Below, piece after piece: positions 1-64,000 of a stretch of DNA of 64,000 nucleotides. Source of the stretch: Propionibacteriales bacterium (GTDB taxonomy: Bacteria; Actinomycetota; Actinomycetes; Propionibacteriales; Nocardioidaceae). Position numbers and translations under genes: made by a program. The notes under the pieces are model-generated. The model worked only from the letters and a program-made list of their open reading frames with translations, searched no databases and had not been told where the DNA came from. How positions within the stretch are numbered: the first letter of the stretch is position 1; each line of letters starts with the position of its first letter. The stretch lies in contig JBBQKY010000001.1 in assembly GCA_038327385.1 (NCBI GenBank), positions 4,218 to 68,217 of the forward strand, read 5' to 3'.

Positions 1-1
1 C

Positions 2-274
2 GTGATCGCCACCATGGACGCCGGCGACGTCGATCTCGCGATCCTCGACGGCGAGGCGTGGCCGGCGGGTGGACTCGGCATCTGTCGCCAGCTGAAGGAC
101 GAGATCTACCGCTGCCCGCCGATTCTCGTGCTCATCGGTCGGGCCGACGACCGCTGGCTGGCGACGTGGTCTCGCGCGGAGGCCGCCTTGACGCATCCGA
201 TCGATCCCATGGCGCTGGCGCAAGCGGTCGTGCGACTGCTCCAGCCGCGCGCCGACGTCGCCGCAACCGGCTGA
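2..274 (+). CDS. CheY-like receiver (REC) domain protein, C-terminal fragment; the 5' end lies outside the window
   Basis: The ORF is open to the window edge. DVDLAILDGEAWPAGGLGICRQLK...PILVLIGRADD...THPIDPMALAQAVVRLL resembles the distal half of a receiver domain. Confidence 0.4.
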   Translation: MIATMDAGDVDLAILDGEAWPAGGLGICRQLKDEIYRCPPILVLIGRADDRWLATWSRAEAALTHPIDPMALAQAVVRLLQPRADVAATG

Positions 275-281
275 GCGCCCG

Positions 282-1337
282 TTGGTGACCGACGCCAGCT
301 GGCCGGATGTGCTGTCCCGCCTCATTGACGGTCAGGACCTGAGCCCCGGCCAGGCGCGCTGGGTCATGCGCCAGATCCTCTCGGGACAGGCAACGGCAGC
401 ACAGATCTCCGGCTTCGCCGTCGGCCTGCGGGCAAAGGGGGAGACGGTCGCCGAGGTCGAGGGACTCGTCGAGACGATGTACGAGTTCGCCGCGCCCTGC
501 CCGGTGCAGGGACGCTGCGTCGACATCGTCGGGACCGGTGGAGATCGGTCGCGAACCGTCAACATCTCCACGATGGCGGCCCTCGTGGTGGCCGGCGCCG
601 GAGTTCCGGTGGTCAAGCACGGCAACCGTGCCGCATCCTCGGCCTGCGGGTCGGCCGACGTTCTCGAGGAGCTCGGGATTCGCCTCGACCTACCGCCGGA
701 GGTGGTCACGCGGATGGTTGCCGAGGTGGGGATCACCTTCTGTTTCGCCCCCGTCTTCCATGCCGCGCTGCGGCACTCAGCGGGCCCCAGACGTGAGCTG
801 GGAGTCGCGACGACCTTCAACTTCCTTGGCCCCCTCGCGAACCCCGGGCGGCCGGCGGCCCTGGCGGTGGGTGTCGCCGACCGCCGGATGGCGGGCGTCC
901 TTGCCGGTGTCCTCGCCGCCCGCGGCGTCGACGGGTTCGTCTTCCGCGGAGACGACGGCCTCGACGAGCTGACGACGACGACAACCTCGCAGATCTGGAG
1001 CATCTCCGCAGGCGGGGTCACCGAGGAGACCCTGGACCCGGCGGGTCTCGGCATCGCCAGGGCCGACCCGGCTGCCCTTGTCGGCGGCGACGCCCGGTTC
1101 AACGCGGCTGTCCTGCGGTCGGTGCTCGCCGGTGAGACCGGCGCCGTCCGCGACGCCGTACTCCTCAACGCGGCGGCCGGGATCGCGGCGTACGACCCTG
1201 ACACGAGGCAGCTCGAGACCCGCCTGCGAGACGCTTTGGAGCGAGCGACGGAGGCCGTGGACTCCGGTGCCGCCCAAGCGAAACTGACGCGCTGGCTGAC
1301 CGCAGTGGCGGCCGTCCCGAGCCCACGGCCGCACTGA
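282..1337 (+). CDS. trpD: Anthranilate phosphoribosyltransferase
   Basis: 351 aa. GTGGDRSRTVNISTMAALVVAGAGVPVVKHGNRAASSACGSADVLEELG is the TrpD / glycosyltransferase family 3 core. The start is TTG 282 or GTG 285. Confidence 0.9.
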   Translation: MVTDASWPDVLSRLIDGQDLSPGQARWVMRQILSGQATAAQISGFAVGLRAKGETVAEVEGLVETMYEFAAPCPVQGRCVDIVGTGGDRSRTVNISTMAALVVAGAGVPVVKHGNRAASSACGSADVLEELGIRLDLPPEVVTRMVAEVGITFCFAPVFHAALRHSAGPRRELGVATTFNFLGPLANPGRPAALAVGVADRRMAGVLAGVLAARGVDGFVFRGDDGLDELTTTTTSQIWSISAGGVTEETLDPAGLGIARADPAALVGGDARFNAAVLRSVLAGETGAVRDAVLLNAAAGIAAYDPDTRQLETRLRDALERATEAVDSGAAQAKLTRWLTAVAAVPSPRPH

Positions 1338-1468
1338 CCGTCCACAGCGGTTTCGTCTGCCCGGCCGTTTCCCACTAAACTTGGCCGGTGCGGCCTTGAC
1401 GGGGGGATTCAGGAGCTCGCAGGACGTCACTGCGCCGGCTGGTGGGGACCACCTGAGACGAGGACTGG

Positions 1469-2905
1469 ATGGACCTGGGTATCGAGCGGTTCGCGGGAGC
1501 ACGGGGGGTGCATCAGGCACCGCCCGAGCGCTCTTTCGGAGCGTCCGTCGGCCTCACGGTGCTCGGTGCCGTCGTCCCGGGCAGTGGCTTCTGGTTCGCG
1601 GGTCGCAGACGCCTGGGGATCACCGTCGTCGGGATAGCCCTGGCTGTCGTCCTCACCGCCTTGCTGGTCGGACTGCTGAACCCTCGGCTCTACCTGCACT
1701 CGGTAGTCCAGCCCAACCGGCTGCTCGCGATCACCGTCGGTTTCATCGTCCTTGCGCTGGCCTGGATGGCCGTGATCGTGTTCAGCCACCTCGTGCTCCG
1801 CCCCGCTCATCTGACCGACGTGCAGCGCGTGATCGGCGTCTGCGTCGCCATGGTGCTGTGCTTCCTGGTCGCCGTCCCGTTCGCCGTCGCGTCCCGCGAC
1901 GCCTACGCCACGCGAGACTTCATCAAGCACGTCTTCAAGAACGACGTGAGCAGCAAGACGACCCCGAAGAACGTGACTGCCGACAATCCCTGGGCGGGGA
2001 GTCCGCGGGTTAACATCCTGCTGCTCGGCGGTGATGGCGGGCTCGGCCGCATCGGGGTCCGGACCGACTCCATGATCGTCGCCAGCATCGACACCACGAC
2101 CGGCAACACGGTGCTGTTCAGCCTTCCCCGCAACCTGGAGGATGCCCCGTTCCCACCGGGCTCCCGGCTCGCGAAGGCGTATCCGAACGGTTTCACGGGG
2201 CCGGGCGACATCGGCAACTGGCTGCTCAACGCGATCTATCGGATGGTTCCACAGGAGCATCCCGGGCTGCTCGGACCGACCGACAACGAGGGCGCCGACG
2301 CGCTGAAGATGTCGGTCTCACAGATCCTGGGCATCGACGTCAACTACTACGTGCTGATCAACCTCAACGGCTTCGTCGAGCTCGTCAACGCACTCGGTGG
2401 GATCACGGTCAACGTCAGCCAGGTCGCGCCGATCGGCGGGAACCACGACCTGAACGTCCCGCCAACCGGCTACATCCAGCCAGGCCCGAACAAGCACCTC
2501 AACGGTTTCCAGGCCCTGTGGTTCGCTCGGGGGCGCTGGACGACCGACGACTACGACCGGATGCAGCGCCAGCGCTGTGTTATCGACGCCGTCATCCAGC
2601 AGGCGAATCCCGCGAACCTCCTCGTGCGTTACCAGCAGATCGCCGAGGCGGGCCAGAAGATCGCCCGAACAGACATCCCGCAGGCGCTGCTGCCGGCTTT
2701 GGTGGACCTCGGGCTCAAGGTGAAGGACGGCAAGGTCCGCAGCGTCGTCTTCCAGCCGAACGCGCACTTCGACCCGGCGTCACCGGACTTCGCGTACATG
2801 CGCGGCGTCGTCCAGAAGGCGCTGAGCCCGTCGACGCCGGGCACCACCAAGCCGAAGATCATCCAGCAGCCCAAGACGGCCTGCGCCTACAACCCGGTGA
2901 AGTGA
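1469..2905 (+). CDS. LytR-CpsA-Psr (LCP) family cell-wall glycopolymer ligase
   Basis: 478 aa. N-terminal TM helices are followed by LLLGGDGG...RTDSMIVASIDTTTGNTVLFSLPRN and NYYVLINLNGF, the typical LCP core. Confidence 0.8.
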   Translation: MDLGIERFAGARGVHQAPPERSFGASVGLTVLGAVVPGSGFWFAGRRRLGITVVGIALAVVLTALLVGLLNPRLYLHSVVQPNRLLAITVGFIVLALAWMAVIVFSHLVLRPAHLTDVQRVIGVCVAMVLCFLVAVPFAVASRDAYATRDFIKHVFKNDVSSKTTPKNVTADNPWAGSPRVNILLLGGDGGLGRIGVRTDSMIVASIDTTTGNTVLFSLPRNLEDAPFPPGSRLAKAYPNGFTGPGDIGNWLLNAIYRMVPQEHPGLLGPTDNEGADALKMSVSQILGIDVNYYVLINLNGFVELVNALGGITVNVSQVAPIGGNHDLNVPPTGYIQPGPNKHLNGFQALWFARGRWTTDDYDRMQRQRCVIDAVIQQANPANLLVRYQQIAEAGQKIARTDIPQALLPALVDLGLKVKDGKVRSVVFQPNAHFDPASPDFAYMRGVVQKALSPSTPGTTKPKIIQQPKTACAYNPVK

Positions 2906-2951
2906 CGGCGTCCGGCGGGTCGTCGGGGTCGGCTCGTCCGTCGACGCCGGC

Positions 2952-3233
2952 TTAGCCGTCGGCTCCTAGGGAGAACGCCGCCTCCAGGTCCTTGCTCGAG
3001 TAGGTGCGGAACGCGATGTGCGTGGCGGTGGACTGAACACCTGGAATCTTGTTCACGTGATCAGGAACAAGAGAGGCGATCTCGTCGTGGTCGGCAACTC
3101 TGACCAAGGCGATGAGGTCGATCTCACCGGTCACCGAGTAGACCTCACTGACTCCGTCGATAGCGGCGATCTGGGTCGCCACCTCGGGAATCCTGGCGAC
3201 GTCGGCCTTGATGAACACGATCGCGGTGATCAC
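2952..3233 (-). CDS. Small Lrp/AsnC ligand-binding (RAM) domain protein
   Basis: 93 aa (VITAIVFIKADVARIPEVATQIAAIDGVSEVYSVTGEIDLIALVRV...). GTG 3233 sits 4 nt after an AGGAGG (3238-3243, minus strand). The longer 202-aa ORF extension is Arg/Pro-rich junk. Confidence 0.7.
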   Translation of the reverse strand: MITAIVFIKADVARIPEVATQIAAIDGVSEVYSVTGEIDLIALVRVADHDEIASLVPDHVNKIPGVQSTATHIAFRTYSSKDLEAAFSLGADG

Positions 3234-3312
3234 GGAGCCTCCTGCGACGCTGGCATCCTCGCAGCCTATCGGGGGAAGCCGGCGGGGGCGCCGGTTGCTC
3301 TCACGGGTCTGC

Positions 3313-5121
3313 TCACCGTGGCGGTCTACTGAGGGTGGCGCTGTGTCGCGGGTTGTCGAACGGCACCAGGGACTCCCGCGACGTCGAGATGGACTCGAGC
3401 AGGCCGCGTTGGGACTCCGCCCCGGCAAGGGGACAGCTCCACTCACCGTCGAGGTCGATGAGGCGGACGCCGGGCTTCTCCAGCCACCGCAGGATCTTCT
3501 CGGACTCTTCGGCGGTGGCCGCAGGAGTGGGGCCGAAGCCGGGAAGCACCGTCTCCGCACTGGTCTTGAGGGCGTCGGTCCAGGCCCGCGCGTCCGTGCC
3601 GGGAGGGATCATGCCCGCGCAGGCCAGCCGGCCGTAACGGACCACGTGGACCTCCCACTCACGTTGGTCGTTTCGCCGAGCTGCGACGATCTCGGGGCAG
3701 GAGGTCAAGGCGCTGAGACGCTGGGTGCGGACGGCGGCGCGAACGAAGCTGACCAGGCGATCACGCTGCCGGGTGGCGTCCTCGAAGCGCTGGTCGTCGG
3801 ACAGCGCGAGCATCCGGCCGCGCAGCGTCTCCATGACGGCGGAGGGGCTGCCGGTGAAGGAGCCGCGAACGCGGGCAACCGTGTCGGAGTACGCCGCGAC
3901 CGTCGCCGTGCCGTCGCAGGGGGACAGGCACTTGCCCATCTCTGCGAGCGCGCAGGCGTTGCCTCGGGGCTGGCGAGCCAGTCGACCGGCACACTGCCGG
4001 ATGGGAAAGCTGTCGTGCAACGCCGCCATGGCGCTCAGCGCGGCGGCGCGGGAGCCGAAGGGCCCGAGGTAGGTGGCTCCGTCCCTGGCAACCTGGGTGA
4101 CCAGCGAGAGCCGGGGCCACGGCTCCACGGTGAGCTTGAGCCACGTCGACCGCTCGGGGAACTTCGAACGCCTGTTGTAACGCGGCTTGTGCTCGGCGAT
4201 GATGCGCAGCTCGCGAACCTCGGCTTCGAGCGCGGTGGTGCACGCGACGGCCTGCACAATGGTGGCAAGTCCCACCATCTCGCCCATCCGCGACCGGGTC
4301 TCGCTGGCGGTGAAGTAGGTACGGACGCGGCTGCGCACGTCCCGCGACGTACCGACGTAGAGGACGCTGCCACGTCCGTCACGGAAGAGGTAGACGCCGG
4401 GCACACTCGGGAGGTTCTCGGCGAGATGTCGTTTCCTGCGCTGTGCGACGCTGACCCGTGAGGAGAAGGTCTGCAGCTCCTCGAGCGTGTGCACCCCGAG
4501 GTTCCCGAGCCGCTCCATCAGGCCGTGCAGCACGTCGACCGTCGCGCGGGCGTCAGACAGCGCCCGGTGGTCGGGGATGGTGGCGGCCCGGAACAGCCGG
4601 GCGAGTGAGGAAAGCTTGCAGTTGGGGGCGTCGTCGCGGGTGACGACCCGCCGCGCGAGCTTGGCGGTGTCCAGGACCTCGAAATGCGGCCAGGAGATCC
4701 CGAGCGCAGCGGCGTTGTGCCGCAGGAAGCCGATGTCGAAGGGCGCGTTGTGCGCCACCAGCACCGCCCCGCTGGCGAACTCGAGGAAACCGGGAAGCGC
4801 GGCTGCGATCGAGGGCGCGTCCGCGACCATCTGGTTGGTGATCCCGGTCAGCACGCTGATGAAGGGTGGAATCGGGTCACTGGGCCGGACCAGGGTCTGG
4901 AACTCGCCGAGCCGCTCACCGCCGCACACCTTGACCGCGCCGATCTCGGTGATGGAGGAGCCTGCGCTGACCGAGCCGCCGGTGGTCTCGAGGTCGACCA
5001 CGACGAAGGTCACCTCCCGCAACAAGGTGCCCAGCTCATCGAAGGTCTGCTGAACGGCGGCTCCGCGCCCCCAGGAGGATGCCGGACCGGAGGTGCCCTC
5101 GTGCTGCGCCAGGGTCGTCAT
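3313..5121 (-). CDS. DEDD 3'-5' exonuclease (DnaQ-like) fused to a GIY-YIG (UvrC/Cho-like) nuclease domain; Rv2191-like
   Basis: 602 aa from ATG 5121. FVVVDLETTGG...ITEIGAVKV...LVAHNAPFDIGFL gives the Exo I-III motifs. PGVYLFRDGRGSVLYVGTSRDVRSRVRTYF is the GIY-YIG motif. The N-terminal 109 codons of the longest ORF were trimmed. Confidence 0.8.
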   Translation of the reverse strand: MTTLAQHEGTSGPASSWGRGAAVQQTFDELGTLLREVTFVVVDLETTGGSVSAGSSITEIGAVKVCGGERLGEFQTLVRPSDPIPPFISVLTGITNQMVADAPSIAAALPGFLEFASGAVLVAHNAPFDIGFLRHNAAALGISWPHFEVLDTAKLARRVVTRDDAPNCKLSSLARLFRAATIPDHRALSDARATVDVLHGLMERLGNLGVHTLEELQTFSSRVSVAQRRKRHLAENLPSVPGVYLFRDGRGSVLYVGTSRDVRSRVRTYFTASETRSRMGEMVGLATIVQAVACTTALEAEVRELRIIAEHKPRYNRRSKFPERSTWLKLTVEPWPRLSLVTQVARDGATYLGPFGSRAAALSAMAALHDSFPIRQCAGRLARQPRGNACALAEMGKCLSPCDGTATVAAYSDTVARVRGSFTGSPSAVMETLRGRMLALSDDQRFEDATRQRDRLVSFVRAAVRTQRLSALTSCPEIVAARRNDQREWEVHVVRYGRLACAGMIPPGTDARAWTDALKTSAETVLPGFGPTPAATAEESEKILRWLEKPGVRLIDLDGEWSCPLAGAESQRGLLESISTSRESLVPFDNPRHSATLSRPPR

Positions 5122-5318
5122 ACCTCGAGACGCTAGGACCGAGCACCGACGAAAACTGCCCGGACACTCCGAGACGGGAGGTCCGCGACCGCGCGCGCAC
5201 CTGTGGTCCGTGATCGGCTTTGGTGCCTCTGAGACCATCGAGATATGAGAGCGGTGCTGGGCGCGGTCGAGGGCGGGCGCCGCTCTGCTCTCTGCGCCGT
5301 CGCGGGCCGGGAGCCGTG

Positions 5319-6617
5319 ATGAACGCTGACGAGCTGCCCGCCGACGTCCGCGCAGCGGTGATCTCGCTGGCCAGCGACGGCGTTGGCCGGATGCCTGCGG
5401 CGCAGGTGCCGGCTGGGATCCGGAGGTCGGCATCGTTCGCGCCCGCACGACGGGCGAAGCTCGTCGGCAGACAGATCGTCGAAGCCGTCACGACCGACGA
5501 CGACTTCCGCGAGCGGCTGGCCGTCCAGGTGAGGGCGATGGCGTCCGCGACGGTGACAGCACTCGAGGGGGAGGCGGAGATACCAGCCGCCGAGATCGCC
5601 CGAGCAGCAGCCGTCGCGTACCTGCTCCGCACCGAAGGGTGGCGAGACGTCGTCGCGGGAGCCGCTGCTGCCGAGCGGCACGGTCGGGGCGGCTCGGGGG
5701 AGCGGTCAGCTGCCGGCGTGGAGCGGCTCAATGCGCAGCTGCGGCAGGCACAAGCCGATGCCAGGCAGCAGCGTGACAAGCTGCGGGCCCAGATCGACCG
5801 GCTCAAACACGACAACGCGACCTTGCGCCGTACTCTCGGCCAGACTCGGGTCGAGCTCAAGGATGCGTTGTCCAGCACCGCCCGGGCCGCTGGCGAGCTC
5901 GACGACGTACGACATGCTGCGGACGTCGCGATGCGGGAAGCCGCTGCGGAGGCCCGGCGGCTGCGGGCGAGAGTCAGCGACCTCGAGGGCGCGTCGACTG
6001 CCGTCAGGCGCGTTGCCCGTGACGACAGGGACGCCGAAGTGGTGCGCCTGCGGCTGCTCATCGAGACGATGATGGAGGCCGCCAGCGGGCTTCGGCGTGA
6101 GCTGGCGCTGCCGGCGTCCTCGGCGTTCCCCGCGGACGGCGTCGACGCACTCGAGCCGGGGCCTGCATCGGCCGCGTCCCAGGTCGGCAGAGCTCTGCTG
6201 TCGGATGACCCAGCCCTCCTTCGCAGGCTGCTGGAGCTGCCCCGCGTGCACCTGATCGTCGACGGCTACAACGTGTCCAAGGAGGCGTGGCCCTCAGCAC
6301 CGCTCGAGCAGCAACGCACGCGGCTGGTGGCCGGGCTGGCGGGGCTCGTCGGCGGCAAGGGCGTGGAGACCACGGTCGTCTTCGACGGCGCCGACCTGCT
6401 GCACACACCCGCCGTACCGTCGCCGCGCGCGGTACGGGTCCGATTCAGCCCGCCGGGCGTGATCGCCGACGACATCATCCGTCAGCTCGTCGCCGCCGAG
6501 CCGAGCGGCCGGCCCGTCGTCGTCGTCTCGACCGACCGGGAAGTCGCTGAGAGCGTCACGAAGATGGGCGCGCGATCAGTAGCGTCCGCTGGGCTTGTCG
6601 CCGTGCTCGGTCGCTGA
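5319..6617 (+). CDS. Coiled-coil protein with a C-terminal NYN/PIN-like (YacP-type) nuclease domain
   Basis: 432 aa from ATG 5319. The central region is heptad-rich (RLNAQLRQAQADARQQRDKLRAQIDRLKHDN...). The C-terminus reads LIVDGYNVSK...TTVVFDGADL...VVVVSTDREVAESV, which is YacP/NYN-like. Confidence 0.6.
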   Translation: MNADELPADVRAAVISLASDGVGRMPAAQVPAGIRRSASFAPARRAKLVGRQIVEAVTTDDDFRERLAVQVRAMASATVTALEGEAEIPAAEIARAAAVAYLLRTEGWRDVVAGAAAAERHGRGGSGERSAAGVERLNAQLRQAQADARQQRDKLRAQIDRLKHDNATLRRTLGQTRVELKDALSSTARAAGELDDVRHAADVAMREAAAEARRLRARVSDLEGASTAVRRVARDDRDAEVVRLRLLIETMMEAASGLRRELALPASSAFPADGVDALEPGPASAASQVGRALLSDDPALLRRLLELPRVHLIVDGYNVSKEAWPSAPLEQQRTRLVAGLAGLVGGKGVETTVVFDGADLLHTPAVPSPRAVRVRFSPPGVIADDIIRQLVAAEPSGRPVVVVSTDREVAESVTKMGARSVASAGLVAVLGR

Positions 6618-6787
6618 CCTGGCGCACGGGATCGCGCCTATGCGCGGGAGTTGCGCCGGTCGGGCAGCGGCACGACGCTCGAACCGCACATGTGCGCGGA
6701 AGTTGCGTTCGGCGGCGGCGGCGGGAACTGTCGGAGGTGCGCCCTAGCGTCGTACCCACAGCTCGACCGAGCCGACCGGAGGTCACC

Positions 6788-7114
6788 ATGGCGTACGACG
6801 CAGCACAGCCCGACCACGACGCACCCGCCACGTGGGCGGCTACCGCGCATGCCCTCGACCGAGCCGACCGGAGTGCTGCTGCCGGTCCGACCAGCGCTGC
6901 CGCCACGCCGCTGCTGATCGACTGCGACACCTGCCAGGTCCGCGGCATCGGGTGTGCCGACTGCGTGGTCACCGTTCTGCTCGGCGGACCGCCGGACGGG
7001 GTGAGCCTCAACGACGAGGAGAGGCAAGCCGTCGAGGTGCTGGCCGCTGCTGGCCTCGTTCCACCGCTGCGGCTTGTCAGTGCGCTCGCGAGCGAGGTCG
7101 TCGAGACAGCCTGA
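6788..7114 (+). CDS. Small hypothetical protein with a CxxC-x6-CxxC motif
   Basis: 108 aa. ATG 6788 is preceded by GGAGG (6778-6782). The motif is LIDCDTCQVRGIGCADCVVTVLLGG. GC3 is high. I did not recognise a family. Confidence 0.5.
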   Translation: MAYDAAQPDHDAPATWAATAHALDRADRSAAAGPTSAAATPLLIDCDTCQVRGIGCADCVVTVLLGGPPDGVSLNDEERQAVEVLAAAGLVPPLRLVSALASEVVETA

Positions 7115-7194
7115 CGCGGGTCACGGCCGACCTGCCGGGTCGTCCACAGCGTCGAGGAGGGGTTGGTCCTATCGGTGCGGGTCTGTAGTGTGAG

Positions 7195-7299
7195 CCACTG
7201 GTCTCCGCTGAAGCCAGCCAGGCAGGGTGGGCTCGGAGGCCGCGCCGGTGCGGTGGGGACCGAGGCACGGGCGTCCGAGCCAAGAGGAGACCGTCGACC
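7195..7299 (+). promoter_or_regulatory. Structured 5' leader, candidate ydaO-type (c-di-AMP) riboswitch that sequesters the SD of the NlpC/P60 gene
   Basis: GGTCTCC (7200-7206) pairs perfectly with GGAGACC (7286-7292), which contains the SD. Nested helices are CTCGG/CCGAG and CCGC/GCGG. The words CCGCUGAAGCC, GGUGGGGACC and CACGGGCGUCCGAGCC resemble ydaO conserved segments as I recall them. Confidence 0.4.
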
Positions 7300-8553
7300 T
7301 TGTCGCACGGCCACTACGACCACGACCTCGATCAGTATCGGTCCTCTGCGGCCCGCCATCGCCGGACCACCGACTGCCAGCAGGACGCCCAGCAGCAGAG
7401 TCCGGCGCGCCATCTCGAGCCGCCGGCACGCAACATTGCGGCCGGCAGACGCCTCGGTGTCGTTGGTGCGGCCGCCACCCTGTCGGCGCTGCTGCTCGTC
7501 CCGGCAGCCGTCAGCGCGGATCCCGCGAGTCCGTCCGGCAAGCACCCGGCAACCTCGATCAGCCAGGTCCAGGCTCGCCTCGACACACTGAACCACCAGG
7601 CGGAGGTGGCGACAGAGGCCTACGACACCGTCAAGGTGGCGATGCAGCAGGCGCAGGCGCGGATGACGGGGCTGCAGGCCGACCTCGACCGCGAGCGGTC
7701 GAGAGTGGCGGCTCTGCGCAGCGCGATCGTCGGGGCGGCGTTGTCGGACTTCTCGAGCAGTGGGGGCCTCTCCACGAGCTCGTCCTTCCTGGTAGCCAAG
7801 AAGCCGAGCGAGTTCATCCAGGCACTTGCGACGACCGCGGTGGTCGAACACCGACAGGCGGCGCTGCTCACGCAGTTCAGGCAGCAGCAGAACGAGCTCG
7901 GGATCCAGGAGCAACAGGCCGAGCGTGAGCTGTCGTCGATCCAGGCCGACCGGGCGGAGCTCGCCAAGCAGCGGTCCATGGTGGAGAGCAAGCTCGCCGA
8001 CGCCAGGAAACTGCTGGGACAGCTCAAGGCGAAGGCGCGGCAGCGGGTGCTCGCCCTGCAGCGGCAGGCCGAGGCGACCGCGGCGGCCGTCGCGACAAGC
8101 CGCGCAACCATCCGGCCGCCGACGTCGGCACCGACTTCGGCTCCTGTTCCGGCCGCAGCTCCGGCGCCCGCTCCCGCAGCACCGCCGGCCGCGGCGCCGG
8201 CGTCCGGGCGAGCCGCAGTCGCCGTCGCGACGGCGCTCGCGCAGCTCGGGAAGCCGTACGTCTGGGCCACCGCGGGCCCCAACACGTTCGACTGCTCCGG
8301 CCTCACGATGTATGCGTGGGCTGCCGCCGGCGTCTCGTTGTCGCACTCGTCCTCGGTGCAGTCCCAGGAAGGCGTCCCGGTCTCCATCTCCAGCCTGCAG
8401 CCGGGGGACCTGGTCTTCTACTACTCGCCGGTGTCCCATGTGGCGATGTACATCGGCAACGGCCAGGTGGTGCACGCGCCGCACACCGGGTCTGTCGTGC
8501 AGATCGTGCCGCTCACCTCGATGCCGATCGCGTGGGCCCGCCGCGTCGGCTGA
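7300..8553 (+). CDS. RipA/RipC-like peptidoglycan endopeptidase: signal peptide, coiled-coil and a C-terminal NlpC/P60 domain
   Basis: 417 aa. The C-terminus is GKPYVWATAGPNTFDCSGLTMYAWAAAGVSLSHSS...GDLVFYYSPVSHVAMYIGNGQVVHAP, with the Cys-His catalytic pattern. The TTG start at 7300 is uncertain. Confidence 0.85.
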   Translation: MSHGHYDHDLDQYRSSAARHRRTTDCQQDAQQQSPARHLEPPARNIAAGRRLGVVGAAATLSALLLVPAAVSADPASPSGKHPATSISQVQARLDTLNHQAEVATEAYDTVKVAMQQAQARMTGLQADLDRERSRVAALRSAIVGAALSDFSSSGGLSTSSSFLVAKKPSEFIQALATTAVVEHRQAALLTQFRQQQNELGIQEQQAERELSSIQADRAELAKQRSMVESKLADARKLLGQLKAKARQRVLALQRQAEATAAAVATSRATIRPPTSAPTSAPVPAAAPAPAPAAPPAAAPASGRAAVAVATALAQLGKPYVWATAGPNTFDCSGLTMYAWAAAGVSLSHSSSVQSQEGVPVSISSLQPGDLVFYYSPVSHVAMYIGNGQVVHAPHTGSVVQIVPLTSMPIAWARRVG

Positions 8554-8588
8554 CCGCTGACTCCGCCCGCCGGTCCTAGGATTGGCCG

Positions 8589-9911
8589 GTGATCCTCGGC
8601 TGCAGCGCACTGCGCAGCACCGTCGCTCGCTTGCGTGTCATCGCCTTCGGCCTGGCCCTCCTGTTGTTGCCCACTGGTTGCAGCGGATCCGGTGGCCCGG
8701 CCGCAGTCAGTCCGACGCGGGCCGCTCAGCCACCCGGGAGTCTTGCCGGCGCGCCCCACCGCCAGCCGCCCCCGTCCAGTCCCGGCAACCAGGCAGCCAG
8801 CGCGTCCACACAGCTGAGCCACGCCAGCGCCGTGTTGGAGCGCCAAGTAGCGGCCCTGCGGCGCCGGGACCGAGCCGGCTTCCTCGCCGACTGGGCCGAT
8901 CGGTCAGCCGCACGGCAGCAGGCTGACGCCATCTTCAGCAACCTGCTAGCCCTCAGGGCGAGCGTCGTCGGCGCCAGTGTCGTCGCGGGAACGGCCCCGG
9001 AACAGGGATCGTCATGGAGCGCGGACGTCGATGTGCGCTGGCGGCTGACCGCCATGGACAGTGGATACAGCAGCTCTGCTCTCGTCTTTCGCTTCGCTGA
9101 GCAGGGCGGGAGAACGATGCTCACCTCCGTGTCCGCCGCCCCCCAGGCCAGGACCCCGATCTGGCTGCTGCCTGGCCTCGAGGTACGCCGTGGCCCCCGC
9201 ACGCTCGCGGCGGCCACGGGTGCAGCGTCGGCTGCCCGGGTGGGCCGCCTGCTCGGGACCGCCGTCAGGGCGGTCGAAGCGGTGCTTCCCGGGTGGCACG
9301 GGACACTGGTCGGCTATCTCCCCGACACCGGTGCGCAGTTCGCCGCACTCATCGCGGGCCACGAGCGGGAGTACGCCGGTATCGCTGCGGTCACCTCCAC
9401 CGTCGACGGCTCGAACCGAAGCGCCGCCCCGACGGCGATCGTCATGAACCCGGCGGTGTTCGGCACGCTCGGACCGGTCGGCGCGCGGGTCGTCGTGACA
9501 CACGAGGCAACCCATGTCGCCACGGGCGCCACGACGGTCGGCATGCCACTGTGGGTGGTCGAAGGCTTCGCGGACTATGTCGGGATCGCTGCCATGGGCG
9601 TGCCGCCGGCTGCCGCCGCCCGGGCTGCCCTGCGCGTCGTACGACGGGAGGGAGCGCCAGCCGCCCTTCCCGGTGACGGGGCATTCGCCGTCCGGGGAAG
9701 CGCGCTGGAGGCGACCTACGAGGAGGCGTGGCTGGCCTCCTGGCTCATCGCCCGCCGGTACGGCAGCGCGAGGCTGGTCGCCTTCTACCGCGCGGTGCAG
9801 ACGCGTCCCCGCGAGATCTCCACGGCGTTCTCGGGCGTTCTCCACACCTCACAGAGCGCCTTCACAGCTCGCTGGCGGGCCTACCTCGGGAAGCTTGCCC
9901 ATGCCGGATGA
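8589..9911 (+). CDS. Putative lipoprotein with an HExxH metallopeptidase-like motif
   Basis: 440 aa. The lipobox is LLLLPTGC|SGSGG. The motif VVVTHEATHVATG...WVVEGFADYVG resembles a peptidase MA-like fold. Confidence 0.55.
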   Translation: MILGCSALRSTVARLRVIAFGLALLLLPTGCSGSGGPAAVSPTRAAQPPGSLAGAPHRQPPPSSPGNQAASASTQLSHASAVLERQVAALRRRDRAGFLADWADRSAARQQADAIFSNLLALRASVVGASVVAGTAPEQGSSWSADVDVRWRLTAMDSGYSSSALVFRFAEQGGRTMLTSVSAAPQARTPIWLLPGLEVRRGPRTLAAATGAASAARVGRLLGTAVRAVEAVLPGWHGTLVGYLPDTGAQFAALIAGHEREYAGIAAVTSTVDGSNRSAAPTAIVMNPAVFGTLGPVGARVVVTHEATHVATGATTVGMPLWVVEGFADYVGIAAMGVPPAAAARAALRVVRREGAPAALPGDGAFAVRGSALEATYEEAWLASWLIARRYGSARLVAFYRAVQTRPREISTAFSGVLHTSQSAFTARWRAYLGKLAHAG

Positions 9912-9956
9912 GCGCCAGGGGGGGCGGGTCGGCGCGGCTCGCCCGGGCGCGCCCTC

Positions 9957-11138
9957 GTGACGGCGGGCGCCAAGACTCTCGTGGTGACCAACGACTTCCC
10001 GCCGAGTCGTGGCGGGATCGAGTCGTTCGTCCTCTCTCTGTGCGACAGCCTCCCGAGCGACCGCCTGGTCGTCTACACATCCCGGATGCGTGGCGCCGAG
10101 CAGGTCGACCGCACGCTTGCGTACCCGGTGGTCCGCGACCGGAGCCCGGTTCTGCTTCCGACCCGGAGCGTGGCCCGGTCCGTCCAGCGGGTTGCGGCTC
10201 GCGAGGGGTGCGACCGCGTCCTGTTCGGCGCGGCAGCGCCGCTGGGGCTGCTTGCCCGTGGTCTGCGCACGGTGGGTGTGCGCCGGATCGTGGCGCTGAC
10301 GCACGGACACGAGGTGTGGTGGTCCACAGTGCCGGGAGCCCGGGCGCTGCTGAGGCGGATAGCCGGCGACGTCGACGTCCTGACGTACGTGAGCGAGTTC
10401 TGCCGCGCCGCGATCGCCGCGGCGCTGCCACCGGAGGGCGCCGGCGCCATGAGGCGGCTCTCGCCCGGAGTCGACACCGAGGTGTTCCGTCCGGATGTGG
10501 ACGGCGCGCTGCTGAGAAGGCGGCTGGGCATCGCCGAGAGCCAGCAGGTGGTGCTCGCGGCGTCGCGACTGGTCCTCCGCAAGGGCCACGACGTCCTCCT
10601 GGCTGGATGGCCGCGGGTGCTCGCCGCTCACCCCGACGCCGTGCTGCTGGTGGTCGGTGACGGGCCGGCGCGCGCCCGTCTCGAACGATCGGCGGCCCGG
10701 CCGGCCGTGGCCGGCTCCATCCGTTTCCTGCGGGACACTCCGTTGGCCGACATGCCGCTCGTGTACGCCGCTGCCGACGTGTTCGCCATCCCTTGCCGCA
10801 CCCGGCTGGGGGGGCTCGAGCCGGAGGCGCTCGGCATCGTCTTCCTGGAGGCCGCCGCGACCGGACTCCCGGTCGTCGTCGGAGCCTCCGGAGGAGCGCC
10901 CGAGACCGTGATCGACGGCGAGACTGGGTTCGTCGTCGATCCGCGCAGTTGCGACGAAGTGGCTACGGCCATCTGCAGACTGCTTGCCGATCCCGAGCGA
11001 GGAGTGGCCATGGGCAGGCGCGGCCGGGCCTTCGTCAGGCAGGCATACTCCGCTGCCGATGCCGGCAGGAGGCTGCGACACCTGCTCGAGATCGAGAGCC
11101 AGAATGACGAGCGGGGCGCCGCGCCGGCTCAGAGGTAG
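9957..11138 (+). CDS. pimB: GT4 glycosyltransferase, PimB'-like phosphatidylinositol mannoside mannosyltransferase
   Basis: 393 aa. The N-terminus TLVVTNDFPPSRGGIESFV closely resembles mycobacterial PimB'. The C-terminal EPEALGIVFLEAAATGLPVV is the GT4 E-x7-E region. Synteny with the fadD15-like gene supports the call. Confidence 0.75.
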   Translation: MTAGAKTLVVTNDFPPSRGGIESFVLSLCDSLPSDRLVVYTSRMRGAEQVDRTLAYPVVRDRSPVLLPTRSVARSVQRVAAREGCDRVLFGAAAPLGLLARGLRTVGVRRIVALTHGHEVWWSTVPGARALLRRIAGDVDVLTYVSEFCRAAIAAALPPEGAGAMRRLSPGVDTEVFRPDVDGALLRRRLGIAESQQVVLAASRLVLRKGHDVLLAGWPRVLAAHPDAVLLVVGDGPARARLERSAARPAVAGSIRFLRDTPLADMPLVYAAADVFAIPCRTRLGGLEPEALGIVFLEAAATGLPVVVGASGGAPETVIDGETGFVVDPRSCDEVATAICRLLADPERGVAMGRRGRAFVRQAYSAADAGRRLRHLLEIESQNDERGAAPAQR

Positions 11139-12913
11139 AGGGCGTCGACCTCGTCGGCGAACTTCGCCAGCACCACGTCGCGACGGAGCTTCAGCGTCGG
11201 CGTGAGCTCGCCCGTCACCTCGCTCCAGTCCGTGGTCAGGATCGCGAACGTGCGGATGGCCTCGGCCCGCGACACCGAGGCATTCGCCTCGTCGACTGCG
11301 CTCTGCACCTCGGCCAGCATGTCCGGGTCATGCACGAGGTCGGCGATCTCGACGGCCTTGCGACGAGACTGCAGCCATGCTGGAAGGGCGTCGCGGTCGA
11401 GTGTCACCAGCGCGGCAACGAACGGCCTGCCGTCCCCGACCACGATGCACTGGCTCACCAACGGATGGGCTCGCACGCGGTCCTCGAGAACGGACGCGGC
11501 CACGTTCTTGCCCCCGGCAGTCACGAGAATGTCTCTCTTACGACCGGTGATCCAGACGAAGCCGTCGTCGTCCACTTCCCCGAGGTCTCCCGTCCGCAGC
11601 CACCCGTCGACCAGACACTCGGCGGTTGCCGGCTCGTTGTGCCAGTAGCCGCCGAACACCTGGTCCCCGCGGAACACCAGCTCGCCGTCGTCGGCCACCC
11701 GCACGGTGGTGCCGGGCAGCGGACGGCCGACACTGCCAACGCGCTGCGCGTCGGGCAGGTTGACGGTGAGGGCGGCGGTCGTCTCGCTGAGTCCGTAGCC
11801 CTCCAGCACCGCGATGCCGACGCCCCGGTAGAAGTGCGTGAGCCGGTCTCCGAGCGGGGCGCCACCGGAGACCGCGAACCGGATGCGCCCGCCCAGCGCC
11901 GCGCGCAGCTTGGCGTACACCAGCCTGTCGAACGCCGCGTGACGCGCGCGGAGCAACACCCCCGGCCCGCCGCCGTCGCAGGCGCGGCTGTACGCCCCGG
12001 CCGTGACGGCGGCAGCCTCGAAAAGGCGCGCCCTGCCGTTGGAAGCGGCGCGCCGGCTGGCCGTGTCGAACACCTTCTCGAAGACGCGGGGAACAGCGAG
12101 GACGAACGACGGGCGGAAGCCCTCGAGGTCCTCGAGCAGGTTCTTGATCTCAGCCGTGTGACCGACCCGGACCCGGGCCCGGACACAACCCACCGAGATG
12201 ATGCGCGCGAAGACGTGCGCCATCGGCAGGAAGAGCAGCGTGCTCGCCTCCTCGCCGTCGAAGAGCCCCGGCAGCAGCGTCGTCGCGACCCCGAGCTCGA
12301 ACATGAAGTTGCCGTGCGTGAGGGCGCAACCCCTGGGTTGCCCCGTCGTCCCGGAGGTGTAGACCAAGGTGGCCAGGCTGCCGGGCGTCGCCGCTGCCCT
12401 CCGGTCCTCGAGCCCAGCGTCGCTCAGGCCCGACCCAGCCCGCGCGAGCGCCGCGAGACCGCCGCCGTCGAGGCAGACGACCCGGCGCAGCTCAGGCAGG
12501 CCGGGCCGGACCTCCTCGACCCGGGCCGCGTGCTCGGCAGTCTCGGCGACCACCAGAACCGCCCCGGAGTCGGCCAGCAGCCAGCTGATCTGCTCCGTCG
12601 CTGACGTCTCGTAGATGGGCACCGACACCGCACCCGCGAACCACACCGCGTAGTCGAGAACCGTCCACTCGTAGCGGGTGCTCGAGATCAGCGCCACTCG
12701 CTCACCCCTGCCGACGCCGACGCCGACGAGACCCTTCGCAGCCGCGGTCACGTCAACAAGGAACTCGGCCCAGGTCACGTCGCACCACTCGCCACCGACC
12801 CGGCGGCTGAAGGCCACCACATCGCCGTACCTAGCGGCATTGAGCACGACATCGTCCGTCAGGTTCCCGGCCGCGGGCAGCACGAAGGTCGAGGATGCCG
12901 CGTACTCGCGCAC
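11129..12913 (-). CDS. fadD: Long-chain fatty-acid--CoA ligase (AMP-dependent synthetase), FadD15-like
   Basis: 594 aa from GTG 12913, with GGAGGG 3 nt upstream. LVYTSGTTGQPRGC is the AMP-binding motif. GYGLSETT and TGDLGEVDDDGFVWITGRKRD are also present. Confidence 0.85.
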   Translation of the reverse strand: MREYAASSTFVLPAAGNLTDDVVLNAARYGDVVAFSRRVGGEWCDVTWAEFLVDVTAAAKGLVGVGVGRGERVALISSTRYEWTVLDYAVWFAGAVSVPIYETSATEQISWLLADSGAVLVVAETAEHAARVEEVRPGLPELRRVVCLDGGGLAALARAGSGLSDAGLEDRRAAATPGSLATLVYTSGTTGQPRGCALTHGNFMFELGVATTLLPGLFDGEEASTLLFLPMAHVFARIISVGCVRARVRVGHTAEIKNLLEDLEGFRPSFVLAVPRVFEKVFDTASRRAASNGRARLFEAAAVTAGAYSRACDGGGPGVLLRARHAAFDRLVYAKLRAALGGRIRFAVSGGAPLGDRLTHFYRGVGIAVLEGYGLSETTAALTVNLPDAQRVGSVGRPLPGTTVRVADDGELVFRGDQVFGGYWHNEPATAECLVDGWLRTGDLGEVDDDGFVWITGRKRDILVTAGGKNVAASVLEDRVRAHPLVSQCIVVGDGRPFVAALVTLDRDALPAWLQSRRKAVEIADLVHDPDMLAEVQSAVDEANASVSRAEAIRTFAILTTDWSEVTGELTPTLKLRRDVVLAKFADEVDALYL

Positions 12914-12998
12914 GAGCCCTCCGTTGTGCCGCCGGACCGGTCTCGTGCAGGCTATCGCCGAGCGGGTCAGGGTGTGCAACGCGCGAAGGGGTGAGCCG

Positions 12999-13520
12999 GT
13001 GCCGCTTGTCGACGTCATCGAGGAGCTCTTCGTCGTGGCGGCACCGGAGCGAGTCCGCTGCGTCGTCTGCGACGAGACCGGTTGGCGCGCGTGTTTTCCG
13101 GGCGTCGCCCTCACGCCGTACGACGACAGGGGTCGGCTGGGCATCCGTTGGGCCGTCTCCGGCGAGCTCGAGGGCACCGCCGAGGTGTGGCTGGAGGAGC
13201 ATGGCGACGGCACGATCGTGCATGCCTATCTGCGGGCGGACCCGGCCCGGGGCGACCCGCGCCGACTCGGCCGATCGCGGCGTCGGACAGTGCAGCGTTA
13301 CGCGCTGCCCCTGAAGCAGTACCTGCTCGACGTGAAGGACCTGCTCGAGGGGGACCGACCGCTCGGAACGGCACTCGTGCCGCTGCACGAGCGGGTATCC
13401 TCAGCCTCTCAGGAAAAGCAGGGCACCCGGCGACATCGCCAGCGGCCGACCGGCACGAGCAGCGAAGGGGCAGCGCCCGATGGCAGACCAGACGACCTCG
13501 AGCATCGTGATCGAGGCTGA
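12999..13520 (+). CDS. SRPBCC-like (polyketide cyclase/START fold) hypothetical protein
   Basis: 173 aa from GTG 12999, with GAAGGGG 7 nt upstream. It begins PLVDVIEELFVVAAPERVRCVVCDETGW, typical of SRPBCC N-termini. In-frame alternatives are 12945 and 12972. The tail overlaps the next gene by 41 nt. Confidence 0.45.
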   Translation: MPLVDVIEELFVVAAPERVRCVVCDETGWRACFPGVALTPYDDRGRLGIRWAVSGELEGTAEVWLEEHGDGTIVHAYLRADPARGDPRRLGRSRRRTVQRYALPLKQYLLDVKDLLEGDRPLGTALVPLHERVSSASQEKQGTRRHRQRPTGTSSEGAAPDGRPDDLEHRDRG

Positions 13521-13917
13521 CCCGGCCAGCGTCATGGCAGTCATCGCCGACTTCGAGAGCTACCCCGTATGGGCCAAGGGCGTGAAGTCGACAGCGGTGT
13601 TGAGCACACTCGAGGACGGCCGGGCGCGCGAGGTGGAGTTCGTGCTGGACGCGGCGCCCATCAAGGACGAGTACACGCTGAGCTACCAGTGGGAGGGCGA
13701 CAAGCAGGTCACCTGGTCCCTCGTCAGGGCCAAGATGTTGAAGGCCATGGAGGGCGCCTACATCCTCAGTGCGGGAGTCGGCGCGACCCAGGTGACGTAC
13801 CAGCTCAGCGTCGACCTGAGCATCCCGATGATCGGGATGCTCAGGCGCAAGGGTGAGCGGGTCGTCATCGACACGGCTCTCGAGGGGCTCAAACGGCGCG
13901 TCGAGTCCCTGGCCTGA
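13480..13917 (+). CDS. SRPBCC family protein (TB16.3 / Rv2185c-like)
   Basis: 145 aa. SIVIEADPASVMAVIADFESYPVWAKGVKS...YTLSYQWEGDKQVTWSLV matches the polyketide_cyc2-type fold pattern. Confidence 0.7.
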   Translation: MADQTTSSIVIEADPASVMAVIADFESYPVWAKGVKSTAVLSTLEDGRAREVEFVLDAAPIKDEYTLSYQWEGDKQVTWSLVRAKMLKAMEGAYILSAGVGATQVTYQLSVDLSIPMIGMLRRKGERVVIDTALEGLKRRVESLA

Positions 13918-13926
13918 GTGCCAGGG

Positions 13927-15126
13927 ATGCGAGTTCTCCTCTTCACCGGCAAAGGTGGCGTCGGCAAGACAACGGCGGCCGCCGGTACGGCGACCCTCGG
14001 GGCACTTCGGGGGCACCGCACGCTGGTGCTCAGCACGGACGCCGCGCAGTCTCTCGGTGATGCCTTCGACCTCCCCGTTGGCCCCGAGCCGACGCGCATC
14101 GACACAAACCTGTACGTCCAGCAGGTCGACGTGCAACAGCGGTTCGAGCGGTCCTGGGGCGAGATCCAGTCCTACCTGCTGTCCGTGCTGCAGACCACGG
14201 GCATGGACCGGATCGCGGCCGAGGAGCTGACCGTCCTTCCCGGCGCCGAGGAGGTCCTGGCGCTGCTCGAGGTCCGCGACCAGGCGCGGGCGGGTACCTG
14301 GGACCTGCTCGTCGTCGACTGTGCACCGACGGCAGAGACACTTCGGCTGCTCGCCCTGCCAGCGGCGCTCGGCTGGTACCTGGACCGGATGCTTCCGACG
14401 GAACGGGCGATGGTCAAGGTCCTCAATCCCATGCTCACCCGGGCCGCCGGAGTACCTATGCCCTCGGACTCGGTCTTCGACGCGGTCAAGCGGCTGCACG
14501 GTGACCTCGCCGAGGTGCGAGCGCTGCTGACCGGCCCTGCGACCTCGGTGCGCCTCGTGCTGACCCCGGAAGCCGTCGTCGTTGCGGAGGCGCGGCGGTC
14601 GCTGACAACCCTGTCGCTGTACGGCTACCAGGTCGACGGGGTGATCGCCAACCGGATCTTCCCAGCCGCCGACGCCGATGCCTGGCGGCGCCAGTGGGTC
14701 GCTGCACAGTCGCAGATCCTCGCCGAGGTCGAGACCTCCTTCGCTCCGCTCGACGTCTGGAGGTCGCCGTACCGTTCCTGCGAGCCGGTGGGCCTGAGCG
14801 AGCTCGCCGCGTTCGCCGCCCAGCTGTACGGCACCGATGACCCCTTCCGTCGGGCAGCCGGCGAAGATCTCATGGATGTACGACGGGTCGGCGGCCACGT
14901 CGAGCTGAGCGTCGCGCTGCCGTTCACGGATGCCGGTGACATCGACCTGTCGCGCCGAGGGGACGAGCTGGTGATGACGGTGGGCTGTCACCGACGCCTG
15001 CTCGCCCTCCCGGCTGCGCTGCAGAATGCGCGAGTGCGCGGCGCCGCGATGCGAGCCGGCTCCTTGGTCGTGACGTTCGAGCCGGCCACCGGGGCCAAGC
15101 GAAAGGGTTCCGATGCCGAGCGCTGA
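13927..15126 (+). CDS. ArsA/GET3-family P-loop ATPase (Rv2184c-like)
   Basis: MRVLLFTGKGGVGKTTAAAGTA is a deviant Walker A. LVLSTDAAQSLGDAF and LVVDCAPTAETLRLL are also present. GTG 13918 is an alternative start. Confidence 0.8.
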   Translation: MRVLLFTGKGGVGKTTAAAGTATLGALRGHRTLVLSTDAAQSLGDAFDLPVGPEPTRIDTNLYVQQVDVQQRFERSWGEIQSYLLSVLQTTGMDRIAAEELTVLPGAEEVLALLEVRDQARAGTWDLLVVDCAPTAETLRLLALPAALGWYLDRMLPTERAMVKVLNPMLTRAAGVPMPSDSVFDAVKRLHGDLAEVRALLTGPATSVRLVLTPEAVVVAEARRSLTTLSLYGYQVDGVIANRIFPAADADAWRRQWVAAQSQILAEVETSFAPLDVWRSPYRSCEPVGLSELAAFAAQLYGTDDPFRRAAGEDLMDVRRVGGHVELSVALPFTDAGDIDLSRRGDELVMTVGCHRRLLALPAALQNARVRGAAMRAGSLVVTFEPATGAKRKGSDAER

Positions 15127-15409
15127 GCCGGTGGGGACGCTCGCCGAGGAGGCGGCAAAGCTCCTCGCGGTGTTCCAGGCACGGGCCAGCGGCGCCGACG
15201 ACCATGTCGATGATGCTGGCGATCTGTGCGACGGGTGTCCGCTCTGCCGGCTGCGGACGGCTGTCCGGGCCGTCAGCCCTGAGGTTCGCCAGCACCTCTC
15301 AGAGGCGGCAACATCGGTCGTGCTGGCGATGAAGGGTCTCCTCGACGACCCGGGGGCGGCCAACCGTCGCGCCGCTCCGTTCGAGAAGATCGATCTCACA
15401 GAGGAGTGA
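15113..15409 (+). CDS. Small conserved Cys-motif protein translationally coupled to the ArsA-like ATPase
   Basis: 98 aa. Its ATG overlaps the upstream gene end by 14 nt. The motif is DLCDGCPLCRL (CxxCxxC). It resembles what I recall as DUF5304, which is unverified. Confidence 0.55.
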   Translation: MPSAEPVGTLAEEAAKLLAVFQARASGADDHVDDAGDLCDGCPLCRLRTAVRAVSPEVRQHLSEAATSVVLAMKGLLDDPGAANRRAAPFEKIDLTEE

Positions 15410-15412
15410 CAG

Positions 15413-16357
15413 GTGACCTTGACCATAGGCGTCGACATCGGCGGCACCAAGATCGCGGCGGGCGTCGTCAACGCGGACGGGTCGATCGTCGAGACCCAGC
15501 GACGAGAGACACCTGCGCATGCGGCGCGCGCTACCGAGGATGCGGTGATCGCGCTGGTCGCGGAGTTCCGACAGCGCCACGAGATCGAGGCCGTCGGCAT
15601 CGCAGCAGCCGGCTACATCGACGCGCAGCGTTCCACGGTGCTGTTCGCCGCGAACCTCGCCTGGCGGGACGAGCCGCTGAAGGCGACGGTCGAGAACGCC
15701 GTCAAGCTGCCCACCGTCGTCGAGAACGACGCCAACGCCGCAGCCTGGGGCGAGTTCCGCTTCGGCGCCGGAGCCGACGTCGACGAGCTTCTGATGGTCG
15801 CCCTCGGCACCGGTATCGGCGGGGGCATCGTGCTCAACGGCCAGCTGTTCCGCGGCACTTTCGGGATCGCCGCCGAGTTCGGTCACGTCCGGGCGGTGCC
15901 GGACGGCCGCCTCTGCGGCTGCGGTAACCGTGGCTGCTGGGAGCAGTACGCAAGCGGTTCGGCCTTGGTCCACGAGGTGAAGGAGGTGGCCGCGAAGGGG
16001 TCACCGCGGGCCGGCGCAATCCTGGACGCGGCAGCGGGTGACCCGGACGCGATCACCGGCCCGATGATCACCGCAGCAGCCAAGGCCGGTGACCGCCTGT
16101 CCATCGAGGCGTTCCAGACCGTCGGAAGGTGGCTGGGCCAGGGCCTCGCGGACCTGGCGAGCGCTTTCGACCCCGGAGTGGTGGTCATCGGCGGCGGCGT
16201 CTCGGAGGCGGGGGACCTGCTCATCGACCCGACCCGGGAGGCGTTTCGCCGTCAGCTGTCCGGACGTGGTCACCGGCCGGAGCTGGAGATCCGGCTCGCG
16301 GCCCTCGGCAACGCCGCTGGTGTGACCGGCGTAGCCGACCTCGCCCGGCAGCGCTGA
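15413..16357 (+). CDS. glk: ROK family glucokinase
   Basis: 314 aa. IGVDIGGTKIAAGVV is the ATP-binding motif. GRLCGCGNRGCWEQYASGSAL is the ROK zinc motif. GAGGAG lies upstream of GTG 15413. Confidence 0.85.
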   Translation: MTLTIGVDIGGTKIAAGVVNADGSIVETQRRETPAHAARATEDAVIALVAEFRQRHEIEAVGIAAAGYIDAQRSTVLFAANLAWRDEPLKATVENAVKLPTVVENDANAAAWGEFRFGAGADVDELLMVALGTGIGGGIVLNGQLFRGTFGIAAEFGHVRAVPDGRLCGCGNRGCWEQYASGSALVHEVKEVAAKGSPRAGAILDAAAGDPDAITGPMITAAAKAGDRLSIEAFQTVGRWLGQGLADLASAFDPGVVVIGGGVSEAGDLLIDPTREAFRRQLSGRGHRPELEIRLAALGNAAGVTGVADLARQR

Positions 16358-16386
16358 CGGCCAGCCGGGCGAGCTCGCAGGGTCCG

Positions 16387-17061
16387 ATGGCAGCCGTCAC
16401 GGTCGTCAGCTACAACATCTACGGTGCGCGCTACCGATCGCAGCTTCGGGCCGCCGTCGTGGCGCTAGCTCCCGATGTGCTCGTTGTGAACGAGACTCCG
16501 AAGGTTCCGCTGATCTGGCGGTGGCAGTGCGACAGGCTGGCGCGCTCCTGGGGGCTGCGTCGCGCGGCCGGCGGACGGGATGCGGGCAGCAACATGGTCT
16601 GCGTCTCGTCCCGGATCGAGGTGCGGGCAAGCAGCGCCCGCCGGCTGCCCCAGCCCCGATTCAAGCCCCGCCGGGGGATCGTGACCGTGCAGTGCTCGGT
16701 GGGCGGTGTGGAGTTCGCCGTGGTGGGCGTTCACCTGTCGCTGCTGAGAAAGTCCCGCCCGGCTGAGGCGGCGGAGGCCATCGCCGACGGGGCAGCACTT
16801 CGCGGTCCGCTGCTGCTCTGCGGAGACTTCAACGAAGGTCCTGGCAAGCCTGCCTGGCAGGCGTTCCGCGACGTCAGCCTGGTCGACCACGCTCAGCCCG
16901 CGGCGTTCACGTCTACAGCGAGGAATCCGACGAGTCGGATCGACGGGCTGCTGGTCCGCGGTGTGCGGGTCCTCGAGCACGTCGTACCGGACCTCCCGCA
17001 CGGTGTGCTTCGCGAGGCCAGCGACCATCTGCCAGTGCTGGCTCGAGTCGTGATCGGCTGA
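16387..17061 (+). CDS. Endonuclease/exonuclease/phosphatase (EEP) family protein
   Basis: 224 aa from ATG 16387. VVSYNIYGA...VLVVNET...LLLCGDFNEGP...SDHLPVLARV carries EEP motifs. The upstream part of the long ORF overlaps glk out of frame. Confidence 0.7.
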   Translation: MAAVTVVSYNIYGARYRSQLRAAVVALAPDVLVVNETPKVPLIWRWQCDRLARSWGLRRAAGGRDAGSNMVCVSSRIEVRASSARRLPQPRFKPRRGIVTVQCSVGGVEFAVVGVHLSLLRKSRPAEAAEAIADGAALRGPLLLCGDFNEGPGKPAWQAFRDVSLVDHAQPAAFTSTARNPTSRIDGLLVRGVRVLEHVVPDLPHGVLREASDHLPVLARVVIG

Positions 17062-17066
17062 CGGCC

Positions 17067-17090
17067 GACGCACCGGCCCCTCGGTGCGTC
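17067..17090. terminator. Hairpin between convergent genes, a possible bidirectional terminator
   Basis: GACGCACCG (17067-17075) pairs perfectly with CGGTGCGTC (17082-17090) around the loop GCCCCT. The hairpin overlaps the stop codon of the minus-strand gene. There is no U-tract. Confidence 0.4.
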
Positions 17091-18327
17091 AGGCGCGACG
17101 GTAGGCGGGCACCAGCTCCATCGCGAGCTGCTCGAGGAACAGCCCCACGTCCGTCACGATCCCCCGAGCCTGGCTGGATCCGCGGTCAGCGAGCTTGGTC
17201 ACCGTGGCCGGGTTGATGTCGACGCAGACAAGCGGCACGGAGGCCGGGAGGATGTTGCCGGTGGCCACCGAGTGCAGCATGGTCGCGACCATGAGACAGA
17301 AGCCGACGCCGGGCAGCTTGCTCCGCATCGCGCGCTGCCCCTCGATCACGTCGGTGTAGACGTCGGGCAGGGGGCCGTCGTCACGGACGGAGCCGACCAG
17401 CACGAACTCCTTGTCATGCGTCACCAGTGCGTGCATGATGCCGCGGGTGAGAACTCCGGACTCGACCGCCGCCTGGATCGAGCCGGCCTTGCGAATCGTG
17501 TTCAGCGCACGGATGTGGTGCTCGTGTCCGTGCTCGACACCCTTACCGAGAGCCAGGTCGACACCGAGGGAGGTGCCGTAGAGCGCCGACTCGATGTCGT
17601 GGGTAGCGAGGGCGTTGCCGGCGAAGAGAACGTCGACGAAACCAGCCTCCACGATCGACACCATGGCGGGCGCAGCGCCGGTGTGCACCACACCCGGACC
17701 GCCCACCCAGAGCAGCCGCTGCCCGGCGGCGCGCGCCTCGCGCATCCCGTCGGCCACCTGACGAACGAGGAGCGCCTGCGGTTTCTCGCTCGAGACGTCC
17801 GACTCCATGAAGCCGAAGACTCCGCTGGCACCCGAGATCGGAGCGGGTGTGGTGACCTTGATACCGGCGGCTCCGCACAGGACCTTCATGCCCACCAGCA
17901 CGTCCGACATCGGCAGCGTGTAGACCCGCAGCTGCCCGGTCGTCTCGATGACCAGCCCACAGTCCATCTCCGGGTTCTCGACCGTGGTCCACTGCCCGTC
18001 GTACCGCACCTGCGTCGCGAGGTTCGTGGTCGAGTAGAAGCCGTCAGGGAAGACGCCAGGCTGGGTGACCTCCTCGATGTCGACCTCGCCGGGGTCGACC
18101 ATGTTGACGCCACGCGTCTGCATCCGCATGAGCAACCGCTGCAACACCTCACGGTCCTCGGCGCAAACCTGCAGACGCGCGTACGAGGGGTCGTCCTTGT
18201 TGTGGCCGATGTCGACCGTCTCCATGACGTAGTCCCCGTCGTACTCGCGGATGTCCTCGAGCACGCGGGACAGGATGCCGCTGTCCATCAGGTGGCCGCG
18301 GATCTCCACCGTCTCGCTCGACTGCAT
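17089..18327 (-). CDS. TIGR00300 / LOR-SDH-like family protein, possibly related to ornithine cyclodeaminase
   Basis: About 412 aa. VEIRGHLMDSGILSRVLEDI...FPDGFYSTTN...LLWVGGPGVVHTGAAPAM resembles the LOR/SDH conserved-region family as I recall it. The start is ATG 18327, ATG 18333 or GTG 18339. Confidence 0.5.
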   Translation of the reverse strand: MQSSETVEIRGHLMDSGILSRVLEDIREYDGDYVMETVDIGHNKDDPSYARLQVCAEDREVLQRLLMRMQTRGVNMVDPGEVDIEEVTQPGVFPDGFYSTTNLATQVRYDGQWTTVENPEMDCGLVIETTGQLRVYTLPMSDVLVGMKVLCGAAGIKVTTPAPISGASGVFGFMESDVSSEKPQALLVRQVADGMREARAAGQRLLWVGGPGVVHTGAAPAMVSIVEAGFVDVLFAGNALATHDIESALYGTSLGVDLALGKGVEHGHEHHIRALNTIRKAGSIQAAVESGVLTRGIMHALVTHDKEFVLVGSVRDDGPLPDVYTDVIEGQRAMRSKLPGVGFCLMVATMLHSVATGNILPASVPLVCVDINPATVTKLADRGSSQARGIVTDVGLFLEQLAMELVPAYRRA

Positions 18328-18421
18328 ACCCATCCGCACAGGCTAAGCCATCGATCCTGGCCGCAAGGAACACCGACGATCGGGTTGCTCCGGTGACCCG
18401 GCGCCGGAGTTCCGGGCAGGC

Positions 18422-19159
18422 TCAGACCTGGGCGCCGTCGTCAGGGTCGTCGAGCCGAGCGCTGCCGTCATCCATCCGGACCACCAGCGTCACGAAACCG
18501 CCGATGAAGCCTATCGCCGCGAGCAGCGTCAGCCAGGTCGGGAGCGACAGCGCGAACACCGCGGCGGCCAGCAGCAGGGCTGGCCCCCCGATCAGACCCA
18601 GCCAGGCGACCTGCTCCGCCCCGCTGAGACGGGGCAACGGGGGTGGCGGCGGGGGCACGAAGCGCTCCTCGTCCCACGGGTCGCGACGGGAGCCGCGCTG
18701 CCGCGACAGGTCGAGGTTGTCGGGGGTCTCCGGGGAGCCCGGCAGGTGGTCAGCCGCCGAGGCCGCCCCGTTTCCGCCGGTCTCGACGTCGTCGCGGGTG
18801 GCCTCAGCGTCGACGTCCTCGTACACCGGCCATGGAGCCACCTCGGCCGTGGAAGGGGTGTCGTAGCCCGCGACGATCTGCGCCCAGGTCAGGTCGTCGT
18901 TGCGCTGGGCAAGGTTGGGGTCCACCGCAGACACCAGCTCCAGGGCCTGAACCGTCGCGGCAGCGTCGACGTACAGCCGGACGAGCACCTCGACTCGGTA
19001 CTCCGGGCGGTCGAGACCCGCGATCGAGGGACTGTCCACCGGTTGGGAGTAGGCGGCGATCTGCTTGTGCTTGAGCTCGCCCAGCAGAGCCTCCGCGACG
19101 CTCGGGTTCAGGTCGGCGACCGGCAGGTACGACGAGGCCGTCAGCCCGTTAGAGCGCAT
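18422..19159 (-). CDS. Hypothetical membrane-anchored protein: acidic, Pro-rich linker and C-terminal TM helices
   Basis: 245 aa from ATG 19159. A PPPPPPLP linker is followed by two hydrophobic helices (WLGLIGGPALLLAAAVFAL, LTLLAAIGFIGGFVTLVV). I did not recognise a family. Confidence 0.45.
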   Translation of the reverse strand: MRSNGLTASSYLPVADLNPSVAEALLGELKHKQIAAYSQPVDSPSIAGLDRPEYRVEVLVRLYVDAAATVQALELVSAVDPNLAQRNDDLTWAQIVAGYDTPSTAEVAPWPVYEDVDAEATRDDVETGGNGAASAADHLPGSPETPDNLDLSRQRGSRRDPWDEERFVPPPPPPLPRLSGAEQVAWLGLIGGPALLLAAAVFALSLPTWLTLLAAIGFIGGFVTLVVRMDDGSARLDDPDDGAQV

Positions 19160-19341
19160 CGCTCGACTTGGTTGCGGCCTGGAACGGCTGCACATGGGCC
19201 AGTACCGGCACCGTGAGCTCCTGGTTGGTTGGTCTGTCGGCCAATCGTGTCACGTCCGTCGTGGCATTTCGACCGACCGCATGGCACCGGGCGCCCCCGG
19301 TGACGATCGACACTAAGGTGACAGGGACAAGGAGGTTGCCG

Positions 19342-20103
19342 GTGTTCTACTGGATGCTCAAGTGGGTGCTGGTCGGCCCCCTGCTGAAGGTGCTGTTCCG
19401 GACCGACACGGAGGGCACCGAGAACGTGCCCGAGTCGGGAGCAGCCATCATCGCCAGCAACCACCTGTCCTACTCGGACTGGCTGTTCATGCCGCTGGCG
19501 ATACCGCGCCGCGTCACCTTCGTCGCGAAGGCTGAGTACTTCACGACCCCGGGGCTGAAGGGCTGGCTGCAGAAGACATTCTTCTCCGGTGCGGGACAGG
19601 TGCCCATCGACCGCTCCAGCGGCACGGCCGCCGCCGGGGCCATCACCATCGGCCTCAAGATCCTGCGATCCGGCGGCCTCTTCGGCATCTACCCCGAAGG
19701 CACCCGCTCCCACGACGGCCGCCTCTACCGGGGCAAGACCGGAGTGGCCCGGATGGCACTGGAGGCGAAGGTGCCGGTGATCCCGGTGGCGGTGATCGGC
19801 ACGAACGTGGTGGCCCCACCGGGCAAGGTGTTCGGCAAGTTCGCCCGTCCGGTCGTGCGTTTCGGCAAGCCGCTCGACTTCTCCCGCTACCAGGGCATGG
19901 AGGAGGACAGGTTCGTGCTGCGCTCGATCACCGACGAGATCATGTACGAGATCATGAACCTGTCCGGGCAGGAGTACGTCGACATCTACGCCAGCCGCGC
20001 CAAGGAGGACGCGCATGCCGAGGCCAAGGCGGCGGCCGCGGCCGCGAAAGCGCGAGCCAAGGCAGCGGCAGGCCCCCCGGCTGAGGCCAAGAAGAGCGCC
20101 TGA
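19342..20103 (+). CDS. plsC: 1-acyl-sn-glycerol-3-phosphate acyltransferase
   Basis: 253 aa from GTG 19342, 6 nt after AAGGAGG (19329-19335). ASNHLSYSDW is the HX4D motif. IYPEGTRS is also present. The position is syntenic with Rv2182c. Confidence 0.8.
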   Translation: MFYWMLKWVLVGPLLKVLFRTDTEGTENVPESGAAIIASNHLSYSDWLFMPLAIPRRVTFVAKAEYFTTPGLKGWLQKTFFSGAGQVPIDRSSGTAAAGAITIGLKILRSGGLFGIYPEGTRSHDGRLYRGKTGVARMALEAKVPVIPVAVIGTNVVAPPGKVFGKFARPVVRFGKPLDFSRYQGMEEDRFVLRSITDEIMYEIMNLSGQEYVDIYASRAKEDAHAEAKAAAAAAKARAKAAAGPPAEAKKSA

Positions 20104-20156
20104 CCCATCTCTGCACCCCTGATCAATCGATCCCGAAGTCATCGAGGAGTTTCACC

Positions 20157-21182
20157 ATGCGTGTAGGAGTCCTGACCGGGGGTGGCGACTGCCCAGGTCT
20201 GAATGCCGTCATCCGGGCGGTCGTCCGCAAGGGCGTCACAGAGTACGGCTTCGAGTTCGTGGGCTTTCGCGACGGGTGGCGCGGCCCGCTCGAGAACCTC
20301 ACCTCCGAGCTCGGGATCCGCCAGGTCCGTGGCATCCTGCCCCGCGGCGGCACGATCCTGGGTTCGTCACGCACGAACCCCTTCTCGATCGAGGACGGCG
20401 TCGAGAGGATCACCGAGAACCTCGCGGCCAACGGCGTCGAGGCGCTGGTGGCGATCGGCGGCGAGGACACCCTCGGGGTGGCGACGAAGCTGGCGGACCT
20501 CGGCGTCCAAGTGGTCGGCGTACCGAAGACCATCGACAACGACCTCAGCGCCACGGACTTCACCTTCGGCTTCGACACAGCCGTCAACATCGCCATGGAG
20601 GCGATCGACCGGCTGCACACGACCGCCGAGTCCCACCACCGGGTGCTGGTCGTCGAGGTCATGGGCAGACACGCCGGCTGGATCGCGCTGCACTCGGGCC
20701 TCGCCGGCGGGGCCAACATCATCTTGATTCCCGAGCAGCCTTTCGACATCGACCGGGTCTGCGCCCTCGTCGAGCGGCGTTTCGAGCTGCAGTACGCGCC
20801 GATCATCGTCGTGGCGGAGGGTGCTATCCCGGTCGAAGGCACGATGGAGACCATCGCAGGTTCTCTCGACGAGTTCGGGCACGCCCGGCTCGGCGGCATC
20901 GGTGACCGCCTTGCCCAGGCGATCGAGTCGCGCACTGGCAAGGAGGCGAGGACCGTGGTGATCGGGCACGTGCAGCGCGGTGGCACGCCGACGGCTTTCG
21001 ACAGGTGGCTCGCCACCCGCTTCGGGCTGCACGCCATCACCGCCGTGCACGACGGCGACTTCGGCAAGATGGTGGCGCTGCGGGGGACCAACATCGTCCG
21101 GGTACCCCTCGTCGATGGCACCGGCACGCTGAAGACCGTGGACCCGTCGCAGTACAACGAGGCTGAGGTTCTGTTCGGTTGA
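20157..21182 (+). CDS. pfkA: 6-phosphofructokinase (ATP- or PPi-dependent)
   Basis: 341 aa. MRVGVLTGGGDCPGLNAVIRAVV, AIGGEDTLG, PKTIDNDL and MGRHAGWIA are the PFK family signatures. Confidence 0.9.
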   Translation: MRVGVLTGGGDCPGLNAVIRAVVRKGVTEYGFEFVGFRDGWRGPLENLTSELGIRQVRGILPRGGTILGSSRTNPFSIEDGVERITENLAANGVEALVAIGGEDTLGVATKLADLGVQVVGVPKTIDNDLSATDFTFGFDTAVNIAMEAIDRLHTTAESHHRVLVVEVMGRHAGWIALHSGLAGGANIILIPEQPFDIDRVCALVERRFELQYAPIIVVAEGAIPVEGTMETIAGSLDEFGHARLGGIGDRLAQAIESRTGKEARTVVIGHVQRGGTPTAFDRWLATRFGLHAITAVHDGDFGKMVALRGTNIVRVPLVDGTGTLKTVDPSQYNEAEVLFG

Positions 21183-22588
21183 GCTGCGTCGCCTCCGACG
21201 GGCGTGCGACGGTCCCGCAGCGGCAGCCGGCCAACTACTCTTGTCGGGTGAGTGTCCCGAGCCTGGAGGAGCTACGCGCGCGCGGGCCGCGCCAGCAGCC
21301 GTCCTGGCCAGCGGCCGACCGGGTGGCCGACGCGGTGCGGCAGCTGCGATCCAAGCCGCCGCTCGTCTTCGCGGGGGAGTGCGACGACCTCAAGGCCAGC
21401 CTGGCCAAGGTGGCGGCCGGCGAGGCATTCCTGCTGCAAGGCGGTGACTGCGCGGAGACCTTCGACGGGGTGACCGCCGACCAGGTTCGCGCCAAGCTCC
21501 AGGTGCTCCTCCAGATGGCGGTCGTCCTCACGTACGGGGCGTCATTGCCGGTCGTCAAGATCGGCCGGATCGCGGGCCAGTACGCCAAGCCTCGCTCCAG
21601 TGACACCGAGGTACGCGACGGCGTCGAGCTGCCGGCGTACCGCGGCGACGCCGTGAACGGCTTCGAGTTCACGGCCAGCAGCAGGAGGCCCGACCCGAGC
21701 CGGCTCGTCGAGGTCTACAACGCCTCGGCCGCCACCTTGAACCTCTGCCGGGCTTTCCTGCAAGGTGGTTTCGCCGACCTGCGGCAGATGCACGCCTGGA
21801 ACACCGACTTCGTCCGGACCAGTCCGGTAGGCGCGGTCTACGAGAAGATGGCCGGCGACATCGAGCGCGCGCTGAACTTCATGGAGGCGATCGGGGCGGA
21901 GTCTGAGGAGCTGCACCGGGTCGCGTTTCACAGCAGTCACGAAGCGCTCATCCTCGAGTACGAGCATGCCCTCACCAGGATCGACTCGCGCACTGACCGC
22001 CCGTACGACGTGTCGGGTCACTTCCTGTGGGTCGGGGAGCGGACCCGGCAGCTCGACGGCGCCCACGTGGAGCTAATGTCGGTCGTGCAGAACCCGATCG
22101 GCGTCAAGCTGGGGCCGACAGTCACTCCCGACGAGGCGCTGGCGCTGGCAGCCAAGCTCAACCCGGACAACGAGCCGGGGCGGCTGACGTTCATCACGCG
22201 GATGGGAGCCCGCCGCATCCGCGACACCCTGCCCACGCTCGTCGAGAAGGTGACGGCCGCCGGCGTGGAGGTGGCATGGGTGACCGATCCTATGCACGGC
22301 AACACGTTCGAGACCTCGACGGGATACAAGACCCGCAACTTCGACGACGTCATCGACGAGGTTCGGGGCTTCTTCGAAGTGCACCACGCCCTCGGGACCT
22401 GGCCGGGCGGGCTGCACGTGGAGCTGACCGGCGGCGATGTGACGGAATGCGTGGGTGGCGGTGAGGCGCTGAACGAGCACCACCTCCGGGACCGCTACGA
22501 ATCGGTGTGCGACCCGCGGTTGAACCGCACCCAGTCGCTGGAGCTCGCCTTCCTCGTGGCGCAGATGCTCGGTGCCCGGCACCGTTGA
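21179..22588 (+). CDS. aroG: Class II 3-deoxy-7-phosphoheptulonate (DAHP) synthase
   Basis: GEAFLLQGGDCAETF, RIAGQYAKPRS and DPMHGNT are class II DAHPS signatures. TTG 21179 overlaps the pfkA stop (TTGA) and the first 23 codons have high GC3. GTG 21248 is an alternative start. Confidence 0.85.
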   Translation: MSCVASDGRATVPQRQPANYSCRVSVPSLEELRARGPRQQPSWPAADRVADAVRQLRSKPPLVFAGECDDLKASLAKVAAGEAFLLQGGDCAETFDGVTADQVRAKLQVLLQMAVVLTYGASLPVVKIGRIAGQYAKPRSSDTEVRDGVELPAYRGDAVNGFEFTASSRRPDPSRLVEVYNASAATLNLCRAFLQGGFADLRQMHAWNTDFVRTSPVGAVYEKMAGDIERALNFMEAIGAESEELHRVAFHSSHEALILEYEHALTRIDSRTDRPYDVSGHFLWVGERTRQLDGAHVELMSVVQNPIGVKLGPTVTPDEALALAAKLNPDNEPGRLTFITRMGARRIRDTLPTLVEKVTAAGVEVAWVTDPMHGNTFETSTGYKTRNFDDVIDEVRGFFEVHHALGTWPGGLHVELTGGDVTECVGGGEALNEHHLRDRYESVCDPRLNRTQSLELAFLVAQMLGARHR

Positions 22589-22630
22589 GGTCTCGAGCAT
22601 GTTAGGTCGCGTCAGCCGGAGATCTCACCG

Positions 22631-23635
22631 ATGATCGACCTGCGCAGCGACACCGTCACGCGGCCGAGCGCGGCGATGCGGCAGGCCATGATCTCGGCGG
22701 ACGTTGGTGACGACGTGTACGGCGAAGACCCGACCGTGGCGGCGCTGGAGGAGCGGGTGGCCGACATGTTCGGCTTCGAGGCGGCGCTCTTCACCGTGAC
22801 CGGCTCGCTGGCGAACGTCCTCGCGGTGCGGGCCCTTGTGAGTGTGGGCCAGGAGGTGCTGTGCGAGTCGTCGGCGCACATCGCGCGGGCCGAGCTGGGC
22901 GCGCACGGCGCCGTCAGCGGCGTGACCATGCGTACCTGGACCGATCCTCGGGGGCACGTCGACCTGGCTGCCCTGGCTGACATGCGCGCCCCCGACCTCG
23001 GCCCCTTCCTTGTTCGTACGGCATGCGTGTCCGTCGAGAACACGCACAACTTCGCGGGTGGCCGCGTGCAGCCGCTCGAGACCCTCCGCGCCTTGCGGTC
23101 CTACGCCGACGAGGTGGGGGTCCGCGTGCACGTCGACGGCGCCCGAGTCTGGAACGCGCAGGTGGCGACGGGTACGCCGCTGCGTGCGCTCGGCGCCGAC
23201 GTGGCCGACACCATGACGGTCTCGCTGTCCAAGGGGCTCGGCGCCCCGGTCGGGTCACTGCTGCTGGCTTCGCGCGACCAGGTCACTGAAGCCCGGGTCT
23301 GGCGCAAGAGGCTGGGCGGCGGCTGGCGGCAGGCCGGCGTGCTCGCCGCGGCAGGACTGTATGCGCTCGACCACAACGTCGACCGGCTCGCCGAGGACCA
23401 CGCCAACGCTGCGGTGCTGGCTGCGGCCGCTGGCATCGTCGACGGTGAGGTCGAGACGAACATCGTCGCCATCACCACGCCGGACGCTGCCGGACTTGTC
23501 CGGCGCTGTGCTGACGACCAGGTGCTGGTGTCGGCGGTTGGGCCCAACGTCGTACGAGCGGTGACCCACCTGGACGTCTCCGCGGCCGACGCCAGGCGGG
23601 CTGCCGAGGTGCTGGCCCGGGCGATCCGGCCGTAA
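22631..23635 (+). CDS. ltaE: Low-specificity L-threonine aldolase (PLP-dependent)
   Basis: 334 aa. IDLRSDTVTRPSAAMRQAM...GDDVYGEDPTV...VSLSKGLGAPVGS includes the PLP lysine context. Confidence 0.85.
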   Translation: MIDLRSDTVTRPSAAMRQAMISADVGDDVYGEDPTVAALEERVADMFGFEAALFTVTGSLANVLAVRALVSVGQEVLCESSAHIARAELGAHGAVSGVTMRTWTDPRGHVDLAALADMRAPDLGPFLVRTACVSVENTHNFAGGRVQPLETLRALRSYADEVGVRVHVDGARVWNAQVATGTPLRALGADVADTMTVSLSKGLGAPVGSLLLASRDQVTEARVWRKRLGGGWRQAGVLAAAGLYALDHNVDRLAEDHANAAVLAAAAGIVDGEVETNIVAITTPDAAGLVRRCADDQVLVSAVGPNVVRAVTHLDVSAADARRAAEVLARAIRP

Positions 23636-23666
23636 CCTCCCGTTGCAGAGCTCGTCGCGGAGCTCG

Positions 23667-24596
23667 TCACAGGGGAAGCTGCGGGGTCGGGGCAGCCGTC
23701 GCCTCGTGCCGCGATGGGTGCCCGCTGTCCGAGGGGCCGTCACGCGGCGACAGCTCAATGACGTACATCGCGGTCAGCACGAACCCGCCGCCGACGACCA
23801 TCCTCGTCGTCAGCGACTCCCCACCGAACAGAACGGCGAAGAAGGCTGCCCAGACGGGTTCCATCGTCATGATCACCGCAGTCCTGGTCGCTGACAGGTG
23901 AGCCTGCGCCCAGGTCTGGGCGAGGATCGCCATCGCGCCCGGGACGATCGCCATGTACACGAGTGCGGTCCAGCCGCCGGGCGACTGAGGCGTGCCGATG
24001 CCGCTGGGAGCCGTGAACACGAGGCAGAGCGCGCCGATCACCATGAGCTGGACGACCGAGAGGCCGACGGCGTTGTCCGTTCGGGACCACTGCCCCAGCC
24101 CGAGGATGTGTACGGCGTAGAGCATCGCGGCGGCGAAGATGAGGCCGACGCCGAGCGAGACCGACAGGCCGTTGAGAGCCAGGAAGCCCAGCCCGGTGGC
24201 GGACAGCGCCACGGCCAGCCAGACCGTCACGCGGATGTGCTCGCGGAAGAGCCCGGCGGCCAGCAGTGGAGTCGCCACGACGTACATCCCCGTGACGAAC
24301 CCCGAGACACTCGCCGCCGTCTGGGAGAGGCCGATCGTCTGGAGCAGCTGGGCACTGCCGTAGACCAGCCCCAGCACGACGGCATGGGAGACGTCGCGGC
24401 GCGACAACCGGAAGACGGACCGGTGCGCTGCCGCGAACGCGGCGGTTCCGGCGATGGCGAAGCGCAGGCCGAGGAAGTCCAGCACCGAGATCTCGTGCAG
24501 GAGGTCCTTGATCATGAAGAACGTGGAGCCCCAGGAGGCTGTGACACCGAGCAGGGCAAAAGTCGCCAGCAGCTCTGTCCTGCGCACGCTCGTCAC
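23667..24596 (-). CDS. EamA/DMT family transporter
   Basis: 309 aa with about 10 predicted TM helices in a duplicated EamA-like arrangement (LLGVTASWGSTFFMIKD... and ...PVWAAFFAVLFGGESLT). Confidence 0.75.
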   Translation of the reverse strand: MTSVRRTELLATFALLGVTASWGSTFFMIKDLLHEISVLDFLGLRFAIAGTAAFAAAHRSVFRLSRRDVSHAVVLGLVYGSAQLLQTIGLSQTAASVSGFVTGMYVVATPLLAAGLFREHIRVTVWLAVALSATGLGFLALNGLSVSLGVGLIFAAAMLYAVHILGLGQWSRTDNAVGLSVVQLMVIGALCLVFTAPSGIGTPQSPGGWTALVYMAIVPGAMAILAQTWAQAHLSATRTAVIMTMEPVWAAFFAVLFGGESLTTRMVVGGGFVLTAMYVIELSPRDGPSDSGHPSRHEATAAPTPQLPL

Positions 24597-24707
24597 CGCG
24601 CCACCCTAGTGGGGCGCCCCGGACCACCCGGCCGGCGCCAGAACCGCGCATATGAGCCGTTGTGTTGCTGCCGGGCCCGGCCCGGCCTTCGGAGCCCGGC
24701 TTCGGCG

Positions 24708-26819
24708 TCAGACGACGTAGATCGTCACGGTCGAGCCGTACGGCGCCATGGCGCCGCCGCCGGGGGACTGTGAAACCACGAAGCCCAGGCCGAAGCTGGG
24801 GGTGTTCTTCTGGACGCTGACGTGGAAGCCGGCCTGCTCGAGCGCGGCTTGGGCAGCGGCGACGCCCGAGCTCCCCACGCCCGGCACCTGGACCAGGTGG
24901 GGGCCCCGGCTCACGACCAGCTTGATGTGGTCACCCCGGTGCCCGGTCCCGGAATCGGGCGATTGGGCGATGACCTGCCCGGCGGCGACGTTGTCGTCGT
25001 ACTGCTCGGTCTGGGCGGGCACGAACCCGAGTGAGCGCAGCCGAGAGCTGGCCGCGCTGGCGTCCTGGTGGACGAAGCTCGGGATCGAGATCGGCCTGGG
25101 TCCCTTGCTGACCCGCATGGAGACGGGGGCGCTCCGCTTCAGCGGCGTGCCTGGCAACGGGTCGGCGCTGATGACGGCACCAGCCGCCACGGTCTCGCTC
25201 CACACATGCGTCACGTCCCCGACCGACAGATGGACGCCGGAGACCAAGGCGGCGGCCTCGGACTCGCTGAGGCCCGACAGGCTGGGGACGTCGTGGCGCT
25301 CGGGGCCAGCCGAGATCACGGCGGAGACCGTGCCGCCCTCGAGGACGTGCTGACCGGGCCGCGGGTCTGTCGAGATCAGCAGGCCGTCCGGAACCTTTTC
25401 GGAGTACGACGTCCCAGTGACGTCGAGGATGAGCCCTGCCCTTTCCAGCTTCGCGGCGGCGACCGGCTGGCTCATGCCGGTGACGTCCGGCGTGTCCTGG
25501 TAGCGGCCGGCCCCGTAGTACCAGCCGGCAAGGGCCGCCGAGGCGGCCAGCACCAGGACGACGACGAAGGCCACCCAGCCACGGTGCCGGTTGGCTCGTC
25601 GGGGAGCAGACCGTGCCCTCGCGCCGTGCAGCAGCGGCCCGGCAGACTGGTCGAGTGGCGGCGGCTGCGTCATGGTCGTCTCGGGCCGGGCCGAACTCAC
25701 GCCGACGACCGTCGTTGGCGCCTCGCTGCCGAACGCGTCCTGGTCGAAGACGTCGTCCGGCGAGGGGCCCCCGGGCCCGCTGGACCCACCGGACCCGTGA
25801 CCTGCATAGGCAAGGGAGCCTCGAGCAGTCGACAGGGCTGCCACCGTGGGGGTCAGGTCGTCGGTCAGCTCTGCATCGTCGAGGACCCCGTGGTCGACCG
25901 CGTGGCGGACCCGGCCCAGCTGTTGGAGCATCACGTGGGCGTCCGCGGGCCGCAGGTCCCGCTGGCGCGACGTCGCCCGAGCGACGAATGCGTCCAGGTA
26001 CGGCGCTATGCCCGGCACCCGGCTCGAGGGCGCCGGCACATCCTCGTGCACGTGCTTGTAGGCCACCTGGATCGGGCTGTCGCCGAGGTGGGGCTTCTCG
26101 CCCGTCAGCAGCTCGTACAGCAGCACCCCCAGCGAGTACACGTCGGAGCGGGCGTCCGCGACGCCGTCGGTCACCAGCTCGGGTGGCAGGTACGAGACAG
26201 TGCCCATCAGCACTCCACCGGTGGCGGTGGCGCTCGTCGACGAGCTGATGGCGCGGGCCAGGCCGAAGTCGGCCACCTTGACCTGTTTCCGGGGCCCGAT
26301 CAGCACGTTCTCGGGCTTGATGTCGCGGTGGATGATCCCGGACTCGTGCGCTGCGGCCATCGCCCGCAGGATCTCCGCCATGACAGCGAGCGCCTGGCCG
26401 GGTGGGAGCGGGGCCCGTTCGCGGATCACGTCGCGCAGCGTGCGGCGCCCGTCGACGTACTCCATGGCGAGGAACAGGACGCCCTCGTCCTCGCCCTGGT
26501 CGTAGACCGCGACGACGTTGGGGTGTGTGAGCCGCGCGGCCGCCCGCGCCTCCCTGACGAACCGCTGGGTGAACTCCTCGTCGTCTGCAAGGGCGTGCGG
26601 CATGACCTTGAGCGCGATCCGCCTGTCGAGCCTGAGGTCGGTGGCGACGTAGACGGTCGCCATGCCCCCACGGGCGATCTTCGCCTCCACGCGGTAGCGC
26701 TTGTCGAGCAGGCGCCCGACAAGCGGATCAGCGATGGCGGGCTTCTCCACGGTGCCGAGTTTACGTTCGGCCGGCGCGGACCCCGGGCACCGCGCCGAGC
26801 CGCCGTCGGAGCCCACCAT
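24708..26819 (-). CDS. pknL: Ser/Thr protein kinase with four extracellular PASTA domains, PknL-like by synteny
   Basis: The kinase motifs are HRDIKPENVL, DFGLA and GTVSYLPPE. One TM helix follows, then four PASTA-like repeats (DVTGMSQPVAAAKLERAGL..., VPSLSGLSESEAAALV..., IPSFVHQDASAASSRLRSLGF..., VPGVGSSGVAAAQAALEQAGF...). The start is ATG 26819 or GTG 26750. Confidence 0.85.
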   Translation of the reverse strand: MVGSDGGSARCPGSAPAERKLGTVEKPAIADPLVGRLLDKRYRVEAKIARGGMATVYVATDLRLDRRIALKVMPHALADDEEFTQRFVREARAAARLTHPNVVAVYDQGEDEGVLFLAMEYVDGRRTLRDVIRERAPLPPGQALAVMAEILRAMAAAHESGIIHRDIKPENVLIGPRKQVKVADFGLARAISSSTSATATGGVLMGTVSYLPPELVTDGVADARSDVYSLGVLLYELLTGEKPHLGDSPIQVAYKHVHEDVPAPSSRVPGIAPYLDAFVARATSRQRDLRPADAHVMLQQLGRVRHAVDHGVLDDAELTDDLTPTVAALSTARGSLAYAGHGSGGSSGPGGPSPDDVFDQDAFGSEAPTTVVGVSSARPETTMTQPPPLDQSAGPLLHGARARSAPRRANRHRGWVAFVVVLVLAASAALAGWYYGAGRYQDTPDVTGMSQPVAAAKLERAGLILDVTGTSYSEKVPDGLLISTDPRPGQHVLEGGTVSAVISAGPERHDVPSLSGLSESEAAALVSGVHLSVGDVTHVWSETVAAGAVISADPLPGTPLKRSAPVSMRVSKGPRPISIPSFVHQDASAASSRLRSLGFVPAQTEQYDDNVAAGQVIAQSPDSGTGHRGDHIKLVVSRGPHLVQVPGVGSSGVAAAQAALEQAGFHVSVQKNTPSFGLGFVVSQSPGGGAMAPYGSTVTIYVV

Positions 26820-26833
26820 GGCAGGGTAGGGCC

Positions 26834-27187
26834 GTGACCGAGCTGCACGAGGACCGGGTGGAGTCCTGGCTGACGATCCCCGCCACGGCGCAGGCGCTCG
26901 GCGCGAGCGCGAGCGAGGTGCGTCAGATGGTGCGCGACCACGAGCTTGCGATGGTACGACGAGACGGCGCGCGTGAGCCCGAGGTTCCCGCGCTGTTCGT
27001 CCTTGACGGGCTCGTCGTGAAAGGACTGCCAGGCACGCTGACCCTGCTTGCCGACCACGGGCTGACGGACCGCGAGGCGATCGACTGGCTCTTCACCCCC
27101 GAGGAGTCGTTGCCGGGCCGCCCGATCGATGCCCTGCGGGAGAACCGCGGGACCGAGGTCCGTCGGCGGGCACAGGTCGTCATCTGA
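26834..27187 (+). CDS. Rv2175c-like winged-helix DNA-binding protein (PknL substrate family)
   Basis: 117 aa. LTIPATAQALGASASEVRQMVRDHELAMVRR...WLFTPEESLPGRPIDALRENRGTEVRRRAQ parallels Rv2175c as I recall it. The gene is divergent from the kinase. Confidence 0.7.
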   Translation: MTELHEDRVESWLTIPATAQALGASASEVRQMVRDHELAMVRRDGAREPEVPALFVLDGLVVKGLPGTLTLLADHGLTDREAIDWLFTPEESLPGRPIDALRENRGTEVRRRAQVVI

Positions 27188-27282
27188 GCAGGGCCGCGCG
27201 GCGCTGCGATCACGAGTTTGTGGAGGCCGGTAAGGGCGCGCTCGGCGTCAGTGACGTCACCGAGCAGGGGGGCCAGCCGGCG

Positions 27283-28401
27283 TCAGAGCGAGCGTTTCGT
27301 CAGCCGGTCGCTCAGCGTGTGCAGCGCCGTGACCGCCTCCGGGTCCTGGATGTGGGCGTGGCGGAGAGAGAACAGTGCAGCCGACGTCAGCTCGGTGATG
27401 ACGGTCTCCACAGCGGCCAGCGCGCCGGTGTCACGCAGGATCTCCTGCACCGCAGCGATGGCTCCCGAGTCGAGCAGCGGGTTGCCCAGCGACGCGTCGA
27501 GGACCCCCCGCTGGCCCGGGTTGGACTTGTCGAACGCCCGGGCCATCAGCAGTGTGCGCTTGCCGGAACGGATGTCGTCGCCGCTGGGCTTGCCGGTGAT
27601 GCTCTCGTCGCCGAAGACGCCGAGGATGTCGTCGCGCAGCTGGAACGCCTCGCCGAGGGGAACGCCGTACGACGACAGCGCCGTGAGCAGCTGCGGGCTC
27701 GCCTTGCCGAGAGCGGCGCCGAGCTGCAGAGGCCGCTCGACGGTGTACTTGGCGGACTTGTAGAGGAGTACGCGCATGGCGTCGGCGCCACTGGTACGAC
27801 GCTTGGTCTGCGCGAGGACGTCGAGGTACTGCCCCGCCACGACCTCGCTGCGCAGCCTGTCGAAGTAGACCTGGCCACGGCCGATCGCCTTAGGCCGGAA
27901 GCCGGAGTCGCGCATCAGCTCGTCCGACCAGACGAGAAGCATGTCGCCGAGCAGGATCGCCGCGCTCCTTCCGAACTCGGCGGCGCCTTCGACGCCCGTC
28001 TCGTCGCGCCGCATGCTGGCGAAGGCGCGGTGTGCCGACGGGTTGCCGCGACGGGTTGCCGACGCATCCATCACATCGTCGTGCGTGAGCGCGCTGGCGT
28101 GCATGAGCTCGATAGCCGCAGCCGCATAGAGAAGCGAGGGAGTTTTCGCCGTTGAACCGCCCGCCGCGCGCCAGCCCCAGTAGGCAAACGCCGGGCGCAG
28201 CCGCTTGCCACCTTCGACGGCTCTGTGCGCTGCTTCGATCAGCGGGTCCAGGTCCGGCCCGAGAGGAGCGAGCTTCTGGTGCTGGCGCGCGAGGAACGAC
28301 TCCAGGAGCTGCGTGATCCCAGCCTTGAACGCCGGCGGTATGGGGTCGCGCCCCGTCGGCTCCCCCGATGCGGTGTCCGGCACATCTACGAGCCTAACCA
28401 C
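27283..28401 (-). CDS. Polyprenyl diphosphate synthase (GGPP synthase-like, IdsA2-like)
   Basis: 372 aa. The first Asp-rich motif is LTHDDVMDAS and the second is LRDDILGVFGD. Confidence 0.85.
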   Translation of the reverse strand: MVRLVDVPDTASGEPTGRDPIPPAFKAGITQLLESFLARQHQKLAPLGPDLDPLIEAAHRAVEGGKRLRPAFAYWGWRAAGGSTAKTPSLLYAAAAIELMHASALTHDDVMDASATRRGNPSAHRAFASMRRDETGVEGAAEFGRSAAILLGDMLLVWSDELMRDSGFRPKAIGRGQVYFDRLRSEVVAGQYLDVLAQTKRRTSGADAMRVLLYKSAKYTVERPLQLGAALGKASPQLLTALSSYGVPLGEAFQLRDDILGVFGDESITGKPSGDDIRSGKRTLLMARAFDKSNPGQRGVLDASLGNPLLDSGAIAAVQEILRDTGALAAVETVITELTSAALFSLRHAHIQDPEAVTALHTLSDRLTKRSL

Positions 28402-28579
28402 TTGCAGCGGACAAACCGCAAGTAGTCCGCCTTCACCGCCAATCCGGCACCTGTGGGGATACAGGGACGAAAGGGACTAGCCGGTCAGCCGGGCCAGCGT
28501 TCACGGGTTGGACAGGCGCCGTGGCCAGCGTGCCGAGCCTGCTTAGGCTCGGCAGGTGGCTACCGGGTTCGCATCGACG

Positions 28580-29542
28580 ATGGGTGACACACCCCCCGTC
28601 GTACGCGACATGCTTGCCACCGACCGGCCGTGCGTGTCGTTCGAGTTCTACCCGCCGAAGGACGACGAGGGCGAGAGAACGCTGTGGCGGGCCATCCGGG
28701 AGCTGGAACCGCTGCGGCCGGACTTCGTATCGGTGACGTATGGCGCCGGGGGGTCGACCCGGGACCGCACCGTCCGGATGACCGAGCGGATCGCCGCCGA
28801 CACGACCCTCACCCCGGTCGGACACCTGACCTGCGTGGGGCACTCCCGCGATGAGCTGCGCAGCGTCATCGGACGGTATGCCGGTGCGGGGGTCCGGAAC
28901 ATGCTTGCGCTGCGGGGGGACCCGCCACGCGGCCCAGCCGGTGCGGCGGCGGGCTGGCGGCGGCATCCCGATGGGCTCGCGCATGCCGTCGAGCTCGTGG
29001 CGCTGCTGCGCGAGCTCGGGGACTTCTGCGTCGGAGTCGCTGCCTTCCCGCGGGGTCACCCGGAGTCACGTGACCTGAACTCCGATGCTGCCGCGTTTGT
29101 TGCCAAGGCTGACGCGGGGGCGGACTTCGCCATCACGCAGCTGTTCTTCGAGGCGGATGAGTACACCGGCCTGCTGGCGCGGTTGCGTCGCCTCGGGTGT
29201 GACATTCCCGTCATCCCCGGAATCATGCCGATCACGAGTGTCGCCCAGATCAGCAGGTTCGCGGAGCTGTCGCAGATCGACGTACCGCCTTCGATCACCG
29301 CTGAGCTGACCACCCTTGACGACGCGGGCCGGGTGCGGGCGCGCGGCATCGAGCTCGCGTCGGATCTGTGCGATGCGCTGCTCGCGGCCGGTGCGCCCGG
29401 GCTGCACTTCTACACGCTCAACCGGTCGACCGCCACGCGGGAGATCTACGACCGGCTTTCGACGGCTTCGATCGTCGCCCCGCTCTCGCAGGATCCGCCG
29501 CTTCGGACGGGTCAGGCTCTGCCGATGGCCTCGGCCACGTGA
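28580..29542 (+). CDS. metF: Methylenetetrahydrofolate reductase
   Basis: VSFEFYPPKDDEG...FVSVTYGAGGSTRDRT...GHLTCVGHS...LALRGDPP are MTHFR motifs. GTG 28556 is an alternative start. Confidence 0.85.
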   Translation: MGDTPPVVRDMLATDRPCVSFEFYPPKDDEGERTLWRAIRELEPLRPDFVSVTYGAGGSTRDRTVRMTERIAADTTLTPVGHLTCVGHSRDELRSVIGRYAGAGVRNMLALRGDPPRGPAGAAAGWRRHPDGLAHAVELVALLRELGDFCVGVAAFPRGHPESRDLNSDAAAFVAKADAGADFAITQLFFEADEYTGLLARLRRLGCDIPVIPGIMPITSVAQISRFAELSQIDVPPSITAELTTLDDAGRVRARGIELASDLCDALLAAGAPGLHFYTLNRSTATREIYDRLSTASIVAPLSQDPPLRTGQALPMASAT

Positions 29543-30819
29543 GCGGCCTGCCAGGCGACGTACGGAACGGATGCGCCGAGCACGAGTCCGGTGCCGAGAC
29601 AGTGCAGTCCCGGGAGCGGCCGCCCCAGAGCGGCGCGCGCGACGGCCGTTCTCCGTCCAGCCCAGCCCGGGAGCGGACCGCCGGCGGGTCGCTCGAGACG
29701 TGACCTGACGAGGTCGCGTACGTCGAGCCCGCGCCGCGCCATCGTCAGCAGCACGTCGTCGGCGCCGAATCCGTGGGAGGTGACAGTCCAGGCCGGACAG
29801 ACACCCGGACCCACCTCGGTACTGACTACGACGAGGGGCTCGCCATGGAGCACCACCTCCCGCGGCAGCATCGGGGCTTCCGGCGCGAGGGCGAGGTACG
29901 AAACGGTCCCCCGAGGTCCCGGGGGTGCAGCCGTCAGGGCTGCCGCGCGACGTGCGACGGGGTGGTCGAGCAGTCGGCCGAACACCTGCTGCGGGGACAC
30001 GGCGGCCACGACCACATCGCTTCCTAGGAGGGAGCCGTCCGCCAGGGTCACACCGGTCGCCCGGCCGGCGGCGGTGCGCACGGACGTCACCTCGGTGCGG
30101 AACCTGACCTCCACCCCCCGCTCGTCCATCCGCTCGAGCAAGGCGTCGGTGAGGTCGGCCGTGCCGCCGGGAAACCGCCAGACGCCGAAGGTCCGCTCGA
30201 CGTAGGAGTCGACGCTGCGAAAGGCCGGCTCGGTCCTCGGGTCGCCGCCTTCGCGCTGCGCCGGGTAGCCGGCGAGCAGTCGAAGCCGGTCGTCGGTCAA
30301 CGCCTCGGCCAGCTCTCGCTCCAGGGACCGCCTGGTGCGGAGGGCGTTGGCCACTTTCCGCTCGCTGAGCCTCACCGGGCCGGCCGGGTTGTCCAGGACC
30401 GCGGTGCGCAGCAGCTCCCAGACATCGCCATGCCTGTCGACGAAGCCCGTCCAGGCCACCCCGGCGCTGCTCCCGAGGGCCCGGCTCACGGCGTCGAGCT
30501 GAGCACCGCGCGACCCGGTCGGCAGGTCGAGGGTCGTGCCGTCCGAGAAGAGATGCCGCCTCGCTGGTGTGCTGGGCTCGAGGTCGACGTACCTCTCGAG
30601 CGGACGACCGGACTTGCGGAAGAGGTCGCGCAGGACCGCCGGGATCGTGGTTTGCATCGGTGTGGCGTCCCAGCTGGAACCGTCGTGCGATATCCGCTCC
30701 AAGAGGCCGCCCGGGCGCTCCGAACGCTCGCACACGATCACCCGGTGGCCCAGCTTGGCGAGCCTGGCGGCGGTCGCGAGACCACCGAGTCCGGCCCCGA
30801 TGACGACAACGTCAGTCAT
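29512..30819 (-). CDS. FAD-dependent oxidoreductase of the phytoene desaturase (CrtI) family
   Basis: 435 aa. MTDVVVIGAGLGGLATAARLAKLGHRVIVCERSERPGG is the Rossmann dinucleotide motif. The 3' end overlaps metF convergently by 31 nt. Confidence 0.7.
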   Translation of the reverse strand: MTDVVVIGAGLGGLATAARLAKLGHRVIVCERSERPGGLLERISHDGSSWDATPMQTTIPAVLRDLFRKSGRPLERYVDLEPSTPARRHLFSDGTTLDLPTGSRGAQLDAVSRALGSSAGVAWTGFVDRHGDVWELLRTAVLDNPAGPVRLSERKVANALRTRRSLERELAEALTDDRLRLLAGYPAQREGGDPRTEPAFRSVDSYVERTFGVWRFPGGTADLTDALLERMDERGVEVRFRTEVTSVRTAAGRATGVTLADGSLLGSDVVVAAVSPQQVFGRLLDHPVARRAAALTAAPPGPRGTVSYLALAPEAPMLPREVVLHGEPLVVVSTEVGPGVCPAWTVTSHGFGADDVLLTMARRGLDVRDLVRSRLERPAGGPLPGWAGRRTAVARAALGRPLPGLHCLGTGLVLGASVPYVAWQAAHVAEAIGRA

Positions 30820-30832
30820 CGCGCATGGCGAC

Positions 30833-31405
30833 TCACCCGACGGTGACCGTGACCGCGTTCGACGTCTTACCGGTGGAGCTGTCCAGCATCCGGAAGTGGT
30901 TGACGCCGGTCATCGAGGTCTGGACGTAGGTGGCGAAGCTGCCAGTGTGCACGGTCGTCGTGGTCGGGAAGTCGCTGAAGGACCCGTGACCGAGGCTGCG
31001 TTGCACCTGCAACGTCGTGCCGTCGTGGCCGGGATAACCGCCCGTGAGGTTGATCCGCCCGAAGCTTCCGACGCTGCGGGGGCTGGCGACGAGCCTGATC
31101 GCATGCTGGGCGGGAGGCGGTTTCGATGTCGTCGCCGGCGAGGGCGAGCTCGGCCGGGTGGGCGGAGCGGTGTGCCTGGTCGCGTCACCTGTCGTCGGCA
31201 GGATGAGGTCCGGGCTCGAGCTCGACGAAGCGCCGCCGATGCCGACGTAGTCGGCGGCCCGGACGGCGATGACGGCGATGATCCCCCCGATGAGAATGCC
31301 GACCGCGAGGAGAGCGGACAGTCCGATCGCAAGCTGCCGTTGCCAGCTTGGTTCGTTGTCCACAGGTCCTGCTCCGTTGCCTCGATGCTGCCGGTTCGGC
31401 CCCAT
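30833..31405 (-). CDS. Hypothetical single-pass membrane protein with a Pro/Ser/Thr linker and a beta-rich C-terminal domain
   Basis: 190 aa from ATG 31405; the longer ORF would run into the upstream gene. The TM helix is LAIGLSALLAVGILIGGIIAVIAV, followed by a PTRPSSPSPATTSKPPP linker. Confidence 0.45.
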   Translation of the reverse strand: MGPNRQHRGNGAGPVDNEPSWQRQLAIGLSALLAVGILIGGIIAVIAVRAADYVGIGGASSSSSPDLILPTTGDATRHTAPPTRPSSPSPATTSKPPPAQHAIRLVASPRSVGSFGRINLTGGYPGHDGTTLQVQRSLGHGSFSDFPTTTTVHTGSFATYVQTSMTGVNHFRMLDSSTGKTSNAVTVTVG

Positions 31406-31478
31406 CGTCGCACGCTGGCACTCGTGCGCGGCAGACGGTTTGCCTCGGCGCGAGCCGTCCCGGAGAGTGGTGCGTCGC

Positions 31479-31976
31479 TCAGCCGACGTCGATCTCGGTC
31501 GCTGCGGTGAGTGCTCTGAGCTCGTCGTACGACGTGTCGAAGACCGCATGAGCATGGCCCGCGGCCGCCCAGATGATGCGATGGGCGGCCAGGGCCCGAT
31601 CGAGGTACGTCGTCAGCGGCAGCGGGTGGCCGACCGGCGCGACGCCGCCGATCGCCTGCCCGCTGTGTGCTCGGACGAAGTCCGCGCTCGCTCGCCGCAG
31701 CTCCCGCACTCCGAGCGCGCGCCCGACCAGCACAGTGTCGACGCGGTGGGCTCCTGAGGTGAGGATGAGCACGGGAGAGCCGTCGGCGTCGAAGACCAGC
31801 GAGTTCGCTATCGCACCGACCGGACAGCCGAGGGCGTCGGCGGCCTGCTGGGCGGTGCGTGCCGCGTCCGGCAGGACCCGGACGGAGCCGGTGGCGCCCA
31901 GCTCGCGCAGCCGGTTCATCACGTTGTCGATGCTGGGGTGGCGCAGTGCCGCCGGCTCGGGCTCGTGCTCATGCAT
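31479..31976 (-). CDS. YbaK/EbsC-type aminoacyl-tRNA deacylase (trans-editing) domain protein
   Basis: 165 aa. TAQQAADALGCPVGAIANSLVF...VLILTSGAHRVD...SGQAIGGVAPVGHP is the typical YbaK-domain pattern. Confidence 0.7.
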   Translation of the reverse strand: MHEHEPEPAALRHPSIDNVMNRLRELGATGSVRVLPDAARTAQQAADALGCPVGAIANSLVFDADGSPVLILTSGAHRVDTVLVGRALGVRELRRASADFVRAHSGQAIGGVAPVGHPLPLTTYLDRALAAHRIIWAAAGHAHAVFDTSYDELRALTAATEIDVG

Positions 31977-32022
31977 CCGGTGATGCTAGGCCAGCCGCCG
32001 CGCCTTCCCCATTTCTCCTCCG

Positions 32023-32105
32023 CCCTCCCCGGTAGTAAGGAGCAAACCGGGGCCTGCAGGCGCCGCAGAGCCCCCGCTTCGTTCCTTACTACCGCCGGGG
32101 GAGGG
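32023..32105. repeat. Long imperfect inverted repeat: about 21 bp of stem around a 37-nt spacer
   Basis: CCCTCCCCGGTAGTAAGGAGC (32023-32043) pairs with GTTCCTTACTACCGCCGGGGGAGGG (32081-32105) as 8+2+11 bp with two bulges. The element is AT-richer than its surroundings and lies between the divergent ybaK-like gene and the SOS operon. Confidence 0.6.
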
Positions 32106-32140
32106 GTGGTGGGTCAGCGGAGACTCTCGGATGGTCGGGG

Positions 32141-32169
32141 TTGACGCGGGGGCGGCGAGCGGGTTTACT
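32141..32169 (+). promoter_or_regulatory. Candidate sigma70-type promoter of the SOS operon
   Basis: TTGACG (32141-32146), a 17-nt spacer, then TTTACT (32164-32169). The LexA box begins 12 nt downstream of the -10 element. Confidence 0.5.
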
Positions 32170-32180
32170 GAGGGAACGGT

Positions 32181-32196
32181 TCGAACATGCGTTCGA
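32181..32196 (+). promoter_or_regulatory. LexA operator (SOS box)
   Basis: TCGAACATGCGTTCGA is a perfect match to the actinobacterial/mycobacterial LexA consensus TCGAAC-N4-GTTCGA. It sits upstream of the DnaE2-like/DinB operon. Confidence 0.8.
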
Positions 32197-32280
32197 TCCT
32201 TTGAGCGAGCTGCGCAGCTCGCCCGAAGGCGGATCGCCGTGGCGGGGATGGCTTCGACCCCCGTCCCTGCCACGGCCATC

Positions 32281-32319
32281 TGCTGCTCCTGCTCCTGCTC
32301 CTGCTCTAGCTCCGGCTGC
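32281..32319 (+). repeat. Hexanucleotide microsatellite (TGCTCC)3 with degenerate flanks
   Basis: The sequence is tgc tgc tcc tgc tcc tgc tcc tgc tct agc tcc ggc tgc. It is in frame with the downstream small ORF and would encode CCSCSCSCSSSGC if ATG 32248 were used. Confidence 0.8.
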
Positions 32320-32403
32320 TCACCGGCCGGGCGCACGCTCGGTCCACGGCTGTCCTCCACCCTGGGTTGCCGCATGTCCGCAGGCTCTCGGAAGGTGGTT
32401 CGG

Positions 32404-32691
32404 ATGCGCCGGTACGACGACCCGATCGACGTCCGCCGCGGGCTGGTCGCGGGTCTCGACGCACCCGAGCAGTTCGTCTGGCGCGGCAGGCTGTGGGTAG
32501 TCCGGGAGGTCATCGCGCACTGGGTCAGGACGGGCGCCTGGTGGGACCAGGATGACGCGCGTGACCTGCTGGCCGAGCGCGAGGTGTGGCGGGTCGAGGC
32601 AGGGCGGGGACAGGCGGTGTCCGCCGGCGTCTTCGACCTCGCCTTCGACTGGGGCGACGGGCGCTGGCTGCTCGTCTGCAGCAGCGACTGA
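32404..32691 (+). CDS. Small conserved protein preceding the DnaE2-like gene (DUF6504-like; name from memory, unverified)
   Basis: 95 aa from ATG 32404, with GGAAGG 8 nt upstream. The sequence is MRRYDDPIDVRRG...FVWRGRLWVVREVIAHW...EVWRVEAGRG...GVFDLAFDWGDGRWLLV. In-frame ATG 32248 would give 147 aa. Confidence 0.6.
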   Translation: MRRYDDPIDVRRGLVAGLDAPEQFVWRGRLWVVREVIAHWVRTGAWWDQDDARDLLAEREVWRVEAGRGQAVSAGVFDLAFDWGDGRWLLVCSSD

Positions 32692-32708
32692 TGGGCAGCG
32701 ACTGATGG
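32681..32708 (+). repeat. Perfect 14-bp tandem duplication at the junction of the small gene and the DnaE2-like gene
   Basis: GCAGCGACTGATGG occurs at 32681-32694 and again at 32695-32708. Each copy carries a TGATG stop/start overlap. Confidence 0.9.
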
Positions 32709-35700
32709 ACCCGTTCGTCCACCTGCACGTCGCGTCCGGCTACTCGCTCAAGTACGGCGCCTCGCACCCTCGCCAGCTGGCGGAGCGGGCCGCCGAGGCG
32801 GAGATGGACGCCCTCGCCCTCACCGACCGCGACGGGGTCTACGGAGCAGTCCGGTTCGCGAAGGCCTGCTCGGCGAACGGCATCCGGCCGATCCTCGGCG
32901 TCGACCTGGCGATCGAGCCCTCCGGGCTTGTTCCAGAGCCCTCCGGGCTCGTCCCGACCATCCGAGACTTCCCACCCGACCATCCGAGACTTACCGCCCG
33001 ACCATCCGGGCTTGTCCCAGCCACCGTGAGCGCGCGGACGCCGGTCCGCGGCGGGCAATACCTCGACCACGACCGGGCGCATCCCCGGGTCACGCTGCTG
33101 GCCGGCAGCCGGGCGGGCTGGGCGGCGCTGTGTCGGCTGACCTCCGCCACCCATCTGCGCGGGGAGCGCAGCGTGCCGGTGACCACTCGCGGCCTCGTCG
33201 CCGACCACCTGTCCGGGCTGGACTCCGGCACCGACCTGCTCGTTCTCCTCGGGCCCTCCTCCGAGCTGGGATGGGCGGCGGCGCTGCGCCGTGACGACAT
33301 GGCGCGCGCGGTGCTGCGCGACTGGTACGACGTGACCGAACGCACCAACCTCGTCGTCGAGGTGGTCTCGCACCGGCGGTCCGGCGTCGGGCCCGGGTCG
33401 AGCCCGCACGCCGCGAGGATGGCCGGCGTCGCCGCCTCGGCCGGTTGCCAGCTCGTCCTGACCAACGAGGTCCGCTACGTCGACCGCGCCGACGCTCCGG
33501 TGGTCGACGTACTCGATGCGGCCCGGCGGCTGGTCCCGCTCGACCTGCGCCACGTCGACCGAGCCAACGCCGAGGGGTTCTTGAAGACCGGCAAGGAGAT
33601 GGCCGACATCGCCGACGAGATCTGCCGGTTCGCGGGTCTCGGCGACAAGGAGGCGGAGCGGCTGCTCGCCGGCACCCGCGCGGTCGCCGACCGGTGCGCG
33701 CTCGACCCGCGCGCCGACCTCGGGATCGGCGAGGTCCACTTCCCCGAGCTCGCCGTCGTAGAGGGGGGAGCGGGCACGTCCGGCGACGCCGTGCTGCGGG
33801 CGCGCTGCGAGGCGGGGATCGGCAGGCGGTACGGCTCGGGTGCCGACCTGCCGGCAGTTCGCGACCGGCTCGACGACGAGCTGACGGTGATCGGCGGACT
33901 CGGGTACGCGACGTACTTCCTCACCGTCGCCGACGTCGTGGACCTGGTCCGCGACCGGGGGATCCGGACGGCGGCTCGCGGCTCGGGGGCGGGCAGCCTG
34001 GTCAACTACCTGCTCGGCGTGTCCGGCGTCGACCCGTTGCGCTACGGCCTACTGATGGAGCGGTTCCTGTCGCCGCTGCGCCAGGCGCTGCCGGACATCG
34101 ACGTCGACGTGGAGTCCGCGCGCCGTCTCGAGATCTACGACGCGATCCTCGAGCGGTACGGCGGGGAGCGCTGCGCCTGCGTCTCGATGATGGACACCTA
34201 CCGGGTGCGGCACGCGATCCGCGACGTCGGAGCGGCTCTTGGCCTGCCGCCGGGCGAGATCGACCAGCTAGCCAAGGCGTTCCCGCACATCCGGGCTCGC
34301 GACGCCCGCGCCGCGATGCGGGAGCTCCCGGAGCTGCGCAGCGTCAACCTCGGGGAGGGTCGCCTGGACCTGCTGTTCACGCTGGTGGAGAAGCTCGACG
34401 GGCTGCCCCGCCACATCGCGATGCACCCGTGCGGCGTGCTGCTCTCCGACGCCACGCTGCTCGACCGCACCCCGGTCGAGGCGAGCTTCCTCGGTTACCC
34501 GATGAGCCAGTTCGACAAGGAGGACGTCGAGGACCTGGGGCTGCTGAAGCTCGACGTGCTGGGCATCCGGATGCAGTCGGCGATGGCACACGCCGTCGCT
34601 GAGGTGGCCCGGGTCGGCGGGCCCGTCATCGACCTCGACGACGAACAGCAGGTGCCGCGCGACGACCCGGCGACGTACGCGCTGATCCAGAGCACGAGGA
34701 CGCTCGGGTGCTTCCAGATCGAGTCGCCGGGGCAGCGCGAGCTGGTCGGCAAGTTCGCGCCGCGCGGGTTCGAGGACATCATCATCGACATCTCGCTGTT
34801 CCGGCCGGGGCCGGTCAAGAGCGACATGATCAACCCGTTCCTGCGGGTGCGGCACGGCTGGTCGCCGGCGGAGTACCTCCATCCCGACCTCGAGCCGGTG
34901 CTCGAGCAGACCTATGGCGTCGTGGTGTTCCACGAGCAGGTCATCGAGATGATCGCCGTCGTCGCCGGGTGCGGCCGCGCCGAGGCCGACGAGGTACGTC
35001 GCGCGCTCGGCGACCGCGAGGCCAAGGAGGACGTCCGGACGTGGTTCTTCCCCCGCGCCCTCGCGGGCGGCTACCCGCTCGCCGTCGTCTCGCGGGTGTG
35101 GGAGGTACTCGAGGCGTTCGCCTCGTTCGGTTTCTGCAAGGCCCACGCCGCGGCCTTCGCGCTGCCCACGTTCCAGTCGGCGTGGCTGAAGGCGCACCAC
35201 CCTGCCGCGTTCCTCGCCGGCGTGCTCACCCACGACCCCGGCATGTACCCCAAGCGGCTGATCCTCGACGACGCCCGCCACTTCGGGATCGCCGTGCTGC
35301 CGCTCGACGTCAACACCTCCGACGACGTCTACCGCGTCGAGCGGCGGGGCGGGCGCTCTCCGTCAGCGGCAGGGGCCGAGGCTGCGTCGGACGGCATCCG
35401 GCTGGCGCTGAACGAGGTCAAGGGCATCAGCGCAGCCGAGGTCGCCAGGATCACCGCCGCCCGGCCGTTCTGCTCGCTGACCGACCTGTGGCAGCGGGCG
35501 CGGGTGTCTCGCCCGGTCGCGGAGCGGCTGGTGCTGGCCGGTGCCCTCGACTCCCTCTACGGCATCGGTTCTGCGAACCAGTCGTTCGGATCTTCAGTGC
35601 CGGTACGACGGCGGGGCACCGTCACCCGCCGTGACCTGCTGCTGCAGGTGGCGGAGCTCGACAGGTGGACCCGCGCCACCGACCGGGCGGTCCGGGCCGC

Positions 35701-36571
35701 GTCGCCACGGTCGCCGAGGTCGGCGCGAAGCAAGTCTGCCGTCCCGCTCTCGCTCGGGCAGGGCAGCGCGGCCGGCTGGGCCGACGGACTGGCGGGGAGT
35801 CGGAGCGGCTTGCCCACAGACCCGCGACTGCTGGCGGCTGCCCAGTCGCAGGGCCCGCTGCCGGTGGACCCGGTCACCGCCGTCCAGCTCACTCTCGACC
35901 TCGACGACGTGCCGGCGCTCGCCGAGCCGTCCGGGCTGCCGGAGATGTCCGGCGCCGAGCGGGTGCGGGCGGAGCTCGAGGTGCTCGGCCTCGACATCAG
36001 CCATCATGCGATGGACTGCTACGCCCCGATGCTCGACGAGCTCGCCGTCACAAGGTCGCGCGACCTGCTGAGGCAGCGCAACCAGTCGGAGGTGCTGGTC
36101 GCCGGGGTCAAGGTGGCCACCCAGACGCCGCCCGTGCGCTCCGGACGACGGGTTGTCTTCCTGACCCTCGACGACGGCACCGGGCCGGTCGACGCCACGT
36201 TCTTCGAGGACGTCCAGGGGCCTTATGCCGCCACGATCTTCCACTCCTGGCTGCTGGTCGTGCGAGGAGTGCTGCGTCGTACCGGGCCGCGGGGAGTCTC
36301 GATGCGCGCCACCGGCTGCTGGGAGCTTCCCGAGCTGTACGCCGTGTGGCAGTCGAACGGGATCGCGGGAGTCCGCGACGCCATCGCCGCGGTGCCTGCC
36401 GGCTTTGCGGACCAGCCAGCCGGGTCTGCAGAGGCACCGCCCAACCGGGTCCTCGTGCATCCCAGTGGCTTCCGGCAGTCGCCGTACGCCGACATCCGAC
36501 CGGCCGGTGTGGACACGAAGACGGCGCCACGCAAGCTGTGGCACTCGAGCCCGGGCAGCGCGGGCGGCTGA
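32705..36571 (+). CDS. dnaE2: DNA polymerase III alpha-subunit homolog of the DnaE2 (error-prone) type, with an atypical PHP domain
   Basis: 1288 aa from ATG 32705. The N-terminus is FVHLHVASGYSLKYGASHPRQLAERAAEAEMDALALTDRDGVYGAVRFAKA, which is DnaE2-like rather than DnaE1-like. The polymerase core includes LLKLDVLGIRM, GCFQIESPGQRE, ISLFRPGP and FGFCKAHAAAFALPTFQSAWLKAHHPAAF. A LexA box lies upstream. Confidence 0.8.
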   Translation: MDPFVHLHVASGYSLKYGASHPRQLAERAAEAEMDALALTDRDGVYGAVRFAKACSANGIRPILGVDLAIEPSGLVPEPSGLVPTIRDFPPDHPRLTARPSGLVPATVSARTPVRGGQYLDHDRAHPRVTLLAGSRAGWAALCRLTSATHLRGERSVPVTTRGLVADHLSGLDSGTDLLVLLGPSSELGWAAALRRDDMARAVLRDWYDVTERTNLVVEVVSHRRSGVGPGSSPHAARMAGVAASAGCQLVLTNEVRYVDRADAPVVDVLDAARRLVPLDLRHVDRANAEGFLKTGKEMADIADEICRFAGLGDKEAERLLAGTRAVADRCALDPRADLGIGEVHFPELAVVEGGAGTSGDAVLRARCEAGIGRRYGSGADLPAVRDRLDDELTVIGGLGYATYFLTVADVVDLVRDRGIRTAARGSGAGSLVNYLLGVSGVDPLRYGLLMERFLSPLRQALPDIDVDVESARRLEIYDAILERYGGERCACVSMMDTYRVRHAIRDVGAALGLPPGEIDQLAKAFPHIRARDARAAMRELPELRSVNLGEGRLDLLFTLVEKLDGLPRHIAMHPCGVLLSDATLLDRTPVEASFLGYPMSQFDKEDVEDLGLLKLDVLGIRMQSAMAHAVAEVARVGGPVIDLDDEQQVPRDDPATYALIQSTRTLGCFQIESPGQRELVGKFAPRGFEDIIIDISLFRPGPVKSDMINPFLRVRHGWSPAEYLHPDLEPVLEQTYGVVVFHEQVIEMIAVVAGCGRAEADEVRRALGDREAKEDVRTWFFPRALAGGYPLAVVSRVWEVLEAFASFGFCKAHAAAFALPTFQSAWLKAHHPAAFLAGVLTHDPGMYPKRLILDDARHFGIAVLPLDVNTSDDVYRVERRGGRSPSAAGAEAASDGIRLALNEVKGISAAEVARITAARPFCSLTDLWQRARVSRPVAERLVLAGALDSLYGIGSANQSFGSSVPVRRRGTVTRRDLLLQVAELDRWTRATDRAVRAASPRSPRSARSKSAVPLSLGQGSAAGWADGLAGSRSGLPTDPRLLAAAQSQGPLPVDPVTAVQLTLDLDDVPALAEPSGLPEMSGAERVRAELEVLGLDISHHAMDCYAPMLDELAVTRSRDLLRQRNQSEVLVAGVKVATQTPPVRSGRRVVFLTLDDGTGPVDATFFEDVQGPYAATIFHSWLLVVRGVLRRTGPRGVSMRATGCWELPELYAVWQSNGIAGVRDAIAAVPAGFADQPAGSAEAPPNRVLVHPSGFRQSPYADIRPAGVDTKTAPRKLWHSSPGSAGG
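32915..33022 (+). repeat. Five degenerate 21/22-nt tandem repeats inside the DnaE2-like coding sequence
   Basis: The units are agccctccgggcttgttccag / agccctccgggctcgtcccg / accatccgagacttcccacccg / accatccgagacttaccgcccg / accatccgggcttgtcccagcc. They are translated as EPSGLVP EPSGLVP TIRDFPP DHPRLTA RPSGLVP. Confidence 0.85.
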
Positions 36572-36649
36572 CGGAGGAGCAGTGGCGAGGCAGACACTAG
36601 GGTTGGGGGACCAGGCTCCCAGCGGCCCGCCCGGTGAAGGAGTCGGCTC

Positions 36650-37372
36650 ATGGCAGCGCCTCGGCACAGCGTCCTGCCGGCCCCGATCGTGTGGGACGGC
36701 CTGCGCTCCGTGCTCCAACCCGGCCAGTCCGGAGAGCCGCTGCATGTCGTCGATCTCGGCGGCGGTACCGGCGGACTCGCCGTCGCTGTCGCGCAGCTCG
36801 GTCACCGGGTCACCGTCGTCGACCCGAGCCCGGACGCCCTCGCCGCGCTGGAGCGCCGGGCAGCCGAGGAAGGTGTCTCGGCGCTGGTCCACGGCGTCAT
36901 CGGCGATGCCGACACCCTTGCCGAGCTGGTGGGTACGGCGAGCGCCGACGTGGTCGTGTGCCACGGGGTCCTCGAGGTTGTCGACGAGCCGGCGCAGGCG
37001 CTGCTCGCCGCCGCCGCCGTCCTGCGCAAGGGCGGGCACCTCAGCGTGCTGGTCACCCAGCAGTCCGGAGCGGTGCTCGCACGGGTGCTGGCCGGGCACC
37101 TTGACGAGGCGGCGACGATGCTGCAGTCCGACGGCGACACGGTGCCGAGACGGTTCACCCGCCGTCAGCTCGAGGAGCTTGCGGCGGCTGCTGGCTTCAC
37201 CGTGGGCGACGTGCGGGGAGTGCGGATGTTCACCGACCACGTCGGCAGTCGCGCCGTCGACGCGCAGCCAGGGGCAGCGACGCTGCTGGCGGAGCTGGAG
37301 ATCGCCGTCTGCGCCGATGCCGACTTCCTGCCGATCGCGACCCAGCTGCACCTGTTGGCCCGTCGTCACTGA
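36650..37372 (+). CDS. Class I SAM-dependent methyltransferase (Methyltransf_11/25-like)
   Basis: 240 aa. Motif I is VVDLGGGTGGLAVAVAQLGHRVTVVDPS, followed by VVVCHGVLEVV and LRKGGHLSVLV. I saw no DPPY/NPPY-type DNA methyltransferase motif. Confidence 0.75.
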   Translation: MAAPRHSVLPAPIVWDGLRSVLQPGQSGEPLHVVDLGGGTGGLAVAVAQLGHRVTVVDPSPDALAALERRAAEEGVSALVHGVIGDADTLAELVGTASADVVVCHGVLEVVDEPAQALLAAAAVLRKGGHLSVLVTQQSGAVLARVLAGHLDEAATMLQSDGDTVPRRFTRRQLEELAAAAGFTVGDVRGVRMFTDHVGSRAVDAQPGAATLLAELEIAVCADADFLPIATQLHLLARRH

Positions 37373-37459
37373 GCCGGATCTCGAGGCCGGGTGCGGGTCC
37401 GGCGAGCCGACGCCACCGACCCCGCCGACCCCGCCGACCCCGAGCCGGTCGGGGGCCGG

Positions 37460-38659
37460 ATGACCACCACCGACGCTGCCGGGTGCACCATCCTGCACGT
37501 CGACATGGACGCGTTCTATGTCGGTGTGGCGATCCGGGACAGACCGGAGTTGCAGGGGCTGCCGGTCGTCGTCGGCGGCGGTGACCGTGGGGTGGTGCTG
37601 TCTGCGTCGTATGCCGCCCGGACGTTCGGGATCCACTCGGCGATGTCGATGACGCGGGCCCGGCGGATGTGTCCACAGGCAGTGGTGGTCCACCCTGACT
37701 ACGACGAGCTGAGCGCCGTCTCCACCGCCGTCATGGAGACGTTCCGCAGTGTCACGCCGTTGGTGGAGGCGCTGTCGATGGACGAGGCGTTCCTCGACGT
37801 CACCGGCTCGCTGCGCCGGTTCCCCTCTGCCGTCGCCGTCGGCGAGCACCTGCGGGCCCGGATCGCCGACGAGCAGCGGATCACCTGCTCGGTGGGCGTC
37901 TCTACCACTACCCAGCTCGCCAAGCTCGCCTCCCGGCAGGCCAAGCCCGACGGGCTGGTCGTCGTACCGCCTACCGAGGTGACGGCGTTCCTGCACCCGC
38001 TGGCGGTGGACGCGCTGTGGGGGGTGGGGGAGAAGACCGCCGAGCAGCTCCACCGGCTGGGGTTACGCACCGTCGGCGACCTCGCGCACACTCCGGTCGC
38101 CACCCTTCAGCGGGCGCTCGGGCCGCTGCTCGGCGCCCGGTTGCATGCGCTCGCCTGGGGCGACACCGACCGCCCGGTGACCGCTCGACGGGGTCCGGAC
38201 GAGCCCGACCACAGCATCGGGGCAGACGAGACGTTCGGCCGCGACACCGACGACCCTGCGGTAGTCGCGCGCGAGCTGCTGCGGCTGGCCCGGAAGGTCG
38301 GCTCCCGGATGCGGACCGCAGGCATGGCAGGGCGCACCGTCGTGCTCAAGGTGAGGTTCGCCGACTTCACCACGATCACCCGGTCCCGCACGCTGTGCGA
38401 GGCGACCAGCCTGACGACCGAGATCTACGACGTCGCTCTCGCGCTGTTCGGTGCACTGGGCCTGCAGCGGGCGCGGATACGCCTGGTCGGCGTCCGGGTG
38501 CAAGGCCTTGTCGACGCGGCGTCAGCGCCTCGCCAGCTGCTGCTGGGCGCTCGCGAGCACGGCTGGGAGGACGCGGAGCGGGCGGTCGACAGGGCCACCT
38601 ACCGATTCGGCTCGGAGGCGGTGCTGCCCGCCGCGTTGCTGGGCGGACGACGCCCGTGA
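37460..38659 (+). CDS. dinB: DNA polymerase IV (Y-family, DinB) with intact catalytic acidic residues
   Basis: 399 aa from ATG 37460. ILHVDMDAFYVGVAIRD and LSMDEAFLDVTG are the catalytic D, D and E motifs. SVGVSTTTQLAKLASRQAKPDG is also present. GTG 37391 is an alternative start. Confidence 0.85.
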   Translation: MTTTDAAGCTILHVDMDAFYVGVAIRDRPELQGLPVVVGGGDRGVVLSASYAARTFGIHSAMSMTRARRMCPQAVVVHPDYDELSAVSTAVMETFRSVTPLVEALSMDEAFLDVTGSLRRFPSAVAVGEHLRARIADEQRITCSVGVSTTTQLAKLASRQAKPDGLVVVPPTEVTAFLHPLAVDALWGVGEKTAEQLHRLGLRTVGDLAHTPVATLQRALGPLLGARLHALAWGDTDRPVTARRGPDEPDHSIGADETFGRDTDDPAVVARELLRLARKVGSRMRTAGMAGRTVVLKVRFADFTTITRSRTLCEATSLTTEIYDVALALFGALGLQRARIRLVGVRVQGLVDAASAPRQLLLGAREHGWEDAERAVDRATYRFGSEAVLPAALLGGRRP

Positions 38660-38675
38660 GAACCGTCGCTCGCGC

Positions 38676-39497
38676 TCAGGCCCAGGGGCCGTAGACCGTC
38701 ACCCAGAGCGGCTTGTCGTGCGTGCGGTTCCAGAGCTGACGGGCGTCCTCGACGTACATGTTGACGCACCCGTGGCTGTGGTCGACGAAGGGGCTCATCA
38801 TCAGCCGTGACCCATGCAGCGCCTCGCCACCGTCGAAGAACTGCGAGTACGGCATCGGACTGCCGTAGAGACCCGACACGTGGTCGATGTCTCGGTAGTA
38901 CACCCGATGCGTCCCGAGCCTCGTCTGGGTGGTGTAGCCGCCGCCGCGGACAAGCCAGGTGTTGTACATCGCGCCGCGGAACCAGAGCGTCACCTGGTGC
39001 ATCGACCGGTCGTAGCAGGCGTGCCATCCGCCTCTCTTGCAGACCGGCGGCACCGAGAGCGGATGGCGCACGGTCCGCTGCAGCAGCAGGCGCCAGGTCA
39101 CCGTCGTCATCACCCCGGTTACCGCGATGTGTCGCCGGGTCTGGAACGCCCGGACGGCGTCGCGTGTCACCGGACCGAAGTAGCCCGTCGGTGTGCCGGG
39201 GAACAGGCCGACCCACTTCAGCCGGTACTGCAGCTCCCGCACGTGTTGGATGTGGTACGGCGACAGGTCCTGGGCGCCGTAGTGGATCTGCTCACGCGCC
39301 CAGGGCGCGTTGAGCCCGACAGCTGCGGCGCTGGTCAGGCCAGCGGCTGCGGGGCGCGTTGGCCCTCCCGAGACCGGCGAACGCACGGCGGGTGCCTGCT
39401 CGGCTCGCCCCGCCGCCGACGCCGGTAGTCCCCCCGACGCCAGCGTTATCGCGCAGGTACCCAGCAGTGCTGCGGTGGCTCGTGCGACTGTCCTCAC
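38676..39497 (-). CDS. L,D-transpeptidase (YkuD domain) with a PG_binding_1 domain and signal peptide
   Basis: 273 aa. The PG-binding repeat is VRELQYRLKWVGLF...GYFGPVTRDAVRAFQ. The catalytic region is HGSRLMMSPFVDHSHGCVNMYVEDARQLW. GGAGGAAGCAC precedes GTG 39497. Confidence 0.85.
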   Translation of the reverse strand: MRTVARATAALLGTCAITLASGGLPASAAGRAEQAPAVRSPVSGGPTRPAAAGLTSAAAVGLNAPWAREQIHYGAQDLSPYHIQHVRELQYRLKWVGLFPGTPTGYFGPVTRDAVRAFQTRRHIAVTGVMTTVTWRLLLQRTVRHPLSVPPVCKRGGWHACYDRSMHQVTLWFRGAMYNTWLVRGGGYTTQTRLGTHRVYYRDIDHVSGLYGSPMPYSQFFDGGEALHGSRLMMSPFVDHSHGCVNMYVEDARQLWNRTHDKPLWVTVYGPWA

Positions 39498-39647
39498 GTG
39501 CTTCCTCCGAAAGGTCGTCTCTTACGCCGATGAAGCGTCTCATCAACTAGACGTCGTAACGACCAATTTAGTTGTCCGGGTTTCGGTCGACACATGCGGC
39601 GCATAGACTGAGGAGACATCCGACACACCGATCGTCGGCGGGAGGAA

Positions 39648-40040
39648 ATGGTGCCGCTCTCAGAGGAAGAGCAGCGTCTGCTCGAGCAGATGGAGGAAGC
39701 TCTCGCTGCGGAAGACCCGAAGTTCGTGTCGACCATCCGCGGCTCCTCGTCACGCAGCCGGCACAAGCGCATCGCCATCCTCGCCACGTTCGGCTTCGCC
39801 TTAGGCATCGTCATCCTCATGACCGGTGCCGTCACCGCCTTGACGCCTGTCGCGGTCGGTGGTTTCGTCGTCATGCTGGCCTGTGCGTACGTCGCCGTCA
39901 CCCATTGGCGCCGCGTCGGCGAACCCGACCTGCCGAGCAACGTGCATCCCATCGGCAAGGGCAAGTCGCGCCAGTCCACCCAGCCTTCCGGGTTCATGAA
40001 CCGGATGGAAGATCGCTGGCGTCGTCGGCGCGACTACTGA
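39648..40040 (+). CDS. DUF3040 domain membrane protein (Rv2169c-like)
   Basis: 130 aa. MVPLSEEEQRLLEQMEEALAAEDPKFV is followed by two TM helices. GGGAGGAA lies upstream of the ATG. Confidence 0.75.
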   Translation: MVPLSEEEQRLLEQMEEALAAEDPKFVSTIRGSSSRSRHKRIAILATFGFALGIVILMTGAVTALTPVAVGGFVVMLACAYVAVTHWRRVGEPDLPSNVHPIGKGKSRQSTQPSGFMNRMEDRWRRRRDY

Positions 40041-40066
40041 GCAGCAGCTGCCGCGCCGTCCGTTCT

Positions 40067-40100
40067 GGGGTTATCGGGTGGCCGGGGTTATCGGGTGGCC
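40067..40100. repeat. Perfect 17-bp tandem duplication spanning the stop codon of the transglutaminase gene
   Basis: GGGGTTATCGGGTGGCC occurs at 40067-40083 and again at 40084-40100. The second copy contains the TAA stop (40088-40090, minus strand). Confidence 0.9.
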
Positions 40101-42430
40101 GGACGTGGCTCCCGCGACCGCAGTCCGCTCCAGCCCCCGCGTAGGCCTGGGACCAGCGATGCGGGCCAGAGTGACGCCCGCAGCCGCCGCTTGCCGCCCA
40201 CCTCGCGCGCGATGACCGCCATCACCTTCGCCGCGTCTTGGCCAGGATGGGCGTCCGGCAGTGGCGAACCCGCATAGCGGGCCCGCTCGACGGTCCGGAC
40301 GAGCCGGTCCAGAGCGGCGACGCCGTCCGGGTCTCCGCCCAGCAACGGCTCCACGAAACGCTGCCGGGCACGGGGCGTGAGCGAGCCGGTCCAGGGCAGC
40401 CCCAGGTCGTTGGCGCGGTCCCGCAGCTCGAGCCAGGCGTACTCGCAGGACTGGCCACCATCGACGGCGCGGGCCAGCCGGGACCGCCGTACACCCACCC
40501 GGATGGCAGCCGGCGCGAGGACGAGGGCGAGGAGGAGGACGAGGACCAGCCAGCTCAACGGCGGCACGCCGCCCAGGTTCCCGCCACCACCGCCGGCCGC
40601 GCCGGGTGTCGTTGGCGCCTTGGAGGTCGTCGCCTCGTTCTGCACCCGGCCGGGACTGTTCGACGCGCCCGTCGCCGTGGGCGCCGACGTCGTCGGGTTG
40701 ATGGTCGGCACTGCCACGAGCTGGGTGTAACCCGGGATCTCCGCCCCGTTCCCGGGGGTCGGCTCGAACCTCACCCAGCCCACGCCCTCGAAGTACAGCT
40801 CCGGCCACGCGTGCGCGTCGTGCGAGGTGAACACGTACCCCGTGCCGCCGTTGTGCAAGCTGGGCTCGAGGAACCCGACGACGACCCGCGACGGGATGCC
40901 CAGCTCCCGCGCCATCATCGCCATCGTGGCGGCAAAGTGCTGGCAGTAGCCGCGGCGCACCTGGAGGAACTTCGCCATGGCGCGGTAGCCGTAGCCGTAG
41001 CCAGCGCTCAGGTCGTAGGTGAATGACGAGTTGTCACGAAAGAAGCTCTGCAGGTCCAGGGCACGCTCGTAGTCGTTCGTGGCGCCAGCAGTCACGGCTC
41101 GCGCGACGTCACCGACGACGGTCGGGACGCCGATCGGGACCTCGGCATAGCTTTGCACCAGACCGGCCGGCGCCGCTGGCGCGTTCTCGAGCTGCGCCGC
41201 CGTCGGGCTGACGATGTTGTACGCCGCCGTGTAGCCGGCCAGCCCGGAGACGGCCCCAATCGTCTGGCTCGCCACCGTCTCGTCGCGCGGGACATACGCG
41301 AAGTCCTGCTGGAAACCGCTGTTGTTGAGCGTGAGGTCCACCGACGTGAGGGCGAACGGCACCGGCAGCCATACCGAGTCATCCGGGAAGTCCTGGGCGA
41401 GCGTCACTGTCATCGACGCCGGCGTCGTCGGGACGGTGTCGGACAGCCCGGTGGGCGGCGGCAGCGGCGCGTTCGGCGGTACCGTCGAGGCGCCGTCGAC
41501 AGGGCTGCCGGTCCAGGCGTTCGGCCCCGGCCGGTCCAGCGCGGCCAGGCGGAGGTACGACGGTGGCGTCCGGCTGGTCACCTCGACCAGGTCGAGCGCA
41601 CTCTTGCGGTGCAGCGCCTGCGCGAGGCTCACCATCGGGTCGCTGAAGCTGATCCCGCTACCGCTGCCGTCGCCGACGCCGGACCTGCCGTGGAAGAGGG
41701 TGTGAGAGAAGCCCGGTATGAGCAGCGGCACGACGACCGCGGTGGTGATCGCGAGCACGGAGATGCGGCGCCCCGCCAGCGACAGGGCCGATGTGTCGAT
41801 CGAGTCGACCGAGTCCCGTGCGGTCGTCCTTGCCACGTGCCGTCCCCAGTGGCTGAGCCTCTCGTGCTCGGAGACCATCAGCAGGACCAGGAAGGCGGCC
41901 GCCCCTGGAACGAAGCCGTAGGCCGGCACGCCCTTGGGCAGAGATGCCACCGGAACGGTGTAGAGGGCGAGCAACGGCACGCCGGCAAGCGGCGCTCGAC
42001 CGAGTCCGGCGGCGAGCAGGTCCACGCCGATCGCGATGAAGGCCACGAAGCCGACGGTGAGCAGCAGCAGGCCCGGACTGTGCGGCACCGGGGCCGCGAA
42101 GCGCTGAGCGACGTCCATCCCTCGAGAAAGCGCTTCGCGGACCGAGGTGAAGGTCGCCGACGTCGGCACGACACCCTGCCAGGTGTGACCTCCGAAGCTG
42201 GCCAGCAGGACGTCGGCGAGGACGACGACCTGGCCGGCCACCGTGATCGGGGTGGGCACCTGGAGCTGTCGGGCTGCCATGCCCAGGACCACCACGAGGG
42301 CGCTCAGTGCAGCGCCGATGAGGAAGTAGCGCTTGTCCTGCAGGGCGGGATAGAGGCTCAACGAGGTTGCCACCGTCGTCAACCACCCGAGAGCTGCGAG
42401 GAGGTGGCGCTCAGCCATGCTGAGAGTCAT
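40088..42430 (-). CDS. Transglutaminase-like membrane protein (TgpA / DUF3488-transglutaminase type)
   Basis: 780 aa from ATG 42430, which overlaps the DUF58 gene stop as ATGA. An N-terminal multi-TM region is followed by the core GYCQHFAATMAMMARELGIPSRVVVGF...HAWPELYFEGVGWVRFEPTP. Confidence 0.8.
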   Translation of the reverse strand: MTLSMAERHLLAALGWLTTVATSLSLYPALQDKRYFLIGAALSALVVVLGMAARQLQVPTPITVAGQVVVLADVLLASFGGHTWQGVVPTSATFTSVREALSRGMDVAQRFAAPVPHSPGLLLLTVGFVAFIAIGVDLLAAGLGRAPLAGVPLLALYTVPVASLPKGVPAYGFVPGAAAFLVLLMVSEHERLSHWGRHVARTTARDSVDSIDTSALSLAGRRISVLAITTAVVVPLLIPGFSHTLFHGRSGVGDGSGSGISFSDPMVSLAQALHRKSALDLVEVTSRTPPSYLRLAALDRPGPNAWTGSPVDGASTVPPNAPLPPPTGLSDTVPTTPASMTVTLAQDFPDDSVWLPVPFALTSVDLTLNNSGFQQDFAYVPRDETVASQTIGAVSGLAGYTAAYNIVSPTAAQLENAPAAPAGLVQSYAEVPIGVPTVVGDVARAVTAGATNDYERALDLQSFFRDNSSFTYDLSAGYGYGYRAMAKFLQVRRGYCQHFAATMAMMARELGIPSRVVVGFLEPSLHNGGTGYVFTSHDAHAWPELYFEGVGWVRFEPTPGNGAEIPGYTQLVAVPTINPTTSAPTATGASNSPGRVQNEATTSKAPTTPGAAGGGGGNLGGVPPLSWLVLVLLLALVLAPAAIRVGVRRSRLARAVDGGQSCEYAWLELRDRANDLGLPWTGSLTPRARQRFVEPLLGGDPDGVAALDRLVRTVERARYAGSPLPDAHPGQDAAKVMAVIAREVGGKRRLRASLWPASLVPGLRGGWSGLRSREPRPATR

Positions 42431-43746
42431 GCTGCGGGCCCTTCCCGCTCCTCCGTCAGCCGTAGCGCCGGCCGTGTCCCACTCCTGCCGGGCCGCAACC
42501 GCGCGAGGTTCTTCCAGACATCCGACAGCTCGTCCGCCGGCCCCACCGCGAGCGCCGTCCAGCCCTGCTGGCGCATCAGTCGGGCCTGTGCCTCGGCGTC
42601 GGGAACTCCCCGGCCGGGACTCCCCGGCCTGTTCGAGCCGGCCCAGGCGGGCACGTCGAGCAGGATCGCGAGGGCCCGCGTGGCCCCGGTCCGAAGGCTG
42701 GCAAGCCGTACGACGTCGCTCGGGGCCGTAGCGCCCAAGATGGCGACCACTAGGCCGGCAGAGTAGTCGGAGGAGATGATGTCGAACTCTCCACCGGCTG
42801 ACAGCCGGACGACCGCGAGGGACTCGAGCAGCATCTGCACCTCGGCCGGCGCGCTGATCCCGCGGTCGTGCCACGCGATGTCGGTGGCACCGTCACGGTC
42901 CATCAGCATCCTGACCACGAAGCCGTTCCCGGCCAGGTGGCTCGCGACGGAAGCCGCCGCCGAGACGGCGTACTCGAACGAGGAAGCGGGACCGGAGCCA
43001 CGATGGCTCGCAGCACGGGTGTCGAGGAGGATCGTCACGCGGCTCTGGTGCGGTTGCTCCTCCCGTCGGACCATCAGCTCGTCGGTGCGCGCCGTCGAGC
43101 GCCAGTGCACCCGCCGGAGGTCGTCGCCGAGCCGGTACTCGCGCACGGTGATGTCCTCAGTCCCGGCGGCCGCGAACGCCCGTGGCCGGTTGTCCCCGGT
43201 GCCCGACCAGTCCCCGGACAGGGAGGTCGTCGGAAGGGGGTGGATGACCGGCGTCACGACCAGCGCCGTCCGGGTGTGGAAGGACCGGGACAGCTCGACG
43301 AAGCCGAAGGGGTCCGACATCCGGACGCTGAGCGGACCGAGGGCGTAGCGGCCCCGTACGTCGGACCGCAGCGTGTAGGTCATCTCCCGGTGCCACCTCG
43401 GCCGGAGCTGGTCGATCACGAACCGCGGCCGGCTCCCGAGGACGTACGGAACGGTGTCCTCGAGCAGCATGAGGCCGGTCGGTGTCCGGCCGGGGTTCTC
43501 CAGCCGGAGGTCGACGGTGACCGGCTGCCCGGCCTGGACGCGGGCCGGCTGGATGCGCCGCGAGCAGGTGAGCAGATACCGGGAGCGCTGGGCGAGCCCG
43601 ACGGTGAGCAGTGGGAGCACGAGCAGCAGCAGGGCCACCCGCAGCAGGTCCTTCTGGCCCAGCACGAGAGCGGCCACCCCGCTCGCGACCCCCGCCGACA
43701 GGAAGGCGCGACCCCGGGTGGTCAGGGCTGAGAGGCCGGCAGCCAT
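42427..43746 (-). CDS. DUF58 domain protein (vWA-like MoxR partner)
   Basis: 439 aa from ATG 43746, 2 nt after the MoxR stop. Two N-terminal TM helices are present. [31 protein letters not shown] is the DUF58 hallmark. Confidence 0.8.
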
Positions 43747-43748
43747 GG

Positions 43749-44729
43749 CTAGGCGCGGCCGCCCGAAACCTTGGACTCGGGAACGGCCACGCTGCGCAGG
43801 AGCGACGCGACGACCTGCTCCGGGCCGCGCCCGCCCATCTGTGCCTCCAGGCCGGTGATCAGCCGGTGCGCCAGGACCGACGGAGCCAGCAGCTGGAGGT
43901 CGTCGGGGATGACGTAGTCGCGAGACTGGAGTGCTGCATGCGCGCGGGAGGCCCGTACCAGGTGCAGGGTCGCGCGCGGAGACGCGCCGAGCCGCAGGTC
44001 CGGGGAACGGCGGGTGGCGGAGGTCAGGTCGACGGCATACTGCTTCACCGCCTGGGAGACATGAACGGTGCGCGTCACCTCGATGAGCTTGGCGATCTCC
44101 GCGGCGTCGGTGACCGGCTCGAGGTCGTCGAGCGGGTTCGCCGCGGAATGCGAGTCGAGCATGTCGAGCTCCGCGCGAGCGACCGGGTACCCCATGGAGA
44201 CACGCGCCATGAACCTGTCGCGCTGCGCCTCCGGCAGGGGGTAGGTGCCCTCCATCTCGATGGGGTTCTGGGTGGCGATGACCATGAACGGCACCTGGAG
44301 GTCGTACGTGACGCTGTCGACCGTCACCTGGCGCTCCTCCATACACTCCAGCAGCGCCGACTGGGTCTTCGGTGAGGCTCGGTTGATCTCGTCCCCAACG
44401 ACGATGTTGGCGAACACGCCGCCCGGGCGGAACTCGAAGTCCCTCGTCTCGCGGTTGTAGATGGAGACACCCGTGACGTCGGACGGGAGGAGGTCCGGGG
44501 TGAACTGGATCCGCTTGACGGTGCAGTCGATCGACCGGGCGAGCGCCTTGGCGAGCATTGTCTTGCCGACGCCGGGAACGTCCTCGATCAACAGGTGGCC
44601 CTCCGCCAGCAGGACCGTGAGCGCCGTCTGCACGGCGTCGGACTTGCCTTCGATGACCTTGGCGATGTTCGTGCTGACGCGACCCGTCACCTGGGCGAGT
44701 GTGTCGATGCTGCTCATCTGTCGTCCCAT
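43749..44729 (-). CDS. moxR: MoxR-family AAA+ ATPase
   Basis: [21 protein letters not shown] is the Walker [23 protein letters not shown] is the Walker B/sensor region. [24 protein letters not shown] is also present. The start is ATG 44729 or 44717. Confidence 0.85.
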
Positions 44730-44960
44730 CGCTCCCCGAGCCCTCCCGGTGGGCCCGGCGGCTCTGATCTTGGCAACTCCGCGCCGCTTTCTCGATGGCC
44801 CGGACATAACGATGCGGTGACAGCCGGCTCGCAACACCGCTCGCACCGGCCGGTCGTGGGCGTCGTCTGTCAGGTTACGCCTCGCAGCCAGGCGTCGTAC
44901 GACGGTGTGCGAGCCGCCGATGCCGAGGCAGCGAGGCCGTGAGACACGCCGCTGGCGAGA

Positions 44961-44988
44961 GTGGGGCTTAGTGGGGTAACATGGTGGA
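44961..44988 (+). promoter_or_regulatory. Candidate MraZ operator: GTGG[G/A] direct repeats in the dcw promoter region
   Basis: GTGGGG lies at 44961 and 44971, exactly 10 nt apart, and GTGGA at 44984. All lie 30-57 nt upstream of the mraZ start. This matches the repeated GTGG-type boxes described for MraZ. Confidence 0.55.
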
Positions 44989-45017
44989 TAATGGAGCGAT
45001 GAGGAGGTGGGTGGTCA

Positions 45018-45458
45018 GTGTTCCTGGGCACCTACACGCCGCGGCTCGACGACAAGGGCCGCATCTTCCTCCCCGCGAAGTTCCGCGACGAGCTGTCGGA
45101 GGGCCTGGTGGTGACCAGAGGGCAGGAGCGGTGCCTGTACGTCTGGCCGAGTGCGGAGTTCCGGACGTTCACGACGGGCCTGCGCAAGGAATCAGTGACC
45201 AACCGCCGAAACCGGGACTTCATGCGGATGCTGTTCGCGGGCGCTTCGGCCGAGACCGCGGACCGGCAGGGACGCGTGACGCTCCCCGTGCTGCTCCGGA
45301 CGTATGCGGGTCTCGAACGCGACTGTGTCGTGCTCGGTGCCTACAACCGCGCCGAGATCTGGGACTCCGCCGCCTGGCAGCGCTACACCGACGAACAAGA
45401 GGACTCGTATGCGAACTGGTCGGAGGAGGCGATGTCTGACGTGCAGCCCGACGGCTGA
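45018..45458 (+). CDS. mraZ: Transcriptional regulator MraZ
   Basis: 146 aa. FLGTYTPRLDDKGRIFLPAKFR and DRQGRVTLPVLLR are the two SpoVT/AbrB-like DxxxR repeats. GAGGAGG lies 10 nt upstream of GTG 45018. Confidence 0.9.
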   Translation: MFLGTYTPRLDDKGRIFLPAKFRDELSEGLVVTRGQERCLYVWPSAEFRTFTTGLRKESVTNRRNRDFMRMLFAGASAETADRQGRVTLPVLLRTYAGLERDCVVLGAYNRAEIWDSAAWQRYTDEQEDSYANWSEEAMSDVQPDG

Positions 45459-45670
45459 CCGGTCGTCGTAGGCCGAGGTCTCCAGACCGCACTTCCACGC
45501 CTGCTGGCACACCTTCCCCGGTGCCAGCCGTCGTGTCCCGGAAGCTGCGGTCGGGGACCTGGGCCGACGAAGCCGGACGCTGGACACGGAAGAGACACAG
45601 CAGATCGGCGGCCTCGCCTACCCACGACAGCCAGCTGCGTGGGACAAACTGCTCATGAGCAGAAGGGTCG

Positions 45671-45835
45671 ATGATGAGAAGCTCGAACATGAGCCCCGAC
45701 GCGGGGATGCAGCTGCCGCTCGAACGACGGGTTCGCGACGAGGTCAGGGACGGGTTGGCCGTTGCGGCCGCCTCCGTCAGTGCCTCTGTCGCCCTGGTGC
45801 TGGCCGCGGCGTTGCTCATGAAGCTGGCCGGCTAG
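45671..45835 (+). CDS. Candidate 54-aa small membrane protein in the mraZ-rsmH spacer
   Basis: The sequence is MMRSSNMSPDAGMQLPLERRVRDEVRDGLAVAAASVSASVALVLAAALLMKLAG. About 85% of codons end in G/C. AGAAGGG lies just upstream. The stop is 6 nt before the rsmH ATG. It falls below the 60-aa ORF-track cutoff. Confidence 0.35.
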   Translation: MMRSSNMSPDAGMQLPLERRVRDEVRDGLAVAAASVSASVALVLAAALLMKLAG

Positions 45836-45841
45836 CCGCAC

Positions 45842-46798
45842 ATGTCGTCGGCCTTCGACCATGTCCCGGTGCTGCTCGACCGCGTCGTCGCACTGCTGGC
45901 ACCGGCCCTGACAGAGCCGGGCGCGATCCTCGTCGATGCCACGCTCGGTCTGGGCGGGCACAGTGCCGCGGTTCTGGCGCGCTGCCCGAACGCCCATGTG
46001 GTGGGTCTCGACCGCGACCCGCAGGCGCTGCGGCTCGCGGGGGAGCGGCTCGCGGGCTCGGCCAGCCGTACGACGCTGGTCCACGCCGTCTACGACCAGA
46101 TTCCTTCGGTTCTCGCCGATCTTGGTATGCCGAGCGTGCAGGGTGTGCTGTTCGACCTGGGCGTGTCCTCCATGCAGCTCGACGAACGCTCACGCGGGTT
46201 CGCGTACTCCGCGGACGCCCCCCTCGACATGCGGATGGACCCCGAGACCGGGCCCACCGCCGCCGACGTGCTGAACAGCTACTCCGCCGCGGACCTGGCT
46301 CAGGTGCTGCGCCACTACGGCGAGGAGCGCTTCGCCCGCCGGATCGCGGAGAAGGTGGTGGCCGAGCGCGCCGCCGCGCCCTTCGACACCAGCGCGCGGC
46401 TCGTGGACCTGGTGAGGTCGGCCATCCCGGCGGCTGCCCGCCGCACCGGAGGGAACCCCGCGAAACGGACCTTCCAGGCGCTGCGCATCGAGGTCAACGA
46501 CGAGCTCTCGGTCCTTCGGCGCTCGCTGCCCCGGGCCGTTGACGCCCTCGCGCTGGGCGGGCGGATCGTGGTGATGTCCTACCACTCGCTCGAGGACCGC
46601 ATCGTCAAGCAGCTGCTGACAGCACGCGCGAGCGCCACGGCCCCGCTCGACCTGCCCGTCGTACCGGCCGGGGACCAGCCGGAGCTCCGGCTGCTGACTC
46701 GTGGCGCCGAGCGAGCCTCAGCGGCCGAGACCACCACCAACCCGCGGGCCGCCTCGGTGCGCCTGCGGGCAGCCGAACGTCTCCGGGAGGCCGCGTGA
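45842..46798 (+). CDS. rsmH: 16S rRNA (cytosine1402-N4)-methyltransferase
   Basis: 318 aa. [10 protein letters not shown]...[11 protein letters not shown]...[14 protein letters not shown]...[11 protein letters not shown] are RsmH/MraW motifs. Confidence 0.9.
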
Positions 46799-47373
46799 GC
46801 GCGTCGTTCAACGGGAGCAGGGCGCGCGGACTCGCGCCCGCCCGGTCCGTGCCGAGGCCGCGGCTGACCGTGGTGTCCCGGCCCGACCGGAACGCCCCGC
46901 GGCTGCCCTTCGTGGCGCTGGTCGTCGCGGTGCTCACCGCTGGCCTGGTCGGCTTGCTCCTGCTGAACACCGGCATGGAGCGGGGGGCCTACCAGGTGAC
47001 GACGCTGCGCGCTCAGGCGGCCGAGCTGGACATCGAGCAGCAGGCCCTCCAGCTGCGGGTGGCCGCGCTGCAGGACCCGCAAGAGGTGGCCGCGAGGGCA
47101 CTGCGGCTCGGCATGGTGCAGAACACCAGCCCGGCATTCATCTCCCTCGCCACCGGAAAGGTCCTCGGCGTCTCCGTCCCCGGTTCGGCAGGCAACGGGT
47201 TCGACATCGGCAGCTCGCTCGCTCCCAGCATCACCCGGCTGGCCAAGCGCGCCCCGATCGTCGCAGGTGAGGCCAACAGTGCGGGCGTGACGGTGGCTCT
47301 GCCCGGCTCCGGAGCCGGGCAGAAGACGAAAGGCGGCGACACCGCGCGTACCTCCCCTGCGAGCACGCACTAG
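46795..47373 (+). CDS. ftsL: FtsL-like septation protein (Rv2164c-like)
   Basis: 192 aa. Its GTG overlaps the rsmH stop (GTGA). One TM helix ([21 protein letters not shown]) is followed by a coiled-coil ([25 protein letters not shown]). It occupies the conserved dcw position. Confidence 0.7.
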
Positions 47374-47425
47374 CAAGGTACAAACGCACTAGAAGTAGGC
47401 ACCCGGGGTCGGCCGAAGGAGCGTC

Positions 47426-49192
47426 TTGAGTCGTCGAAGCCAGCGCGAGCCCCGCAGGACGATCCCCCGCGCGACCGGACCGTTCCGGCTCTGGAGCGCG
47501 TTCTGTGCCGTCGCCTTCCTGCTGTCGCTCTTCGCCGCCCGGCTGGTCCAGCTGCAGGGCGTCGACGAGAACGACTACGCGGCCATGGCGAGGGCCACCG
47601 GTGCCCAGACGATCACCCTCGAGGCACCCCGTGCGCCCATCTACGACCGCTTCGGTGTCAAGCTGGCCGAGACCGTCGACGCCGCCAAGCTGATCGCCGA
47701 CCCGACGTTCACGAGCGGGCACGCGACCGAGATCGCTGCAGTGCTGCACCGGCGCTTCGGCGCCGACTACCTGGACATGGTCTCGTCGCTGCGCAAGCCA
47801 GGCACTCGCTATGTCGAGCTCGCCCGGCACCTCTCGCCCAAGGTAGCGAGCGCCACCGTGACCCGGCTGAACCACCTCGGGCTGGCGGGGGTGTACACGG
47901 CCCATGACACGCTGCGGGTCTACCCGGCCGGCGACGTTGCCGCGAGCCTCCTCGGTTTCGTCAAGCAGGACGGCACCGGCGCGACGGGCATCGAGCACGG
48001 GCTCGAGCCGACGCTGGCCGGCACGGACGGCTCCGCGACCTACCAGGTCGAGAACGGCCAGATCCTGCCGCTCGCAACGAGCACCGTCACGCAGCCGAGG
48101 GAGGGCACCGGAGTCCGGCTGACGATAGACGAGGACCTGCAGTTCCTCGCCCAGCGGCGGCTGGCCAAGGCGGTCCGGGGAGCCGCCGCCGACTCCGGTG
48201 TCGCCGTCGTGATGGACCCTCGCACCTCGCAGGTCCTGGCGCTGGCGGACTACCCGTCGTACAACGCCAATGAGCCGCCGGCGCAGAAGCGGTTGTGGAA
48301 CTCGGCGGGGCTGTACGCGGCCTATGAGCCGGGCAGTGTGCAGAAGGTCCTGACGTTCAGCGCCCTCATCAACGGGGGGTATGTGACGCCGTCGACCCGG
48401 GTCGTGGTGCCGCCGATCCTGGCGGTGCCGGGCGACAAGCCGATTCACGACTACTTCTACCACGGCACCCTGCACCTGACCACGGCCGGCGTCGTGGCAC
48501 TCTCGTCGAACATCGGCACCGTCCGCTCGGCTGCCGCCATGCCGAACCGAGAGCTCTACGGCTACCTGCGCCAGTTCGGTCTCGGGTCCGCGCCGGATAT
48601 CGGTCTGCCGGGGGTATCCGCCGGGACGTTGGGAGATCCCGGCACCTGGTCGCCGCGGACGCGCGACACCATCGACTTCGGCCAGAGCATCAGCATGACG
48701 GCGCTGCAGATGGCCACCGCGATCAGCACGGTCGCGAACGGAGGGGAGTACGTGGCACCGTCCCTCATCGCCGGCTCGGTGTCCAGTGGGGGCCAGTTCA
48801 CGCCCGCCCCGGCCCCGGAGCGGCACCGGGTGGTCAGTCGGTCGACAGCGAGCGCGGTCACCCAGATGATGCGCACCGTCGTCGGCCCCGACGGCACGGC
48901 GAGCCAGGTCGCGATCGACGGCTACCAGGTCGCTGGCAAGACGGGCACGGCAGAGCGGGCGGTGTCCAGCTGCACGTGCTACCAGGGCAAGACCGTGTCG
49001 TTCGCCGGCTTCGCACCGGCCGACAACCCCCGGTTCGTCGTGTACGTCGTGATCCAGAACCCTCGGGTGGCCGGCGCCGGCGGTGGCGGCACCGCCGGCC
49101 CGGTCTGGCACGACCTGATGATCTCGGCGCTGCAGAAGTACGGCGTCCCCCCGACGGGCAAGCACGAGCCCTTCCTGCCCACCACGTGGTGA
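47426..49192 (+). CDS. ftsI: Penicillin-binding protein FtsI/PbpB (class B PBP, division transpeptidase)
   Basis: 588 aa. The SxxK motif is GSVQK, the SxN motif is LSSNIG and the KTG motif is GKTGTA. TTG 47426 is preceded by GAAGGAG. Confidence 0.9.
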   Translation: MSRRSQREPRRTIPRATGPFRLWSAFCAVAFLLSLFAARLVQLQGVDENDYAAMARATGAQTITLEAPRAPIYDRFGVKLAETVDAAKLIADPTFTSGHATEIAAVLHRRFGADYLDMVSSLRKPGTRYVELARHLSPKVASATVTRLNHLGLAGVYTAHDTLRVYPAGDVAASLLGFVKQDGTGATGIEHGLEPTLAGTDGSATYQVENGQILPLATSTVTQPREGTGVRLTIDEDLQFLAQRRLAKAVRGAAADSGVAVVMDPRTSQVLALADYPSYNANEPPAQKRLWNSAGLYAAYEPGSVQKVLTFSALINGGYVTPSTRVVVPPILAVPGDKPIHDYFYHGTLHLTTAGVVALSSNIGTVRSAAAMPNRELYGYLRQFGLGSAPDIGLPGVSAGTLGDPGTWSPRTRDTIDFGQSISMTALQMATAISTVANGGEYVAPSLIAGSVSSGGQFTPAPAPERHRVVSRSTASAVTQMMRTVVGPDGTASQVAIDGYQVAGKTGTAERAVSSCTCYQGKTVSFAGFAPADNPRFVVYVVIQNPRVAGAGGGGTAGPVWHDLMISALQKYGVPPTGKHEPFLPTTW

Positions 49193-49254
49193 GCGCAGCT
49201 AGCCTTCCGCTGTGGATCGGGTGGCGATGAGGGCGCGGCGCCGGGGGCAGCGCG

Positions 49255-50781
49255 ATGAGCGTGTCGACGCGCCCTGAGGTCGTCACGCCGCTCGCCCTGT
49301 CGGAGCTGGCGGAGCTGACCTCGGCAGCTCCGCCTTCCGCCGACCCGGAGGTGACCGGCGTCAGCCTGCGCTCCGGCTCGGTCCTTCCCGGCGACCTCTA
49401 TGCCGCACTGCCTGGTGCGCGCACGCATGGCGCCCGGTTCTGTCGCGAGGCCAGGGCCGCCGGCGCGAAGGCCGTACTCACCGACGAGGCGGGGCGGGTG
49501 GCCGCCGCCGCGGCCGGCCTGCCGGCTCTCGTCGTGCCCTCCCCGCGCGCGCTGCTGGGCCAGGTCTCGGCAGCCGTCTACGGCTTCCCGGCGTCAGCTC
49601 TGGTGCTGGTGGGGGTCACCGGCACTCAGGGCAAGACCACGACGACCCAGCTGCTCGGCTCGGCGCTGGCTGCTGCCGGTCGCCGTACCGCTGTCATCGG
49701 CACGATGGGCACGTGGGTCGTCGGCGAACGGGTCGAGACCGCCCTGACCACGCCAGAGGCGCCGGACCTGCACGCGATGTTCGCGGTCATGCGCGAGCGG
49801 GGCGTCGAGGTCTGTGCCATGGAGGTGTCGAGCCACGCGCTGGTCCTGCACCGCGTCGACGGTGTGGTGTTCGACGTGGCGGCGTTCTTGAACTTCGGCC
49901 GCGACCACCTCGACTTCCACCCCGACGCCCACGCCTACTTCGCCGCCAAGGCCGCGTTGTTCTCCCCGCAACGCGCGCGCCTGGGCCTGCTGAACTCAGA
50001 CGATGCGGCGGTAGCCGGCCTGCGCGACCGGCTGGACATACCGGTGCGAACGTTCTCCGCGACCGGAGGGGACGCCGACTGGCGATGCGAGGCGGTGAGC
50101 CTGCACGCCTGGGGCGCCGACTTCACGGTTCGCGGCCCTGCCGGGGTGCGGACACCGGTGACGAGCCGGCTGGTGGGTGGATTCAACGTGGCGAACGCCC
50201 TCGCCGCGCTCGCCGCCGCGGCGGAGGCGGGCTTCGACCTCGCTCGCTCCGCCGCCGGTCTTGCCGCCGTGGAGTCGGTCGACGGCAGGCTCGAGCGCCT
50301 CGATGAGGGACAGGACTTCACCGTGGTCGTGGACTACGCCCACAAGCCGGATGCCGTCGAAGCCGCGCTCACCGCGATGCGCGCCGTCACGCCGGGACGA
50401 CTCTGGGTCGTGCTGGGTGCCGGCGGGGACCGCGACGCGGGCAAGCGGGAGCTGATGGGGGCGGCGGCCGCCGCGCTCGCGGATGTGGTCGTGGTCACCG
50501 ACGACAACCCCCGCACCGAACCGCCTGCGCTCATCCGCCGAGCCCTGGTGGCGGGTGCCCGCCGAGCCGGGAGCGGCTCCGGTGAGCTGTACGAGGTGGC
50601 CGGCCGGCGCGCGGCCATCGAGCGGGCGCTCGCCGGTGCCCGGGCCGGAGACACCGTGCTGATCGCCGGGAAGGGGCATGAGTCGGGACAGGAGATCGGC
50701 ACCACCGTCGCGCCGTTCGACGACCGCGTCGTCGCCCGGGAGATCCTCGCCCGTCTCGCCGAGGCGGCCGGCGCCCCGTGA
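49255..50781 (+). CDS. murE: UDP-N-acetylmuramoyl-L-alanyl-D-glutamate--2,6-diaminopimelate ligase
   Basis: 508 aa. GVTGTQGKTTTT is the P-loop. VVVTDDNPRTE is the DNPR motif typical of DAP-adding MurE. Confidence 0.9.
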   Translation: MSVSTRPEVVTPLALSELAELTSAAPPSADPEVTGVSLRSGSVLPGDLYAALPGARTHGARFCREARAAGAKAVLTDEAGRVAAAAAGLPALVVPSPRALLGQVSAAVYGFPASALVLVGVTGTQGKTTTTQLLGSALAAAGRRTAVIGTMGTWVVGERVETALTTPEAPDLHAMFAVMRERGVEVCAMEVSSHALVLHRVDGVVFDVAAFLNFGRDHLDFHPDAHAYFAAKAALFSPQRARLGLLNSDDAAVAGLRDRLDIPVRTFSATGGDADWRCEAVSLHAWGADFTVRGPAGVRTPVTSRLVGGFNVANALAALAAAAEAGFDLARSAAGLAAVESVDGRLERLDEGQDFTVVVDYAHKPDAVEAALTAMRAVTPGRLWVVLGAGGDRDAGKRELMGAAAAALADVVVVTDDNPRTEPPALIRRALVAGARRAGSGSGELYEVAGRRAAIERALAGARAGDTVLIAGKGHESGQEIGTTVAPFDDRVVAREILARLAEAAGAP

Positions 50782-52196
50782 TCGAGATGACGCTCGGTGA
50801 GATAGCGACGGCGGTCGGTGGCTCGGTCTCAGCGGCGGACGCGGGCGTCACGGTGAGCGGCCCGGCCTTTGTCGACTCACGCTCGACGGTGGCCGACGGA
50901 CTCTTCGTGGCGGTAGCGGGCGAGCGGGTCGACGGGCACGAGTTCGCCCACGCGGCGGTCGAGGCAGGGGCGGCCGGTGTATTGGCGGCGCGACAGGTTG
51001 CAGCGCCGTCCGTCGTCGTCGATGACGTCGTGGGAGGGCTCGGTCGGCTGGCGAGGCACGTGCGAGCTCAGCTCCGCGACCTCACCGTCGTCGGAGTCAC
51101 CGGCTCCCAGGGCAAGACCAGCGCCAAGGACATGCTCGCCGTGATCCTGGGCGCGGCCGGACAGACGGTGGCGACCGCCGAGTCCTTCAACAACGAGATC
51201 GGGCTGCCGCTGACGATGCTGCGCGCCACCGCCACGACCCGTTACCTCGTGGCCGAGCTCGGTACTCGTGGCCCAGGGCAGATCGGGTTTCTCGCGGAGG
51301 TGGTACGGCCCACCATCGGGCTCGTGCTGAACGTCGGCGTCGCCCACATCGGCGAGTTCGGCACCCAGGACGCGATCGCCACCGCGAAGGGGGAGCTGGT
51401 GGCGGCGCTGCCGCCGACCGGCCTCGCCGTCCTCAACTCCGACGACCACCGGGTCAGCGCCATGGCCGCCCGGACCTCGGCGGCCGTGCTGACCTTCGGC
51501 ACGAGCGCCGGCAGCGACGTGCGCTTCGCCGGCCTCGACCTCGATGCGGACGGGCATCCGGCCATGCGCCTGACCTGGCGTCGACGGTCGGCCGACCTGA
51601 CGCTGGGGTACGTCGGCGTACACCATGCAGCCAACGCGGCAGCTGCGGCTGCCGTTGCGCTCGGCATGGGGCTCGACCTCGACTCCGTCGTGGCGTCCCT
51701 TCGCGGCGCGCAACCGCTGTCGCACTGGCGGATGGCGGTTTCCACGAGCCCCGAGGGCGTCGTGGTCATCAACGACGCCTACAACGCCAACCCGGACAGC
51801 ATGCGCGCCGCGGTCGCCGCGCTCGTCGAGATCGCCCGGCGGCGGGGGGCGGGCCGCACGTTCGCGGTGCTGGGCGAGATGCTCGAGCTGGGTGAGGCGA
51901 GCCGTCGCGAGCACGAGGCCATCGGCCCGCTGGTTGCCCGGCTCGGGGTGACGCGCCTCTTGGCGGTGGGGCCGTCCACGCGCCCGGCTCAGGTCGCGGC
52001 CTCGCAGGAGAGCAGCTGGGCCGGGGTGGCCGACTATGTCGGCGACAGCGCCGCGGCCTTGGAGCTGCTGCGCGGCGAGCTGCGTCCGGGTGACGTGGTG
52101 CTTGTGAAAGCATCGCGGGCAGCGGGGCTCGAGGGGCTGGCGGCCGCCCTGACAGCGGGACTCACGCCGACGATGCGGACGGGCGGTGGCCGATGA
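50778..52196 (+). CDS. murF: UDP-N-acetylmuramoyl-tripeptide--D-alanyl-D-alanine ligase
   Basis: 472 aa. GVTGSQGKTSAKDML is the P-loop. INDAYNANPDSM is also present. The GTGA start overlaps the murE stop. Confidence 0.9.
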   Translation: MIEMTLGEIATAVGGSVSAADAGVTVSGPAFVDSRSTVADGLFVAVAGERVDGHEFAHAAVEAGAAGVLAARQVAAPSVVVDDVVGGLGRLARHVRAQLRDLTVVGVTGSQGKTSAKDMLAVILGAAGQTVATAESFNNEIGLPLTMLRATATTRYLVAELGTRGPGQIGFLAEVVRPTIGLVLNVGVAHIGEFGTQDAIATAKGELVAALPPTGLAVLNSDDHRVSAMAARTSAAVLTFGTSAGSDVRFAGLDLDADGHPAMRLTWRRRSADLTLGYVGVHHAANAAAAAAVALGMGLDLDSVVASLRGAQPLSHWRMAVSTSPEGVVVINDAYNANPDSMRAAVAALVEIARRRGAGRTFAVLGEMLELGEASRREHEAIGPLVARLGVTRLLAVGPSTRPAQVAASQESSWAGVADYVGDSAAALELLRGELRPGDVVLVKASRAAGLEGLAAALTAGLTPTMRTGGGR

Positions 52197-53257
52197 GAGC
52201 GATCCTGCTCGCCGGAGCGATCGCCCTCGTGGTGACGCTGCTCGGCACCCGCTGGGCGATCTCCTTCCTCGCCAGCAGGGGCTACGGGCAGCTCATCCGA
52301 GACGACGGACCGACCTCGCACCACACGAAACGCGGCACGCCCACGATGGGCGGTGCGGTCGTCATCGTCGCTGTGGTGTTCGCCTACGGCGCCGCCAAGC
52401 TGATCACCCACTCGACGCCAACGATCTCGGCGGTGCTGCTGCTGGGGCTCGTCGTTGGCCTGGGCGCGGTGGGGTTCCTCGACGACTACATCAAGATCTT
52501 CAAGCAGCGCAGCCTGGGGCTGCGCAGCAAGACCAAGTTCACCGGCCAGACGCTCATCGCCGTCGCCTTCGGCTGGCTCAGCCTGCACTTCCCGGACAGC
52601 CGCGGCCAGTCCCCGGCCTCGCCCGCAATCTCGTTCATCCGAGTGATCGACTGGAAGCTGCCGACGGTCCTGGTCATCGCGTGGGTGCTGGTCATGATCG
52701 CCGGTGCCAGCAACGCAGCGAACCTGGCTGACGGCCTCGACGGACTGGCAACGGGCTCGACGATGATGGTCTTCGCGGCGTACACCCTCGTTGGGATCTG
52801 GCAGAACAACAACTTCTGCAAGTTCAAGCCCGGACCGCAGTGCTACAACGACATCCGGGACCCGCTCGACCTTGCCGTGGTCGCGGCGGCCCTCACCGGT
52901 GCCTGCTTCGGGTTCCTGTGGTGGAACGCGTCGCCGGCCAGGATCATCATGGGTGACACCGGCGCCCTCTCGCTCGGCGGGGCCATGGCCGGCTTTGCGA
53001 TCATGACGCGCACCGAGCTGCTGCTTATCGTGCTCGGCGGGCTGTTCGCGATCATCACCGCCTCGGTGATCCTCCAAGTGGGCTACTTCAAGATCACCGG
53101 CGGCAAGAGGCTGTTCCGGATGGCTCCGCTCCATCATCATTTCGAGCTGCTGGGCTGGGCGGAGGTCACCATTGTCATCAGGTTCTGGCTGATCTCCGGC
53201 ATCTGCGTGGCCGGTGGTCTCGGCATCTTCTATGCGGAGTGGGTCGTGGGCACGTGA
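52193..53257 (+). CDS. mraY: Phospho-N-acetylmuramoyl-pentapeptide transferase
   Basis: 354 aa. HHTKRGTPTMGG, NAANLADGLDGLA and MGDTGALSLGG are present. The ATGA start overlaps the murF stop. Confidence 0.9.
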   Translation: MRAILLAGAIALVVTLLGTRWAISFLASRGYGQLIRDDGPTSHHTKRGTPTMGGAVVIVAVVFAYGAAKLITHSTPTISAVLLLGLVVGLGAVGFLDDYIKIFKQRSLGLRSKTKFTGQTLIAVAFGWLSLHFPDSRGQSPASPAISFIRVIDWKLPTVLVIAWVLVMIAGASNAANLADGLDGLATGSTMMVFAAYTLVGIWQNNNFCKFKPGPQCYNDIRDPLDLAVVAAALTGACFGFLWWNASPARIIMGDTGALSLGGAMAGFAIMTRTELLLIVLGGLFAIITASVILQVGYFKITGGKRLFRMAPLHHHFELLGWAEVTIVIRFWLISGICVAGGLGIFYAEWVVGT

Positions 53258-53264
53258 GCGACCG

Positions 53265-54725
53265 GTGAGCGCCTCTCGACCTGGCTGGCTGGCGTCCGCG
53301 GACCGGCTGTCACCGTGGCAGCAGGTCCGGGCGGCTGTCGTCGGCGGGCTCGGCGTCTCCGGTTTCGCCGCCGCGGACGCGCTGGTCCACCTGGGGGCCC
53401 AGGTCGTCGTACTCGACGACGGGACCAGCGCTTCGGGCCGCGACAGGGCGACGCTTCTCGAGATCCTCGGAGCCGACGTACGGATGGGTCCCGGCTCCAC
53501 GAGCGCGCTCCCGACCGGGCTCGATCTTGTCGTCACCGCCCCCGGCCTGCCGCCCGGCACCGCGCTGCTCGTCGAGGCCGCGGCTGGCGGGCTCCCGGTG
53601 TGGGGCGAGGTGGAGCTGGCCTGGCGGCTCCGGCATCCGAGCCGACCGGCGCCTTGGCTGTGCGTCACCGGGACGAACGGCAAGACCACAACGGTGCAGA
53701 TGCTCACGGCGATGCTGCAGGCCGACGGGCGGCGGACGGTGGCCTCGGGCAACGTAGGACTCGCGCTCTGCGAGGTCGTGATGGACCCCGCGCCGTACGA
53801 CGTGCTCGCCGTCGAGCTGTCGTCACAGCAGCTGTACCGGATGCAGTCGCTGTCCGCCGAGGCGTCCGTGGTCCTCAACCTCGCTCCGGACCATCTGTCC
53901 TGGCACGGCGACATGGCGGGGTACCGGGCGGCCAAGGCGAAGGTCTACCACAACTGCCAGCTGGCCTGTGTCTACAACGTCGAGGATCCCAGCACCCGCC
54001 AGCTGGTCGAGGAGGCAGAGGTGGTCGAGGGGTGCCGCGCCATCGGGTTCACCCTGGGCGTGCCCGGCGTCGGGATGCTGGGAGTCGTCGACGGCGTGTT
54101 GGCCGACCGTGCCTTCGTCGAGTCCCGGGCGTTCAACGCGGCGGAGCTGGCCCGGGTTGGCGACGTGCCGGGCGCTGCACCGCACAACGTCGCCAACGCG
54201 CTGGCGGCGGCTGCGCTCGCGCGAGCGCACGGGGTTGCCGCCCGCTCCGTGAGCCGCGGCCTGCAAGGCTTTCGACTGGACCGGCACCGGGTGAGCCTCG
54301 TCGACAACGTTGACGGGGTCAGCTTCATCGACGACTCCAAGGCGACGAACCCCTCCGCTGCCCGGGCCTCGCTGCAGGCCTACGGGTCGGTCGTCTGGGT
54401 CGCCGGCGGCCTGGCGAAGGGGGCGGACTTCAACGATCTGGTGAGCGGCGTGGGTGAGCGCCTGCGAGCCGCCGTGCTGCTCGGCGCCGACCGCGGGCTG
54501 ATCGCAGCGGCCCTTCGACGACACGCTGCGGATGTCCCGGTGATCGACGTTCCGGGCACCGACACTGGTGCCATGGAACGCGTGGTCGCGGCGGCCGCGG
54601 CGCTCGCCCAGCCCGGCGACACCGTGCTGCTCGCCCCGGCGTGCGCGTCCCAGGACATGTTCGCGGATTACGCGGCGCGCGGCGACGCCTTCGTCGCGGC
54701 GGTCAGGAAGCTCCGCGCACGCTGA
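53265..54725 (+). CDS. murD: UDP-N-acetylmuramoylalanine--D-glutamate ligase
   Basis: 486 aa from GTG 53265. VTGTNGKTTTVQML is the P-loop. FIDDSKATN is also present. The longer ORF start would overlap mraY. Confidence 0.9.
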   Translation: MSASRPGWLASADRLSPWQQVRAAVVGGLGVSGFAAADALVHLGAQVVVLDDGTSASGRDRATLLEILGADVRMGPGSTSALPTGLDLVVTAPGLPPGTALLVEAAAGGLPVWGEVELAWRLRHPSRPAPWLCVTGTNGKTTTVQMLTAMLQADGRRTVASGNVGLALCEVVMDPAPYDVLAVELSSQQLYRMQSLSAEASVVLNLAPDHLSWHGDMAGYRAAKAKVYHNCQLACVYNVEDPSTRQLVEEAEVVEGCRAIGFTLGVPGVGMLGVVDGVLADRAFVESRAFNAAELARVGDVPGAAPHNVANALAAAALARAHGVAARSVSRGLQGFRLDRHRVSLVDNVDGVSFIDDSKATNPSAARASLQAYGSVVWVAGGLAKGADFNDLVSGVGERLRAAVLLGADRGLIAAALRRHAADVPVIDVPGTDTGAMERVVAAAAALAQPGDTVLLAPACASQDMFADYAARGDAFVAAVRKLRAR

Positions 54726-54776
54726 GCACGGCTCGCGTCGGTCACCTGTCGGCGAGGCACACGAGGAAGGGCGGAC

Positions 54777-56024
54777 GTGGCGACAGCGAGTGAGGAGAGC
54801 TGGCGCATCGACGTCAGCGCGCCGGGTCTGCGCGCGGCGCTCAAACGAACGCTCGACAAGCCACTGACCTCCTACCACCTCGTGCTGGGCGTCTCCGGCC
54901 TGCTGTTGGCCCTCGGCCTGCTGATGGTGCTCAGCGCGTCGAGCGTCACGTCCCTCAACCAGTACGGCAACTCGTACGCGATCTTCGGCAAGCAGGCGCT
55001 CTGGGTCTGCGTGGGTGTCCCGCTGGCTCTGGTGGCGTCCTACCTGCCGATCGGCCTGATCCGATTCGGTGCCTGGTGGGCGCTGCTGCTCTCCGTCGGG
55101 CTCATCTGCCTCACCTACCTGCCCGGCTTCGGCGTATCGGTCAACGGGAACCGCAACTGGCTCTCGCTCGGTGGCCCGTTCCTCATCCAGCCCTCCGAGC
55201 TCGCCAAGCTCGCCATGGTGCTGTGGTGCGCCGATGTCTTCAGCCGCAAGGACAGGTTGCTCACCCAGTGGCGTCACGTGCTGATCCCGATGATGCCCGT
55301 TTGCGCCGTGGTAGTGGGGCTGGTGGTCCTGCAAGGCGACCTCGGCACCGCGTTGGTGCTCTTCGCCATCGTCCTCGGCATGCTGTGGGTCGTGGGTGCT
55401 CCGGCGCGGCTGTTCATCGGCTCCTTCCTCGTCGTCGGCGTGCTCGCGTTCGGGCTTGCCGCCTCCCAGCCGGAGCGGGTCGCCCGGCTCACCGGCTTCC
55501 TCAACCCGATCGCCGACTACGGCACCCAGGGATGGCAGGCCAGCCACGGTTTCTTTGCTCTGGCGACCGGCGGACTCTGGGGCTCCGGGATCGGCGCCAG
55601 CAGCCAGAAGTGGGGGAACCTCCCGGGGGCGCACACGGACTTCATCTTTGCCATCATCGGTGAGGAGTTCGGGCTCTTCGGCACGCTCGTGGTGCTGGCC
55701 CTGTTCGTGACGCTGGCCTACGCGGGCATCCGGATCGCCGCGCGGTCCCCGAACAGGTTCGTGCGCTACGCGTCCGCCGGCATCGTCGTGTGGCTGCTCT
55801 CCCAGGCAATGATCAACATCGGGATGGTGCTCGGGCTGCTGCCGGTCATCGGCATCCCGCTGCCACTCATCTCCTACGGCGGCTCGGCGCTCGTTCCTAC
55901 GCTCGTCTCGCTCGGACTGCTGCTCGGCTTCTCTCGCACCGAGCCGGCGGCGCAGGCGGCACTGCTCGAACGCCGCCTGGAGCGGCGCCGGCGGCGGGGC
56001 AGGCCGAGCCGACAGGACACCTAG
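54777..56024 (+). CDS. ftsW: SEDS-family peptidoglycan glycosyltransferase / lipid II flippase FtsW
   Basis: 415 aa and multi-TM. IQPSELAKLA, HTDFIFAIIGEEFG and PLPLISYGGSA are SEDS motifs. Confidence 0.9.
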   Translation: MATASEESWRIDVSAPGLRAALKRTLDKPLTSYHLVLGVSGLLLALGLLMVLSASSVTSLNQYGNSYAIFGKQALWVCVGVPLALVASYLPIGLIRFGAWWALLLSVGLICLTYLPGFGVSVNGNRNWLSLGGPFLIQPSELAKLAMVLWCADVFSRKDRLLTQWRHVLIPMMPVCAVVVGLVVLQGDLGTALVLFAIVLGMLWVVGAPARLFIGSFLVVGVLAFGLAASQPERVARLTGFLNPIADYGTQGWQASHGFFALATGGLWGSGIGASSQKWGNLPGAHTDFIFAIIGEEFGLFGTLVVLALFVTLAYAGIRIAARSPNRFVRYASAGIVVWLLSQAMINIGMVLGLLPVIGIPLPLISYGGSALVPTLVSLGLLLGFSRTEPAAQAALLERRLERRRRRGRPSRQDT

Positions 56025-56027
56025 CCG

Positions 56028-57125
56028 GTGGCGGGAGTGCGCGCCCTCCTTGCCGGCGGCGGCTCGGCAGGGCATACGTCGCCGATGCTCGCGACCGCCG
56101 ACGCGATGACACGGCTGGCGCCGGAGGTCCACATCGTCTGTGTGGGCACGGCACGCGGCCTGGAGACGCGCGTGGTCCCGGCGGCCGGTTACCCCCTCGA
56201 GCTGATCCCGCCCGTACCGCTACCCCGCCAGGTCGGCATGGGGCTGGTACGGGTTCCGGGACGGCTGCGGGCCGCCGTCCGGGCCACCAGCGAGGTCCTG
56301 GGGCGGGTCGACCCCGACGTGGTCGTGGGCTTCGGCGGCTACGTCTCGATGCCTGTCTATCTCGCGACCCGGCGGCTGCGCCTTCCCCTTGTGGTCCACG
56401 AGGGGAACGCGCTGCCGGGGCTCGCCAACCGCTTCGGTGCCCGCTTCTGCACCGACCAGGTGGCGACCTCGTTCCCGGACACCCGGCTTCCGCACGCCAC
56501 GTTCACGGGACTGCCGATCCGGCGCGCCATCTCTACCCTCGACCGTAGGTCGACCCGCTCCGATGCCTGTCGGGAGTTCGGTCTGGACCCCACGCTGCCC
56601 ACGCTGCTGGTTACCGGAGGCTCGCAGGGTTCCGCGCGCATCAACGCGACGATGGGAGGAGCGGCGAAGGCACTGGCGAGCGCGGGCGTCCAGGTCCTGC
56701 ACGTCACCGGACCGGCGGGCACCGTGGAGCGCGGTCCGGACGCCATGGCCGGGTCGCCGGCGTACGTCGTCGTGCCGTTCGTGGACAAGATGGAACGCGC
56801 GTACTCCGTCGCGGACGCCACGGTCTCCCGGGCCGGCGCCAACTCCGTGACCGAGGCAGCGGTTCTCGGGCTACCCGCCGTCTTCGTCCCGCTGCCGATC
56901 GGCAACGGGGAGCAGCGGCTGAACGCCGCGGCTCTGGTCGAGGCCGGCGGTGCGCTCATGGTGGATGACGGCGCGTTCACCGTCGCCTGGGCAGAGGAGG
57001 TGCTGCCCGCGCTGCTGACCGACCCAGCCCGGCTGGCGCGAATGGGAGCGGCGGCCCAGGGCTTGATCCGGCCGGACGCGGACGAGGTGCTCGCACGGAT
57101 GGTGTTCGCGGCGGTCTCGACGTGA
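56028..57125 (+). CDS. murG: UDP-N-acetylglucosamine--N-acetylmuramyl-(pentapeptide) pyrophosphoryl-undecaprenol GlcNAc transferase
   Basis: 365 aa. LAGGGSAGHTSP, LLVTGGSQGS and RAGANSVTEAAVLGLPAVFVPLP are present. Confidence 0.9.
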   Translation: MAGVRALLAGGGSAGHTSPMLATADAMTRLAPEVHIVCVGTARGLETRVVPAAGYPLELIPPVPLPRQVGMGLVRVPGRLRAAVRATSEVLGRVDPDVVVGFGGYVSMPVYLATRRLRLPLVVHEGNALPGLANRFGARFCTDQVATSFPDTRLPHATFTGLPIRRAISTLDRRSTRSDACREFGLDPTLPTLLVTGGSQGSARINATMGGAAKALASAGVQVLHVTGPAGTVERGPDAMAGSPAYVVVPFVDKMERAYSVADATVSRAGANSVTEAAVLGLPAVFVPLPIGNGEQRLNAAALVEAGGALMVDDGAFTVAWAEEVLPALLTDPARLARMGAAAQGLIRPDADEVLARMVFAAVST

Positions 57126-58549
57126 GAGTGCCCGTGCCGCAGCAGATACCTCCTCCGGAGGACCTTGGCCGTGTCCACTTCGTCGGCATCGGAGGAGCCG
57201 CACTGTCGGGGCTTGCCCGGCTGATGGCCGCCCGGGGCATGCTGGTGTCCGGCAGCGACGCCCAGGACTCCCCGGTGCTCGGCTCCCTCGCCGACCTCGG
57301 CATCCGGTGTTTCGTCGGCCACCGGGCGAGTCACGTGCAGGGCGCGGACACGGTGGTCGTCTCGACGGCAGTGCCGGCGGACAACCCGGAGGTCGTCCGG
57401 GCCACCGCCCTTGGGCTGCGGCTGTGGCCGCGTTCCGCAGCTGTGCAGTCGTTGCTCCTCGGACGGCGTGCGGTGGTCGTCACGGGGACCCACGGGAAGA
57501 CGACGACGACCGCCATGCTGGTCACTGCTCTGCTGGAAAGCGGTGCCGACCCGTCGTACGCGATCGGCTCCACGCTGGTGTCCTCGGGACTGAACGCCGC
57601 GGCCGGCACCGACCCGCTCTTCGTGGCTGAGGGGGACGAGAGCGACGCCGCCATCTTGGTGTACGAGCCATACGGCGCCGTGGTCACGAACGTCGATGTC
57701 GACCACCTCGACTTCTTCGGCACTCCGGATGCCTATGCAGCCGTGTTCGACGCATTCCTCCTGAAGGTCGCTGCCGACGGCTTCTGTGTCTGCGGCGTCG
57801 ACGACGCGGGCGGACGGCGGCTTGCCGAGCGGAGCGTTGGCCGTGGACTGCGCAGCATCACCGTCGGGACGTCGGTGGAGGCAACGATGCGAGCGGTCGA
57901 CGTCAGAGCAGGGCAGCACGGCTCGTCCAGCCGGGTGGTCCAGGATGGGAAGCCGCTCGGCGACCTCAGGCTGCTGGTGCCCGGTCCGTCGTACGTCGTC
58001 GACGCCCTCGCCGCCCTGGCAGCCGGGCTGGAGCTCGGCTACCGGTTCGACGACCTGACCCGTGGGCTCGCCGGTTTCCGTGGCAGCAGCCGGCGCATGG
58101 AGCGCAAGGGGACAGCCGCCGGAGTCGTCGTCTACGACAGCTACGCACATCACCCGGCCGAGATCAAAGCCGACCTGCGCGCTGCCCGGGATCTCGCAGG
58201 TCATGGCCGCGTCGTCGTCTGCTTTCAGCCGCACCTGTTCAGCAGGACGCGGCTGCTCGGAGCACAGATGGGAGCCGAGCTCGGGGCGGCGGACACGGTG
58301 GTGGTGATGGATGTCTACCCGGCAAGGGAAACGCCGGAGCCCGGCATCTCGGGAGCACTCGTTGCCGACAACGTGCCCCTCCCGAGCGATGACGTGGTGT
58401 ACGAGCCGAGCTGGGGCCGTGTGGTGGGGCGGCTCCTCGGCATCGCTCGAGAGGGAGACCTCGTCCTGACCCTGGGCGCCGGCGACGTCACTGCGGTCGG
58501 GCCGGCGCTGCTCAGCCGGCTTGGTGAAACACAGAAGGAGCGGGCATGA
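57122..58549 (+). CDS. murC: UDP-N-acetylmuramate--L-alanine ligase
   Basis: 475 aa. VHFVGIGGAALSGLA, VTGTHGKTTTTAML and YDSYAHHPAEI are present. The GTGA start overlaps the murG stop. Confidence 0.9.
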   Translation: MRVPVPQQIPPPEDLGRVHFVGIGGAALSGLARLMAARGMLVSGSDAQDSPVLGSLADLGIRCFVGHRASHVQGADTVVVSTAVPADNPEVVRATALGLRLWPRSAAVQSLLLGRRAVVVTGTHGKTTTTAMLVTALLESGADPSYAIGSTLVSSGLNAAAGTDPLFVAEGDESDAAILVYEPYGAVVTNVDVDHLDFFGTPDAYAAVFDAFLLKVAADGFCVCGVDDAGGRRLAERSVGRGLRSITVGTSVEATMRAVDVRAGQHGSSSRVVQDGKPLGDLRLLVPGPSYVVDALAALAAGLELGYRFDDLTRGLAGFRGSSRRMERKGTAAGVVVYDSYAHHPAEIKADLRAARDLAGHGRVVVCFQPHLFSRTRLLGAQMGAELGAADTVVVMDVYPARETPEPGISGALVADNVPLPSDDVVYEPSWGRVVGRLLGIAREGDLVLTLGAGDVTAVGPALLSRLGETQKERA

Positions 58550-59271
58550 CGACACAGACGCGTGACGCGGTGACGGGGATCGCCCACCGTCGGTGGGCCA
58601 GGAGGCTTCGTGCCTGGCGCCGGTGGCTGGTCGACGCAGCCGTGCTCGCAGCTGTGGCCGCCGTGGCGTGGATCGTTCTCATCTCCTCGTGGCTCGGGGT
58701 CCACACCGTCTTGGTCAAGGGCACCGGTGCAACGCCTGACGCTGCGGTGGTACGCGCAGCTGCCATCGCCGCCGGGACGCCATTGGCGCGCGTCGACCTC
58801 ACTCACGTGCGAGCGCGGGTCGAGGCCATCCCCACCGTTGCCTCGGCAAGCGTCACGCGCAGCTGGCCGAACACGATCGTGGTCCAGGTCGCCGAGCGCC
58901 GCCCCGTCGCCACCGTCTTCCGCGACGGGAGCTGGCGTCTGCTGGATTCGACCGGGGTCATCTACCTGACGACACCCGCGCGAGATCCAGCTCTGCCGGT
59001 CGTGGAGCTGGATGGCCTGCCCGGTCCGCAGACGCTCCCGCAGCTGGCTGCCGTGCTGAAAGCGCTCCCGCCTGACTTGCTGTCTCGTACGGGCCGGCTC
59101 CGCGCTGCGTCCATGGACTCGATCACGCTCCTGTTGAAGGACGGGCGGCAGGTGCAGTGGGGGAGCGCTGCCGAGTCGGCTCAGAAGGCGGCTGTCCTCG
59201 CGGTTCTCTTGCACGGAAAGGCTCAAGCGATCGACGTGAGCGTCCCTTCTCACCCGGCGACGCGACCGTGA
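58546..59271 (+). CDS. ftsQ: Cell division protein FtsQ (POTRA domain)
   Basis: 241 aa. One TM helix is followed by VLVKGTGATPDAAVVRAAAI...WPNTIVVQVAERRPVA, which is POTRA-like. The ATGA start overlaps the murC stop. Confidence 0.8.
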   Translation: MTTQTRDAVTGIAHRRWARRLRAWRRWLVDAAVLAAVAAVAWIVLISSWLGVHTVLVKGTGATPDAAVVRAAAIAAGTPLARVDLTHVRARVEAIPTVASASVTRSWPNTIVVQVAERRPVATVFRDGSWRLLDSTGVIYLTTPARDPALPVVELDGLPGPQTLPQLAAVLKALPPDLLSRTGRLRAASMDSITLLLKDGRQVQWGSAAESAQKAAVLAVLLHGKAQAIDVSVPSHPATRP

Positions 59272-59543
59272 GCGTTCTGCACCTCCGTCGTACATCCGCA
59301 ACCTCACGTCGAGGTCCAGTCTTTGGGCTGCCGGCAGGCTTGCTCGTGTTCAGCGCTGTGCCCTAAGTTGTTCCGTGAGGTCGACCTCCCGCCAACTCTC
59401 AAATTGAAGTGCAGATTCAGAGTTGACGGGTTCCCCCCACCTCCGCACCGTTGAACCCCCGATCCGCGCCTCCTGGGCACACGGCGGGCCCATTCCCGGC
59501 AGCGCGTCTCGACGCTGCCCTGACCCTCCTGAGAGGCATCATC

Positions 59544-60725
59544 GTGGCAGCACCGCAGAACTATCTCGCGGTCATCAAGGTTGTGGGCATCGGCGGGGGC
59601 GGCGTCAACGCGATAAACCGGATGATCGAGGTCGGCCTGAAGGGCGTGGAGTTCATCGCCATCAACACCGACGCGCAGGCGCTGCTGATGAGCGACGCTG
59701 ACGTCAAGCTCGACATCGGTCGGGAGCTGACCCGTGGGCTGGGCGCTGGAGCCGACCCGGAAGTCGGCGCCCGCGCTGCCGAGGATCATGCGGACGAGGT
59801 CGAGGAGGTGCTCAAGGGCGCGGACATGGTCTTCGTGACGGCTGGCGAGGGCGGCGGCACCGGCACCGGCGGCGCTCCTGTCGTCGCTCGGATCGCCAGG
59901 TCGCTTGGTGCCCTGACGATCGGCGTGGTCACCCGACCCTTCGCGTTCGAGGGCCGTCGTCGGGCGAACCAGGCCGAGGTAGGCATCGACGGGCTCCGGG
60001 AGGAGGTCGACACGCTGATCGTGATCCCCAACGACCGGCTGCTGTCGATCTCCGACCGCAGTGTGTCCATCCTCGATGCCTTCAAGCAGGCAGACCAGGT
60101 CCTGCTTCAGGGCGTCTCCGGCATCACGGACCTCATCACGACGCCTGGTCTCATCAACCTCGACTTCGCCGATGTAAAGTCGGTGATGGCCAACGCCGGC
60201 TCAGCGCTGATGGGCATCGGACGCGCGAACGGGGAGGACCGAGCAGTCGTGGCCGCCGAGATGGCGGTTTCCAGCCCGCTTCTCGAAGCATCGATCGACG
60301 GCGCGCACGGTGTGCTGCTGTCGATATCCGGCGGGTCCGACCTCGGCCTCTTCGAGATCAACGAGGCCGCCGCACTCGTGTCGCAGGCAGCCCACGCCGA
60401 GGCCAACATCATCTTCGGCGCCGTGATCGACGACGCGCTCGGTGACGAGGTCCGGGTCACGGTGATCGCGGCAGGATTCGACGGCGGCATGCCCAAGCGC
60501 CGCGACCAGAGCCAGCCGGCCCTGCGTCGCGACCCGGCGGGGCAGCACCCGGGCGGCGGGCCGGGTGCGGCGAGACCCGCCCCGGGACAGCCCGCGGCAG
60601 CTGGCGCGGCACCTGTGCCGGCCCCGCAGCCGGCAGCGTCGACAGGCACCGGGCCGCAGCGCCCGAACCGCCAGGTGTCCTTTGACGACAACGAGGATCT
60701 CGACGTTCCCGACTTCCTGAAGTAG
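59544..60725 (+). CDS. ftsZ: Cell division GTPase FtsZ
   Basis: 393 aa from GTG 59544, with GAGAGG upstream. [17 protein letters not shown] and [15 protein letters not shown] are the tubulin signature. The C-terminal DLDVPDFLK is the conserved tail. Confidence 0.95.
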
Positions 60726-60728
60726 TCG

Positions 60729-61484
60729 GTGTTCGCCAGCCGGGACCGTCGACACGGCGGGGGCCACGTCGTCGACGTCGCGTTCACCGATCGATCGGGC
60801 GGACTCAGCACCGGCGACTTCGCGAGTCTCGATCTAAGCCTCGGACCCGAGGGGGGCCGACAGCCGGACCGGGCGGCGAACTGGTCGCTGCTCGCACAGG
60901 CCTTCGGCGTCGACCACCTGGTGGCGATGCGTCAGGTCCACGGCTCGGACGTTGTCGAGATTGGCAGTGCCGAGCCCGTGCCGCCGACGTGTGACGCCCT
61001 GGTCACCAGCACTATGGGGCTCGCCCTCCTCGTGCGCGCAGCAGACTGCGTGCCGGTGGTCCTTGCCGACGTGACGATGGGTGTCATCGGAGTCGTCCAT
61101 GCCGGCCGCCGGGGCATCGTCGCAGGAGTCGTCCACGCCGCGATTCAGACGATGCGCGAACGCGGTGCCGGTCAGATAGACGCCTGGGTCGGACCGCACA
61201 TCTGTGGCGGCTGCTACGAAGTGCCTGTCCTGATGCGTCGGGAGGTGGCGAACGTCGTGCCGGCCGCGTTCGCGTGTACGACGTGGGGGAGCCCCTCGCT
61301 CGACCTCGGCGCCGCCGTCTTCGCCCAGCTCGTCGCGGCCGGGTGCAGCCCGGTCGGGCAGCCGGCTCCGTGCACGCGCGAGAACGAGGACTTCTTCTCC
61401 TACCGCCGCCAGGGCGCGCAGTCCGGTCGCCAGGCGGGCATCGCCGTCCTCCGCCGTGCCGACTCAGTGGTCCCACCGGCGTGA
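60729..61484 (+). CDS. pgeF: Peptidoglycan editing factor PgeF (YfiH / laccase-domain protein)
   Basis: 251 aa. MRQVHGSDVV, RAADCVPVVLAD, VHAGRRG and GPHICGGCYEV are present. Confidence 0.85.
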   Translation: MFASRDRRHGGGHVVDVAFTDRSGGLSTGDFASLDLSLGPEGGRQPDRAANWSLLAQAFGVDHLVAMRQVHGSDVVEIGSAEPVPPTCDALVTSTMGLALLVRAADCVPVVLADVTMGVIGVVHAGRRGIVAGVVHAAIQTMRERGAGQIDAWVGPHICGGCYEVPVLMRREVANVVPAAFACTTWGSPSLDLGAAVFAQLVAAGCSPVGQPAPCTRENEDFFSYRRQGAQSGRQAGIAVLRRADSVVPPA

Positions 61485-62191
61485 CCGTGTCCCGGCGAGG
61501 CGACGAGATTGCCACGAACCTGCGGTCCGTCCGCGCGCGCATCGCCGACGCGGCAAGGTCGGCGCACCGCGATCCGGCCGAGCTCACGCTCATCGTCGTC
61601 ACCAAGACGTTCGCTGCCGACGACATCCGCTTGCTGCACGATCTCGGGGTCCGAGACGTCGGAGAGAACCGGCATCCCGAAGCCGGTGGCAAGGCAGCCG
61701 AGCTGCACGACCTGGATCTGACGTGGCACTTCGTCGGCCAGGTGCAGTCGAACAAGGCTGCGGCGGTGGCGTCGTACGCAGACCTCGTGCACTCCGTCGA
61801 CTCGGCTCGCATCGCCGAGCGTCTCGGCGCCGGAGCCAGCCGCCGGGCCCGCGTCGTCACGGCTCTCATCCAGGTCAACCTGGACAGCGCCGGACCCGGC
61901 ACCGGACGAGGCGGTGCCACGCCCGACGCCGTCGTGGCCCTCGCGCAGCAGGTCGCCAGCACGGATGGGCTGGTGCTGGGTGGGCTGATGGGCGTGGCGC
62001 CGCGAGGCGAGCCCCCGACTCCCGCCTTCCACCGGCTGGCGGAGATGTGGCAGCACGTCCGGAGCTCCCATCCGGGCGCGAACGTGCTGTCGGCGGGGAT
62101 GAGCGGTGACTTTCGGGAGGCAATCGCTGCCGGCGCGACACACGTGCGTGTCGGCAGCGCAGTGCTCGGAAGCCGGCCGGCGCTCCGGTAG
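61481..62191 (+). CDS. yggS: YggS/YlmE family pyridoxal-phosphate homeostasis protein
   Basis: 236 aa from GTG 61481, which overlaps the pgeF stop as GTGA. LIVVTKTF carries the PLP Lys. GENRHPEA, WHFVGQVQSNK and LSAGMSGDFREAI are also present. Confidence 0.85.
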   Translation: MTVSRRGDEIATNLRSVRARIADAARSAHRDPAELTLIVVTKTFAADDIRLLHDLGVRDVGENRHPEAGGKAAELHDLDLTWHFVGQVQSNKAAAVASYADLVHSVDSARIAERLGAGASRRARVVTALIQVNLDSAGPGTGRGGATPDAVVALAQQVASTDGLVLGGLMGVAPRGEPPTPAFHRLAEMWQHVRSSHPGANVLSAGMSGDFREAIAAGATHVRVGSAVLGSRPALR

Positions 62192-62258
62192 TCTCGGCGC
62201 GGAACGAGCGCCGGTGCGGGTCGTTCGACAGGACTAGCGATGCGGAGGCGACCACGTC

Positions 62259-62762
62259 ATGGCGGGTGCAATGCGCAAGGTCGGTGTCTATCTCGGACTG
62301 CTCGAGGACTCTGACCGCTACGAGGACGACGACTACTCCGACGGGCCGCCGCAGCATGCGGGGGCCACGGTCATGCGGCCCGTCCAGCCGGCGCGTGACG
62401 ACAAGCCGACCCAGGTGGCGTCGCTGTCCGAGCGCCGTCGACCGGTTCCGGCCGCAGCCGCGGCCACGTCGCAGGTCGCCGAGCTGTCCCGCATCACGAC
62501 TCTGCACCCCCGCAACTACAACGAGGCGCGCACGATCGGAGAGCACTTCCGCGAAGGCATCCCCGTGATCATGAACCTCTCTGAGATGGACGACAGCGAC
62601 GCCAAGCGGCTCGTCGACTTCTCGGCGGGCTTGGTCTTCGCGGTCCGCGGCTCGATCGAGCGGGTCACCGCGAAGGTGTTCCTGCTGTCCCCGCCGAACG
62701 TGACAGTGGCGGCCGAGGACAAGCAGCGGATAGCCGAAGGCGGCTTCTTCAACCAAAGCTGA
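62259..62762 (+). CDS. sepF: Cell division protein SepF
   Basis: 167 aa. [65 protein letters not shown] is the SepF core. Confidence 0.9.
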
Positions 62763-62825
62763 GCCCGGCAGCGGGCCGTCGGTCGCCGTCGAAGTGCACC
62801 TTGGATCCGCCTATAGGCTTCGGAG

Positions 62826-63122
62826 GTGGCGGTTCTCGGCAGCATCATCGACCTGGTGCTCTGGCTCTGCATCCTGCTCTTGCTCACCCGGCTGGTCGTC
62901 GACTGGATTCAGATGTTTGCGCGCTCGTGGGTGCCGCGGGGGCCGGCGGTGGTGGCCCTGGAGATCATCTACTCGCTGACCGACCCGCCTATCCGCCTGA
63001 TTCGCCGGGTCGTGCCGCCGTTGCGGCTCGGCGGGATGACCCTCGACCTGACGATTCTTCTCGTCCTGCTGTTGTTCTACGCCCTGCGCATCATCAACAA
63101 CAGGCTGCTGCCGGTAGCCTGA
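62826..63122 (+). CDS. yggT: YggT/YlmG family membrane protein
   Basis: 98 aa with two TM helices. LTRLVVDWIQMFAR...IIYSLTDPPIRLIRRVVPPLRLGGMTLDL is the YggT pattern. Confidence 0.85.
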   Translation: MAVLGSIIDLVLWLCILLLLTRLVVDWIQMFARSWVPRGPAVVALEIIYSLTDPPIRLIRRVVPPLRLGGMTLDLTILLVLLLFYALRIINNRLLPVA

Positions 63123-63210
63123 CCGCCCCGGTGGCTGTCTTCGCGACCGGCAAGGCCGGTAGCGTTACCGTCCAGCTTGCGACTCCGTACCACCAAACTG
63201 AGGTGACTCC

Positions 63211-63897
63211 ATGCCTGTGACGCCCGAGGACGTGCAGAAGAAGACGTTCACGCCGGTCCGCCTCCGCGAGGGATACGACATGGGGGAGGTGGACCAGTTC
63301 CTCGACGAGGTCGAAGCGGAGCTGACCAGACTCCACCAGGAGATCGACGGCGGACGCTCGGGTGCCGACCAGCTCGACAATGCAGCCGGCGACGCGGCGG
63401 CGCCGCCCGCCACCGCTGCCGAGCTCGCCGGTGAGCTCCCGCCTCGTTCGGTCCCGGAGGCCTCGACCGCGGCGGCGCGGCTGCTCGAGCTCGCCACCAC
63501 GAGTGCCGACCAGCTCGTCGCGGAGGCGCAGGACAGTGCCACCAAGATCGTGGGGGATGCCCGCACGGACGCCGAGCGGCTCGAGACCGACACGCTGGCG
63601 AGGACCGAGCAGCTCGAGGCGGAAGCCAAGGCACGACTCGAGGCGCTCGACAAGGAGACCGCCGACCGTCGGCAGCAGATGTTGAGCGATCTCGAGCATG
63701 ACAAGGCAGCCTTGTCGCAGGACCTCGAGGACCTGCGTGCGTTCGAGCGCGAGTACCGCACCCGGCTGAAGGCATACTTCGAGGCGCAGCTGCAAACCCT
63801 CGACGGCGTGGCGGACACGCCGGCGCCTCCCCTGACCCCCTCGAGCGACGAGGAGGTCCCGAGCCGGCTCCGCGAGCTCCTCGGCGACGACGCCTGA
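63211..63897 (+). CDS. divIVA: DivIVA / Wag31 polar growth and division protein
   Basis: 228 aa. MPVTPEDVQKKTFTPVRLREGYDMGEVDQFLDEVEAEL is the DivIVA N-terminal lipid-binding domain. A coiled-coil C-terminus follows. Confidence 0.9.
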   Translation: MPVTPEDVQKKTFTPVRLREGYDMGEVDQFLDEVEAELTRLHQEIDGGRSGADQLDNAAGDAAAPPATAAELAGELPPRSVPEASTAAARLLELATTSADQLVAEAQDSATKIVGDARTDAERLETDTLARTEQLEAEAKARLEALDKETADRRQQMLSDLEHDKAALSQDLEDLRAFEREYRTRLKAYFEAQLQTLDGVADTPAPPLTPSSDEEVPSRLRELLGDDA

Positions 63898-64000
63898 CCA
63901 TCCGGCCGTTCCGGTCGACCATCCGGCCGTTCCGGTCGACGATCCGGCCGTTCCGGTGGACGATCCGGCCGTTCCGGTGGACGATCCGGCGGTTCCGGTG
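63896..64000. repeat. 21-bp tandem repeat array, at least 5 copies, truncated by the window end
   Basis: gaccatccggccgttccggtc occurs twice, gacgatccggccgttccggtg twice and gacgatccggcggttccggtg once. The units are contiguous and start on the last two bases of the divIVA TGA stop. Confidence 0.95.

What the first reader, a model, noticed from the sequence alone, without database searches (positions are those of the whole stretch)
32141..38659. LexA-controlled four-gene operon: small DUF6504-like protein, DnaE2-like polymerase, SAM methyltransferase and active DinB, with no ImuA'/ImuB
A TTGACG-N17-TTTACT promoter is followed 12 nt later by a perfect SOS box (TCGAACATGCGTTCGA, 32181-32196). Four tightly spaced same-strand genes follow. 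The canonical bacterial SOS mutasome is imuA(')-imuB-dnaE2, in which ImuB is a catalytically dead Y-family adaptor. Here no ImuA' or ImuB gene is present. The Y-family member retains the catalytic DMDAFY and MDEAFLD motifs. A 95-aa protein of unknown function occupies the position upstream of the C-family polymerase, stop/start coupled to it. A class I methyltransferase sits between the two polymerases. This may be a non-canonical damage-inducible translesion or mutagenesis module, with the small protein as a possible adaptor. I cannot tell from the sequence alone whether the arrangement is already described.
Basis: partly seen in the sequence, partly recalled or inferred. Interest (0 to 1): 0.7.

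Follow-up and report, generated by a model that had tools for sequence, protein, structure and literature searches.

The report
SOS-controlled split-ImuB mutasome operon
This is a damage-inducible operon for an error-prone DNA-copying complex of a kind predicted by comparative genomics in 2026, and its relatives also share an undescribed methyltransferase gene and a conserved RNA hairpin in the leader.

Summary
A perfect actinobacterial LexA box (32181-32196) precedes four co-oriented genes: a 95-aa DUF6504 protein, a 1288-aa C-family polymerase, a class I SAM methyltransferase and a catalytically intact DinB.

The arrangement is already described. Timinskas et al. (NAR 2026, PMC12926913) define a "DnaE2B-PolY-[ImuB-C]-RecA" module found only in Actinobacteria and modelled it for Nocardioides euryhalodurans. 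The window proteins are 50-66% identical to that example.

The small protein is the free-standing homolog of the ImuB C-terminal domain. "No ImuB" is therefore only half right.

The LexA box has no mismatch in 82 of 84 related loci. Gene order is conserved across three actinobacterial orders.

Four things are not in that paper:
- A methyltransferase sits between the two polymerase genes in 63 of 68 complete loci.
- A HEPN-like gene is present in most relatives but absent here.
- A PafBC-type promoter motif occurs in 46 of 82 relatives but is absent here.
- A covarying leader hairpin (32239-32273) has an invariant TCGACCC loop and matches no Rfam family.

Verdict: a new member of a known but experimentally untested kind, with some new side observations.

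The parts
32141..32169 (+). Promoter-like TTGACG-N17-TTTACT
   Evidence: Read directly from the sequence. It is conserved as TTGACG-N17-TT(T/A)ACT in the closest relatives L001, L003 and L005-L010. The generic sigma-70 scan does not call it. Unlike 46 of 82 relatives, it lacks the PafBC -26 element TGTCGG.
32181..32196 (.). LexA (SOS) box TCGAACATGCGTTCGA
   Evidence: It is the only perfect match in the window. A 0-mismatch box occurs at the same place in 82 of 84 related loci, against 0 of 281 random windows. It lies 8-12 nt downstream of the -10 element in relatives.
32199..32228 (+). First leader hairpin, specific to the window's clade
   Evidence: Predicted in the minimum-free-energy and centroid folds. 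Relatives of the window's clade have a hairpin here with loop GTTTCGCGGC and differing stems. No formal covariation test was done.
32239..32273 (+). Conserved leader hairpin: 12-bp stem, 11-nt loop GCTTCGACCCC with invariant TCGACCC
   Evidence: Across 74 distinct loci, 96.5% of cells are paired and 10 of 12 pairs show compensatory changes. None of 500 shuffles reach this, and slid controls give 45-59% paired. A covariance model finds it once per locus, only at this place, in 1.3 Mb. No Rfam family matches.
32404..32691 (+). Standalone ImuB-C protein (Pfam DUF6504), 95 aa
   Evidence: PF20114 E=8e-19. It is 50% identical to the N. euryhalodurans ImuB-C QBR94233. A family profile hits the DnaE2X-type ImuB-C of K. 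tusciae (43 bits), D. deserti (31 bits) and A. acidocaldarius (25 bits). The AlphaFold2 model is all-beta with pLDDT 86 and has no PDB match.
32681..32708 (+). Perfect 14-bp tandem duplication at the ImuB-C/polymerase junction
   Evidence: Tandem Repeats Finder gives 2.0 copies at 100% identity; sequence shown. It produces TGATG, a 4-codon mini-ORF (MGSD), then TGATG.
32705..36571 (+). DnaE2B-group C-family polymerase, 1288 aa
   Evidence: Domains. The NCBIfam cutoffs for error-prone polymerase and for DnaE1 are both missed (658 bits against 939 and 1002). The N-terminal 470 aa score 244-407 bits (41-58% identity) against actinobacterial DnaE2B references, but only 92-159 bits against DnaE2A and DnaE2X. 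The catalytic motifs PDIDVD (D464, D466) and LKLDVLG (D617) are conserved. The PHP aspartate of the LDG motif is replaced (SLKYG).
36650..37372 (+). Class I SAM-dependent methyltransferase, 240 aa, substrate unknown
   Evidence: Methyltransf_11/12/23/25 hits. The best NCBIfam match is CmoM at 97 bits, far below its cutoff of 366. The closest structures are 4HTF and 8JOZ (CmoM) at E~1e-18. The GGGTGG motif and acidic SAM-binding motifs are at least 90% conserved in 63 orthologs. It is 53% identical to the gene at the same operon position in Kineococcus.
37391..38659 (+). Active PolY/DinB (likely start ATG 37460), with clamp-binding and RecA-NT-like motifs
   Evidence: NCBIfam PRK03858 scores 376 bits, above its cutoff of 367. 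It is 66% identical to N. euryhalodurans PolY QBR90838. D38, D40, D131 and E132 are conserved. QLLLGA (residues 382-387, nt 38534-38551) and GW..A.RAVDRA..RFG..AV.PA.LL (residues 391-417, nt 38561-38641) are conserved in 63 orthologs.

Best explanation
The locus is a LexA-repressed operon for a split-ImuB type mutasome. This is the DnaE2B-PolY-[ImuB-C]-RecA module of Actinobacteria.

**Shown here.**
- The identity of the three core genes.
- Conservation of their order and of the LexA box.
- Intact catalytic residues in both polymerases.
- A clamp-binding-like motif and a RecA-N-terminus-like motif at the DinB C-terminus.

**Inferred.**
- In undamaged cells LexA sits on the box just downstream of the -10 element and blocks transcription.
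- After damage, RecA-stimulated LexA cleavage releases one transcript.
- That transcript encodes the beta-barrel adaptor ImuB-C, the PHP-defective polymerase DnaE2B, a methyltransferase and an active Y-family polymerase.
- From the published AlphaFold models of orthologs, ImuB-C binds the PHP domain of DnaE2B. The Y-family polymerase holds RecA through its RecA-NT motif and is brought to the sliding clamp through QLLLGA. The result is a two-polymerase lesion-bypass complex.

**Additional layers.**
- The methyltransferase is a conserved but dispensable accessory of unknown substrate.
- A conserved 5' leader hairpin probably adds post-transcriptional control.
For: **Protein families.** Searches give the domain and family assignments.

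**Orthology to a published example.** The window proteins are 50%, 58% and 66% identical to the N. euryhalodurans system. That system is listed as a 'good tetramer complex modeled' in the supplement of PMC12926913.

**Polymerase group.** The N-terminal region scores 244-407 bits against actinobacterial DnaE2B references, and 92-159 bits against DnaE2A and DnaE2X.

**DUF6504 equals ImuB-C.** The all-beta model with no PDB neighbour agrees with the paper's 'novel beta-barrel fold'.

**Gene order.** Among 68 complete loci, 50 are I-H-E-M-Y, 13 are I-E-M-Y (the window type), 3 are I-E-Y and 2 are I-H-E-Y. Here I is ImuB-C, H is HEPN-like, E is DnaE2B, M is the methyltransferase and Y is PolY. The operon occurs in Kineococcus, Serinicoccus and Tessaracoccus, always in the same chromosomal neighbourhood.

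**LexA box.** It is perfect in 82 of 84 loci.

**Motif conservation.**

**No internal terminators.** The terminator scan finds no excess inside the operon.

**Experimental support in a relative.** The Streptomyces dnaE2-dinB2 operon, also DnaE2B, is induced about 6-fold by UV (PMC3273824).
Against: - No experiment exists for this module type. Complex formation rests on AlphaFold models of orthologs in PMC12926913, not on this locus.
- In S. coelicolor, deletion of dnaE2 gave no UV-sensitivity or mutagenesis phenotype. A mutagenic role for DnaE2B is therefore not established.
- I could not check the rest of the genome for dnaE1, imuA', imuB, recA or lexA.
- My own test of DUF6504 against the C-terminus of fused ImuB was weak. 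Caulobacter gave 7.9 bits on a truncated sequence, and Thermogutta was not significant.
- Co-transcription is inferred from spacing and synteny only.
Confidence: 0.8

Rival explanations
1. The 1288-aa protein is the replicative Pol III alpha subunit (DnaE1), and the operon is a housekeeping replication locus.
For: The NCBIfam DnaE1 model scores as high as the error-prone model (657.8 against 658.2 bits). The closest solved structures are all DnaE1. The rest of the genome was not seen.
Against: - Both NCBIfam cutoffs are missed by a wide margin.
- The N-terminus groups with DnaE2B references.
- Only about 83 residues follow the OB fold, so there is no room for a tau-binding C-terminal domain.
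- The PHP motif is degenerate.
- A perfect, conserved LexA box precedes the operon.
- In PMC12926913 every species has a separate DnaE1, and Tessaracoccus and Kineococcus carry DnaE1 plus DnaE2B.
Confidence: 0.02
2. The genes are two independent translesion polymerases that only share SOS regulation and an operon. No multi-subunit mutasome forms, and DUF6504 has some other role.
For: There is no biochemical evidence for a complex. DinB has its own clamp-binding motif and intact active site, so it could act alone. Streptomyces DnaE2 and DinB2 showed different phenotypes.
Against: - The order ImuB-C, DnaE2B, PolY is conserved across at least three orders. Stop/start overlaps occur where no accessory gene intervenes.
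- The small protein is homologous to the ImuB domain that binds DnaE2 in the canonical system.
- High-confidence tetramer models exist for five orthologous systems.
Confidence: 0.12
3. The methyltransferase is a functional accessory of the mutasome, for example modifying a subunit, a nucleotide or a nucleic acid. It is not a passenger gene.
For: - It sits between the two polymerase genes in 63 of 68 complete loci.
- It occupies the same position in Kineococcus, a different order, with 53% identity.
- Its SAM-binding motifs are at least 90% conserved.
- Accession gaps suggest the same extra gene in the Janibacter and N. euryhalodurans systems of PMC12926913.
Against: - It is absent from 5 complete loci, including Tessaracoccus and Serinicoccus, where the polymerase genes abut or overlap.
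- No defining homology points to a substrate. CmoM scores 97 bits against a cutoff of 366.
- I could not test whether orthologs occur outside the operon.
Confidence: 0.3
4. The conserved leader hairpin is only an mRNA-stabilising 5' stem-loop or a U-tract-less terminator/attenuator. It is not a specific regulatory RNA element.
For: It is a simple GC-rich hairpin close to the predicted 5' end. The window itself lacks the downstream pseudoknot partner.
Against: - The loop TCGACCC is invariant while the stem covaries. A pure stability element would not need a fixed loop.
- In 51 of 74 loci, at least 7 nt downstream are complementary to the loop, against 5% in shuffles. The same holds in Tessaracoccus.
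- Frequent G-U pairs and much lower reverse-strand scores point to the transcript strand.
Confidence: 0.4

Closest known systems
DnaE2B-PolY-[ImuB-C]-RecA module (Timinskas et al., NAR 2026, PMC12926913; examples Tessaracoccus lapidicaptus and Nocardioides euryhalodurans)
   Same: It has the same three core proteins, at 50-66% identity to the Nocardioides example, in the same order and the same phylum. It also has an active PolY with a RecA-NT-like motif and a standalone ImuB-C.
   Different: The paper does not mention five things seen here: the methyltransferase between the polymerase genes, the HEPN_SAV_6107-like gene of most relatives, the LexA box, the PafBC-type promoter, and the leader RNA structure. 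It also does not link this ImuB-C to Pfam DUF6504.
Canonical ImuA(')-ImuB-DnaE2 mutasome (Mycobacterium tuberculosis, Caulobacter, Pseudomonas)
   Same: Both are SOS-regulated. Both combine a C-family error-prone polymerase, a Y-family protein and an ImuB-C beta-barrel. The adaptor logic is probably the same, with ImuB-C bound to the PHP domain of DnaE2.
   Different: There is no ImuA'. The Y-family protein is catalytically intact. ImuB-C is a separate 95-aa protein. The polymerase belongs to DnaE2B, not DnaE2A, and lacks the C-terminal SRDF[H/R] motif. RecA is predicted to take the place of ImuA.
Streptomyces dnaE2-dinB2 operon (Tsai et al. 2012, PMC3273824; iPolY-DnaE2B-RecA type)
   Same: The polymerase is DnaE2B (45% identity over the N-terminal 440 aa). 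A Y-family gene lies downstream and an SOS box lies upstream. UV induction has been shown experimentally there.
   Different: Streptomyces DinB2 is classed as inactive, and that system is reported to lack ImuB-C. Here the PolY is active and ImuB-C is present.
Mycobacterial dual LexA / PafBC (RecA-NDp) control of DNA-damage genes (PMC8635444)
   Same: Relatives of this operon carry tGTCgg(N10)tA(N3)T immediately followed by a LexA box (46 of 82 loci).
   Different: The window and its closest relatives have lost the TGTCGG element and keep only a -35/-10-like promoter plus the LexA box.

Membership tests
DnaE2B-PolY-[ImuB-C]-RecA module (PMC12926913) | C-family polymerase of the DnaE2B group | tested here: met
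   The N-terminal region scores 244-407 bits (41-58% identity) against five actinobacterial DnaE2B references, and 92-159 bits against DnaE2A and DnaE2X. It shares the HLHVASGYS.(Q/K/R)YG signature.
DnaE2B-PolY-[ImuB-C]-RecA module (PMC12926913) | Standalone ImuB-C family protein next to the polymerase | tested here: met
   It is 50% identical to QBR94233. The paper's ImuB-C proteins of this system hit PF20114 at 56-74 bits. A DUF6504 profile hits DnaE2X-type ImuB-C at 25-43 bits.
DnaE2B-PolY-[ImuB-C]-RecA module (PMC12926913) | Catalytically intact Y-family polymerase carrying a RecA-NT motif | tested here: met
   D38, D40, D131 and E132 are present and conserved. The C-terminal motif GW..A.RAVDRA..RFG..AV.PA.LL is conserved in 63 orthologs. 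It is 66% identical to QBR90838. Resemblance of the motif to the RecA N-terminus was judged by eye only.
DnaE2B-PolY-[ImuB-C]-RecA module (PMC12926913) | Genome lacks imuA and imuB and has a separate DnaE1 and RecA | not testable with these tools
   Only 64 kb is available. It holds no other Y-family, C-family or RecA-like gene.
DnaE2B-PolY-[ImuB-C]-RecA module (PMC12926913) | The proteins form a physical complex | not tested
   Only single-chain prediction was available. The published AlphaFold-Multimer models are for orthologs.
Canonical ImuA'-ImuB-DnaE2 (DnaE2A) cassette | Catalytically dead Y-family ImuB with a fused ImuB-C domain | tested here: not met
   The Y-family protein has all catalytic residues. 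ImuB-C is a separate gene.
Canonical ImuA'-ImuB-DnaE2 (DnaE2A) cassette | ImuA/ImuA' (RecA-like) gene | tested here: not met
   No RecA-like gene is found in the window. The rest of the genome was not seen.
Canonical ImuA'-ImuB-DnaE2 (DnaE2A) cassette | DnaE2A polymerase with a C-terminal SRDF[H/R] motif | tested here: not met
   The C-terminus is ...RKLWHSSPGSAGG. Identity to DnaE2A N-termini is 29-31%. The NCBIfam error-prone model scores 658 bits, below its cutoff of 939.
Replicative DnaE1 | Reaches the equivalog model cutoff; C-terminal tau-binding domain after the OB fold; intact PHP metal site | tested here: not met
   PRK05673 scores 658 bits, below its cutoff of 1002. The OB fold ends at residue 1205 of 1288. 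The LDG aspartate is replaced (SLKYG).
Actinobacterial LexA regulon | TCGAAC-N4-GTTCGA box in the promoter region, conserved in orthologous loci | tested here: met
   The box is perfect in the window and in 82 of 84 loci.
Actinobacterial LexA regulon | LexA binding and damage induction | not testable with these tools
   The only experimental evidence is from a relative. The Streptomyces dnaE2-dinB2 operon is UV-inducible (PMC3273824).
PafBC (RecA-NDp) promoters | tGTCgg(N10)tA(N3)T | tested here: not met
   The motif is absent from the window and its closest relatives. It is present in 46 of 82 related loci, against 3 of 2560 random windows.
CmoM/SmtA tRNA methyltransferase | Reaches the NCBIfam equivalog cutoff | tested here: not met
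   It scores 96.8 bits against a cutoff of 366. It is only a distant full-length relative of 4HTF and 8JOZ.
Any Rfam family (for the leader hairpin) | Match at the gathering score | tested here: not met
   There are no matches at gathering scores in the window. Only generic hairpin hits far below threshold appear.

The most novel reading that the evidence does not exclude
The leader hairpin with the invariant TCGACCC loop forms a pseudoknot with a downstream GGGGUCGA in most relatives. It may be a new cis-regulatory RNA class that gates expression of a mutasome after LexA release. In addition, the conserved methyltransferase, and the HEPN-like protein in relatives, may be real accessory subunits or regulators of the DnaE2B-PolY-ImuB-C complex. 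Together these would add unrecognised control layers to damage-induced mutagenesis in Actinobacteria.
Probability: 0.3. Interest if true: 0.7.

Novelty: new member of a known kind. Interest (0 to 1): 0.5.

Why it matters
Mutasomes drive damage-induced mutation, including drug resistance in mycobacteria. This locus belongs to a widespread actinobacterial alternative to ImuA'-ImuB-DnaE2 that pairs two active polymerases. That alternative has been predicted only in silico.

The work here adds several things:
- A name link: Pfam DUF6504 is the standalone ImuB-C of this system.
- A strong phylogenetic footprint for LexA control, and for PafBC control in relatives.
- Two conserved accessory genes.
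- A covarying leader RNA.

Each of these gives a concrete handle for experiments in culturable relatives such as Nocardioides, Kineococcus radiotolerans and Tessaracoccus.

Tried and rejected
- **Exact look-up of the window polymerase.** It is not on record. The identical methyltransferase was found only on a 982-bp contig, so the source genome could not be inspected.
- **Genome scan with the DUF6504 alignment.** It returned only Nocardioidaceae and close relatives among the 80 loci kept. Other orders had to be reached through a profile of ImuB-C sequences taken from the paper.
- **Thin profile comparison.** hhalign of DUF6504 against three ImuB-C sequences gave 18.8% probability, which is inconclusive. 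It was replaced by a 146-sequence profile.
- **Profile search of 1.84 billion representatives.** The 150 listed hits were mostly standalone small proteins, and the few longer ones were not examined. This gave no view of fused ImuB.
- **Fold search of the DUF6504 model.** Nothing was found below E=1.
- **PADLOC scan.** The methyltransferase gave only a generic SAM-domain hit, and the HEPN-like proteins gave weak PDC-M05B hits. These were not taken as evidence of a defence role.
- **Replicative-polymerase reading.** Rejected; see the rival explanations.
- **Dispersed-repeat reading of the hairpin.** Rejected, because the element occurs once per locus.
- **Intrinsic-terminator reading of the hairpin.** There is no U-tract, so it is kept only as a weak rival.
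Full report
**What is in the sequence.**
On the + strand there are four genes:
- A 95-aa protein at 32404-32691, Pfam DUF6504, E=8e-19.
- A 1288-aa C-family polymerase at 32705-36571, with PHP, pol3_alpha, finger, HHH_6 and OB domains.
- A 240-aa class I SAM methyltransferase at 36650-37372.
- A Y-family DinB at 37391-38659. It reaches the NCBIfam Pol IV subfamily cutoff (376 bits against 367).

Judged from the N-termini of orthologs, the DinB start is more likely ATG 37460. TCGAACATGCGTTCGA at 32181-32196 is the only perfect match to the actinobacterial LexA consensus in 64 kb. TTGACG-N17-TTTACT ends 11 nt before it. A generic sigma-70 scan does not call this promoter, and it finds no excess of terminators inside the operon. 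The window holds no other Y-family, C-family or RecA-like gene.

**Conservation.**
DUF6504 homologs led to 84 related loci, almost all Nocardioidaceae or Propionibacteriales. The same gene order recurs in them. Four architectures are seen among complete loci, where I is ImuB-C, H is a HEPN_SAV_6107-like gene, E is the polymerase, M is the methyltransferase and Y is PolY:
- 50 are I-H-E-M-Y.
- 13 are I-E-M-Y, the window's type.
- 3 are I-E-Y.
- 2 are I-H-E-Y.

Outside the family the operon also occurs:
- Kineococcus radiotolerans has I-H-E-M-Y.
- Serinicoccus has I-H-E-Y.
- Tessaracoccus has I-E-Y.

All lie in the same neighbourhood, with polyprenyl synthase and MTHFR on one side and DUF3040 on the other (plus TgpA in Kineococcus and Tessaracoccus). 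A LexA box with no mismatch precedes the first gene in 82 of 84 loci. None of 281 random 450-nt windows has one.

**Identity of the system.**
No paper mentions DUF6504. However, Timinskas et al. 2026 (PMC12926913) split DnaE2 into A, B and X groups. [quoted passage not shown] Their supplement lists five such systems with good AlphaFold-Multimer tetramers, including Nocardioides euryhalodurans.

The window proteins match that system closely:
- The small protein is 50% identical to its ImuB-C.
- The polymerase is 58% identical to its DnaE2B over the 400 residues given.
- The DinB is 66% identical to its PolY.

The polymerase N-terminus scores 244-407 bits against actinobacterial DnaE2B references. 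It scores only 92-159 bits against DnaE2A and DnaE2X. It misses both NCBIfam cutoffs. It has no room for a tau-binding domain after the OB fold. It keeps the catalytic aspartates but not the PHP LDG aspartate. It is therefore not a replicative DnaE1 and not a canonical ImuC.

**The small protein.**
The paper's ImuB-C proteins of this system hit PF20114 above its cutoff. So DUF6504 is the Pfam name of this branch of ImuB-C.

A profile of 146 DUF6504 representatives hits the standalone ImuB-C proteins of split-ImuB (DnaE2X) systems:

| Species | Score (bits) |
|---|---|
| Kyrpidia tusciae | 43 |
| Deinococcus deserti | 31 |
| Alicyclobacillus acidocaldarius | 25 |
| Sphaerobacter | 19 |

Against fused ImuB the signal was weak. 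Caulobacter gave 7.9 bits at the right place on a truncated sequence, and Thermogutta was not significant. That last link therefore rests on the literature (PMC3765255, PMC6511836, PMC12926913).

An AlphaFold2 model is all-beta with seven strands and pLDDT 86. It has no PDB neighbour. This agrees with the reported novel beta-barrel that binds the PHP domain of DnaE2.

**The Y-family polymerase.**
D38, D40, D131 and E132 are at least 90% conserved among 63 orthologs. After the little finger comes QLLLGA, which resembles the E. coli Pol IV clamp motif QLVLGL (my own knowledge). A conserved GW..A.RAVDRA..RFG..AV.PA.LL follows. It resembles the RecA N-terminus ...ALDVALANIEKQFGKGSVMRLG listed. This is the RecA-NT motif that the Venclovas group assigns to such PolYs.

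**Mechanism.**
- *Shown:* gene identities, synteny, the LexA footprint and intact motifs.
- *Inferred:* LexA represses a promoter whose -10 element lies 8-12 nt upstream of the box. Damage releases one transcript. ImuB-C bridges DnaE2B to PolY and RecA. The clamp motif brings the complex to stalled forks.
- *Experimental support:* the only evidence is from relatives. The Streptomyces dnaE2-dinB2 operon, also DnaE2B, is induced about 6-fold by UV. Deleting dnaE2 there gave no phenotype.

**Regulatory region: new observations.**
In 46 of 82 distinct upstream regions the promoter matches the PafBC motif tGTCgg(N10)tA(N3)T (PMC8635444). It ends 8-9 nt before the LexA box. Only 3 of 2560 random windows match. 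Tessaracoccus has the same layout. The window and its closest relatives lack TGTCGG and carry TTGACG-N17-TT(T/A)ACT instead.

Between the box and the start codon lies a hairpin at window 32239-32273. It has a 12-bp stem and an 11-nt loop with invariant TCGACCC. The evidence for it is as follows:
- Across 74 distinct loci, 96.5% of cells pair and 10 of 12 pairs show compensatory changes. No shuffle of 500 reaches this, and slid controls give 45-59%.
- A covariance model finds it once per locus, only there, in 1.3 Mb. This includes two loci not used for training. Reverse-strand scores are much lower.
- Rfam has no match.
- In 51 of 74 loci a downstream GGGGUCGA(GG) is complementary to the loop, against 5% in shuffles. 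This suggests a pseudoknot.
- The window's clade lacks this partner and instead has an extra 5' hairpin.

**Accessory genes.**
The methyltransferase is a distant full-length relative of CmoM (97 bits against a cutoff of 366; 4HTF and 8JOZ at E~1e-18). Its SAM motifs are conserved. It is 53% identical to the gene at the same position in Kineococcus. It is missing from 5 complete loci, where the polymerase genes abut. PMC12926913 does not mention it, the HEPN-like gene, LexA or DUF6504. Its role is unknown. I rate a functional link to the mutasome at about 0.3.

**Verdict.**
ImuB is split rather than absent, and the module type is already in the literature, though only as a computational prediction. 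The locus is a new member of a known kind. The side findings (leader RNA, PafBC/LexA promoter layout, methyltransferase and HEPN-like accessories, DUF6504 as ImuB-C) give it moderate interest.

Noticed in passing
window 32239-32273 (extended stem 32236-32276); same position in L001-L084 and L088 8916-8952: A conserved leader hairpin has an invariant TCGACCC loop and strong covariation. It matches no Rfam family. In most relatives, but not in the window, a downstream GGGGUCGA could pair with the loop to form a pseudoknot.
   Followed up: yes
upstream of the LexA box in L002, L012, L020, L039, L088 and others; absent at window 32141-32180: A PafBC-type promoter motif, TGTCRG-N10-TANNNT, occurs in 46 of 82 related loci and ends 8-9 nt before the LexA box. 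This suggests dual PafBC/LexA control. The window's clade has replaced it with TTGACG-N17-TT(T/A)ACT.
   Followed up: partly
window 32681-32708: A perfect 14-bp tandem duplication, GCAGCGACTGATGG x2, sits at the ImuB-C/polymerase junction. It turns an ancestral TGATG stop/start overlap into two TGATG overlaps around a 4-codon mini-ORF (MGSD).
   Followed up: partly
L002 10382-10897, L086 9480-9911, L087 9452-9889 (absent from the window): A HEPN_SAV_6107-like gene lies between ImuB-C and the polymerase in 52 of 68 complete related loci, across three orders. Anantharaman et al. 2013 list this family as lacking the conserved HEPN catalytic motif.
   Followed up: partly
window 32953-33008 (and 32283-32317): A 22-bp x2.5 tandem repeat encodes a lineage-specific PSGLVP-rich insert in the PHP domain, where orthologs have gaps. 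A CTGCTC x5.8 repeat lies in the 5' leader.
   Followed up: no
window 37406-37442: A 9-bp x4 repeat, GCCGACCCC, lies just upstream of ATG 37460. The DinB start is therefore ambiguous between GTG 37391 and ATG 37460, and orthologs favour 37460.
   Followed up: no
window, whole: There are 13 sites with at most 2 mismatches to the LexA consensus, against 2.5 expected from shuffles. None apart from 32181-32196 was examined. They may reflect TCGA-rich coding sequence.
   Followed up: no
window 32340-32403: In the predicted fold, the Shine-Dalgarno region GGAAGGUGG before the ImuB-C start pairs with an upstream CCUCCACC. This is a possible anti-SD. Conservation was not tested.
   Followed up: no
L065: One related contig is labelled as a Sphingomonas paucimobilis MAG, but it carries a Nocardioides-type DUF6504 gene and LexA box. 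It is probably a mis-binned contig.
   Followed up: no

What the first reader, a model, noticed from the sequence alone, without database searches (positions are those of the whole stretch)
32915..33022. DNA-level tandem repeats inside the polymerase gene, with successive copies translated in all three frames
Two 21/20-nt units (agccctccgggcttgttccag, agccctccgggctcgtcccg) are followed by three 22-nt units (accatccgagacttcccacccg, accatccgagacttaccgcccg, accatccgggcttgtcccagcc). Because 22 is not a multiple of 3, the same DNA word ACCATCCG(A/G)G is read as TIRDF, then DHPRL, then RPSGL. Three copies (66 nt) restore the frame, so the 1288-codon ORF stays open. This points to a minisatellite or slippage-type expansion tolerated in a surface loop just after the first PHP motifs, not a selected protein repeat. 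Gaining or losing one 22-nt unit would frameshift an SOS-induced polymerase, a potential on/off contingency switch.
Basis: seen in the sequence. Interest (0 to 1): 0.6.

Follow-up and report, generated by a model that had tools for sequence, protein, structure and literature searches.

The report
Dispersed 22-base repeat inside polymerase gene
The repeats inside this SOS-regulated DNA polymerase gene are a stray copy of a genome-wide family of 22-base non-coding repeats that normally sit just after gene stop codons; the copy is tolerated because it lies in a floppy loop and its total length keeps the reading frame, and nothing so far shows it acts as an on/off switch.

Summary
Window 32915-33022 holds two 21/20-nt units followed by three 22-nt units, read as TIRDF, DHPRL and RPSGL inside an intact 1288-codon C-family polymerase gene.

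The interpretation needs revising. The 22-nt units are not a private slippage product. They match (20/22) the consensus of a dispersed 21/22-nt tandem-repeat family with core ACCATCCG. That family forms about 27 arrays in this genome and hundreds in a relative. It nearly always starts on or just after a stop codon, in sense orientation.

The polymerase copy is the only intragenic one I found. It lies in a loop of variable length (25-72 aa in 84 orthologues) that is predicted to be disordered. Four diverged lineages (dS 0.24-0.31) all carry exactly three units, so it is inherited and kept in frame.

The two leading 21/20-nt units are a separate duplication of native EPSGLVP-coding sequence.

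Sister species carry a different genome-specific 22-nt family in the same loop, with about 1 to 4 units.

No frameshifted allele tied to the array was seen. Population data were unavailable, so the contingency switch is unsupported.

The family fits the described but unexplained class of 20-23-nt bacterial tandem repeats.

The parts
32181..32196 (.). Perfect actinobacterial LexA (SOS) box TCGAACATGCGTTCGA, 12 nt after a TTGACG-N17-TTTACT promoter-like site (32141-32169)
32404..32691 (+). Small DUF6504 gene (95 codons), first gene of the operon
   Evidence: Pfam PF20114, E 5e-18. Start and stop read. Relatives have the same 95-aa gene.
32705..36571 (+). C-family (DnaE2-like) DNA polymerase gene, 1288 codons, intact
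   Evidence: PHP, DNA_pol3_alpha, finger, HHH_6 and OB domains. The NCBIfam error-prone and DnaE models both score 658 bits, below their cut-offs. Gene-wide dN/dS is 0.17-0.18.
32915..32955 (+). Tandem 21/20-nt duplication of the native sequence that encodes EPSGLVP. It is not a member of the dispersed family.
   Evidence: EPSG(L) is conserved in orthologues of other genera. The duplication is present in G000 and JBBSHL01 and absent in G003 and JBPCOP01.
32956..32999 (+). Two full 22-nt units of the dispersed ACCATCCG family, each 20/22 identical to the genome consensus GACCATCCGAGA[G/C]TTCCCGCCC. They are read as (P)TIRDFPP and DHPRLTA.
33000..33022 (+). Third, chimeric unit: family core GACCATCCG fused to a copy of the native tail GGCTTGTCCC. 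It is read as RPSGLVP.
   Evidence: 14/22 identical to the consensus. Sister lineages have GACCATCCGAGCTCGTCCC or GACGATCCGAGACTTTTCC at the same place.
32119..32140 (-). Solitary unit of the same family (CCCCGACCATCCGAGAGTCTCC on the minus strand), abutting the -35 hexamer of the SOS promoter
63896..64000 (+). Start of a 13-core (12.4-unit) array of a 21-nt variant of the family (GACCATCCGGCCGTTCCGGTC). It begins on the divIVA TGA and runs past the window end.

Best explanation
The three 22-nt units are an intragenic copy of a lineage-specific, genome-wide family of 21/22-nt tandem repeats (core ACCATCCG, C-rich strand in sense). In this genome and a few related uncultured Nocardioidaceae, that family normally lies in intergenic DNA and starts on or within a few bases of a gene's stop codon.

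One array became established, in the sense orientation, in the DNA that encodes a length-variable, probably disordered loop of the PHP domain of a LexA-box-preceded DnaE2-like polymerase. This happened in the common ancestor of four sampled lineages. Purifying selection on the polymerase has let only frame-preserving states persist (3 x 22 = 66 nt), so each unit is translated in a different frame.

Later local slippage or recombination between the array and the similar native sequence (GAGCCnTCCGGGCT versus GACCATCCGAGACT) produced the extra 21-nt EPSGLVP duplication and the chimeric units.

Shown: family membership, insertion relative to orthologues, shared ancestry, loop context, intact gene under constraint.
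Inferred: the order of events, the slippage or recombination mechanism, and that the peptide itself has no function.
For: - Family membership. The core occurs 25x in the genome against 0 for the reversed control. There are about 27 arrays with periods of 21 or 22 nt, and polymerase units 1 and 2 match the consensus at 20/22. Of the period-22 TRF arrays in the genome, 13 of 16 belong to the family.
- Normal location of the family. In G000, 13 arrays start as TGAccatccg at the end of long GC3-rich ORFs. In relatives, 53 of 72 arrays start within 40 nt of such a stop. The array 5' end abuts a same-strand gene 3' end versus an opposite-strand 5' end at 12:1 and 31:3.
- Restricted distribution. Only 10 of 201 genomes of the family have a match, with counts of 4 or more in seven of them. 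Only 3 other MAGs among 185,579 species representatives have arrays.
- Insertion and inheritance. Orthologues of other genera and three genus members lack the array. G000, JBBSHL01, G003 (JBBSIF01) and JBPCOP01 have exactly three units at the same nucleotide position. They form one clade.
- Selection. dS is 0.24-0.31 and gene-wide dN/dS is 0.17-0.18, against 0.33-0.61 in the loop.
- Foreign composition. GC3 is 0.67 in the repeat segment and 0.92 in the gene.
- Tolerant loop. Query residues 72-116 replace an ~11-residue loop of Taq Pol III alpha. The loop is 25-72 aa (median 37.5) in 84 orthologues. AlphaFold2 gives pLDDT below 50 and coil for residues 81-120.
- Uniqueness. No other true intragenic array was found in G000 or in 53 loci of relatives.
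Against: - The way arrays reach new sites is unknown. No transposase, RAYT or recurrent neighbouring gene was found. Target-site duplications are inconsistent.
- The same loop carries arrays of a second, different 22-nt family in sister species. Passive tolerance alone does not predict this. It hints at a site preference or a function.
- Residues 71-80 of the loop have moderate pLDDT (77), so not all of the repeat-encoded peptide is predicted to be disordered.
- All genomes are MAGs, so arrays are probably under-assembled.
Confidence: 0.78

Rival explanations
1. Contingency (phase-variation) locus. Slippage gains or loses single 22-nt units at high frequency, which frameshifts the SOS polymerase and creates ON and OFF subpopulations.
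For: The unit length is not a multiple of 3, and units 1 and 2 are 91% identical. Intergenic arrays of the family change copy number and turn over between species. The sister-family array in the same loop varies from about 1 to 4 units between species. The region shows other small tandem duplications.
Against: Four lineages separated by dS 0.24-0.31 all have three units and full-length ORFs. Only two near-identical units exist, far fewer than in typical phase-variable tracts (my own knowledge of Neisseria and Haemophilus contingency loci). The only gene copy with frameshifts (G002) has them scattered elsewhere in a long-read MAG of uncertain quality. No read-level data could be obtained.
Confidence: 0.06
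2. Functional intragenic element. The arrays are recognised by a trans-acting factor, or act as C-rich Rho-loading or termination modules. On this reading the copy inside the polymerase gene is retained to attenuate expression of a mutagenic polymerase, and it tracks each genome's own repeat family.
For: The same loop holds family-A arrays in one clade and arrays of a different, genome-specific 22-nt family in sister species. It is the only intragenic site found. Both arrays begin right after the same native CGACC, and both unit types start with GACC. Arrays are C-rich on the sense strand (C 44%, G 21.5%) and sit exactly where ribosomes leave the mRNA. Opposed arrays fold into long hairpins (-73.6 kcal/mol, z -5.7).
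Against: There is no experimental or transcript evidence. The intragenic array alone has no significant structure (z -1.6). The third unit has drifted to 14/22 and the loop dN/dS is relaxed, as expected for neutral DNA. G004 and G001 do without any array. No partner protein was found.
Confidence: 0.1
3. Selected protein repeat or functional peptide insertion, for example a partner-binding motif in the PHP domain.
For: The peptide is retained in four lineages.
Against: The DNA units are conserved while their translations differ because of the three frames. Conservation is therefore at the nucleotide level. The loop is hypervariable in length and sequence across 84 orthologues. GC3 is non-coding-like and structure confidence is low.
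Confidence: 0.03
4. Assembly artefact: a dispersed repeat was mis-joined into the gene in a short-read MAG.
For: The family is dispersed and breaks assemblies. Arrays lie at several contig ends, and the G005 assembly breaks in this very loop.
Against: The same array sits at the same position in four independent assemblies from different projects, with lineage-specific substitutions and an uninterrupted ORF.
Confidence: 0.02

Closest known systems
Bacterial tandem repeats of constant size (20-23 nt) and variable sequence (Subirana and Messeguer; PMC8161180)
   Same: Both have units of 21-22 nt (two helical turns), many non-coding arrays per genome, and species-specific sequence families of the same length. 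The class is reported in many groups including Actinobacteria, and its function is unknown. Here two genomes of one genus carry different 22-nt families.
   Different: The passages of that paper returned by my term search (stop codon, coding regions and similar terms; I did not read the whole paper) say nothing about stop-codon anchoring, sense orientation, or a translated in-frame intragenic copy. These Nocardioidaceae families are not named there.
MIRU-VNTR minisatellites of Mycobacterium tuberculosis (PMC3635867)
   Same: Both are dispersed minisatellites of an actinobacterium. MIRUs are mostly intergenic, with a few copies inside coding regions, and their copy number varies.
   Different: MIRU units are longer (tens of bp; my own knowledge: 40-100 bp) and lie inside operons, where they overlap stop and start codons. 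Here the units are 21/22 nt and the arrays sit mainly at 3' ends facing convergent genes. There is no sequence similarity.
Rickettsia palindromic elements (RPEs) and other MITEs inserted in frame in ORFs (review PMC10969869)
   Same: In both cases selfish-looking non-coding repeats are inserted in frame into protein-coding genes at positions compatible with protein fold and function.
   Different: RPEs are ~150-bp palindromic single elements with dozens of intragenic copies that encode a conserved peptide. Here the insert is a tandem array of non-palindromic 22-nt units (z -1.6), there is only one intragenic site, and the peptide differs unit by unit because of the frame.
REP/BIME elements and REPINs with RAYT transposases
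   Same: Both are abundant extragenic repeats just after stop codons, often as inverted pairs between convergent genes that form hairpins.
   Different: The unit is not a palindrome. No Y1/RAYT gene was found in any of 12 genomes tested, while the control genomes scored.
Phase-variable simple-sequence contingency loci (Neisseria, Haemophilus; my own knowledge)
   Same: Both are intragenic repeats whose unit is not a multiple of three, so a change in unit number would shift the frame.
   Different: Contingency loci have many perfect copies of 1-7-nt units and polymorphic ON and OFF alleles among close strains. Here there are 2-3 imperfect 22-nt units and an invariant count in four lineages.

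Membership tests
Dispersed 20-23-nt constant-size tandem repeats of bacteria (Subirana and Messeguer class) | Unit length of 20-23 nt, shared by many arrays in one genome | tested here: met
   Core-to-core periods are 21 (36 intervals) and 22 (32 intervals) across 27 arrays. TRF agrees.
Dispersed 20-23-nt constant-size tandem repeats of bacteria (Subirana and Messeguer class) | Same size but different, species-specific sequence families | tested here: met
   The ACCATCCG family is in G000, G001 and G003. The GACCGGAGTGGCATCTCAA family is in G002 (229 hits) and G006 (16 hits) and absent from the others. Reversed controls gave 0.
Dispersed 20-23-nt constant-size tandem repeats of bacteria (Subirana and Messeguer class) | Non-coding location; does not encode amino-acid repeats | tested here: met
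   This holds for all arrays except the polymerase copy. That copy is the exception under study.
Phase-variable contingency locus | Copy-number polymorphism with frameshifted (OFF) alleles among close relatives | tested here: not met
   There are three units and intact ORFs in four lineages.
Phase-variable contingency locus | Long, near-perfect repeat tract that promotes slippage | tested here: not met
   There are 2.5 copies. Identities to unit 1 are 91% and 73%.
REP/REPIN-RAYT system | Palindromic unit and an associated Y1 (RAYT) transposase gene | tested here: not met
   PF01797 is absent from 12 genomes, with positive controls scoring. The single array has no significant fold.
MITE / RPE-type in-frame insertion | Terminal inverted repeats and a target-site duplication | tested here: inconclusive
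   The intragenic array has no TIR. Some intergenic sites have opposed arrays. A possible 4-7-nt duplication appears at two sites and is absent at others.
Error-prone DnaE2 (ImuC) polymerase | C-family architecture (PHP, palm/NTPase, fingers, HhH, OB) | tested here: met
   All five Pfam domains are present. PDIDVD and LDVLG motifs are present in the translation (read by eye).
Error-prone DnaE2 (ImuC) polymerase | Score above the NCBIfam 'error-prone DNA polymerase' cut-off | tested here: not met
   NF004225 scores 658.5 bits against a cut-off of 939. The DnaE model scores equally at 658 against 1002. Public annotations of relatives are split between both names.
Error-prone DnaE2 (ImuC) polymerase | SOS (LexA) control and an imuA'/imuB partnership | tested here: inconclusive
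   A perfect LexA box lies upstream of the operon. The neighbours are DUF6504, a methyltransferase and a DinB-type polymerase, not imuA'/imuB. No genome-wide search for imuB was done.

The most novel reading that the evidence does not exclude
The loop array may be ancestral to the genus, with its sequence replaced in step with each genome's own 22-nt family: the ACCATCCG type in one clade and the GACCGGAGTGGCATC type in sister species. Alternatively, the site is actively re-targeted, since both arrays begin after the same native CGACC. Either way, some machinery would recognise, homogenise or re-insert all arrays, even a translated one. The copy in the SOS polymerase could then act as a conditional attenuator, for example Rho loading on the C-rich repeat when translation is poor. 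That would give the unexplained 20-23-nt bacterial repeat class a testable function.
Probability: 0.12. Interest if true: 0.75.

Novelty: new variant of a known kind. Interest (0 to 1): 0.42.

Why it matters
Bacterial tandem repeats of about 21-22 nt have been described as abundant and enigmatic, with no known function or spreading mechanism. This locus is a natural experiment on them. One array sits inside an essential-looking, SOS-controlled polymerase gene, where every unit is translated in a different frame. It has been kept through speciation, and sister species carry a different family at the same spot. That shows how selfish or regulatory non-coding repeats can build protein loops. It also gives a defined place to measure array slippage, turnover and any trans-acting recognition. 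For the polymerase itself the practical message is modest: the segment looks like tolerated filler and not a demonstrated switch.

Tried and rejected
- Metagenome contigs for near-identical alleles: the best hit was 68% identical and none had the array.
- Rfam on four array loci: no relevant match.
- RAYT/Y1 transposase as mobiliser: absent from 12 genomes.
- Consistent target-site duplications: CGCCTGA at divIVA and CTGA at one other site, but nothing at most sites.
- Other intragenic arrays: spanning ORFs at C19, C57, C141 and C153 have non-coding GC3 patterns. Two-core hits inside genes are chance matches.
- RNA structure of the intragenic array: not significant.
- Literature search for this specific family: nothing found. 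The general class was found.
- Using the G002 allele as evidence of a frameshifted state: rejected, because the gene has scattered frameshifts elsewhere in a long-read MAG.
Full report
**1. Observation.**
Window 32915-33022 reads GAGCCCTCCGGGCTTGTTCCA / GAGCCCTCCGGGCTCGTCCC / GACCATCCGAGACTTCCCACCC / GACCATCCGAGACTTACCGCCC / GACCATCCGGGCTTGTCCCAGCC. TRF reports period 22, 2.5 copies, 94% matches, score 98. The repeat finder gives three 22-nt copies at 100/91/73% identity and the 20-nt pair at 90%. The ORF with ATG at 32705 runs to 36571 (1288 codons). It translates the segment as EPSGLVP-EPSGLVP-TIRDFPP-DHPRLTA-RPSGLVP, so the word ACCATCCG(A/G)G is read in all three frames. The description is correct.

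**2. The gene.**
- The product has PHP, DNA_pol3_alpha, finger, HHH_6 and OB domains.
- It scores equally (658 bits) against the NCBIfam error-prone and DnaE models, and both scores are below the cut-offs.
- Relatives are annotated under both names, always in Nocardioidaceae or Propionibacteriales MAGs.
- A perfect LexA box, TCGAACATGCGTTCGA, lies at 32181-32196 behind a promoter-like site.
- The operon is DUF6504 (32404-32691), the polymerase, a methyltransferase and a DinB-type polymerase.
- 'SOS-induced' is therefore a reasonable inference.
- The gene is under purifying selection, with dN/dS 0.17-0.18 against three relatives.

**3. The 22-nt units belong to a dispersed family.**
- GACCATCCGRGMYTT (at most 1 mismatch) occurs 25 times in the 2.57-Mb MAG, against 0 for the reversed control.
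- I count 27 arrays with an exact ACCATCCG core. Periods are 21 (36 intervals) or 22 (32 intervals).
- The 22-nt consensus is GACCATCCGAGA[G/C]TTCCCGCCC, with 44% C and 21.5% G. Polymerase units 1 and 2 match it at 20/22 and unit 3 at 14/22.
- Of the 16 period-22 tandem repeats that TRF finds in the genome, 13 belong to this family.
- One array of a 21-nt variant, with 13 cores (12.4 units), starts on the divIVA stop at window 63896.

**4. Where the family normally sits.**
- In G000, 13 arrays begin as TGAccatccg, with the TGA closing a long ORF of GC3 0.84-0.94. Others follow TAA, TAG or TGA within 10 nt.
- In 53 loci of relatives, 53 of 72 arrays with at least 3 cores start within 40 nt of such a stop.
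- The array's 5' end abuts a same-strand gene 3' end far more often than an opposite-strand 5' end (12:1 and 31:3). The next gene downstream is mostly convergent.
- Opposed arrays between convergent genes fold into long hairpins (-73.6 kcal/mol, z -5.7).
- At divIVA the stop codon is native and conserved. G004, G005, G006 and G001 have an empty site. G003 has a different subfamily array 20 nt after the stop. So arrays turn over at a given gene end.
- Some arrays sit at orthologous gene ends in G000 and relatives.

**5. Distribution.**
- Among 201 genomes of the family, only 10 have a match. Counts of 4 or more occur in G000 (24), G003 (63), G001 (336), G005 (4), G002 (4), G108 (16, another genus) and G133 (4). 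All reversed controls gave 0.
- Among 185,579 species representatives, only three other MAGs have arrays with at least 3 cores: CAWFYK01, JBBSIF01 and JBBPZV01.
- There is no Rfam match and no RAYT gene. No recurrent neighbouring gene was found.

**6. The polymerase copy is an inherited insertion in a tolerant loop.**
- The segment between GVDLA-(I/V)EP and PRVTLLA is 25-72 aa long (median 37.5) and non-homologous in 84 orthologues.
- It corresponds to an ~11-residue loop of Taq Pol III alpha.
- AlphaFold2 on the N-terminal 420 aa with 21 sequences gives pLDDT below 50 and coil for residues 81-120. Residues 71-80 score 77.
- Orthologues of other genera, G004 and G001 have no array.
- Four independent assemblies carry exactly three units at the same nucleotide position, right after a native CGACC. 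They are G000, JBBSHL01, G003 (JBBSIF01) and JBPCOP01.
- These four form one clade (SH-aLRT 85) and differ by dS 0.24-0.31.
- GC3 of the repeat segment is 0.67, against 0.92 for the gene. The loop dN/dS is 0.33-0.61.
- No other true intragenic array was found.

**7. The first two units are something else.**
- EPSG(L) is native and widely conserved.
- G000 and JBBSHL01 share an in-frame 21-nt duplication of it. G003 and JBPCOP01 lack it.
- In JBBSHL01 the second copy reads GAGACCATCCGGGCTCGTCCC, which is the family core plus the native tail. In G000 the third array unit is likewise core plus native tail.
- The native GAGCCnTCCGGGCT resembles GACCATCCGAGACT. I infer slippage or recombination between the two.

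**8. Sister species.**
- The same loop in G002 holds 4.1 units (98% matches) of a different 22-nt repeat, GACCGGAGTGGCATCTCAACCC.
- A JGI contig (P0009) has 4 units, G006 has about 2 degenerate units, and P0010 has about 1.
- These units too are read in three frames: PDRSGIST, RPEWHLN and PTGVASQ.
- That repeat is itself dispersed in G002 (229 hits) and G006 (16 hits). It is absent from G000, G001, G003, G004, G005, G108 and G133. It forms intergenic 22-nt arrays.
- So either the loop has been colonised at least twice, or an old array has been replaced by each genome's family. Three units is not the only frame-preserving state.
- The G002 gene has scattered frameshifts, but it comes from a long-read MAG and I do not trust them.
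- The G005 assembly breaks inside this loop.

**9. The switch hypothesis.**
- No ON/OFF polymorphism is seen. The unit count is invariant in four lineages, only two units are near-identical, and the ORFs are intact.
- Read-level data were unavailable. No near-identical metagenome contigs exist in the collection searched.
- I rate the switch at about 6%.

**10. Comparison with what is known.**
- The family fits the 'constant size (20-23 nt), variable sequence' tandem repeats reported across bacteria, including Actinobacteria, whose function is unknown (PMC8161180).
- It resembles MIRU minisatellites in being dispersed, mostly intergenic and occasionally intragenic (PMC3635867).
- The in-frame insertion recalls Rickettsia palindromic elements (PMC10969869).
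- It is not a REP/RAYT system.
- Earlier notes of this scan on other Nocardioidaceae genomes describe the same kind of stop-codon-anchored 21/22-bp arrays. One note proposes a nuclease partner, which I did not find here.

**11. Verdict.**
The locus is best read as a fixed, frame-constrained intragenic member of a dispersed 22-nt repeat family in a disordered loop. The recurrence of two different families at the same loop is the one feature that simple tolerance does not explain.

Noticed in passing
window 32681-32708: A perfect 14-nt tandem duplication, GCAGCGACTGATGG x2, duplicates the TGATG stop/start overlap between the DUF6504 gene and the polymerase gene. DUF6504 now stops at the first TGA (32689-32691) and the polymerase starts at the second ATG (32705). 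Relatives (L104, L195) keep the single overlapping TGATG.
   Followed up: partly
window 32119-32140 (minus strand): A solitary unit of the same repeat family (CCCCGACCATCCGAGAGTCTCC) directly abuts the -35 hexamer of the LexA-controlled promoter. A similar solo unit (GCCATCCGAG) lies at the equivalent place in G003 and JBPCOP01.
   Followed up: partly
window 32283-32317: A hexanucleotide repeat, (CTGCTC) x5.8, lies between the LexA box and the DUF6504 start codon, presumably in the 5' leader.
   Followed up: no
window 63896-64000 and beyond (G000:C1:68113-68373): An array of a 21-nt variant (GACCATCCGGCCGTTCCGGTC) with 13 cores (12.4 units) starts on the divIVA TGA. The site is empty in G004, G005, G006 and G001. 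In G003 it is occupied by a different subfamily plus an inverted array. A 7-nt direct duplication, CGCCTGA, flanks the G000 insert.
   Followed up: yes
L111 (G013 divIVA 3' end): In another genus the 3' end of divIVA, including its TAG stop, is triplicated as a 19/20-nt tandem repeat (CGAAGATGCCGCCTCCTAG). This is unrelated in sequence to the ACCATCCG family.
   Followed up: no
polymerase residues ~350-375 in relatives (P0005, P0009, P0011): A second variable segment of the polymerase carries in-frame 15-nt peptide repeats (LDVTG / LDVRG, 2-4 copies) in relatives. G000 has none there (FPELAVVEGGAG).
   Followed up: no
P0005 versus P0006 (G001-like proteins): These two near-identical 1305-aa proteins differ by a ~170-residue internal stretch that is read out of frame in P0006. 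This is either a compensated double frameshift or an assembly error.
   Followed up: no
G000 C186:3197-3320, C122:247-443, C19:20458-20660: Forward and inverted arrays fill the whole spacer between convergent genes, and both stop codons (TGA...TCA) lie at the outer ends. The C186 pair folds at -73.6 kcal/mol (z -5.7).
   Followed up: partly
G005:C20 end and G005:C13 start: The assembly of a sister species breaks exactly inside the polymerase loop. The contig ends carry poly-G/poly-C junk, which suggests a repeat there that the assembler could not resolve.
   Followed up: partly
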